32,000 nt of DNA from Salinicoccus sp. HZC-1. Lineage in GTDB: Bacteria > Bacillota > Bacilli > Staphylococcales > Salinicoccaceae. The stretch spans positions 10,954 to 42,953 of the forward strand of contig NZ_CP177130.1 in NCBI RefSeq assembly GCF_046736035.1, given 5' to 3'. The number at the start of each line of letters is the position of its first letter. Positions within the stretch are counted from its first letter, which is position 1. Of the stretch, positions 1 through 32,000 are shown in pieces. The notes under the pieces are model-generated. The model did no database searches. It saw only the letters and a list, made by a program, of their open reading frames with translations, and was not told the origin of the DNA. A program made the position numbers and the translations under genes.

Positions 1-2
1 TT

Positions 3-1580
3 TATAATAACCTGGATCCTGAAGTGGCTGAACGGCCTGAAGATCTTGTCGTTTATGGGGGAATCGGCAAGGCTGCACGGAACTGGGAATCTTTCGAAGC
101 AATCGAAAATACTTTGCGCAATCTGGAAAAGGATGAAACGATGCTTATCCAGTCAGGCAAACCGGTTGCGGTATTCAAAACGCATGAAGAGGCGCCGCGT
201 GTCTTATTATCAAACTCGGTGCTGGTACCCAAGTGGGCGACCTGGGAACATTTCAACGAGCTCGATAAAAAAGGTCTGATGATGTACGGGCAGATGACTG
301 CAGGAAGCTGGATCTACATCGGTTCCCAGGGAATCGTCCAGGGAACTTATGAAACGTTTGCCGAACTTGCGAATCAAAATTACGATGGTTCCCTTAAAGG
401 AACGATTACCCTGACTGCCGGACTCGGCGGCATGGGCGGTGCACAGCCGCTGGCCGTGACAATGAATGAAGGGGTCGCAATATGTGTGGATGTCGACCCG
501 AAAAGCATTCAAAAGCGTCTGGATACAAAATACCTGGATACGAAAACAGAATCACTCGATGAAGCGTTGAAGATGGCTGAAGAAGCACGCGATAGAGGCG
601 AAGCTCTATCCATCGGTCTTTTGGGAAATGCGGCTGAAATCCATCATGAGATTTTAAGACGCGGATTCAAAATTGACGTTGTTACCGATCAGACGTCCGC
701 GCATGACCCGCTCAACGGTTATGTGCCCGAAGGTTACAGCCTGGAGGAAGCGGCGCAACTCCGGGAAGCGGATTCTGTTGAATATGTTAAATTGTCTTCA
801 AGGTCCATGGCTAAACATGTGGACGCGATGCTTGAATTCCAAAAGAACGGTTCTGTCGTATTTGATTACGGCAACAATATCCGTCAGGTGGCATTCGATG
901 ATGGCGTCGAAAATGCATTCGATTTCCCCGGATTCGTACCGGCATATATCCGGCCGCTGTTCTGTGAAGGCAAAGGCCCTTTCCGCTTTGCGGCATTGAG
1001 CGGTGACCCGAAAGATATCGAAGTGGCGGATGGGAAGATGCGCGAACTCTTCCCGGAAAATGAAAAGCTTTTGAGATGGCTCGATATGGCCCAGGAGAAA
1101 ATAGCTTTCCAGGGACTGCCTTCAAGAATCGCATGGCTCGGCTACGGTGAACGTGCAAAGATGGGACTGGCATTGAATGAGCTTGTAGCAAACGGTGAAA
1201 TTTCAGCGCCGGTTGTCATCGGACGGGATCACCTGGACAGCGGTTCTGTTGCGAGTCCGAACCGTGAAACGGAAAGCATGAAAGACGGCAGTGACGCAGT
1301 CGGTGACTGGGCGATCCTGAACGCACTCGTGAATACTGCTGCAGGCGGTTCATGGATCAGCGTACACCATGGCGGCGGTGTCGGCATGGGATACTCACTG
1401 CACGCCGGTATGGTCGTTGTAGCGGACGGCACAGATAACGCAAAGCGCCGTCTGGAGCGAGTACTTACAAGTGATCCGGGTATGGGTATCGTGAGACATG
1501 CGGATGCAGGTTATGATACCGCGATTGAAACGGCGAAAGAGAAAGGCGTCAATATGCCAATGTTAAAGGAGAATCAATAA
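3..1580 (+). CDS. hutU: urocanate hydratase (urocanase), 5'-truncated by the window edge
   Basis: The frame is open from nt 3 with no upstream stop. The translation [27 protein letters not shown]...GGGVGMGYS is urocanase-like. The ORF-track Met at 24 is internal, because full-length urocanases are about 550 aa. Confidence 0.93.
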
Positions 1581-2812
1581 TGAACGATACAATGATTAAA
1601 AATATCAAATCACTCATCCTTCCGAAAAAGACGGATAAACCTTTAAAAGGGAAAGAGATGGATGATCTTGAAGTTGTAGATGATGCAATGGTTGTAATCG
1701 ACGGCGGCAGAGTCGTATATGCGGGTGCAGAGACGGACGAATACGATGCAAAAGAGACAATCGATGCCAAAGGTATGATCGTCTCCCCTGCTCTTGTCGA
1801 TCCACATACACATGTGGTCCACGGCGGTTCCCGTGAACATGAGATGGCGTTAAAGCGCCAGGGTGTGGATTACCTGACGATACTTGAAAAAGGCGGCGGT
1901 ATCCTGAATACTGTCGAACAGACAAGAAAAGCGACGCATGAAGAGCTGTTTGAAAAAGCATCCAAAAATATAGTGCGTATGGTCCAGCACGGTGTGCTTA
2001 CCGTTGAAAGTAAAAGCGGCTATGGTCTGAACCGTGAAAATGAATTGAAACAGCTCAATGTTTCCCGGGAAATAGCAGAGAATTTCCCGATTGAAATGAA
2101 ACATACATTCCTTGGACCGCATGCGATTCCAAAAGGTACAGACAGTGAAACATTTTTGAATGAAATGATTGATTTGCTGGACGAAGTAAAGGATATTTCG
2201 GATTTTGCGGATATCTTCTGTGAAACAGGTGTATTTACTATCGAGCAATCCAGAAGATATATGGAAGCGGCGAATGAAAAAGGCATGCGTGTGAAAATCC
2301 ATGCAGACGAAATCGATCCGCTGGGCGGTCTGGAACTGGCGATTGAACAAAATGCAATCAGTGCCGATCATCTGGTTGCTGCCAGCCACACAGGCAAATC
2401 AATGCTCAAAGATTCGGCCACAGTGGCAGTGCTTCTCCCCGGAACGACATTCTATCTTGGAAAAGACCAGTTTGCCGACGCCCGCGGGATACTTGATAAC
2501 GATGGCGCCGTCAGCCTGGCCACAGACTATAACCCGGGCAGCTGTGTAACGGATAATCTGCAGATGATCATGGCCATTGCAGGATTGAAGCTTAAGATGA
2601 CGCCGAATGAAATCTGGAACGCAGTGACAGTCAATGCTGCACATGCAATCGGTTCTGAACGCGGCACGCTCGCTGAAGGCGATGCGGCGAACCTCGTGAT
2701 CTGGGATGCACCGAATCATGAATATATTCCGTATCACTATGGCGTAAATCATGCCCATACGGTTATTGCGGATGGAGAAGTGGTTTATGTACGTCCGGGC
2801 CTTCTGGTATAA
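1580..2812 (+). CDS. hutI: imidazolonepropionase
   Basis: 410 aa with amidohydrolase metal motifs [10 protein letters not shown] and KIHADE. The ATG shares one nucleotide with the hutU stop (TAATG), and it sits next to hutU. Confidence 0.92.
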
Positions 2813-2832
2813 GCCCGGGCCCTTGCCTTTTT
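2793..2832 (+). terminator. possible hutI terminator
   Basis: GTCCGGGC (2793-2800) pairs with GCCCGGGC (2813-2820), including one G-U pair, around a 12-nt loop. A T-run follows a few nt downstream (CCTTGCCTTTTT). The geometry is imperfect. Confidence 0.4.
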
Positions 2833-2859
2833 AGGTTATTCATATTAAAATGATTAATA

Positions 2860-4390
<1,531 letters not shown>

Positions 4391-4449
4391 TAGTAGTATT
4401 GGATGCTCCTATTCATTTAGGAGCTTTATTTAATGGTTGGAGGAATGAA

Positions 4450-5373
4450 ATGTTGAATAATAAAGTTTCGTTGCTTCAAATGTTGCTCGCTCTTTTGATG
4501 GTGTTTGTGTTTATCACTTTAACCGACATCAGCTTATTCCTGGGCGCAGTAATTTTACCCTTTACCTTGTATTTCCTGGTAAAATTGAAGCATGAGTCGA
4601 ACTATCATTTTTGGCTGACCTTTGTCAGCTTTCTTATACCCGCGGTGATCCTTTTATCGGTCACTGTCTGGATGTGGTATTTACTGCTCTATATACTCGC
4701 AGTTGTGCTGCACCATACACTTAAGCAAAACCTGTCACAGGAAGTTACAATCTTTTACGTGACAGCCGCATTGATGCTCGGCACTCTCGGCGGATTGAAT
4801 ATCATGCAGTCGACAGGCATGATTCAGCCGCTGTCCAACGTTTACATGAATTTCCGTAACTGGTACATGGAACAGATTGAGTTATATGGCAATTTTGCAG
4901 CAACGCCAATGGATATTGATCTCATCAGACAGGCGCTCGATCAGATGTTCATTAATCTGCCTGCGTATATCACGCTGATTTCATTCGTTCTGGCATTGTA
5001 TATCGTACTGATGCTGCGCCTCGTCCTTAAGTCCTCACCTGTTAAGCTGTGGGAGTATCGTTCGTTTAAATATTGGATTTTCCCGCGGTTCTTACTATAT
5101 TTATATTTACTTTTATTTATAGTATCATTCTTTACAACCGAAGGAACGACGTTCTTCTCAACGGTGAGTAACATGATTATTGTTTTGGAATGGATATTAT
5201 ATATACATGGTCTAAGTTTCGCCTACTATTTCTTCAGGGAAAAGAATCTGCATAAGGCGGTCTCCATTCTGCTGCTTATTCCTTTAATCATCCTGAAACC
5301 ATTAACATTATTAATCGGTGTATTTGAAATGATCTTCAGAATAAGGACAATATTAGAACTTAAAAGGAAGTGA
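4450..5373 (+). CDS. yybS: YybS-family polytopic membrane protein (DUF2232-like)
   Basis: Multiple hydrophobic helices. It lies immediately upstream of gdpP, as yybS-yybT does in Bacillus. The start is placed at ATG 4450, preceded by GGAGG; the ORF-track start at 4399 is a TTG without an RBS. Confidence 0.7.
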   Translation: MLNNKVSLLQMLLALLMVFVFITLTDISLFLGAVILPFTLYFLVKLKHESNYHFWLTFVSFLIPAVILLSVTVWMWYLLLYILAVVLHHTLKQNLSQEVTIFYVTAALMLGTLGGLNIMQSTGMIQPLSNVYMNFRNWYMEQIELYGNFAATPMDIDLIRQALDQMFINLPAYITLISFVLALYIVLMLRLVLKSSPVKLWEYRSFKYWIFPRFLLYLYLLLFIVSFFTTEGTTFFSTVSNMIIVLEWILYIHGLSFAYYFFREKNLHKAVSILLLIPLIILKPLTLLIGVFEMIFRIRTILELKRK

Positions 5374-7355
5374 TGATGATGTACAACGTGCTGGATAAAA
5401 AAATGATATTTATACCCTTTGGTATTGCAGCGTTTCATATTCTTGTAATGAATATATTCATAACGGTTAATCATTTTAATACCGGCCTGTTATTCCTGGT
5501 TGTCAGCATCATCCTTTTAACATTGTTGTTTTTGTACCTTTACCGCTCACTCACTGTGAGTGAGATCAGGTTCAGACAGATGGTTCTTGATGTGGCAGGG
5601 AGTAAACAATATGCCATAGACAATCTGCCGATGGGGCTCATTTTACTCAACAATGACGATGAAATTGAATGGATGAACGATCATATCACCAATGTAATTT
5701 CTGTTGATAATATAAACGAACCGATCAACAGACTGTTCCCGAATATCATGACAACGCTCAAAGCGAACAATATTCAAATGACGGAATCGTCTTATAATGA
5801 TCATCATTATAAAATTTACTGGGATGAAAAGCATCAGGCGCTGCATCTGCTTGATATTACAAACCAGCGCAATCGTGAAGATGAATTGGAAGCTAAACAG
5901 CCGGTTATAGGAATTCTGTTCCTGGATAACTATGATGATGTCACCCAGAATATGAGTGAAGCAGTGAAAAGTGAGCTCAATAATTCGATTACAAATACAA
6001 TCAATGATTGGGCGAACCGCCATCATATCTATATCCGCAGATTTTCCCAGGACAGATTCATCATTGTACTGAACAGTAAAAGCCTGAAAGAAATCGAAGC
6101 GACGCGCTTTAACCTTCTGGACGAGATCAGGGACCGCTCCCAGGCAATCGGGGCACAGATTACACTGAGCATCGGGATTGGTGAGGGCTCTGATGACTAT
6201 ATCGAAGTCGGAGACCTTGCACAGTCCAGTCTAGATCTGGCTCTTGGACGCGGCGGAGACCAGGTTTCCATCAAAGCTGTAAACGGCAATGCCCGTTTCT
6301 ACGGCGGGAAAACGGATCCGATGGAAAAACGGACACGCGTCAAAGCCCGTGTTATCTCCCATGCATTACGGGATATTTTGCTTGAAGGCGACAATGTTCT
6401 GATCATGGGGCATAAACACCCGGATATGGATGCGCTCGGCTCTGCGATTGGTGTTGCCAGAATCGCAACGATGAACGGCATCAAAGCGAATATCGTGTTA
6501 AACGATGAGGATGTCGATGACACCCTGCAGCGCATGTTCAAGGAAGTTCAGGAACGTGAGGAGCTTATGAATCTCTTCGTTACTTCCGAAGAGGCATGGG
6601 AACTGATGTCCACTAAGACGACAGTAGTCGTTGTAGATACACACAGACCAAGTATGGTGCTTGATGAAGTCCTATTAAACAAAGCGACGCGCAAAGTGAT
6701 TATCGATCACCACAGGCGTGCTGATGACTTCATCTCGAGTCCCCTGCTCGTCTATATGGAGCCTTATGCTTCCAGTGCAAGTGAGCTTGTAGCTGAATTG
6801 CTTGAATACCAGAATAAAGAGCAGAAGCTGTCCCGTCTTGAAGCGACAATCATGCTTACGGGGATCATCGTCGATACGCGCAACTATACATTGCGTACGG
6901 GGTCAAGAACATTTGATGCAGCAAGCTTCCTGAGAAGCAACGGCGCCGATCCGGTGCTTGCACAAAAGTTCCTGAAAGATGATATCGATACGTATATCGC
7001 CCGCAGTGATTTGATTAAATCTGCAGAAATCATGGACAATGGAATGGCAATCGTCAAGGCGGATCCTTCCATGACGTATCATCCCGTGACTGTTGCCCAG
7101 GCAGCCGATCAGCTGCTTCAAATTGAAGGCGTCAAAGCGTCGTTTGTCATGGCAATAAGGGAAGATGAATCCATCGGTATTTCAGCGCGCTCACTTGGTG
7201 AAATCAACGTGCAGATAGTGATGGAATCATTGGGCGGCGGCGGCCATCTGTCCAATGCCGCTACACGTGTTACAGACAAAACTATGGACGAATTGTATGA
7301 TGATCTAATCGATGCAATCGATGAAGTACTTGATAATAGGAGTGAAGAGGAATGA
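5370..7355 (+). CDS. gdpP: cyclic-di-AMP phosphodiesterase GdpP (TM-PAS-degenerate GGDEF-DHH/DHHA1)
   Basis: 661 aa with two N-terminal TM helices, a DHH motif ([12 protein letters not shown]), IIDHHR, and a DHHA1 GGGGH motif near the C-terminus. The exact start among GTG 5370 and ATG 5373/5376/5379 is uncertain. Confidence 0.9.
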
Positions 7356-7798
7356 AAGTAATTTTTCTAAGTGACGTTAAGAACAAAGGTAATAAAGGCG
7401 ACGTTAAGGAAGTGGCCAACGGCTATGCACAAAACTACTTGCTTAAAAACGGTCTTGCTGAAGAAGCGACACCGAGCAACCTTAAAAAGCTAAAAGAACA
7501 GCAGGATGCCGTTGCCGCTGCAGCCGAACAGAAACTGGAAGATGCAAAAGTGCTTAAAGAAGAAATAGAAGGAAAAGAAGTTGAAATCAAAACAAAATCC
7601 GGTGATGACGGAAGATTATTTGGTTCCATCAGTTCTAAACAAGTCGCAGAGGCTTATGAGAAACAACACGGCATTAAGCTGGATAAAAGAAAAATCGATA
7701 TGTCCCAGCCGCTGAAAAGTCTTGGTTATCACAAAATGGAAGTTAAACTCCATCAGGACGTAACAGCGACAGTCAAAGTTCATGTTATTGAACAATAG
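7352..7798 (+). CDS. rplI: 50S ribosomal protein L9
   Basis: 148 aa beginning [21 protein letters not shown], a typical L9 N-terminus. The ATGA overlaps the gdpP stop. Confidence 0.95.
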
Positions 7799-7819
7799 AG
7801 TAATAAGGAGGGATTGATT

Positions 7820-9208
7820 TTGGAGATACATCAGCAGATGCCGCACAATATGGAAGCGGAACAGTCTGTTCTCGGTGCCATACTGATCAATCCCGAAATC
7901 TTTATTTCCACTGCAGAAACATTGGACCCTGAAGATTTCTACCGAAGAGAACATCAGAATATTTACCGTGCAATGGGCATTTTAAGTGAAAATCATGAAA
8001 ATATTGACGTAGTCACGCTTATCGATCAGCTGAAAAGCATGGAACAGCTCAATTCAATCGGTGGTCCGCGCTATCTCGTGGAGCTTTCCAACGTGGTGCC
8101 GACAAGCCGAAACATCGGATTCTATGTGAACATCGTTGCGAAGTACTCCCTTAAGAGAACATTGATAAAAACCGCTGAAGATATCGCGAATGAAGGATTT
8201 TCCGAGGAAATAGATGTTGAGGATCTGCTTACAGAAGCAGAAGCAAAAATCATGTCCATTTCAGAAAGCCGCAGAAATGAAGGCTTTAAGTCGATGAAAT
8301 CCGTAGTGCACGAAGTCTATGAGCAAGTCGAGGCGCGTGCAGGCCAGACAACAACTACAACAGGAATTCCTACCGGCTACCGGGACCTGGATTTCATGAC
8401 ATCCGGATTCAACCGTAACGACCTGATCATACTTGCTGCCCGCCCTTCCATGGGTAAGACGGCATTTGCATTGAATATCGCAGGTCACGTCGGAACGTCC
8501 GCAGACGACTATACTGTTGCCATATTCTCTCTGGAGATGGGTGCAGACCAGCTTGTATCAAGGATGATTTCAAGCCAGGGAATGATCGATGCGACAAAAC
8601 TGCGCCAGGGGAATTTAGGCCATGATGACTGGGATAACTTCACCACCGCCATCGGAAGCCTTGCAGATTCCAAAATCTTCATCGATGATACACCGGGTAT
8701 CCGTGTTAACGATATCCGTTCAAAATGCATGCGCCTCAAACAGGAACATGGACTTGATATGGTCATCATCGATTATCTTCAGCTGATTCAGGGTTCGAGT
8801 AATAAAGGCAGCGATAACCGGCAGCAGGAAGTATCAGAAATATCCAGGATGCTCAAGGCGCTTGCCCGTGAGATGGAATGTCCGGTAATCGCACTGAGCC
8901 AGTTGTCGAGAAGTGTGGAGACCAGGCAGGATAAACGGCCGATGATGAGTGACCTTCGTGAATCAGGCTCCATTGAGCAGGATGCGGATATTGTCGCCTT
9001 CCTGTACCGTGAGGACTATTACGTCCGCGGAGACGGTGAAGATGATGCCGAAGGCGCACAGAAAGAACAGGATGAGATAGAGATTATCCTTGCCAAACAC
9101 CGTAACGGACCGACCGGCACAGTTAAATTGATATTTAACAAATCCTACAGCAGCTTCTTTGACCAGGATAACAGAGGCTACGATGACGGATACATTCCGC
9201 CAAATTAA
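7820..9208 (+). CDS. dnaB: replicative DNA helicase (DnaB family; called DnaC in Bacillus/Staphylococcus nomenclature)
   Basis: The MPHNMEAEQSVLGAIL N-terminal domain and Walker A ARPSMGKTAF are present, together with the IIDYLQLI and SQLSRSVE motifs. The start is probably TTG 7820, 8 nt after GGAGG (7807-7811). The ORF-track start at 7814 or ATG 7838 are alternatives. Confidence 0.93.
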   Translation: MEIHQQMPHNMEAEQSVLGAILINPEIFISTAETLDPEDFYRREHQNIYRAMGILSENHENIDVVTLIDQLKSMEQLNSIGGPRYLVELSNVVPTSRNIGFYVNIVAKYSLKRTLIKTAEDIANEGFSEEIDVEDLLTEAEAKIMSISESRRNEGFKSMKSVVHEVYEQVEARAGQTTTTTGIPTGYRDLDFMTSGFNRNDLIILAARPSMGKTAFALNIAGHVGTSADDYTVAIFSLEMGADQLVSRMISSQGMIDATKLRQGNLGHDDWDNFTTAIGSLADSKIFIDDTPGIRVNDIRSKCMRLKQEHGLDMVIIDYLQLIQGSSNKGSDNRQQEVSEISRMLKALAREMECPVIALSQLSRSVETRQDKRPMMSDLRESGSIEQDADIVAFLYREDYYVRGDGEDDAEGAQKEQDEIEIILAKHRNGPTGTVKLIFNKSYSSFFDQDNRGYDDGYIPPN

Positions 9209-9210
9209 TT

Positions 9211-9249
9211 TACGAATGTTTTTATATATTACATATAAAAACGTTCGTA
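9211..9249. promoter_or_regulatory. near-perfect 39-bp palindrome: paired inverted PurBox-like sites, also the dnaB terminator hairpin
   Basis: The sequence is TACGAATGTTTTTATATAT-T-ACATATAAAAACGTTCGTA followed by TTTTTATT. Each arm contains an A/T-rich ACGAA(T/C) core resembling the B. subtilis PurR PurBox. It sits directly upstream of the purA -35 element. Confidence 0.55.
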
Positions 9250-9255
9250 TTTTTA

Positions 9256-9284
9256 TTGCAATTTTTCCCCGCTATTGATAGAAT
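9256..9284 (+). promoter_or_regulatory. sigma-A-type promoter for purA
   Basis: TTGCAA (9256-9261), a 17-nt spacer, then TAGAAT (9279-9284) with an upstream TG (extended -10). Confidence 0.55.
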
Positions 9285-9322
9285 GGTTACGGTATTTCAA
9301 AGAAGAAATTGGGGGCAATCAA

Positions 9323-10609
9323 ATGTCTGGAACAGTAGTAGTCGGAACACAATGGGGCGACGAAGGTAAAGGTAAAATCACTGACTTTTTATCTGAGGAC
9401 GCCGACATCATTGCACGTTTCTCTGGAGGCAATAACGCAGGTCACACAATACAATTCGGTGGCGAAACATACAAACTTCACCTTGTACCATCAGGGATTT
9501 TCTACGATGATAAAATATCACTGGTCGGAAACGGTGTCGTCATCGACCCACTCTCTCTTATCAAAGAGCTTGATGGATTGATCGAACGCGGCATTTCCGT
9601 TGATAATCTGAGAATTTCAAACCGTGCACAGGTCATCCTCCCTTATCACCTGCTTCAGGATGAATTGGAAGAGGAAGCACGCGGCGAAAACAAAATCGGA
9701 ACAACGAAGCGCGGCATCGGACCGAGCTATGTAGATAAAGTTCAGCGCATTGGTATCCGTATGGCAGACCTTATAGACGACGAAACATTCAGGAAACGGC
9801 TTGAGGAGAACCTCAAGTTAAAGAACCATACGTTTGAAGCCCTTTACAATCGTGAAGGATTCACATTTGATGAAATCTACGAACCATATAAAAAAGCAGC
9901 AGAACGCCTGGCACCATACGTTACAGATACAGCTAAAGTTCTGGATGATGCTTTCACTGATAACGGGAAAGTGCTATTTGAAGGTGCACAGGGAGTAATG
10001 CTGGATATCGACCACGGTACTTACCCGTTCGTTACATCGAGCAACCCTGTTGCCGGCAATGTCACTGTAGGCTGCGGTGTAGGCCCAACGTCTGTTAAAA
10101 ATATTGTCGGTGTATGTAAGGCGTATACTTCAAGAGTTGGAGACGGCCCATTCCCGACAGAATTATTCGATGAGAGCGGAGATCATATCCGTGAAGTTGG
10201 ACGCGAATACGGGACAACGACAGGCCGTGCGAGACGTGTTGGCTGGTTTGACAGTGTTGTTTTACGTCACTCGAGACGTGTCAGCGGAATTACAGATCTT
10301 TCCCTTAATTCAATTGATGTATTGAGCGGCCTGGATACAGTTAAAATCTGTACTGCCTATGAAATCGACGGCAAAGAAATAACAGAATACCCTGCAACAC
10401 TTGATGCACTTAAACGTGCAAAGCCGATATTCAAAGAAATGTCCGGCTGGCATGAAGATATTACAGGCGTAAAACATCTTGAAGATCTGCCGGAAAATGC
10501 GAGAAACTACCTTCACGAAATCGAAAGGTTATCCGGGGTTACAATTTCAATTTTCTCTGTAGGTCCAGATCGCAACCAGACGAATCTTCTTAAAGATTTC
10601 TGGGCATAA
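9323..10609 (+). CDS. purA: adenylosuccinate synthetase
   Basis: Begins [21 protein letters not shown] (P-loop) and contains the GGNNAGHT and [12 protein letters not shown] motifs. The ORF-track start at 9275 adds 16 non-homologous residues, so the start is placed at ATG 9323 (428 aa). Confidence 0.95.
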
Positions 10610-10616
10610 TATAAAG

Positions 10617-10650
10617 AGCTCCACAGGACAAACTCATGTCCTGTGGAGCT
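10617..10650. terminator. bidirectional rho-independent terminator between convergent purA and cysC
   Basis: A perfect 14-bp stem, AGCTCCACAGGACA / TGTCCTGTGGAGCT, with a 6-nt loop. It is followed by TTTTTT on the plus strand and by a T-rich stretch (CTTTATATT) on the minus strand. Confidence 0.85.
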
Positions 10651-10664
10651 TTTTTATAAATGAT

Positions 10665-11264
10665 TTATATATAGCGATTATCCTTCAGATAGGAAATGAT
10701 GGCACCAACAGCTTCATCCACTGTCTGTTTTTCTGTATCGATGACAATTTCAGGGTTTGTAGGTGCTTCATATGGCGCGTTGATACCGGTAAATTCCTTG
10801 ATTTCTCCTGCCCGAGCTTTTTTATAGAGTCCTTTTGGATCGCGTGCTTCACATTCATTCAGGCTGCATTTTGTGTATACTTCGATGAATTCTTTTTCTT
10901 CAAGGATACTTCTTACATAATTACGGTCTTCCTTGTAAGGAGAAATGAAAGCTGTCATTGTCACGATGCCTGCATCAACCATCAGCTTGCCCACCTCACC
11001 AATACGCCGGATATTTTCCTTGCGGTCTTCTGGACTGAAGCCAAGGTTGCTGTTTAGGCCGTGGCGGACATTATCACCATCCAGACGGTAAGAATGGATA
11101 TGCTGTTCATAAAGTGCCTTCTCGAGAGCAACGGAGATGGTTGATTTTCCTGAACCAGAAAATCCTGTGAACCAGATGACGACACTTTTATGGCTGTTCC
11201 GGTCTTGTCTTTCTTCCTTCGTCACTTCTGAATCGTGCCATATAATATTAGTTGATGTATTCAT
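10665..11264 (-). CDS. cysC: adenylylsulfate (APS) kinase
   Basis: P-loop [11 protein letters not shown] and the [11 protein letters not shown] motif are present. The start is placed at the internal Met ([10 protein letters not shown], 199 aa), 4 nt after the sat stop and preceded by AGGAG. The ORF-track extension overlaps sat. Confidence 0.92.
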
Positions 11265-11268
11265 TTTT

Positions 11269-12462
11269 TCACTCCTGATGAGATAAATTTTTTTGAAGTC
11301 CCTTGATGAGTACGTCTGCAACTTCCGGTCTTGAGAACTCTTTTGGAAGTTGTTCCCCATTGCGCAGTTTTTCCCGTACTTTTGTACCGCTTAAGTGGAC
11401 ATGAGACGATTTATCATGCGGGCAAGTTTTAGCCGTTCCCATGTTTTCACAAGTGACGCAGTAAAATGCATGTTCAAACTTGAATATTTGAATGCCAAGC
11501 TCATCTTCATATTGGGAAATTAATTCCTGTGCTTCATAAGTACCGTAATAATCTCCGACTCCTGCATGGTCCCGTCCGACTATGAAATGAGTGCAGCCGT
11601 AGTTTTTGCGTACGGTAGCATGCAGTATTGATTCCCTCGGCCCTGCGTACCGCATCGCTGCAGGGTAGATGACAAGTCTGGACCTGTCTTCCGGATAGTA
11701 GTATTTGAGTATGGTCTGATAACTTTCCATGCGGACGTCAGCAGGAATATCATCTGATTTGGTCTCACCGACAAGAGGGTTTAAAAGCAGACCATCGACT
11801 GATTCAAGCGCTGCTTTTTGGATGTATTCATGGGCACGGTGGACAGGATTTCTCGTTTGGAAACCGACAACTGTTTTCCATCCGAGATCATAGAACAGTT
11901 TTCTTGTTTCTGAAGGATCCAGGTGAAAATCTTCAAACTCATCATGAGCAGGACGATTTATAAGATGAATCGGACCGGCAAGATAAACGCTGCCTTTTTC
12001 ATATACTCTTTCAACGCCCGGATGATCAACATCTGTAGTTCCGTATACTAGCTTCGCTTCCCTTGCTTTGTCATAAGTATATTTCTCTGCGAGTTCCAGC
12101 ACGCCGTATAGTTTTTTATCCTCCCCGTAAAGTGCGACGCTGGATCCTATTTCAAGGTCTTCCGCAACGTCTTCAGTCACAGGCAGTGTAATCGGGATGC
12201 TCCAGATCAGACCGTTCTCAAGCCGTAAATTTTCAACTACATTTTTATAGTCAGCTTCACCCATAAATCCGGTCAGCGGGCTGAAACCGCCAATTGCAAT
12301 CAATTCTAGATCAGACAGACTCCACGGATTCAATGTGAGTGCGGGGAATGATTTTGCATCTTCTATAAGTTGCTTTTTGAAGTCGCCTTCAGCCTCTCTA
12401 TTAATGAGGTCTCCGCCGTGTGGCTGTACCGTCTGTTCAAGAATTTCTTTTGTTACTGTCAT
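11269..12462 (-). CDS. sat: sulfate adenylyltransferase (ATP sulfurylase)
   Basis: 397 aa with the motifs [13 protein letters not shown] and [12 protein letters not shown]. Confidence 0.93.
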
Positions 12463-12481
12463 ACTGACACGCTCCTTTAAT

Positions 12482-13390
12482 TTATTGTATTTGTTTTACT
12501 TCGTCAGCCTCCCGGCTCTGAAAACTGAACGGAAGCTTCTTGTTTTGATACAATGTGTAAACAATCAATGCAATCCAGCTCAGAATAATAGCAAGTCTTG
12601 CACTTGTTGAAACAACCGGGTTCTCCACGAAAGCACTAAGCAAAATGCTGCTGTTAGTAAAAATGATTAATCCGCCGACACATACTGCCAAAATATGAAC
12701 AGGCATCACTTTAACAAGCCATGCTGCAAATGGTGCAGCCACAACGCCGCCTAAACCGAGTACGATCACCAATGCCCAGCTGATCTGGCTCCAGCCGAGG
12801 AATATAATGAATCCGAGAGATGCGGAAATGGTTACAAAAAACTCACCCGTTGACACAGTGCCGATGACGTATCTCGGCTCAAGCTTATTGCGGGATAACA
12901 TGAGGGGTGTATTTACCGGCCCCCATCCTCCGCCGCCGATTGCATCGAGAAACCCTGCAACGGCGCCCTGTGGAATCAGAGACAGACTGGAAATCTTTTT
13001 TGTACCGTCCCGTGGTTTATGCTGTCCCTTAAATATGAATTGATATAGTATATAAACGCCCATAGAGAGCAGAAATACAGCGATAAATGGTTTTATAAGT
13101 TCGCTTTGTATATTGCTCAGAAGTGCTGCCCCTATAAATGCCGTTATGGAACCGGGCACAGCCAGCCCGAGCACTAATGACTTATCGATGTTGTTGAATT
13201 TCCAGTGGGATACGCCGGAAGCGGCTGTGGTTGCAATTTGCGAAAAATGAATAGTCGCTGATGCAATCGCTGGCGCGATACCGAATGTCAGTAACAAAGA
13301 GGAGGATGTTGCGCCGAATCCCATCCCAAGCGACCCGTCTATTAATTGGGCAAAAAAACCAACGAGTGCAAATATAATCAGTTTTTGCAT
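12482..13390 (-). CDS. TauE/SafE-family anion permease, likely the sulfate/sulfite transporter of the operon
   Basis: 302 aa with about 8 hydrophobic helices and glycine-rich repeats ([16 protein letters not shown]) typical of TauE/SafE. Substrate is inferred only from the operon context. Confidence 0.7.
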
Positions 13391-13411
13391 GCCTGCTCCC
13401 TCCCCTCATGT

Positions 13412-14023
13412 TCAGTCATGTGATTTAAGCCAGTCTAATACTTCCTGCTGCCTGCCGGCATTCAAATATTCATCGGATAATAAATCTTTCAGTAATCGAT
13501 TCTTTTCTTCAACCATGACTGTGCTGTGTTTAACCCATTTTCTGCACTCATATAAAAAGTCGACGTATGCTTCATAATTATTATCATATTCGTGGTCTAA
13601 GTCTTTTAATATTGAGGAGACGAGGCCGGGACTGGCGCCCCCCGTGGAAACGCTGATAGTCATTCTGCCACGGTGCAGTGTGCCGGGGAATATCACATCT
13701 CCCGCTTCTGCCTCCCCTGCCATATTGAGCAGTGCATTTGCCGGTGCGTTTTGTTTTACGGAACTGTTAACTTCCGGGTTGTTCGTTGCTGCGATAATGA
13801 GAGATGCCTCTTGTGCATCTTTCGTGTCGTAGATCCTTTTATTCCAGGAGATTTCTCCCTGTTCATAGAGAGAGTAAAGGCCGTCAGTCACTTCGGGACT
13901 GATGACATGAATGTCTGCCCCGTATTTGATCATAGTGTCCACCCTGCGTTCAGCGACTTTACCGCCGCCGACCACAATGACAGTTTTACCGGAGATATCG
14001 ATCATTAATGGAATATAAGCCAT
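13412..14023 (-). CDS. sirC: precorrin-2 dehydrogenase (siroheme synthase N-terminal-type, SirC/YlnF-like)
   Basis: 203 aa with the Rossmann motif VIVVGGGKVAERR and the TGGASPGL motif. Confidence 0.85.
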   Translation of the reverse strand: MAYIPLMIDISGKTVIVVGGGKVAERRVDTMIKYGADIHVISPEVTDGLYSLYEQGEISWNKRIYDTKDAQEASLIIAATNNPEVNSSVKQNAPANALLNMAGEAEAGDVIFPGTLHRGRMTISVSTGGASPGLVSSILKDLDHEYDNNYEAYVDFLYECRKWVKHSTVMVEEKNRLLKDLLSDEYLNAGRQQEVLDWLKSHD

Positions 14024-14041
14024 CTCTATTCATCCTCTGGT

Positions 14042-14782
14042 TTAAAGAGTCAATGGTTCAAATGTTTCATACACCCGTTCTTTTAATGCCTGCTTCATCG
14101 CAGGATGATCGCCAAGATGATGGCAGAGCACGATTCTGGCATCCGTCTGACGGCTTTTTACTGCACTTTCTATATGTCGTTCCAGGACACCCGTGAACCA
14201 CAGATAAGGAACGATAAATATTTGTGAATGCCCTGAATCAACAGCTGAGCCAAGCGCATCTTCAAATGAAGGGCTGCATGCTGCGAGATAGCATACATCC
14301 ACATCCTGAAACCCGGTCGATTTATAAAGTGACTGTGCAATGGTTGTAATATCGATCTGGGTCTGCGGGTTATAGCTCCCTCTGCCGACGACCAATACTT
14401 TGGCATCTCTTTTGGGGCGTATCTCTGTCTCTTCGATTCTCTCTTTCAGAATATTGGTTAACCGTGACTGTACTCCGAGTGGTTTCCCGTATAAAAACTT
14501 TATGTTGGGAAGCTTTGCTTTAATCCGCTGCATTTCTTCCGGGATATCATTGAAGTAGTGACCGGCGCTCAACAGGAGAACGGGTACGACTGAGATCTCT
14601 GTGGCACCTTTTTCAACCAGAGTATTCACACCCTGTTTCAAATCTGGTTCAGCCAATTCTAAAAAGCATGTTTCCTGAAGTGCGACATCCACCTGACTTT
14701 TGACAGATTCTATAAATGATAAAGCCTCCTGTCTGGCTTCCTTGATTCTGCTGCCGTGGCTGACATATAAAATCCCTCTCAT
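14042..14782 (-). CDS. sirB: sirohydrochlorin ferrochelatase (CbiX/SirB family)
   Basis: 246 aa with a duplicated CbiX-like fold. YVSHGSR lies at the N-terminus and LVVGRGS in the second half. Confidence 0.82.
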   Translation of the reverse strand: MRGILYVSHGSRIKEARQEALSFIESVKSQVDVALQETCFLELAEPDLKQGVNTLVEKGATEISVVPVLLLSAGHYFNDIPEEMQRIKAKLPNIKFLYGKPLGVQSRLTNILKERIEETEIRPKRDAKVLVVGRGSYNPQTQIDITTIAQSLYKSTGFQDVDVCYLAACSPSFEDALGSAVDSGHSQIFIVPYLWFTGVLERHIESAVKSRQTDARIVLCHHLGDHPAMKQALKERVYETFEPLTL

Positions 14783-14794
14783 GAAACTCCTCCA

Positions 14795-15568
14795 TCACTG
14801 GTAGATTGCTTCAGGAATATTTTCCTGGAATGCCGCCTCCTCATACCAGTTTATTTTATCTCTGAGACGAACCACTTCTCCAATGACAATCATTGCGGGA
14901 TTCCTGATCTCCTCTGATAATTCAACAATGTTTTCAAGCGTGCCTGTGACTGTTTTTTGTGTATTTGAAGTGCCGCAGTGAATCAAAGCGGCCGGCGTAT
15001 CAATATTCCGTCCGTGTTTGATCAGCAATCTGCATATTTCAGGAAGTTTTTTCACGCCCATGTATATGCACAATGTTTCAGGCCCAAGAGCCAGATGCTT
15101 CCAATACTCTTCGACATCTACGCTCTTTTTAACGACGCCTGAAACAAAGGCGACAGAAGAACTGTAGTCCCGGTGTGTAACAGGGATGCCTGCATAGGCC
15201 GGTGCAGCCGCTCCCGAGGTGATTCCGGGCACAACTTCAAACTGAATATCATGTGCGGACAATACTTCAGCTTCTTCTCCCCCTCTGCCAAAGATGAAGG
15301 GATCTCCGCCTTTAAGCCTTGTTATGGTGCTGCCTTCTTTTGCCAGACTCACAAGGAGTGCGTTGATTTCCTCCTGCGGCAGCGAATGACGGTTTGGGCT
15401 TTTACCGCAATATATAAACCGTGCGTATTTCGGCGCATGATCGAGCAGTGCTTTGTTGACCAGCCGGTCGTACAGAATGATATCCGACTGTTCTATCGCT
15501 TTCAGCCCTTTAACCGTAATCAAGTCCGGATCGCCGGGTCCGGCTCCGACCAAATATACTTTTCCCAT
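14795..15568 (-). CDS. cobA: uroporphyrinogen-III C-methyltransferase
   Basis: Begins VYLVGAGPGDPDLITVKG and contains the RLKGGDPFIFGRGGEE and VPGITS motifs. Confidence 0.92.
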   Translation of the reverse strand: MGKVYLVGAGPGDPDLITVKGLKAIEQSDIILYDRLVNKALLDHAPKYARFIYCGKSPNRHSLPQEEINALLVSLAKEGSTITRLKGGDPFIFGRGGEEAEVLSAHDIQFEVVPGITSGAAAPAYAGIPVTHRDYSSSVAFVSGVVKKSVDVEEYWKHLALGPETLCIYMGVKKLPEICRLLIKHGRNIDTPAALIHCGTSNTQKTVTGTLENIVELSEEIRNPAMIVIGEVVRLRDKINWYEEAAFQENIPEAIYQ

Positions 15569-15591
15569 ACTGTCACCTCTTTTAATTTATG

Positions 15592-17310
15592 TTAACTGTG
15601 AAAATCCTGGCCGGAGTGTACTTCTTCTATAATGCCTGCACGGATGACAAAGTCGCCAAAATGTTCTCCCTCATGCCTTTCCTTACCGTACTTGATAATG
15701 ATCGGACGCAGACTTTCCAGAATTTCTTTCTCCCCGATGTTCTCCTTATATAACTTATTAAGACGGTTGCCTGTAAATCCTCCGCCCAGATACATATTGT
15801 ATTTATCAGGTGCTTTACCGATGAATGCAATTTCTGCCAGTGCAGGTCTTGAGCATCCATTCGGGCAGCCGGACATGCGTATTGTGATTTCTTCTTCTTT
15901 AAGGGCGGCGTCATCCAATATTTCTTCGATTTTGTCGATCAGTGACGGCAGATAGCGTTCTGACTCCGCCATTGCAAGACCGCATGTCGGGAAGGCTACA
16001 CAGGCCATTGAATTTCTTCTGAGTCCGGAGTAGTTTTCACCGTCAGTGACGCCGTATTCGTCTATGATTGCCTGAATCTGTTTTTTCTTCTGAGCGGTAA
16101 CGTTCGCTATGACCAGGTTCTGGTTCGGTGTCAGTCTGAAGTCTCCGGTATGGACACCGGCAATTTCCCTTAAAGCCGTTTTTAACGGATAGTCTTGAGT
16201 GTCTTTCACACGGCCGTTTTGGATAAACAGCGTAAAGTGCCATCTGCCCTTGCCTTTCGTCCATCCGTAGCGATCGCCATTGTGGTCGAAATGAAAATCT
16301 TTCGTGCCGGGCAGTTCCCAGCCGAGCCGGTTATTCAGTTCAGTCCGGATCCAGTCCACACCTTTGGCATCCACTGTATATTTGAACCGCGCTTGCTTAC
16401 GGTCAGTGCGATTGCCGTAATCACGCTGTATCGTAACGATTTTTTCTGCGACTTCTTTTACTCTGTCTTTAGGACAATAGCCGATCACCCGTCCAACCTG
16501 CGGATATGTGTCAGTATTGCCGTGGGTCATCCCCATACCGCCGCCGATTGATATGTTAAAACCGGTTAGTTCACCCGCTTCGATAATGGCGATAAAGCCC
16601 AAGTCCTGGGAGTAGACGTCGATGTCGTTTGACGGTGGAACAGCAATCCCGATTTTAAACTTACGCGGAAGGTAAGTTTTTCCGTATATAGGCTCCACTT
16701 CCTCCGTGTCATCCCGGGTATCGAGAATCTTTTCTTCATCCAGCCATATTTCATGGTATGCACCGGTTTTCGGTGACAGGTAATCACTGATTTCACCGGC
16801 CAGATCATTCACTTCCTGATGGACCTCTGATTGATAAGGGTTCGGGTTGCACATGACATTTCTGTTCACGTCCCCGCAGGCTGCAAGCGAATCCATCAGT
16901 GCACTGTTTATATTCTGCATGGAGCTCTTTAAGTTCCTTTTTAATATGCCGTGGAATTGAAATGCCTGTCTCGTGGTTAGTTTGAGTGTGCCGTTGGCAT
17001 ATTCATCGGCGATATCATCCATCGCCAGCCACTGCTCTGGTGTCGAAGTACCGCCCGGCACCCGCACTCTGATCATAAAACTGTATGCAGCTTCAAGTTT
17101 TTGCCTGCGGCGTTCATCGCGCAGATCTCTGTCATCCTGCTGGTAACTGCCGTGGAATTTCAGAAGTTTTGTATCTTCAGCTGATATTGCGCCGGTTATG
17201 CCATCTTCCAGGCCTTCAGCGATTGTACCGCGGAGATAGTTGCTGTCTGCTTTAATGCGCTCCATTTCATCCAATTTCTCTGACAGCAGGGTATTATTTT
17301 GTTCAGCCAT
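15592..17310 (-). CDS. cysI: assimilatory sulfite reductase (NADPH), hemoprotein beta subunit
   Basis: 572 aa with siroheme/4Fe-4S ligand cysteines ([10 protein letters not shown]...CPNGCSRP) and the nitrite/sulfite reductase repeat. Confidence 0.93.
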
Positions 17311-17324
17311 GTTATCCTTCCTTT

Positions 17325-19154
17325 CTAGTAAACATCACGCTGGTATCTCTTATCTTTTTTCATTTGTTTCAAGTAGGACTCGGCATCTTCCTCGCTCAGT
17401 CCCCCTTCTTTTTCAAGCACTGTGCGGATTGCGTAATGTACATCTTTGGCCATGTTTTTTTCATCGCCGCATACATAAAGTGCAGCCCCATCGTTCAACC
17501 ACTGGTAAAATTCTTTGCTGTTTTGTTCAATGCGGTGCTGTACATAAATCTTTTCGTCGGTATCGCGTGAAAATGCGAGATCCAGCCGGCTTAATACTCC
17601 GTCCTTGAGCCAGCTTTGCCATTCAGTCTGATACAGGAAGTCTGTAGTGAAATGCTGTTCTCCGAAAAACAGCCATGTTTTTCCTTCAAGTTCAAGTTCT
17701 TCCCTTTCCTCAATATAAGATCTGAATGGGGCAACACCTGTGCCCGGACCTATCATGATGACTGGTGTATCTTCATTGAAAGGAAACTTAAAGTTAGGGT
17801 TTTTCTTCACATACACCGGTACAGTGTCACCCGGTTTGATGCGTTCGGCAAACTGTACGGAACATACACCGGACCGATCGCGGTCGTGTGCGTTATAGCG
17901 CACTGCACCAACTGTCAGATGGACTTCATCAGGATTGGCTTTATAACTGCTGGCAATGGAATATTCTCTTGCTGGCAGTTTTCTGAGTGTCTGAAGCAGT
18001 ATTTCGGGCTGAAGATCAGCTGCAGGGAAGTCGCCGACGAGATCTATCAGGTCCCGTCCTTCTATGTAGCTTTGGATCCATCCCTCTTCATTCACTTTCT
18101 CCTTTAACGCATCGTTCCCGAATATTTCAGCCGCTTTTATAAGCAGCGGTTTTGTGAGCTTTGTAATCTCAAAGCGCGAAGTCAGTGCTTCTGCAAGCGG
18201 CAGTGTTTCGCCATCCGCATTGATTCCGACATCCGTTTCAGGATTCCAGCCGAGCGTTTCCAACAGCTGATCGACGATGCGTGCATCGTTCTCAGGGAAT
18301 ACGCCCAGGCAGTCGCCAGGCTCGAATGACTCGCCGAAGTCTTCCAGGGAGAGCTCGATATGTCTGACTTCCTTGTTGGAACCGCGGCCGTTGAGATTGA
18401 TGTTCTCGAGTACTTCAGCTTTATAAGGGTTGGTTCTGCTATATTTCTGTGTATTGGATGATTGTGCCGATCCAGTATCGGCTGACGGCGCTGAAACACT
18501 TTCCGCAGGACCGGCTAAAGAGTTTAAGATACCTTCCATCCATTTTTCAGCGGGTTCATCAAAATCGAGATCACAGTCTACTCTTGGAGATAACCTTTCC
18601 CCGCCGAGTGCTTCAAGCCGTTCATCGAAGTCTTTACCTGTCTGGCAGAAAAACTCATATGACTGATCTCCGAGCGCAAGCACTGAATAGCGCAAGTCAC
18701 TCAGCTTGGGGGCTTTTCGGCCGTAAATGAACTCATGGAAAGTAACGGCATTATCCGGCGGCTCGCCTTCACCGTGTGTTGCTGAAATGATGAACAGATC
18801 CTGTACCTTCTTTAAATCCTTCGGTTTGAAGTTTTCCATACAGGACAGCTTTACAGTAAAGTCATTCTCTTTGAGTTTACCTTCCAATGTTTCAGCAAGA
18901 CTTTGCGCATTACCCGTTTCAGAACCATATAATATGGTTATTTCCCGGGTTTTAGATGGATTCTCTGTATTCAGCAGATATTCTGCTACTTCTCGTGACG
19001 GTGCATCAATACCGGCCTTGGTCTCAGACTGCTGATTCGCAGTGAGATATCCACTGAACCAGATTTTTTGTTCCGGTGTCAGTGTCGGCAGTATTTGATT
19101 GATCTTTTCGGTCTGCTCTTCATTAAATGGACTGTTTGTTACGGTTAGCTGCAA
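17325..19154 (-). CDS. cysJ: assimilatory sulfite reductase (NADPH), flavoprotein alpha subunit
   Basis: 609 aa with a flavodoxin domain ([11 protein letters not shown]), an FAD/NADPH domain ([19 protein letters not shown]), and the C-terminal YQRDVY. TTG start with a GAGGTGA RBS. Confidence 0.92.
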
Positions 19155-19280
19155 GGAGTATCACCTCATCCTATCTTTCTCTATTATTGGCGTGACGCGG
19201 ATTATATACTTATTATTCCTACTTTATAACTCGGTTTTACCTGTAAAAAAATTTGCCATTAATGTGTGGCAGAACGCTGC

Positions 19281-20015
19281 TTATTTAGAATTGTCACCCA
19301 GAGTATGCAGTCCGCATTCGGTTTTATCGGAACCGGCCCATCTCCCTTCGCGTGAGTCTTCCCCTGATTTCACCCGGGAAGTGCATGGTATGCATCCGAT
19401 ACTCGGATATTGGAAATCATGAAGTTCATTGTACGGCAGTTCATATTTCTCGATATAATCCCAGACATCATCCCATGTCCAATGAATCAGCGGGCATACT
19501 TTGATGGACTTAAACCGTTCATCCTTATTGACGAAATCGGTATTCTGGCGGCTTGGAGACTGTTCTCTCCTCAGACCGGAAATCCATGCTGATGCACCGT
19601 ATAAAACATCTTCGAGCGGTTTTATCTTACGGATGTAGCAACATTGGTTGGGATCGCTTTTCCACAGGGCGGCGCCATGTTTATCTGCCTGTTCTTCAAG
19701 TGTAAGCTCCGGTTTTTTCAATTTAATGCGGAGTCCGGGGTATCTCTCCTTTACTCTGTCGATTAAGTCATAAGTTTCCTGAAAATGAAGATCCGTATCC
19801 AAAAATACGATTTGGGCATCTGTTTTCACTTTGGATATCAAGTCGATGAGTATCATGCTCTCAGCTCCGAAGCTGCAGGAATAAATGATGGAATCTCCAA
19901 AGTTTCCATAAGCCCATTTCAAAATCCGGAGCGCACCATTTGTTTCATCTGCAGGTGTCAGATTTCGAAAAGGATCAGTCGTGAAATTCTCATAGGTCAG
20001 GGCTGTTTCTGTCAT
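19281..20015 (-). CDS. cysH: phosphoadenosine phosphosulfate / adenylylsulfate reductase (Fe-S type)
   Basis: 244 aa, closely collinear with B. subtilis CysH as I recall it. It carries the CC...CxxC cluster cysteines ([14 protein letters not shown]) and the C-terminal ECGLH. Confidence 0.93.
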
Positions 20016-20119
20016 ATCTTCATCATTCCTCCTTTTTTACATTAGAGTTTTTTGTTCATAAATCTGTTGAAAATTTCATTGGTAATATTTTCTCCCCTTA
20101 TAGAAACCGTCTATTTAAC

Positions 20120-20138
20120 TTATAGAGAGACTCTATAA
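20120..20138. promoter_or_regulatory. perfect 8-3-8 palindrome in the cysH leader (candidate operator or RNA hairpin)
   Basis: TTATAGAG-AGA-CTCTATAA lies between the predicted cys promoter and the cysH start. Confidence 0.35.
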
Positions 20139-20175
20139 AATTAGAATTTTTTGAAAATATTAAATTATGTTGACT

Positions 20176-20204
20176 AGCATATCTGATAGATAATTTCATG
20201 TCAA
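20176..20204 (-). promoter_or_regulatory. candidate sigma-A promoter of the cysH operon
   Basis: The minus strand reads TTGACA (20204-20199), a 17-nt spacer, then TATGCT (20181-20176). This lies about 160 nt upstream of the cysH ATG. Confidence 0.5.
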
Positions 20205-20502
20205 TGCTAAATTATAGTTTTTTAGTAGGATTTACATTTTCTTAACATTATCTGCTTTATACCGGCAATTTTTAATGAAAAACCAGTCATTGAATTATTT
20301 ATCAGAGGTCGTCAGCTGAGAAAACACGCTATTTTAATGGCGTGATGAATGAGCGTCTCGGACGACTTGCATTGTATTCTGTTATTGGTTCTTGTTTTCT
20401 TAATCATACGGGTTCAATGCGTCCTTTCTCTATCCGCGGCTTATATTATATAGCGTGTGCCTTATGGTGATATAATGGGCATTGAAGGGGCGGTGAAATA
20501 CT

Positions 20503-21645
20503 GTGTATAAAGGCATTGAATGCAAGATTTATCCTAATCAGGAACAAGAAAATCTGATTCATATGACATTCGGTCATACCCGCTTCATATGGAACGAAAT
20601 GCTGGGGATGTTGAACGCCCGTTATGAAAACAATCCTGATTTAAAACTGTTAAGCTATACCGCATTGTCATCGATGATTCCCCAAATGAAACGCGAGTTT
20701 GAGTGGTTAAAAGATGTGGACAGTGTGGCTATTCAATGTGCGGTGAAACGACTCTCTGAGACGTTCGACCGGTTCTTCAAAGGATTGTGCAAATACCCAA
20801 AGTTCAAATCCGGGAAATTTGTGAGGCAGTCGTATTTGAGCACGATCCGCGGCAATAATATTCGATTCAATCACACTCAGCGGTATATCAAACTGCCTAA
20901 ATTGGGGTGGGTCAAGTGTAAGAATAGTTTTAAACATATCGAAAATGAACGTATTAAATCCGTTACCGTCAAGCGCAAACCAACCGGTCACTTCTATATT
21001 TCAGTATTGGTAACCAGCGAAAACCAAGCGTTACCGAAAACGGAGCAAAGTGTCGGTATTGATTTGGGTGTGTCCGATTTAGCGATTACATCGGACGGAC
21101 AGAAATACGCGTCCCAACGCTTACATTTAAAATATCAAAAACAGATGCGGTATTGGGAAAAACGGATGGCCCGCCGCCGTCTGGCTGCAGAGGTGAAAGG
21201 GATTGCCCTACGCGAGGCGAAAAACTATCAAACAGCGAAACGCCATGTTGCACGATTGCATGAAAAAATCTCAAATACGCGAAAGGACTACATCCATAAA
21301 ATCACAACAACATTGGTGTCTGAATATGACATCCTATCCATCGAGGATCTGAAAACAAGGAACCTGATGAAAAATCATACTCTGGCACGCAGCATTGCGT
21401 CCCAATCCTGGCGCCAATTCAGGGACGTTTTAAAATATAAATGTGATATCTACGCCAAACAATTGATTGTGGTCAATCCGCATAAGACGTCTCAACTGTG
21501 TTCCAGCTGTCAGTTTGACAGCGGTAAAAAAGCATTAAATATCAGACAGTGGACGTGTCCGGCGTGCAGCATCCACCATGACCGGGATATTAATGCGGCT
21601 AAAAATATATTGAATCTTGGCCTGGGACAGGCCTTAGTAAAATAG
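20503..21645 (+). CDS. tnpB: TnpB (OrfB) RNA-guided endonuclease, RuvC-like with a zinc ribbon
   Basis: 380 aa with the N-terminus YKGIECKIYPNQEQENLIHMTFGHTRFIWN. The RuvC triad candidates are GIDLG, SIEDL and DRDINAAKNI. The zinc ribbon is CSSC...CPAC. GTG start. Confidence 0.92.
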   Translation: MYKGIECKIYPNQEQENLIHMTFGHTRFIWNEMLGMLNARYENNPDLKLLSYTALSSMIPQMKREFEWLKDVDSVAIQCAVKRLSETFDRFFKGLCKYPKFKSGKFVRQSYLSTIRGNNIRFNHTQRYIKLPKLGWVKCKNSFKHIENERIKSVTVKRKPTGHFYISVLVTSENQALPKTEQSVGIDLGVSDLAITSDGQKYASQRLHLKYQKQMRYWEKRMARRRLAAEVKGIALREAKNYQTAKRHVARLHEKISNTRKDYIHKITTTLVSEYDILSIEDLKTRNLMKNHTLARSIASQSWRQFRDVLKYKCDIYAKQLIVVNPHKTSQLCSSCQFDSGKKALNIRQWTCPACSIHHDRDINAAKNILNLGLGQALVK

Positions 21646-21740
21646 CTTAAACCGCTGATTGGTTCTGGAATGAACCGATTAAGTTAGGAGTGTTCCTAGA
21701 AACCCGTTACTTTAATGACGGCGTAGTTCATGTCTAAAAG
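21520..21740 (+). ncRNA. putative omega-RNA (reRNA) scaffold of TnpB; extent inferred
   Basis: By analogy with characterised TnpB systems, the guide RNA spans the tnpB 3' end and the right end. Structures seen are a 5-bp hairpin at 21619-21633 and a 10-bp hairpin TGATTGGTTC/GAACCGATTA at 21656-21681. The right-end hairpin lies at 21704-21721. No transcript evidence is available. Confidence 0.4.
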
Positions 21741-21751
21741 TAAAAATTCAG

Positions 21752-21781
21752 TTGAAATTGAAATTTATATCATGGTATAAT
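21752..21781 (+). promoter_or_regulatory. sigma-A promoter for the tRNA-Glu/tRNA-Asp pair
   Basis: TTGAAA (21752-21757), an 18-nt spacer, then TGgTATAAT (extended -10, TATAAT at 21776-21781). This lies about 30 nt upstream of tRNA-Glu. Confidence 0.65.
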
Positions 21782-21811
21782 AACTTTTGTGCCAAAGACA
21801 ATAATCAACAT

Positions 21812-21883
21812 GGCCCGTTGGTCAAGCGGTTAAGACACCGCCCTTTCACGGCGGTAACACGGGTTCGAGTCCCGTACGGGTCA
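21812..21883 (+). tRNA. tRNA-Glu (anticodon UUC)
   Basis: GGCCCGTTGGTCAAGCGGTTAAGACACCGCCCTTTCACGGCGGTAACACGGGTTCGAGTCCCGTACGGGTCA folds as a cloverleaf. The acceptor stem is GGCCCGT/ACGGGTC and the anticodon loop is CTTTCAC. It is nearly identical to Bacillus tRNA-Glu as I recall it. The 3' CCA is not encoded. Confidence 0.95.
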
Positions 21884-21913
21884 CTTTCCATATTTATATA
21901 AATTAATCACCAT

Positions 21914-21986
21914 GGTCCCGTGGTGTAGCGGTTAACATGCCTGCCTGTCACGCAGGAGATCGCGGGTTCGATTCCCGTCGGGACCG
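21914..21986 (+). tRNA. tRNA-Asp (anticodon GUC)
   Basis: GGTCCCGTGGTGTAGCGGTTAACATGCCTGCCTGTCACGCAGGAGATCGCGGGTTCGATTCCCGTCGGGACCG has the acceptor stem GGTCCCG/CGGGACC and the anticodon loop CTGTCAC. The CCA is not encoded. Confidence 0.95.
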
Positions 21987-21994
21987 TAGAGCAA

Positions 21995-22028
21995 AGCCTT
22001 CAGCATAAATACAGCTGGGGCTTTTTTG
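21995..22028 (+). terminator. rho-independent terminator after the tRNA pair
   Basis: AGCC-TT-CAGC pairs with GCTG-G-GGCT (8 bp with a small internal asymmetry) around the loop ATAAATACA, followed by TTTTTTGTT. Confidence 0.7.
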
Positions 22029-22120
22029 TTGTGTCAACATGGATAAAAATAGTAAAAAATGATACATTTATAATGGATAGTTATGAAAAACGTGACTTCG
22101 AAGCAAAGCGAGGGAAAGAT

Positions 22121-22822
22121 ATGCCTAAAAAAATTGTTGTAGTGGATGATGAAAGACCGATTGCAGACATATTGGAATTTAATCTTGAAAAAGAAGGTTA
22201 CGAAGTGCATTGCGCATACGACGGCAATGATGCTTTAAAGCTGATACTTGAGGTTGTGCCGGATATTGTATTGCTCGATATCATGCTGCCGGGGATGGAT
22301 GGCATGGAAGTATGCCGGGAAGTGCGTAAAAAGCATGAAATGCCAATCATTATGCTGACTGCCAAAGATTCCGAAATCGATAAAGTTTTGGGCCTTGAAC
22401 TCGGGGCGGATGATTACGTTACAAAACCCTTTTCCACACGTGAATTGATTGCGCGTGTGAAAGCGAATTTGAGAAGGAACCAGGGTACAGGTTCACAGGA
22501 AAAGGAAGTCGAAAGCAACAATATACAAATTAAAAATATTACAATATTGCCGGATTCCTATGCGATTAAAAAACATGATAAGGATATAGATCTCACTCAC
22601 CGTGAATTCGAACTGTTCCACTATCTGGCAAGGCATCTGTCACAGGTGATGACCCGGGAACATTTACTTGAAACGGTCTGGGGATATGACTACTTTGGGG
22701 ATGTCCGTACAGTAGATGTGACGGTTAGACGTTTGCGGGAAAAAATTGAAGCTGATCCATCCCATCCAGAGTATCTTATGACAAGGAGAGGCGTGGGTTA
22801 TTATATCCAAGGCGACGAATAA
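22121..22822 (+). CDS. walR: essential response regulator WalR (YycF/VicR), OmpR family
   Basis: Begins [29 protein letters not shown] and has a C-terminal winged-helix domain ([14 protein letters not shown]...RRGVGYY). From ATG 22121 (RBS AGGGAAAG) it is 233 aa. The ORF-track start at 22031 adds 30 non-homologous residues. Confidence 0.95.
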
Positions 22823-22838
22823 AGGAGTTAACATGTAA

Positions 22839-24680
22839 ATGAAGCAGTTTTTCAGAAACCTTCAATCTCTCCATATAAAACTTGTTATTATATATGTTCT
22901 TCTCATCGTTATCGGGATGCAGATCATTGGTCTTTATTTTACGAACACGCTTGAGAAAGAATTAACAGGCAACTTCCAGGATAATATTGAAACACAGGTC
23001 AGTCTGATTGATACGCGCATCAATGAACTGTATACGGAATACGGGGATGACCGTGATGCAATGCGCGAGGAGATACAAAAACTGCTCTCTGATTATGGAA
23101 ACCGGCCGGAGATCGAAGAAGTGCGTTTTGTGAATTCGGATAATCTGCTCGTGGCAACGAGTAAAATATCCAACGAATCCAATGTAGGTTCCAGAATAAA
23201 CACCCCACTCACTGAGGAGGCTATTTCGACGGGGACACGCAATGATGAAATATACGTCAATGTAGATCAGAACGATCAGCGTGTCTGGCTGCTTAACCAG
23301 CCCGTTATTCAAGATGGCCAGATCCTCGGTGCTATTTATGTTGCCTCAAATATCGAAACGGTATACCAGCAGCTTGAGGCGATTAATAATACATTCATCA
23401 TCGCAACCTTGATCTCACTCATCATTACGAGTATTTTAGGTATATTTATTGCCCGTACAATCACCAGACCGATTACGGATATGAGAAACCAGGCACTCCT
23501 TATGTCGGAAGGGGATTATACATCACGCGTTAAAATATACAGCAGTGACGAAATCGGTGAGCTTGCCGGTTCATTTAATATACTGTCAAAACGCGTCCAG
23601 GAGGCACAGGCGAATACAGAGAGTGAGAAGAAACGGCTCGATTCTGTAATTACACACATGTCGGATGGAATTATAGCGACAGATAGAAAAGGCCGTATAC
23701 GCATCGTGAATGATATGGCACTCGACATGATTCATATACGGGAAGAAGACGTATATGGAAAAGATATGCTTGAGCTTCTCGAGCTTGATGAGGATATGGT
23801 GCTGGAAGACATCCAGGAGATGAATGACAGCCAGCTTCTGTTCCTGGAAGAAGATGAGGAAGAGACCACACTCCGCATCAACTTTTCAACGATTGTAAAG
23901 GACACGGGGTTCATCAATGGGTATATCGCTGTACTGCATGACGTTACCGATCAGGAACGGGTCGATAACGAACGCAGGGAATTCGTTGCGAATGTATCCC
24001 ACGAACTTCGTACACCATTGACATCAATGCGCAGCTATATCGAGGCCTTACAGGAAGGTGCATGGAAAAATGAAGAACTTGCACCGAAGTTCTTAGGCGT
24101 TACACGGGAAGAGACAGACCGTATGATCCGTCTCGTTGAAGACTTGCTCCAGCTGTCTCGAATGGATAATGAAGCAGAGGAATTAACGAAAGAAATCGTT
24201 GATTTCAACATGTTCCTGAACCGTATCATCGACCGTTTTGAAATGACGCATAAGGACGAAGTGGAGTTTGTGCGAAACATACCTGAAACTGCGATATTCA
24301 CTGAAATTGCGATGGATAAAGTCGGACAGGTACTGGATAATGTGATATCCAATGCGATTAAATATTCCAGCAATGAGAATAAGCGGGTTGAATTCCACGT
24401 TAAGCAAAACAGGCTCTATAACCGCATGACCGTCCAGATTAAAGATAACGGCCTCGGTATTCCGGTAAGCAAAGTGGATCGTATATTTGAACGTTTCTAC
24501 CGCGTGGATAAAGGGCGTGCCCGCAAGATGGGCGGTACCGGACTGGGACTTGCCATATCAAAAGAAATCATCGAAGCCCATGACGGTAAAATCTGGGCAA
24601 ACAGTGTGGAAAATAAGGGGACGACAATCTTTATCAACCTGCCTTGTGAAACGCTTGAGGAGGATGACTGGGATGTTTAA
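22839..24680 (+). CDS. walK: sensor histidine kinase WalK (YycG/VicK)
   Basis: 613 aa with TM-extracellular-TM-HAMP-PAS architecture. The H-box is [15 protein letters not shown], and the N and G boxes are [11 protein letters not shown] and [13 protein letters not shown]. Confidence 0.95.
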
Positions 24681-25986
24681 AGAAACTGCGAAATCAATTA
24701 TCCTCTTCATATTGGTTATCACCAGTGCAGTCCTCACCTATATGGTATGGAGTTACCAGCCTGAATTCTCCCAGGTGGATACATCGATAGAGTCAACACC
24801 GAATATCGGACGCGGCGAAACGGTGCCATTTAAGAATGTGATGCGTGCCTACCAGCTCATATGGGCGGATGGGAACGATGTACAGGGAACAATTAAGGAA
24901 GATGCCGTCGTCGGTGTCAGAGAGTTCCTGGATGGCACGGAGATAGAGGATATCAATGTTTATAACAATATGAACAGATTAAACCCGGAGGTTCGGGAGG
25001 ATGGCACGGAAGAATTCCTGATTGTGGACTATCCTTCGGAAATGCCGTCCAAATCCCTGTTCCAGGTTTTAGGATTTGAATATGATGGTTCCCTCCCCGA
25101 CTACAGTTTTGACCGTATTGTCGTAGACCTCGCCTCGGACCATGTCACATTTTTCCTGCTCAATGAGGCACTGGACAGGGTTGCTGTGGCGAATACAAAT
25201 ATAGACAGCTCGTACCTGCTGTCCATCGTTGAAGAATATGAGGATTCATTTGAGAGTTATACCGGAATAATCACCAACCAGAAAACGTCGAACAATAAAA
25301 CAGCGATTTACGGACCGAGTGAGCCGGGATCAATCAGCGTGGAAAACTTCCTTTCAACCCAGCATAGCGTAGATGTGGTGAATGATATTTTATTCATGGA
25401 TGATGAAATTACGACCACCCGCAATGACGATGTGTATGTGTACGAGGGGAATAGTAATATTGCGACTTACAGCAGCAGTACTTACAGTTATTCGTACACA
25501 AATCTGGATGAAACACTATCTTCAGACAGAAACCCGCATCAGACGATACAAAAGAGCTTTGATTTTCTTAACTCACATACAGGGCTTGCCAAAGATCATA
25601 TATTATTTGACTATGAAGAAGAGGACAACGAATCGATATACCGATTTACCATGAACGGGTATGTCGTTTTCAGTGATCAAGTGATGAATACCATCTCTGT
25701 AAAATATGGCAGCGATGCAGTATATGAATACGAAAGACCCCAGCTGCATATTGATGCACATGTGCCGGGCGATCAGTCCAAAGAGCTGACGACATTGGAA
25801 AACGTCAGATACCAGATTGCCTTGAATGAAGAATTGGACCTCCAGAAAGTATCTAAAATAACCATCGGATATGATATGGGGTTCGCAGAAAGTCAGACAG
25901 AACTGAACCTCCTGGAATTTACGCCGGAATGGTATGTAAAGTATGACGGCGAATGGATGCGTTTTGATGAAGGAGGCTTATACTGA
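24673..25986 (+). CDS. yycH: WalK regulatory protein YycH
   Basis: Starts at [26 protein letters not shown] (a single N-terminal TM) and overlaps the walK stop, in the conserved wal operon position. The ORF-track start at 24487 lies inside walK. Confidence 0.85.
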
Positions 25987-26762
25987 TGGATTGGAAATTA
26001 ACTAAATCCCTTTATATCCTGGTATTTCTCATCATCAACCTGGCACTCATCTTTATGCTTTATAATAAACAGCAGGAAAGTGTGCAAAAAATTGAAAATA
26101 AACCGGATGTGCTTGAAGAAACGGATATAGACATCTCCGGAATTCCGGAACATGAACCTATGGAACTTTCTGTCCTGTCAGGCGAGATAGAAGATTTCGA
26201 AGATGTAGAAGAAATTGATGAGGAAGATATAGAAAAAATGGATGACGCCCACAGCATCATTGTAGAGTACAGTGAAGGGGATCAGGCACCGAAAATGAAT
26301 CGTCAATCGCTGGAGCAATATAAGGCAGAGAGTATTTACAGAGGTGAAAATTACGAGTATGATGAAGTGATGAGCACAGAAAACCGGATGATATTCAACC
26401 AGCAATTCGAAGATTATCCGATATTCAATCATGAATCCGCGAGGCTTGTCTTCAGAGGAGAAGGCACAGAAGCGGAAGCATATGAACAGGCCCACTTAAC
26501 GAACCTCAGGGAAAATTCATACTCCACCCCTACTGCAGTGAGAGACCCCAAAGAAGGCATCATAGATTTATATCAGCGTGATAGAATTTCAGAAGAAGCA
26601 GTTATAGAAAATGCACGGCTCGGCTACTACATCATCTTAAACGATGGAGAGCAAGTTATGCTGAGGCCGAAATGGGAATTCAGGATTTCCGATCAGGGCG
26701 TTGAGAAAACAATCTATATGGATGCAATCAGCGCGACAGAAGATATAATTGAAAGTGAGTGA
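25986..26762 (+). CDS. yycI: WalK regulatory protein YycI
   Basis: 258 aa with the N-terminal [25 protein letters not shown]. The ATG overlaps the yycH stop, in the conserved position. Confidence 0.85.
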   Translation: MDWKLTKSLYILVFLIINLALIFMLYNKQQESVQKIENKPDVLEETDIDISGIPEHEPMELSVLSGEIEDFEDVEEIDEEDIEKMDDAHSIIVEYSEGDQAPKMNRQSLEQYKAESIYRGENYEYDEVMSTENRMIFNQQFEDYPIFNHESARLVFRGEGTEAEAYEQAHLTNLRENSYSTPTAVRDPKEGIIDLYQRDRISEEAVIENARLGYYIILNDGEQVMLRPKWEFRISDQGVEKTIYMDAISATEDIIESE

Positions 26763-27556
26763 AAGTAATGAAAATGAGCGTGTTAGCCAGCGGTTCCACT
26801 GGGAACAGCACATATATTGAAACTGAAAAAGGCAGCTTGCTCATAGATGTCGGACTTTCATGTAAAAGGATAGAAGAATCGCTTAATTCACTCAACACAT
26901 CATTGAGTAATATAAATGCAATACTTATCACACATGAGCATTCTGATCATATCAAAGGACTTAAAGTCATTGCCAAACGATATGGTATACCTATTTTTGC
27001 GAATGAAAATACATGGAAACAAATAGATAAAAAAGGGATTGAAATAAATCCGGAGCAGAAGTTCCATTTCAATCCACTGGAAGAAAAAGAGATTATAGGA
27101 ATAAACGTAAATTCGTTTAATGTATCCCATGATGCGATAGATCCACAGTTCTATACCTTTGCCAGAGACAATAAAAAGATTTCGGTCATCACAGATACAG
27201 GATATGTTTCCGATCAGATGAAAGGTATCATCAAAGACAGTGACATTTTTGTGTTTGAGAGCAACCACGATGTAGATATGCTGCGTATGGGCAGATATCC
27301 ATGGGTAACGAAGCAAAGAATACTGTCTGATGTCGGTCATGTTTCAAATGAAGATGCAGCACATGCAATGAGAGACGTTATAACTGACCGTACAAAACGC
27401 ATTTATCTTGGTCACCTGAGCATGGATAATAATATTAAAGAACTCGCTAAGATGAGTGTAGAACAGGTTTTAAACCAATATGACATCGATACGAAAAATG
27501 AAATAATGCTATGCGATACAGATAAAGCGGCGCCAACACAGATATACACAATATAG
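26759..27556 (+). CDS. walJ: metallo-beta-lactamase-fold protein YycJ/WalJ
   Basis: Contains MSVLASGSTGNSTYIE and the HEHSDH motif. The start is ambiguous among GTG 26759, ATG 26768 and ATG 26774. Confidence 0.9.
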   Translation: MKVMKMSVLASGSTGNSTYIETEKGSLLIDVGLSCKRIEESLNSLNTSLSNINAILITHEHSDHIKGLKVIAKRYGIPIFANENTWKQIDKKGIEINPEQKFHFNPLEEKEIIGINVNSFNVSHDAIDPQFYTFARDNKKISVITDTGYVSDQMKGIIKDSDIFVFESNHDVDMLRMGRYPWVTKQRILSDVGHVSNEDAAHAMRDVITDRTKRIYLGHLSMDNNIKELAKMSVEQVLNQYDIDTKNEIMLCDTDKAAPTQIYTI

Positions 27557-27632
27557 TTATCCACAGGTTGTGGAAGAATATATGTGGATAACGTGGAGAT
27601 ATGGTGGATAACTTTGTGAAAAATGTGGAAAA
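27557..27632. promoter_or_regulatory. DnaA-box cluster
   Basis: There are two perfect 9-mers: TTATCCACA (27557-27565) and TGTGGATAA (27583-27591). There are two one-mismatch boxes: GGTGGATAA (27603-27611) and TGTGGAAAA (27624-27632). There are two two-mismatch boxes: TGTGGAAGA (27569-27577) and TGTGAAAAA (27615-27623). All six lie within 76 bp. Confidence 0.8.
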
Positions 27633-27653
27633 GTCATAAATATGCATATAAAA

Positions 27654-27695
27654 AATAAGGGATACATCTTTTATACACAAGATGTATCCCTTATT
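27654..27695. terminator. bidirectional terminator between walJ and the convergent orphan gene
   Basis: A 16-bp perfect stem, AATAAGGGATACATCT / AGATGTATCCCTTATT, is flanked by an A-run upstream and TATTTTTATTT downstream. Confidence 0.85.
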
Positions 27696-27700
27696 TATTT

Positions 27701-28336
27701 TTATTTCGCATCGAATACTTTGTCCACCCATTCCTCATCGACATCATTTTCAGTAATGCCATTGTCGCTGAATACAATTTCACCGTACGCAGTAAATTTG
27801 TCATTGGTGTATTGATATACAAAAGGAATATGGGACTTTTCGTATAATTTATACATCAGCGCACGGACACCTCTGCCGGCAGTCGTAAAACTGATTTTCA
27901 GGTCGTCCTCATTCACATTTGTATCCATGGCGAAGCCTTTCATGCCCCAATGAACTTTAGTCCATTCATACGCGTCCGGCACTTCATATTTAATAAGATT
28001 TTCGTAGTATTCCTGGCCAAGATCTATTCTTTCTTCAGCGGTAAGAATCTGTTCCTGTTCTTGAGCAGTAGCTTCACTTAAAATTTCATCAATATCAACA
28101 AAAGCGTTTTCCTTCAAATCTTTAATGAGTTTCTTTTGCTCATCTTCGTCCAAAGTATTATAGTAAGAAGCAATTGAAGCATCCTGATAAGGTGCGGCGT
28201 GAATTTCTAACCCCTCGGGTATAGGTTCGATCACATTGAAATCAATCTCTTTATCTTCATTAATGGCAAAATCTATCATCTTTTCGAGGTCGTCCAGTTC
28301 ATGAAATTTAAGTATACTATATGCAAGACTTGGCAT
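27701..28336 (-). CDS. hypothetical highly acidic cytoplasmic protein (family not recognised)
   Basis: A 211-aa ORF with a good terminator, divergent from rlmH. By hand count it has about 48 D/E against about 19 K/R. No TM or signal peptide is apparent. The W-x3-WG-x-KG motif (EWTKVHWGMKGF) is noted but not assignable by eye. Confidence 0.6.
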   Translation of the reverse strand: MPSLAYSILKFHELDDLEKMIDFAINEDKEIDFNVIEPIPEGLEIHAAPYQDASIASYYNTLDEDEQKKLIKDLKENAFVDIDEILSEATAQEQEQILTAEERIDLGQEYYENLIKYEVPDAYEWTKVHWGMKGFAMDTNVNEDDLKISFTTAGRGVRALMYKLYEKSHIPFVYQYTNDKFTAYGEIVFSDNGITENDVDEEWVDKVFDAK

Positions 28337-28434
28337 AGAAACACTCCTTTACATAATATTGGGTATTATCTTAATTATTTAACAGTTTAAACAAACAGTC
28401 AAGGTATTCGTAATAAGGCAAAAGGATGAAAAAA

Positions 28435-28914
28435 ATGAAAATTACTCTAATAACAGTAGGAAAGCTAAAAGAGAAGCATTGGAAACAAGCTGTGGAAGAA
28501 TATAAGAAGCGCATCAGCGGGTATGCAAAGCTCGAGCTGGTTGAAATACCGGATGAAAAAGAACCAAATAATGCGAGCAAAAAAGATATAGACATTATAA
28601 AAGAAAAAGAAGCACAAAAGATACTTGGGAAAATCAAAGATACGCAGTATGTCGTCACTTTGGAAATCAAAGGCAAAGCGTATTCGAGTGAAAGCTTGGC
28701 TGAAGAATATCAAAAATGGATGAACACAGGAAAAAGCGATGTCGTATTCATCATTGGCGGCAGCAACGGTATCGGGGAGAGCGTAAAGAAAAGATCCAAC
28801 CAGGAAATCAGCTTCGGTTCCCTCACCTACCCTCACCAGATGATGAAAGTTATGCTGCTTGAGCAGATATTCAGGGTGAATAAGATTATAAAGAATGAAG
28901 CATATCATCGTTGA
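28435..28914 (+). CDS. rlmH: 23S rRNA (pseudouridine1915-N3)-methyltransferase RlmH (OrfX)
   Basis: Collinear with S. aureus OrfX as I recall it (MKIT..VGKLKEK.WKQA..EY.KR; IGGSNG; PHQMM.V.L.EQ; the C-terminal EAYH.). It is 159 aa from ATG 28435, 8 nt after AAAGGA. The ORF-track start at 28426 adds 3 residues. Confidence 0.93.
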   Translation: MKITLITVGKLKEKHWKQAVEEYKKRISGYAKLELVEIPDEKEPNNASKKDIDIIKEKEAQKILGKIKDTQYVVTLEIKGKAYSSESLAEEYQKWMNTGKSDVVFIIGGSNGIGESVKKRSNQEISFGSLTYPHQMMKVMLLEQIFRVNKIIKNEAYHR

Positions 28915-28920
28915 TGCGGT
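28897..28920 (+). other. SCC-type integration site sequence (attB/ISS-like) at the rlmH 3' end
   Basis: GAAGCATATCATCGTTGATGCGGT(TTTT) compares with the S. aureus orfX ISS, which I recall as GAAGCATATCATAAATGATGCGGTTTTT. They differ only in the 3 nt preceding the TGA stop. The dyad CATC-GTT-GATG is retained. Confidence 0.7.
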
Positions 28921-28953
28921 TTTTATAATTTTGTCAGAAAGGATTATTTAATT

Positions 28954-29997
28954 ATGAAAGTGGATGTTTTTTTAGATTCCAATATTTTGTTTAATGATTA
29001 TGAGATAATTAACCACAGATTAAGTGATTTAGTTGAATGGTTTGAGAAAGAAAAAATTGAATATAGCTTGTGTATAGCTGAAATGACCTATCATGAATTG
29101 CTAAAGAAATTTGATAATAATGTTAAAAGTATGATAGCTGAATTTAAAAAAGTAAATAAAGATCATAAAGCCCTTCGTCGTCTACATTATAATATTGAAG
29201 AACTGAAAGAGCATCATGTTTCACTGAAAGAAGAATATGAAAATAGACTAAGAGAAAAATTTGAAATAATAACTCCTAGTGCTGATGCTAATAAAAATGT
29301 TTTTGAAAGATATTATGATGATCTTTCACCTTTCAAAAATGAAAAAAAAGAATTCCAAGATGCTTTGATTTGGGAAACTATTTTCGAACATAGTCAGTGT
29401 TTGGAGAACCAAGATGCTATTTGGTTTGTATCTTCTGACAAAAAAGCATTTTACAATAGTATTGAAAATGGACTGGATAGCGATTTTGAACATGATGGGA
29501 ATATCTTTTTCTATCGAAACCTAAATGATCTTTTAGAAGAGAAAGATGTCTTGATAGATGATTTATTGTTTGAAAATATTGAAGAGATAACTGAAGATTT
29601 CCAAAACGATATGAATAATAAAGTTAGAGATTTTTATATTATAGAGGAAAACATTTTAGATTTTTTAGAAGACTATATACTTAATAATAACTTTATTTCA
29701 GAATATGCTGATGAAGGCTGGGGGACCGATCTTTATGTTTATAATATAGAGCTTTCAGAACTACATTATGCAGATGGTTATAGAAGTACGTCTCATATAT
29801 ACTTGCCGGCCACTATGAGTGTAGAATTTGAATTTAATATTGAAACACGTAATCCGGTTTATGAAAAAGGAGATACTGATTTTGAACAAAATATAATTAT
29901 TGGAGAGGAGAGTCGTAATGCAGATATTGACTGTATTCTAGTTTACGACTTGAAGAACAGACATGTAGTTGATGTTGAACAAATAGAATTTCAATAG
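28954..29997 (+). CDS. PIN-like (DUF4935-type) predicted nuclease with an unassigned C-terminal domain
   Basis: 347 aa. PIN-like acidic positions are seen at D8 (VFLDSNIL), E43/E48 (AEMTYHEL), D136 (EFQDALIWE) and D162 (WFVSSDKKAF). A charged helical insert of about 80 aa lies between the E and the third D. Residues about 200-347 have no motif I recognise. Sampled GC is very low (about 28%). Confidence 0.6.
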   Translation: MKVDVFLDSNILFNDYEIINHRLSDLVEWFEKEKIEYSLCIAEMTYHELLKKFDNNVKSMIAEFKKVNKDHKALRRLHYNIEELKEHHVSLKEEYENRLREKFEIITPSADANKNVFERYYDDLSPFKNEKKEFQDALIWETIFEHSQCLENQDAIWFVSSDKKAFYNSIENGLDSDFEHDGNIFFYRNLNDLLEEKDVLIDDLLFENIEEITEDFQNDMNNKVRDFYIIEENILDFLEDYILNNNFISEYADEGWGTDLYVYNIELSELHYADGYRSTSHIYLPATMSVEFEFNIETRNPVYEKGDTDFEQNIIIGEESRNADIDCILVYDLKNRHVVDVEQIEFQ

Positions 29998-30120
29998 GAA
30001 CAGAAAGATTACATTATTAATTTTGTTAAAACTATATATGATTTGTAATGGTAATCAATTAAATCACTTATTGTACTTTGGTATATTTATAGCATATAAG
30101 AAAAATCGGAGAGTGAGACT

Positions 30121-31605
30121 ATGTCTAAACTAACATTACCACAATTAGAAGCCCATTTATGGGAGTCAGCAAATATACTAAGAGGTTCGATTGATTCCTC
30201 TGATTATAAAAACTATATATTTGGATTATTATTTTTGAAGCGTTTGAGTGACGTATTTATAGAGACAGCTAAGAAGGTCGAGCGAAAAGAAGGTGACGAT
30301 TATGCATGGTATGATCGTGATGAACACCAGTTCTTTGTACCTGAAAGAGCCCGATGGACAGAAATCCAAATACAAACTCATGACATCGGTAATACAATCA
30401 ATAAAGCTTTTGAGGCTCTAGAGGAAGAAAACCCTTCTCTAGTGGGTGTACTTGCCAATATTGACTTTAATGACAAAGAAAAACTGCCCGATAAATTATT
30501 GCTGCAACTCATTCAACATTTCTCAAAGATTGATCTCAGTAATGATAGTTTATCAGAACCGGATATGTTAGGCCGTGCATATGAGTATTTAATTAAACAG
30601 TTCGCAGATGATGCTGGTAAAAAAGGTGGGGAATTCTACACCCCTTCCAAAGTAGTTGAATTGATTGTTAACTTAATTAAACCAGAAGAAGGCATGCGAG
30701 TATGTGACCCTACGGTTGGTTCAGGCGGTATGCTCATTCAGTCTGTAGACTATATCAAATCACAAGGTGGTAATCCGCGTAATTTATCACTGCATGGACA
30801 GGAGAGAAACCTGAGTACATGGTCCATATGTAAGATGAATTTACTTCTCCATGGTTTGAGTGATCATCGCATTGAGCGTGGTGACACCATACGTGAACCA
30901 AAGCTATTAGGTGATGATAAAGAACTATTATTATATGACAGAGTTATCGCCAATCCACCTTTCTCGCTTAAAAACTGGGGGAGAGAAGAAGCAGAGAGCG
31001 ATGAATATGGTCGTTTCAGGTTTGGTATTCCTCCTAAAAATGCAGGTGACTTTGCATTCGTTCAACATATGATAGCTACACTTAATCATGACGGTAAAGC
31101 TGGTGTGGTTATGCCTCATGGAGTACTATTCCGTGGTGGTGCTGAAGGTAAGATCAGAGAAGGTCTACTAAAAGAAGATGTAATAGAAGCAATTATTGGT
31201 CTACCCTCTTCTTTATTCTATGGTACTGGAATTCCAGCGAGCATCTTAATTCTGAACCGAAATAAAGAAGAAAAGCAAAAAGGAAAAGTTTTCATATTAG
31301 ATGGTTCAAAAGATTACCAAGAAGGTAAAAACCAAAATATTCTTCGTGATAAAGATATAAAAAAAGTAATAAGTGCATATGATAAATGGGAAGGTAAAGA
31401 AAAATATTGTCGAGTAGTCAATATAGAAGAAACACAAGAGAATGATTACAACTTAAATATTGCCCGTTATATTGATACCACTGAAGAAGAAGAAGAGATT
31501 GATGTACAGACCGCACTAAATGATTTGAAGAAATTAGAGCAGGATAGAAATGAAATAGAGGAAAAGATGTTTGGGTATTTAAAGGAGCTTGGATATGATG
31601 AGTAA
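30121..31605 (+). CDS. hsdM: type I restriction-modification system, DNA methyltransferase subunit M
   Basis: 494 aa with an HsdM N-terminal domain ([32 protein letters not shown]). The AdoMet motif I is [10 protein letters not shown] and the catalytic motif IV is NPPF. Confidence 0.93.
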
Positions 31606-32000
31606 TCATTCTAGTTGGACAACAAAATCTTTTTCAGAATGTGTAGATAAAATTATTGATCATCGTGGAAAGACCCCTAAAAAGTTAGGTTTAGAATGGG
31701 GGAATGGTAATATACTGGCTCTGTCAGCTAACAATGTAAAAAAAGGGAAAATTGACACCTCAATAGAAGCATATTATGGATCTGATGAACTTTATGACAA
31801 ATGGATGACTAACGGAAAAGTCAATAAAGGCGATGTCATTATGACTATGGAAGCACCTCTGGGCAATGTCACTCAAATCCCTGACACTAAAAAATATATA
31901 TTAAGTCAAAGAGTTGCGGCCTTTAAAACAATAGAAGATATAGACGATGATTATTTTAAGTATTATCTCTCTTCTAGTAAATTTCAAAATTTGCTTGATA
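31595..32000 (+). CDS. hsdS: type I restriction-modification specificity subunit S, 3'-truncated by the window edge
   Basis: The frame is open from ATGATG (31595/31598), overlapping the hsdM stop, to the end of the window. The translation [30 protein letters not shown]...[12 protein letters not shown]...[11 protein letters not shown] is a typical HsdS target-recognition domain. It is absent from the ORF track because it has no stop in the window. Confidence 0.88.

Follow-up and report, generated by a model that had tools for sequence, protein, structure and literature searches.

Does the 3′ end of rlmH in Salinicoccus sp. [quoted passage not shown] SCC cassettes are carriers of methicillin resistance, and they have been studied almost entirely as such in staphylococci. 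The DNA analysed here is a stretch of 32,000 nucleotides from Salinicoccus sp. HZC-1 (hereafter the window), and its initial annotation proposed that an island is integrated at rlmH (orfX). We examined the sequence of the presumed attachment (att) site, the genes that follow it, and the corresponding loci of related species.

The target gene, the orfX homologue rlmH, occupies positions 28435..28914 on the forward strand. Its product scores 214.5 bits against the NCBIfam model for RlmH (NF000985, cut-off 172) and E = 6.7e-56 against Pfam SPOUT_MTase, and its position is corroborated by synteny, since it ends the Staphylococcus-like gene order walR-walK-yycH-yycI-yycJ-orf211-rlmH. The final frame reads AAT GAA GCA TAT CAT CGT TGA, with the stop codon at 28912-28914, and from 28897 on the last six codons with the stop lie within the right half-site of the att sequence.

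That sequence, GAAGCATATCATCGTTGATGCGGTTTTT, was read from the window at 28897-28924 and comprises the end of rlmH and the following bases. It agrees with the S. aureus attB/inverted repeat at 25 of 28 positions, the sole change being AAA to CGT in the codon before the stop; the initial annotation had likewise placed the difference in the 3 nt before the stop. The S. aureus sequence used in that comparison is borne out by the SCCmec repeats (direct repeat AGAAGCATATCATAA, inverted repeat CATATCATAAATGATGCGGTTTTTT; PMC13590631) and by the staphylococcal contig L045, where rlmH terminates in GAAGCATATCATAAATGATGCGGTTTTT. We constructed a position weight matrix from 36 related att sites, and it gives 21.0 bits at 28897-28924, a match that is unique in the window; the second-best match on either strand of the 32 kb reaches 12.6 bits. 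The entire SCC-type site spans ~50 bp (28875..28924, forward strand), and is composed of a left half-site inside rlmH (about 28875-28896, its extent taken from related full sites), the presumed crossover dinucleotide GA (28897-28898), the core variant TATCATCG (28903-28910) and a right arm, TTGATGCGGTTTTT, which runs to 28924. This reading follows the att architecture described in a recent preprint (10.64898/2026.03.31.715619), in which GA lies 6 bp upstream of a TATCATAA core and is reported as the point of Ccr crossover. The layout in the window, GA-AGCA-TATCATCG-TTGATGCGGTTTTT, presents the same elements: a core that retains 6 of the 8 positions of TATCATAA, including the central C, GA at a distance of 6 bp upstream, and a TGATGCGGTTT-type arm that does not differ from that of S. 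aureus. Eight related species loci have this variant core at rlmH, as does contig L066, which bears ccr.

With crossover at GA 28897-28898, the whole of GAAGCATATCATCGTTGATGCGGTTTTT belongs to the right half-site, and is therefore element-derived when the site is occupied. Staphylococcal empty sites also have a canonical right arm, and so the arm alone is no proof of occupancy; the att sequence adjoining rlmH cannot by itself tell an empty site from an occupied one. The matrix detected no second att site in 28925-32000, the window stopping 3.1 kb past the att site.

Beyond the att site the composition of the DNA changes. As the initial annotation had stated, the next block of genes begins 39 nt past the stop codon, at 28954, and we interpret 28897..32000 (forward strand) as the proximal end of an imported cassette that continues past the window, given its GC3 and its match to the metagenome contig L061 (see below). 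The core genes of the window have a GC content of 0.37-0.51 and a GC3 of 0.35-0.53; the corresponding values are 0.284 and 0.204 for the first cargo gene, 0.368 and 0.273 for hsdM, and 0.328 and 0.246 for the 5′ part of hsdS. GC declines gently already upstream, where yycJ, orf211 and rlmH have 0.37-0.39, but the sharp drop in GC3, by about half (0.35-0.53 to 0.20-0.27), occurs only after the rlmH stop codon. The hand counts of the initial annotation had given about 28% for the first gene, about 40% for hsdM and, from one sampled line, about 53% for dnaB, which as an entire gene has 0.472.

The first cargo gene (28954..29997, forward strand) encodes a 347-aa protein of the PIN_12 family (Pfam PF16289; E = 3.9e-19, 70 bits, cut-off 32), in which a PIN nuclease domain at the N terminus is followed by an NTF2-like beta-sheet domain at the C terminus. 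E48 and D136 are invariant and D165 is nearly invariant, while the first acidic residue, at about D8 in the consensus LDTN, was read by eye. Foldseek aligned the AlphaFold model (pLDDT 85.5) with VapC toxins at target-normalised TM-scores of up to 0.63, matches that are consistent for the N-terminal domain, though weak by E-value. Having both a PIN fold and conserved acidic active-site residues, the window protein is a predicted nuclease; it has no PADLOC hit and no NCBIfam hit, and a role in defence or as a toxin is presumed. The family is rare (86 representatives in 1.84 billion), and an indexed search returned, besides the source strain's own protein, a single homologue of 36% identity on the staphylococcal contigs L044/L045. 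There it directly follows the rlmH att site, is succeeded by an hsdM remnant, and lies within a 7.1-kb att-flanked cassette. In Salinicoccus as in a staphylococcus, a PIN_12 gene is the first one past the att site.

A spacer (29998..30120, forward strand) separates the PIN_12 gene from hsdM, and the matrix found no att site within it. Alignment of the window with the S. albus locus (L007) shows that the final ~45 nt of this spacer, beginning at about 30077, have their homologue in the S. albus sequence right after the att arm. The hsdM gene (30121..31605, forward strand) is complete and encodes the methyltransferase subunit of a type I restriction-modification system (TIGR00497, 277 bits, cut-off 243; Pfam HsdM_N and N6_Mtase; PADLOC MTase_I, E = 3e-164). 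The start of hsdS overlaps its end by 8 nt, and the 5′ part of that gene, encoding the first target-recognition domain, occupies 31598..32000 on the forward strand, where the window end cuts it (Pfam Methylase_S; PADLOC Specificity_I, E = 2.8e-38). The PIN-like nuclease and type I subunits named in the initial annotation are confirmed by these Pfam and TIGR00497 matches. In all relatives of this module the order is hsdM-hsdS-hsdR-ygjP; neither hsdR nor a recombinase is present within the window's 3.1 kb past the att site, and hsdR would lie past base 32000. Proteins of Gracilibacillus, Virgibacillus and Oceanobacillus share 85-87% identity with the window HsdM, against 50% for RlmH in the nearest matches outside the Salinicoccus-related group, and the module has spread horizontally. 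The predicted function of the cargo is anti-phage and anti-plasmid defence, through type I restriction-modification and a putative PIN nuclease.

The same cassette start occurs behind the rlmH of another genus, on L061, a short contig from a metagenome in which most contigs break at this att site. The rlmH part of L061 (96 nt) is identical at 96/96 positions to a MAG contig of Ca. Salinicoccus merdavium (L029) and at 95/96 to J. meleagridis, but at only 72/96 (75%) to the window. From GA onward L061 matches window positions 28897-30459 at 1545 of 1563 nucleotides; only 2 of the first 1306 nt of the cassette differ (99.8% identity), and the att-PIN-hsdM start is shared. The switch in identity between the window and L061 lies no further than ~6 nt from the GA at which Ccr crossover has been reported, making the junction site-specific. 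A cassette that two hosts share at one site is evidence of mobility, as an empty site among relatives would be, and the comparison shows that this cassette start moved recently between genera. It is unlikely that L061 is an assembly chimera across the 27-nt repeat, because other contigs break at the repeat and do not cross it.

The tail of rlmH has a different history from the rest of the gene. The final 28 nt of the window site are identical to those of S. jeotgali (28/28), and nearly so to those of L017 and L015 (27/28), with gene bodies of only 79% and 74-75% identity respectively; in the closest relatives, L001, L004 and L006, the bodies are 81-86% identical, yet the tails agree at 16, 13 and 11 of 28 positions. 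To judge by these identities, the tail does not follow the phylogeny of the remainder of rlmH. Downstream content is equally variable, for no gene order after rlmH is common to the ~30 species, and the closest relatives have other genes, or ancestral-type ends, at this position. Loci L005 and L008 agree at 92-95% up to a point 12 nt beyond the stop codon, after which they have nothing in common; the initial annotation had held that the same genes in all related genomes, together with no second att repeat and no recombinase within tens of kb, would indicate ancestral content, and in their gene content the relatives display the opposite. S. albus (L007) and S. jeotgali (L008) have the same restriction-modification family beside rlmH, with no distal att site and no ccr gene within 10 kb.

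Both att-flanked cassettes and ccrAB complexes are found downstream of rlmH in related genera. We located 16 additional att sites in 8 of 23 related loci, all downstream of rlmH and on its strand, with none upstream and none on the opposite strand. These are full sites (AAAACCGCATC..GATACG-NN-GA-right arm), and they bound cassettes with type I restriction-modification and TIR genes, for example of 8.4 kb in L015 and 9.35 kb in L031; others are very small (1.7-3 kb), and there are arrays of abutting att sites devoid of cargo. Some distal arms copy the 'empty' rlmH ends of other species, as at position 18908 of L015, which resembles the rlmH flank of L023/L025. The closest HsdM to that of the window (P0088, 92% identical) lies at the same position in a ccr-bearing element of L066, where the order is the rlmH 3′ end, att GAAGCATATCATCGTTGATGAGGTTTTT, hsdMSR, ygjP, DUF1643, DUF960, RadC, SAUGI and a ccrB-like gene 10.7 kb from rlmH. 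Divergent ccrAB complexes were identified on a Jeotgalicoccus-like contig, on a metagenome contig and in the cultured relative Corticicoccus populi; L070 has a ccrA-ccrB pair with the same neighbours as L066, and in C. populi ccrAB lies ~26 kb and an att-like site ~36 kb downstream of rlmH. Of the NCBIfam models, those for CcrA and CcrB fit the proteins of L070 and C. populi best, but the scores of the related CcrA- and CcrB-like proteins fall far under the equivalog cut-offs (285-314 bits, cut-off 700, and 491-547 bits, cut-off 900), and the L070 CcrB-like protein shares 41% identity with CcrB of S. haemolyticus. Within Salinicoccus itself, homologues of DUF1643 and DUF960 lie in L005 at 9-10 kb downstream from rlmH, where the examined DNA ends. 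No large serine recombinase was found within 10 kb of rlmH in ~30 species loci, and no Salinicoccus protein is named among the best 120 Ccr-like matches listed, which is weak evidence against Ccr-type integration at this locus.

We consider it probable that the rlmH 3′ end is an occupied SCC-type att site, and that an imported cassette was integrated there by Ccr-type recombination. The island proposed in the initial annotation is in this way upheld by the L061 junction, the incongruent tail, the variable content, and the att repeats and ccrAB-like genes of relatives. A circular cassette bearing its own att site would have recombined with the att site in rlmH through a CcrAB-type large serine recombinase, with crossover at or beside GA 28897-28898. 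Element DNA would accordingly extend rightward from there and take in the last six rlmH codons, the arm TTGATGCGGTTTTT, PIN_12 and hsdM-hsdS(-hsdR-ygjP), while its far end, beyond base 32000, would bear a second att site and the original tail of rlmH that the cassette displaced. A Ccr-type enzyme would thus have acted in the HZC-1 genome on an element that keeps its distal att site, and that either carries its own ccr or relies on one supplied in trans.

The principal alternative takes the att sequence for an attB that is empty or a relict, and supposes that a variable defence island was swapped by homologous recombination via conserved flanks (rlmH) after transformation or transduction, without Ccr. 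Several observations agree with this: there is neither a second att site nor a ccr gene in the window, canonical arms adjoin apparently core-like genes in L002, single defence genes of S. aureus, such as sadR, sit straight after an intact attB outside SCC (PMC13590631), and the restriction-modification module is promiscuous, occurring in non-SCC contexts. We nevertheless regard it as rather unlikely. Homologous exchange would leave a longer common stretch of rlmH, and hence the switch between the window and L061, which falls within ~6 nt of the published crossover point instead of at some position within rlmH, speaks against it, as do an rlmH tail of element type, unlike the tails of the closest relatives, and the presence of the nearest HsdM in a ccr-bearing element at the same place.

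It is very improbable that some other integrase, such as a tyrosine recombinase at the far end, inserted the island and that its abutment on rlmH is accidental. An island in L051/L052 does combine an hsdM module of 87% identity with a PemK toxin and a phage-type integrase of 438 aa, and the end of L052 reads ACCGTACCATAAGTAAATGAGGTTTTTT, resembling an rlmH end plus arm; however, just 16 nt of putative rlmH are visible in L052, an att-like repeat was not found at the integrase end of the island, and the att architecture of the window and its relatives is of the serine-recombinase SCC type. Vertical inheritance, in which the att-like sequence would be the coding end of rlmH plus a transcription terminator and low GC would follow from gene function, is scarcely credible, and is already contradicted by the tail incongruence and L061. 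In its favour, S. albus too has hsdM directly after rlmH (90% amino-acid identity) and the TATCAT core is coding (Tyr-His). Yet no terminator-like structure was detected at the att site, the tail departs from the rlmH tree, other genes occupy this position in the closest relatives, GC3 halves exactly at the stop codon, and a near-identical cassette stands behind the rlmH of another genus.

Pseudo-SCC elements by definition lack ccr genes. The locus resembles both these and the SCC/SCCmec elements of Staphylococcus and Mammaliicoccus in its target, the rlmH 3′ end, in an att half-site that is 25/28 identical, including the arm TGATGCGGTTTTT, with GA 6 bp before the core, and in variable low-GC cargo that includes type I restriction-modification; the window's relatives add direct-repeat att sites, ccrA-ccrB pairs, and DUF1643, DUF960, SAUGI, RadC and DUF927/DUF5906 neighbours. 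It differs in its halophilic Salinicoccus host, in the core TATCATCG instead of TATCATAA and in having no mec gene, while the relatives' Ccr are divergent (L070 CcrB-like ~41% to staphylococcal CcrB). The tandem SCC-like defence cassettes found beside SCCmec by Hossain, Aslan and Hatoum-Aslan (2024, PMC11470126) are likewise directly downstream of rlmH, in tandem, flanked by Ccr att sites without a ccr of their own, and include restriction-modification. That work was experimental and concerned S. epidermidis, S. aureus and S. argenteus, whereas ours is comparative and concerns other genera, in which there are also 1.7-3 kb cassettes and abutting att arrays without cargo. The Enterococcus cassette chromosome (ECC; PMC6222049) provides a parallel outside Staphylococcus, being situated at the rlmH 3′ end with divergent ccrAB, ~50-bp att repeats with a TATCATAA-type core, and highly variable cargo; it belongs to a different bacterial family, and its mobilisation by a conjugative plasmid was shown experimentally, where we have sequence comparison only. 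The sadR locus of S. aureus (PMC13590631) is also a one-gene, nuclease-type defence right downstream of rlmH, outside or inside SCCmec, but SadR is an AbiJ/Abi_C-type RNase and the window gene encodes a PIN_12 protein without a PADLOC hit.

A family-wide survey, requiring at least 90% identity to S. aureus genes, found SCCmec candidate regions in no genus other than Staphylococcus and Mammaliicoccus (PMC12648241). The initial annotation suggested that the hotspot is used outside its classical hosts, and our results support this, although such use was already known in Macrococcus, Mammaliicoccus and Enterococcus and the extension is incremental. No new mechanism is revealed. More speculatively, and with some doubt, Salinicoccus, Jeotgalicoccus, Corticicoccus and Aliicoccus may run an old, divergent cassette system of their own, with CcrAB at ~40% identity to the staphylococcal enzymes, a TATCATCG core, the att arm families GCGGTTTT and GTGCGTGTT, very small single-function cassettes and arrays of up to 5 abutting att sites, acting less as one large island than as an integron-style platform for swapping defence genes, of which PIN_12 would be a new, stand-alone example.

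The att architecture of these environmental and halophilic genera, the divergent ccrAB of related genera and the passage of a near-identical cassette between genera of environmental and animal-associated cocci together show that restriction-modification and other defence genes are actively exchanged at the rlmH hotspot far outside the genera of clinical interest. These loci offer natural variants of att sites and Ccr for studies of site recognition, and a wider pool of possible sources for the cargo and recombinases of staphylococcal SCC.

The window follows a staphylococcal gene order (dnaB, purA, walRK, yycHIJ, rlmH) in which purA and walR are separated by a TnpB gene and a block for sulfate assimilation. 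We identified rlmH by NCBIfam model NF000985 (214.5 bits against a cut-off of 172) and by a match to Pfam SPOUT_MTase, and its product is 91% identical to the RlmH of S. halodurans, the best among the relatives' contigs scanned. As proposed in the initial annotation, a PIN-like gene and type I restriction-modification subunits lie directly past rlmH: a PIN_12 gene (28954-29997) starts 39 nt after the stop codon, and behind it come hsdM (30121-31605) and, from 31598 onward, the start of hsdS. The break in composition that it placed at the end of rlmH is equally evident, GC3 being 0.20 in the PIN gene, 0.27 in hsdM and 0.25 in the start of hsdS, compared to 0.35-0.53 in the 25 upstream genes. 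The TnpB gene (20503-21645, forward strand) is of the IS605 OrfB type, with Cas12f1-like TNB, OrfB_IS605 and HTH_OrfB_IS605 domains; it sits between the sulfate-assimilation operon and walR in a low-GC stretch (19500-21000) and is the sole other obviously mobile gene of the window. Between yycJ and rlmH, a 211-aa ORF on the reverse strand (27701-28336) has no Pfam, NCBIfam or PADLOC match and has homologues in some Salinicoccus species only (48-77% identity); it occupies the position of htrC/yyxA in Bacillus.

The final codons of rlmH are spanned by the sequence GAAGCATATCATCGTTGATGCGGTTTTT (28897-28924), in which the stop codon is 28912-28914. The S. aureus integration sequence with which this was compared in the initial annotation is real, since it agrees with the SCCmec direct repeat AGAAGCATATCATAA and inverted repeat CATATCATAAATGATGCGGTTTTTT of that species (PMC13590631), and with a staphylococcal contig (L045) in which rlmH terminates in exactly GAAGCATATCATAAATGATGCGGTTTTT; the window matches it at 25 of 28 positions, the sole difference being the last sense codon. 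Scored with a weight matrix derived from 36 related sites, the attachment (att) site of the window reaches 21.0 bits, and the next best position in the window 12.6 bits. The att site of SCC is described as two half-sites flanking a GA dinucleotide, the presumed point of strand exchange, situated 6 bp upstream of the TATCATAA core (preprint 10.64898/2026.03.31.715619). Taking this literature value for the crossover, the GA of the window is 28897-28898 and the right half-site consists of AGCA, then TATCATCG, then TTGATGCGGTTTTT; the entire sequence flagged initially is therefore right half-site. On integration, the right half-site would be supplied by the element, and the original rlmH tail would be shifted to the far junction. 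An arm adjoining rlmH cannot alone tell an empty from an occupied site; comparative evidence is required. Pattern, regex and weight matrix searches found no second att site in the window. An att-like match at 30137 was rejected as lying within hsdM and without the GA context, while a weak, gapped likeness to an rlmH tail seen by eye at ~30003, just past the PIN stop codon, carries no score and is not claimed. An att scan of viral contigs gave one match, in a high-GC phage coding region, which was taken as chance.

Judged by sequence identity, the 28-nt tail of rlmH is discordant with the gene tree. It is identical (28/28) to that of S. jeotgali despite 79% identity of the gene bodies, and matches at 27/28 positions in two lineages with 74-75% body identity, whereas the three closest relatives (81-86% body identity) have non-canonical tails that match at 16/28, 13/28 and 11/28 positions. 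The S. halodurans tail, GAAAGTTATCATAAGTGA, is non-canonical and of ancestral type. Scanning metagenome contigs for the att sequence returned 12 contigs, all from one metagenome, several of which carry restriction-modification systems (type III, type IIG-like); most end at the att site, as is expected of a repeat that joins many alternative cassettes. A short contig of metagenome Ga0079226 (L061) runs through the site. The 96 nt of rlmH that it contains are identical to those of a Ca. Salinicoccus merdavium MAG (L029; 96/96), and match J. meleagridis at 95/96 and the window at 72/96 positions, but from the GA onward it is identical to the window at 1545 of 1563 positions; 2 of the mismatches fall in the first 1306 nt, which cover att, the PIN gene, the spacer and the hsdM start, and the other 16 fall in the closing 257 nt, within hsdM. 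Identity jumps from 75% to 99.8% within ~6 nt of the reported crossover, a pattern that fits the site-specific insertion of a recently shared cassette and fits homologous exchange within rlmH poorly.

Between 30204 and 30459, identity to L061 falls from the 99.8% of the att site, PIN gene, spacer and hsdM start to ~94% inside hsdM, a drop that points to recombination with a breakpoint near codon 28 of hsdM and to more recent sharing of the PIN segment than of the remaining hsdM. Another Ga0079226 contig (L056, 14.6 kb, a reverse-oriented copy) opens on the final 64 nt of rlmH and one att arm, and at its far end has a complete rlmH with identical 3' sequence, then an arm that differs from the first; such a contig reflects either a genuine 14-kb arrangement that contains two rlmH 3' ends, or a route taken through the repeat during assembly.

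Vertical inheritance of the region, with the arm conserved as a terminator, is contradicted by the discordant rlmH tail and by L061, in which a near-identical cassette start stands behind an rlmH of 75% identity, a pattern that vertical descent does not fit; no terminator-like site was detected at the arm, and the terminator role was rejected for that reason. It is possible that the window holds an empty attB beside an ordinary defence island, given that no distal att or ccr is visible within the window and that the canonical arm is also present at empty staphylococcal sites; the position of the L061 breakpoint argues against this reading, as does the element-type tail of the window rlmH. Carriage of the island by a tyrosine integrase is suggested by an hsdM-hsdS-hsdR-ygjP island on two further contigs (L051 and L052; ENA ERZ12298792, Logan SRR14812349), which has a 438-aa tyrosine integrase and a PemK-like toxin, and an HsdM 87% identical to that of the window. 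The end of L052, ACCGTACCATAAGTAAATGAGGTTTTTT, resembles an rlmH end with an att arm, although the resemblance involves only 16 nt of putative rlmH end.

An island targeted to orfX (rlmH), as originally proposed, is supported by the variable content of this position in relatives. Across rlmH +/-10 kb in ~30 species of Salinicoccus, Jeotgalicoccus, Lacicoccus, Corticicoccus, Phocicoccus and Aliicoccus, the genes downstream of rlmH are almost entirely unshared and GC is usually lower there; a Salinicoccus locus (L005) and that of S. jeotgali (L008) are 92-95% identical upstream and as far as 12 nt beyond the stop codon of rlmH, with zero homology from there on. Searching 23 full loci for the GA plus core identified 16 additional sites, all downstream and on the rlmH strand, and none upstream of rlmH or on the opposite strand. 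These 16 are complete att sites, with a left arm, AAAACCGCATC..GATACG-NN-GA, that is the counterpart of the staphylococcal attL pattern CATCA..GATAAG (preprint 10.64898/2026.03.31.715619). In S. kekensis, for example, such sites bound a cassette of 8.4 kb that encodes type I restriction-modification and a TIR/SEFIR protein; in S. sesuvii, the bounded cassette measures 9.35 kb and holds a TIR protein gene, a type I restriction-modification system and an IS. The distal right arm of S. kekensis and the ~65 nt of flank past it share homology with the end and flank of rlmH in loci L023 and L025 (81-84% over 68-85 nt), and represent the expected displaced ancestral rlmH tail. Jeotgalicoccus coquinae and Salinicoccus carnicancri share a 1.65-kb cassette at 86-90% identity; their rlmH genes are far more divergent.

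Directly past rlmH, J. meleagridis (L016, 10463-10700) has five complete att sites in tandem without cargo between them, in 50- and 54-bp units that form a 104-bp repeat of 2.3 copies; tandem arrays also occur in metagenome contigs L053, L055, L054, L057 and L062. Simple excision leads to a single site, and so does not account for these arrays. Right arms at rlmH and distal sites belong to two families, TGATG[C/A]GGTTTT (as in Staphylococcus) and TAGTGCGTGTT, each with its own left arm (AAAACCGCATC.. and AACACGCAC..), as a comparison of L016, L018, L020 and L024 with the window, L008 and L017, for example, illustrates. The paired arms may reflect two recombinase specificities.

Compared with the HsdM of the window, that of S. 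albus has 90% identity, its gene lying directly past the att arm without a PIN gene, and that of S. jeotgali has 88%, its entire hsdM-hsdS-hsdR-ygjP module being inverted; identity of 85-87% to proteins of halophilic Bacillaceae indicates that the module is widely transferred. Past the S. albus module (L007, 17312-20031), a HipA-like kinase, a HIRAN-domain protein and a DUF5655/NucS-like protein look like further defence-type cargo. In the PIN protein, the PIN_12 domain occupies residues 5-166; E48 and D136 are invariant and D165 nearly invariant among 28 homologues, the first acidic residue being ~D8 as read by eye from the N-terminal LDTN consensus. An AlphaFold model (mean pLDDT 85.5) compared by Foldseek consistently matches VapC-type PIN toxins in its N-terminal domain, with weak E-values, and has a C-terminal half of helix and curved beta-sheet with NTF2-like resemblance. 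There is no PADLOC or NCBIfam match, and a role in defence or as a toxin is plausible for the predicted protein. The family is rare (86 representatives among 1.84 billion). Apart from a protein of Salinicoccus sp. HZC-1 itself, which is 100% identical to that of the window, the sole homologue from the indexed search (36% identity) lies directly past a staphylococcal rlmH att site, with an hsdM remnant next to it, inside a 7.1-kb att-flanked cassette. Other PIN_12 homologues (P0003 and P0006) lie in unrelated variable regions, linked neither to restriction-modification nor to rlmH, and a functional partnership of PIN and restriction-modification proteins was dropped on that account.

Motif searches, and BLAST with small resolvases, found no large serine recombinase within 10 kb downstream of rlmH at ~30 loci, where the only small resolvases were two, in L017 and L025; the 12 att-bearing metagenome contigs contained no large serine recombinase either. 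The closest HsdM overall (92%) is encoded on L066, a contig whose first features are the 3' end of a Jeotgalicoccus-type rlmH and the att sequence GAAGCATATCATCGTTGATGAGGTTTTT, followed in order by hsdM, hsdS, hsdR, ygjP, two unknown genes, DUF1643, DUF960, RadC, SAUGI and a large serine recombinase. Contig L070 has the complete complex, with a polA-like gene, DUF5906, recombinases of 464 and 547 aa and the same neighbours as L066, and then the other type I restriction-modification family, as found in L005, J. meleagridis and S. sesuvii (L031). On the rlmH contig of Corticicoccus populi KCTC 33575, a recombinase pair is accompanied by a DUF927 gene ~26 kb downstream of rlmH, and an att-like site lies ~36 kb downstream. 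This putative distal att (L069, ~1550, reverse strand) reads GATACG-TA-GC-AAGT-TATCATAA, with GC replacing the central GA, and may be a decayed or fixed site. The recombinases of L066, L070 and C. populi have CcrA and CcrB as their best NCBIfam models, over their full length and with scores far below the equivalog cut-offs; the CcrB-like protein of L070 is 41% identical to S. haemolyticus CcrB. In L005, homologues of DUF1643 and DUF960 lie at the extreme end of the fetched 10 kb, and hence a ccr complex is probably situated just beyond it.

Elements of this kind are well known as SCC, pseudo-SCC, tandem defence cassettes (Hossain et al., PMC11470126) and the Enterococcus cassette chromosome (PMC6222049). 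The literature searched, which is of incomplete coverage and so leaves absence unproven, contained no account of SCC or ccr from Salinicoccus, Jeotgalicoccus or Corticicoccus; a recent survey with a 90% identity threshold did not detect SCCmec candidate regions in these three genera (PMC12648241). The sites described here differ from SCC in the core of the window (TATCATCG against TATCATAA) and, among relatives, in a second arm family (GTGCGTGTT), very small cassettes and arrays of abutting att sites. Taken together, these comparisons indicate that the family holds the full SCC toolkit, and that the cargo of the window belongs to it.

Follow-up and report, generated by a model that had tools for sequence, protein, structure and literature searches.

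A horizontally acquired PIN_12 (DUF4935) gene at the rlmH attachment site of Salinicoccus sp. HZC-1, a candidate stand-alone defence nuclease

Proteins of the DUF4935 family were described by Matelska et al. (2017) as having a length of about 350 amino acids and an N-terminal PIN-like domain of the VapC group with four to five acidic residues (PMC5499597). [quoted passage not shown] The only experimental link between this family, now PIN_12, and a function is DS-5B. It belongs to the DS-5 system of E. coli (DefensePredictor), which consists of DS-5A (DUF5830 and AcrIF4-like) and the PIN_12 protein DS-5B and has been validated as anti-phage (PMC13092281). Anti-phage defence was lost in the D7A and E44A mutants of DS-5B, and DS-5A is required for it as well (PMC13092281). 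DS-3, from the same source, is a PIN defence of one protein that has no antitoxin (PMC13092281).

Another described system is comparable by its position. Defences are enriched downstream of rlmH, and this slot is a documented hotspot for them in Staphylococcaceae (PMC11470126, PMC13590631). SadR of S. aureus, an Abi_C/HEPN RNase and AbiJ homologue encoded by a single gene, blocks phages and plasmids (PMC13590631). Its gene directly follows rlmH, where the SCC attachment site lies, and can be either outside or inside of SCC elements (PMC13590631).

A third comparison was made in the initial annotation of the DNA studied here, in which the PIN_12 gene was proposed as a candidate effector like PrrC or RloC, linked to the adjacent restriction-modification (R-M) genes. 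PrrC and RloC are anticodon nucleases of type I R-M loci and combine an N-terminal ABC-type NTPase with a C-terminal HEPN-type domain. PrrC stays latent with EcoprrI until this enzyme is disabled by an anti-restriction protein of a phage.

The window analysed here comprises 32,000 nucleotides of Salinicoccus sp. HZC-1, and the features relevant for this study are collected in Table 1. Between rlmH and hsdM it carries a full-length, ordinary member of the PIN_12 (DUF4935) family. The gaps that had been given for this gene, 39 bp after rlmH and 123 bp before hsdM, are exact, and neither of them contains an ORF.

Table 1. Position of the PIN_12 gene, its domains and the flanking features in the window.
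Feature	Position	Strand	Basis or remark
rlmH, 23S rRNA methyltransferase, SPOUT family	28426..28914	+	Pfam SPOUT_MTase, 189 bits, E = 6.7e-56
SCC-type attachment core GAAGCATATCATCGTTGATGCGGTTTTT	28897..28924	+	overlaps rlmH stop codon
Recently exchanged segment (att core, PIN_12 gene, spacer and hsdM up to its bp 83)	28903..30203	.	99.9% tract vs L016
PIN_12 (DUF4935) family gene	28954..29997	+	ORF, ATG start, 347 aa
N-terminal PIN_12 nuclease domain (predicted), aa 5-166	28966..29451	+	Pfam PF16289, 70.1 bits
Long charged helical hairpin in PIN domain, aa 43-102	29080..29259	+	AlphaFold2 model, helices 43-75, 81-102
Family-specific C-terminal domain, aa 188-347	29515..29994	+	AlphaFold2 models, motifs
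AT-rich spacer between PIN_12 gene and hsdM, 123 bp, 23.6% GC	29998..30120	+	no terminator-like site
hsdM, type I R-M methyltransferase subunit	30121..31605	+	Pfam HsdM_N + N6_Mtase
hsdS, 5' part, overlaps hsdM stop codon, runs off window end	31602..32000	+	open frame from ATG 31602

The encoded protein is 100% identical to the NCBI protein 'PIN domain-containing protein [Salinicoccus sp. HZC-1]'. In a Pfam scan, its residues 5-166 matched positions 1-172 of the 172 positions of PF16289 (PIN_12, formerly DUF4935) with 70.1 bits (E = 3.9e-19), the gathering score being 32. The DUF4935-type PIN-like assignment, which had been made from the sequence alone, is thereby confirmed over the entire profile. 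The profile searches proposed at that time place the N-terminal half in this PIN nuclease family, whereas for the C-terminal half no match was obtained in Pfam, NCBIfam, PADLOC, PHROGs or PDB sequences, in agreement with the first impression that it resembles nothing nameable. The designation of the gene as an orphan, however, has to be withdrawn, as a search of 1.84 billion proteins returned 464 representatives at E <= 1e-3 and about 11 relatives over the full length. The window gene itself was found in one genome and on one metagenome contig.

The candidate metal-binding residues of the PIN domain are D8 (28975-28977), E48 (29095-29097), D136 (29359-29361) and D162 (29437-29439), and the acidic residues had been placed correctly in the initial annotation. 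In a set of 190 family sequences, all 179 that align at D8 have this residue, E48 is found in 180 with Asp in three more, and D136 in 187 of 187; these three residues are thus invariant or nearly so. The fourth acidic residue occupies one of two alternative positions, 162 and 165, with D162 being the rarer one. Asp at 162 occurs in six of the nine sequences in which 165 is non-acidic vs 7 of 176 otherwise, which identifies D162 as a covarying alternative. Overall, the acidic quartet is kept in 173 of the 176 fully aligned family sequences. In a Foldseek search the N-terminal domain was matched to VapC toxins at probability 1.00, with TM-scores (normalised to target) of 0.57-0.67. According to the model, the domain has a VapC-like fold with an intact acidic site and is predicted to be a metal-dependent nuclease.

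The charged helical insert that had been recognised within this domain is seen in the AlphaFold2 model as two helices (Table 1). Both the insert and the uncharacterised C-terminal half have been known since 2017 as traits of the whole family (PMC5499597). The C-terminal domain was modelled as three helices followed by four long antiparallel strands (190-346); a model of this part alone reached a pLDDT of 77.6 and a pTM of 0.64. Its conserved motifs are E254-G-W-G257 and N300-P-x-Y-E304. PDB structures gave nothing beyond weak matches of the NTF2-like type (best E = 9e-3, TM about 0.3), so that structure prediction, which had been suggested for both halves, yielded a VapC-type fold for the N-terminal half and a weak NTF2 likeness for the C-terminal one. 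Among viral structures, the best match was to a siphovirus protein of 366 aa named 'PIN like domain' (probability 1.00; the TM-score, normalised to query, was 0.45). The C-terminal domain occurs only 3' of PIN domains or within gene fragments. Because the fold assignment is weak, a role of this domain as a sensor is speculation.

The chromosomal anchor of the locus is rlmH, which contains an SCC-type attachment site in its 3' end. RlmH of the window is 57-58% identical to the staphylococcal RlmH of two of the loci used for comparison (L002 and L017). The att core GAAGCATATCATCGTTGATGCGGTTTTT is three bases off the SCCmec inverted repeat CATATCATAAATGATGCGGTTTTT, and the latter is present exactly in loci L001 and L002 (SCC repeat sequences from PMC13590631). 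No second copy of the att repeat (GAAGCNTATCAT...) was found in the window, which ends 3 kb into the element.

The PIN_12 gene is mobile cargo that was acquired horizontally, and it is the first gene after the att core. This can be seen in the comparison with a second Salinicoccus contig, derived from a metagenome (L016). At 28903-30203, 1 of 1301 bases differs between the two, vs 25 of 102 in the rlmH tail (28801-28902, about 75% identity) and 16 of 256 in the following part of hsdM (30204-30459, about 94% identity). The last mismatch before the nearly identical tract is at 28902, and the break, and with it the left boundary of the acquired segment, is located inside the att core. The GC content of the PIN_12 gene is 28.4%, compared to 38.9% for rlmH, 36.8% for hsdM and 44.5% for the remaining window.

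The absence of a terminator between rlmH and the PIN_12 gene, as had been reported, was confirmed in a scan for terminator-like sites, which detected none there and none after the PIN_12 gene. A promoter scan gave matches that were no commoner than in shuffled sequence and none inside the 39-bp gap. Rfam had no match in or beside the gene. Since there is no terminator and the gap leaves no room for a promoter of its own, the PIN_12 gene is probably transcribed via read-through from rlmH.

The closest homologue is staphylococcal, shares 36% protein identity and occupies the identical slot at rlmH. It is part of a ccr-less cassette of 6.8-7.1 kb with att repeats at its bounds (in L017, three were observed vs 0.0015 expected from shuffles), and the same cassette encodes RosmerTA (RmrT 94 bits, RmrA 396 bits). 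Members of this cluster (at least 90% identity) are present in S. hominis, S. epidermidis, S. arlettae, S. xylosus, S. equorum and M. sciuri. Further homologues reside in accessory slots of Bacillales prophages in four or five lineages, between xtrA and the late/packaging genes; in four lineages the homologue directly follows xtrA (L006, L009, L012 and, as a remnant, L004). The rest is carried by cassettes and plasmids. Scans of IMG/VR and of plasmids returned distant PIN-domain matches only, and tblastn gave no match in 50,697 cultured-phage records.

A survey of gene neighbourhoods had been proposed initially, and the neighbourhoods in the fetched loci differ. Distant PIN_12 members are located among R-M, Abi and TA genes. 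No R-M genes adjoin the homologue in six of the nine close-homologue lineages, and most of the other homologues belong to prophages that lack R-M genes. XtrA was also considered as a DS-5A-like partner and rejected, as it matches PF17356 only and DS-5A has no tblastn match in any xtrA locus.

Taken together, we assign a probability of roughly 0.55 to the reading that the gene encodes a stand-alone PIN_12 nuclease, carried as mobile cargo of the rlmH site and probably directed against phages or plasmids, which simply lies beside the R-M genes. The protein, probably an RNase, would be used in conflict among mobile elements. Its C-terminal domain would hold the enzyme inactive until infection; the released enzyme would then cut RNA, which would halt either the invader or the cell it has infected. 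That the gene encodes some kind of defence nuclease, as put forward already in the initial annotation, is supported by the DS-5B precedent and the rlmH hotspot. Of its two versions the fallback, a single-gene system, is the better supported one, and the version tied to R-M was not supported. A limit to this reading comes from DS-5 itself: because DS-5B needs DS-5A, and DS-5A gave no tblastn match at E <= 1 in the window or in 29 fetched loci, a solo PIN_12 protein may be insufficient for defence. The missing match in the cultured-phage records and the frequent fragmentation of the staphylococcal orthologue also weigh against it. PADLOC 2.0 had no match for the window protein, which says little as DS-5B also lacks a PADLOC match.

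The adjacent hsd genes could suggest a different role, namely a PIN_12 nuclease that is kept latent by HsdM/HsdS (and possibly HsdR) and fires once this enzyme has been disabled by an anti-restriction protein of a phage. We regard this as improbable, although several observations are in its favour. The PIN_12 gene and hsdM-hsdS are encoded on one strand with no terminator between them, and the tract shared with L016 extends across the spacer into hsdM (Table 1). The order PIN_12 gene and hsdM, or a remnant of it, is kept in two lineages whose PIN_12 proteins are only 36% identical, and in another type I locus the gene for the distant member P0028 separates hsdS from hsdR. A recognised signature of back-up defences is moreover that they are embedded in type I R-M loci (bioRxiv 10.1101/2024.01.29.577857). 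Because of the recurrent adjacency and the position of P0028, some relationship with R-M may exist. A PIN-based analogue of PrrC that guards the type I enzyme, with the C-terminal domain sensing the inhibition of HsdM/HsdS, would explain both observations, but we consider this specific form to be still a little less probable than a guard role in general. Against any such coupling stands the history of the hsd genes. S. roseus has a complete hsdMSR in another island without a PIN_12 gene, its hsdM shows 85.6% DNA identity to that of the window, and the homology does not begin until 30101, at the ribosome-binding site of hsdM and 20 bp ahead of its ATG. (The hsdS of the window was called by arrangement, which matches the hsdM-hsdS overlap of S. 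roseus, where hsdS has Methylase_S.) Conversely, S. hominis and S. epidermidis have an intact copy of the staphylococcal orthologue next to an hsdM remnant of 120 aa. The lineages without an R-M neighbour, the prophage homologues, the location upstream of hsdM and outside the operon, and the lack of ABC-ATPase and HEPN anticodon-nuclease domains in the protein argue in the same direction, as does the different GC3 (20% in the PIN_12 gene, 27% in hsdM). With its own composition and its own recombination history, the PIN_12 gene is a module independent of hsdM, their adjacency pointing to co-location in a defence island and not to a functional partnership. The PrrC/RloC-like effector tied to the adjacent R-M genes, as initially envisaged, is therefore unlikely.

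Of the other explanations, the more serious one is a nuclease that serves the element carrying it. Such a phage or cassette gene would aid its carrier by shut-off of host or competitor RNA in lytic growth, by counter-defence or by exclusion of rivals at the att site, or it would stabilise the cassette as an addiction-type toxin. The fixed position of the prophage homologues between xtrA and the late/packaging genes fits this possibility, and so do the two-domain architecture of the siphovirus protein, the copies on cassettes and plasmids and the lack of a cognate antitoxin or partner gene. Nevertheless we judge it clearly less probable than a defence function. Prophage accessory slots are classic sites of prophage-encoded defence too, so the prophage location fits both readings. 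The lack of homologues in the cultured-phage records argues against a core lytic function, cassette and chromosomal copies exist apart from any phage programme, and the sole family member that has been tested, DS-5B, acts in defence (PMC13092281). It is also conceivable, but doubtful, that the gene is an inert passenger, i.e., a decaying or non-catalytic PIN-like gene without a current role. The staphylococcal orthologues are frequently found in fragments, which fits a dispensable or costly gene, the window gene is known from just two sources, and the family motif N162-x-K-D165 reads D-K-K-A in the window protein. However, the D162/A165 combination was seen again in four family sequences, and the covariation is as expected for a fourth acidic residue that was relocated and not lost. 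In addition, the frame of 347 aa is intact, all invariant family positions are retained, and the segment with its single difference in 1301 bp was acquired very recently. Thus, the stand-alone defence nuclease remains the reading we prefer.

If the solo protein does defend, PIN_12 nucleases would be able to act without a DS-5A partner, and the uncharacterised C-terminal domain of the family would gain a function as built-in sensor or inhibitor. A Gram-positive single-gene RNase defence borne by SCC elements and prophages would then join SadR at the rlmH hotspot. The rlmH site shapes which staphylococcal lineages accept SCCmec, phages and plasmids, and the staphylococcal orthologue (S. hominis, S. 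epidermidis and other coagulase-negative species) is for this reason the more consequential target. At present, the gene is an ordinary representative of its family at a location that is to be expected, and its value is that of a well-defined candidate.

Compared with the known systems, PrrC and RloC resemble the window gene in that a latent nuclease gene, here a candidate one, adjoins hsd genes, and in the concept of a second line of defence. However, the window protein matches PIN_12 only in Pfam, has no match in PADLOC or NCBIfam and contains neither an ABC nor a HEPN domain. Its gene lies upstream of hsdM instead of between hsdS and hsdR and is not inherited with the hsd operon. VapC is the best structural match to the N-terminal domain and has the same layout of the acidic active site; yet VapC has about 130 aa, whereas the window protein has 347 aa with the helical insert and an extra C-terminal domain. 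An arrangement of the VapBC toxin-antitoxin type was rejected, since no small ORF is adjacent and none lies between the gene and the end of rlmH 39 bp upstream.

With SadR the window gene shares the slot, starting shortly behind the att core (28897-28924, gene from 28954), and the character of a single-gene nuclease. The likeness is positional and conceptual: homology to SadR was rejected, as the window protein has no Abi_C or HEPN match in Pfam or PADLOC. DS-5B (376 aa) is closer in kind. It reached 64.4 bits against PF16289 in our scan, it has the same domain order, and in the alignment its D7 and E44 are the counterparts of D8 and E48 in the window protein. Still, the two are distant (hhalign E = 4.7e-4, 18% identity), and their C-terminal halves are without a detectable HMM relation. 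The closest agreement is with the DUF4935 family as published: in length, domain order, insert, C-terminal region and monocistronic layout the window protein is alike and nothing essential differs. What sets it apart within PIN_12 is that its fourth acidic residue follows the minority pattern (D162/A165) and that it falls into a small Bacillales/Staphylococcaceae subgroup with C-terminal motifs of its own, EGWG and NPxYE.

The open reading frame between rlmH and hsdM, described in the initial annotation as an orphan PIN-like protein of the DUF4935 type, was assigned to the PIN_12 family (PF16289, formerly DUF4935) by a profile search with Pfam, with the complete profile aligning to residues 5-166 at 70.1 bits (gathering score 32). 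ORF calling and the Pfam matches of the neighbors bear out its coordinates and the gaps on both sides. The protein is no orphan, as about 11 full-length relatives were recovered by profile search (Salinicoccus, Staphylococcus, Sporosarcina, Sporolactobacillus and metagenomes), and a collection of 1.84 billion proteins contains 464 family representatives (E <= 1e-3), many of which align end to end. NCBI labels the product in Salinicoccus sp. HZC-1 (Staphylococcaceae) 'PIN domain-containing protein'. No meaningful match was obtained in NCBIfam, PADLOC 2.0 or PHROGs, and PDB sequences gave 0 matches, the family profile included. The terminator scan confirmed that no terminator-like hairpin separates rlmH from the gene and detected none 3' of it. 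Promoter matches around the gene were not more frequent than in shuffled sequence (0 in the 39-bp gap), and Rfam has no match within or adjoining it.

Coordinates of the PIN_12 gene, its surroundings and related loci (window positions unless a locus is named)
Feature	Location	Strand	Description
Rfam matches	27646-27736	both	walJ/211-aa ORF intergenic region
211-aa ORF	27701-28336	-	between walJ/yycJ and rlmH
rlmH	28426..28914	+	SPOUT_MTase, E = 6.7e-56; ends 39 bp upstream of PIN_12 gene
att core	28897-28924		SCC-type, overlaps rlmH stop codon
PIN_12 gene	28954..29997	+	ATG start, 347 aa
hsdM	30121..31605	+	HsdM_N + N6_Mtase; starts 123 bp downstream of PIN_12 gene
hsdS-like frame	from 31602		overlaps hsdM stop codon, leaves window at its end
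rlmH tail vs L016	28801-28902		25/102 mismatches, ~75% identity
att core, PIN_12 gene, spacer, first 83 bp of hsdM vs L016	28903-30203		1/1301 mismatches, 99.9%
hsdM vs L016	30204-30459		16/256 mismatches, ~94%
Homology to S. roseus hsd	30101-31598		restricted to hsdM ribosome-binding site through hsdM end
S. roseus hsdMSR island	L028/L029 4708-21482		
RosmerTA pair	L017 13517-15436 = L001 3917-5803		Pfam labels only DUF5986 and HTH + Peptidase_M78
PIN_12 genes starting at, or few bases from, xtrA (PF17356) stop codon	L006 9801-11050; L009 1862-3094; L012 4145-5422; L004 9876-11047		four Bacillales lineages

On the opposite side of rlmH lies a 211-aa ORF, possibly another accessory gene. Its matches are a weak one in PHROGs (phrog_12644, E = 9e-7) and one to DUF1281_C below threshold; the exact sequence is absent from the protein collection. 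The equivalent gap of the staphylococcal locus L017 holds no ORF of at least 70 aa. The Rfam matches between walJ and this ORF are sub-threshold, including sau-5971 at 32 bits (cutoff 90), and probably reflect a hairpin, for instance a bidirectional terminator, rather than a genuine sRNA.

In an AlphaFold2 model of the whole protein, built from 11 full-length relatives (mean pLDDT 76.8), residues 1-187 form a PIN alpha/beta/alpha core into which a hairpin of two helices (43-75 and 81-102) is inserted; this hairpin corresponds to the long insert noticed before. The rest of the chain forms three helices (190-243) and then four long antiparallel strands (254-346). The N-terminal part resembles VapC toxins in Foldseek (probability 1.00, TM-score normalised to target 0.57-0.67). 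Both the insert and the unmatched C-terminal half are present as had been pointed out, but neither is unusual: DUF4935 proteins are described as ~350 aa long, and their N-terminal PIN-like domain of the VapC group has 4-5 acidic residues and, following strand S2, a long helical insert (Matelska et al., 2017; PMC5499597).

Residues 186-347 were also modelled on their own (pLDDT 77.6, pTM 0.64). PDB hits to this model were weak (best E = 9e-3, TM ~0.3) and consistently of an NTF2-like or cone-shaped alpha+beta kind (PARC6/ARC6, TcpC, Mtr2, scytalone dehydratase, ketosteroid isomerase), which hints at a resemblance and is not an assignment. The top viral match of the C-terminal model, at probability 1.00 (query-normalised TM-score 0.45, 147 columns), is a siphovirus protein of 366 aa named 'PIN like domain', which places the two-domain architecture in phages as well; 50,697 cultured-phage records yielded no match to the protein. 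With an iterated profile, every occurrence of the C-terminal domain either followed a PIN domain or was in a gene fragment. Searched locally by HMM, the C-terminal-only profile recovered 41-57 family members, against 0 in the word-indexed protein search, not even the query's own entry; negatives of the latter are unreliable for short divergent profiles. A distant subgroup of ~388 aa (P0028, P0031, P0035 and P0043) carries an additional C-terminal CxxC...CxxC zinc-ribbon-like tail (alignment A4, columns 460-485), which is absent from the window protein.

The acidic residues expected for the PIN-like site are conserved in an alignment of 190 family sequences. Position 8 is D in 179/179 and position 136 D in 187/187 aligned sequences, while position 48 is E in 180 and D in 3. 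Positions 162/165 read N...D in 165 sequences and D...A in 4, among them the window protein. Asp occupies position 162 in 6 of the 9 sequences with a non-acidic 165, compared to 7/176 otherwise. This covariation points to a shift of the fourth acidic residue to 162 rather than to its loss. An acidic quartet is kept in 173/176 fully aligned family sequences. Both arrangements of the fourth residue occur in active PIN nucleases, as seen in VapC sequences of the 'TxD' type and the 'TNNxxEF' type (Shigella VapC). Judged from the alignment, the active site looks functional.

The rlmH 3' end together with the 10 bases past the stop codon reads GAAGCATATCATCGTTGATGCGGTTTTT; the SCCmec inverted repeat, CATATCATAAATGATGCGGTTTTT (PMC13590631), deviates from it in 3 bases and is found exactly in the staphylococcal loci L001 and L002. 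The GC content of the PIN_12 gene is 28.4% (GC3 20%), that of rlmH 38.9%, of hsdM 36.8% and of the remaining window 44.5%. The same gene arrangement is present on L016, a 1659-bp Salinicoccus metagenome contig. The nearly identical tract beside diverged flanks indicates a recent exchange of the PIN_12 segment between diverged Salinicoccus backgrounds. Its left junction falls inside the att core, whereas on the right the drop in identity places a recombination breakpoint within the N-terminal coding region of hsdM and not at a gene boundary. On this sequence comparison, the attachment site of rlmH carries the gene as mobile cargo.

In staphylococci this slot is filled by the closest homologue, P0002 (36% full-length identity), with the gene order walJ, rlmH, att, PIN_12 and hsdM remnant. 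Here att repeats flank a cassette of 6.8-7.1 kb without ccr genes (3 copies in L017 vs 0.0015 expected from shuffles). The cassette encodes RosmerTA (PADLOC; RmrT 94 bits, RmrA 396 bits), and past the att repeat a type II methyltransferase and a ResIII protein are found. The P0002 cluster (at least 90% identity) spans several species, with the gene intact in S. hominis and S. epidermidis; the records from S. arlettae, S. xylosus, S. equorum and Mammaliicoccus sciuri are all fragments of 69-252 aa.

Other relatives reside in prophages, where P0011 (Sporolactobacillus terrae), P0010 and P0004 lie directly 3' of xtrA, ahead of a sigma-like/HNH/terminase block, and P0008 3.5 kb after xtrA. In L011 an unrelated 372-aa protein without family match directly follows xtrA, and the PIN_12 gene lies 3.5 kb further on; in these Bacillales prophages the position next to xtrA looks like an accessory hotspot of variable content. 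P0007 (Sporosarcina luteola) lies in a small island, probably a prophage relic since an uncalled xtrA remnant adjoins the gene start, and P0006 (Sporosarcina sp.) in a small island next to an Abi_alpha gene. Among distant members, P0022 is located two genes upstream of a DpnII/MboI-type enzyme, P0044 near HigB/M78-type modules, one on an Arthrobacter plasmid amid dcm, GIY-YIG nuclease, AIPR, EAD1 and recombinases, and one on a B. thuringiensis plasmid adjoining XerS amid cry toxin genes.

The initial annotation favored an effector coupled to the adjacent type I system in the manner of PrrC or RloC. The order PIN_12-then-hsdM is indeed repeated in two lineages, with HsdM N-termini and PIN_12 proteins both ~36% identical, and the distant P0028 separates hsdS from hsdR in a type I locus that also has an m5C methylase/Vsr gene and TA modules. 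However, S. roseus carries a complete hsdM-hsdS-hsdR operon, whose hsdM has 85.6% DNA identity to that of the window, away from rlmH and without a PIN_12 gene, in a dense defense island (a GmrSD_N protein of GmrSD, DUF4357, YgjP-like, McrBC and NERD/UvrD-like helicase). The staphylococcal gene persists intact next to an hsdM remnant of 120 aa, and Pfam and PADLOC detect no PrrC/RloC domain in the product. The evidence from these loci says that the PIN_12 gene and the hsd system are separable modules, and such a guard is very unlikely. Given the carriage on prophages and cassettes, a role serving the element itself (host shut-off, counter-defense or cassette stabilisation) was also considered and appears unlikely. 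That the gene is an inert passenger is very unlikely.

The part of the defense idea that we prefer is an independent single-gene system (probability about 0.55). The product would be a metal-dependent RNase, expressed at low level by read-through from rlmH and held inactive by its own C-terminal domain. Infection would release the nuclease, and cleavage of RNA would halt the invader or the infected cell. The gene is a well-defined and reasonable candidate for testing.

There are precedents for such a system. SadR, an Abi_C/HEPN RNase of S. aureus, was shown to block both plasmids and phages on its own (Kondo et al., 2026; PMC13590631); it shares the slot downstream of rlmH, but the proteins are unrelated. 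DS-5 was validated in E. coli (DefensePredictor, PMC13092281). Its second protein, DS-5B (WP_021513009.1, 376 aa), is PIN_12 by the authors' HHpred annotation and scores 64.4 bits in our Pfam scan. Its D7A and E44A mutants lose defense, and these residues align with D8 and E48 of the window protein. Nevertheless, DS-5B is distant (hhalign E = 4.7e-4, 18% identity over 216 columns), and its C-terminal half has no relation to that of the window protein detectable by HMM. Deletion of its partner DS-5A (DUF5830 + AcrIF4-like) likewise abolishes defense and causes no toxicity (PMC13092281); no DS-5A homologue occurs in the window or any fetched locus. DS-3 is a single-protein PIN defense without antitoxin, for which auto-inhibition was proposed (PMC13092281). 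The PIN_12 family, its architecture, the defense role of one member and the rlmH hotspot are already published. New are the finding that a solo PIN_12 subgroup occupies both the rlmH/SCC site and, in Bacillales prophages, the xtrA slot, the sharply bounded recombination tract common to the window and L016, the covariation of active-site positions 162 and 165, and the separability from the neighboring R-M system.
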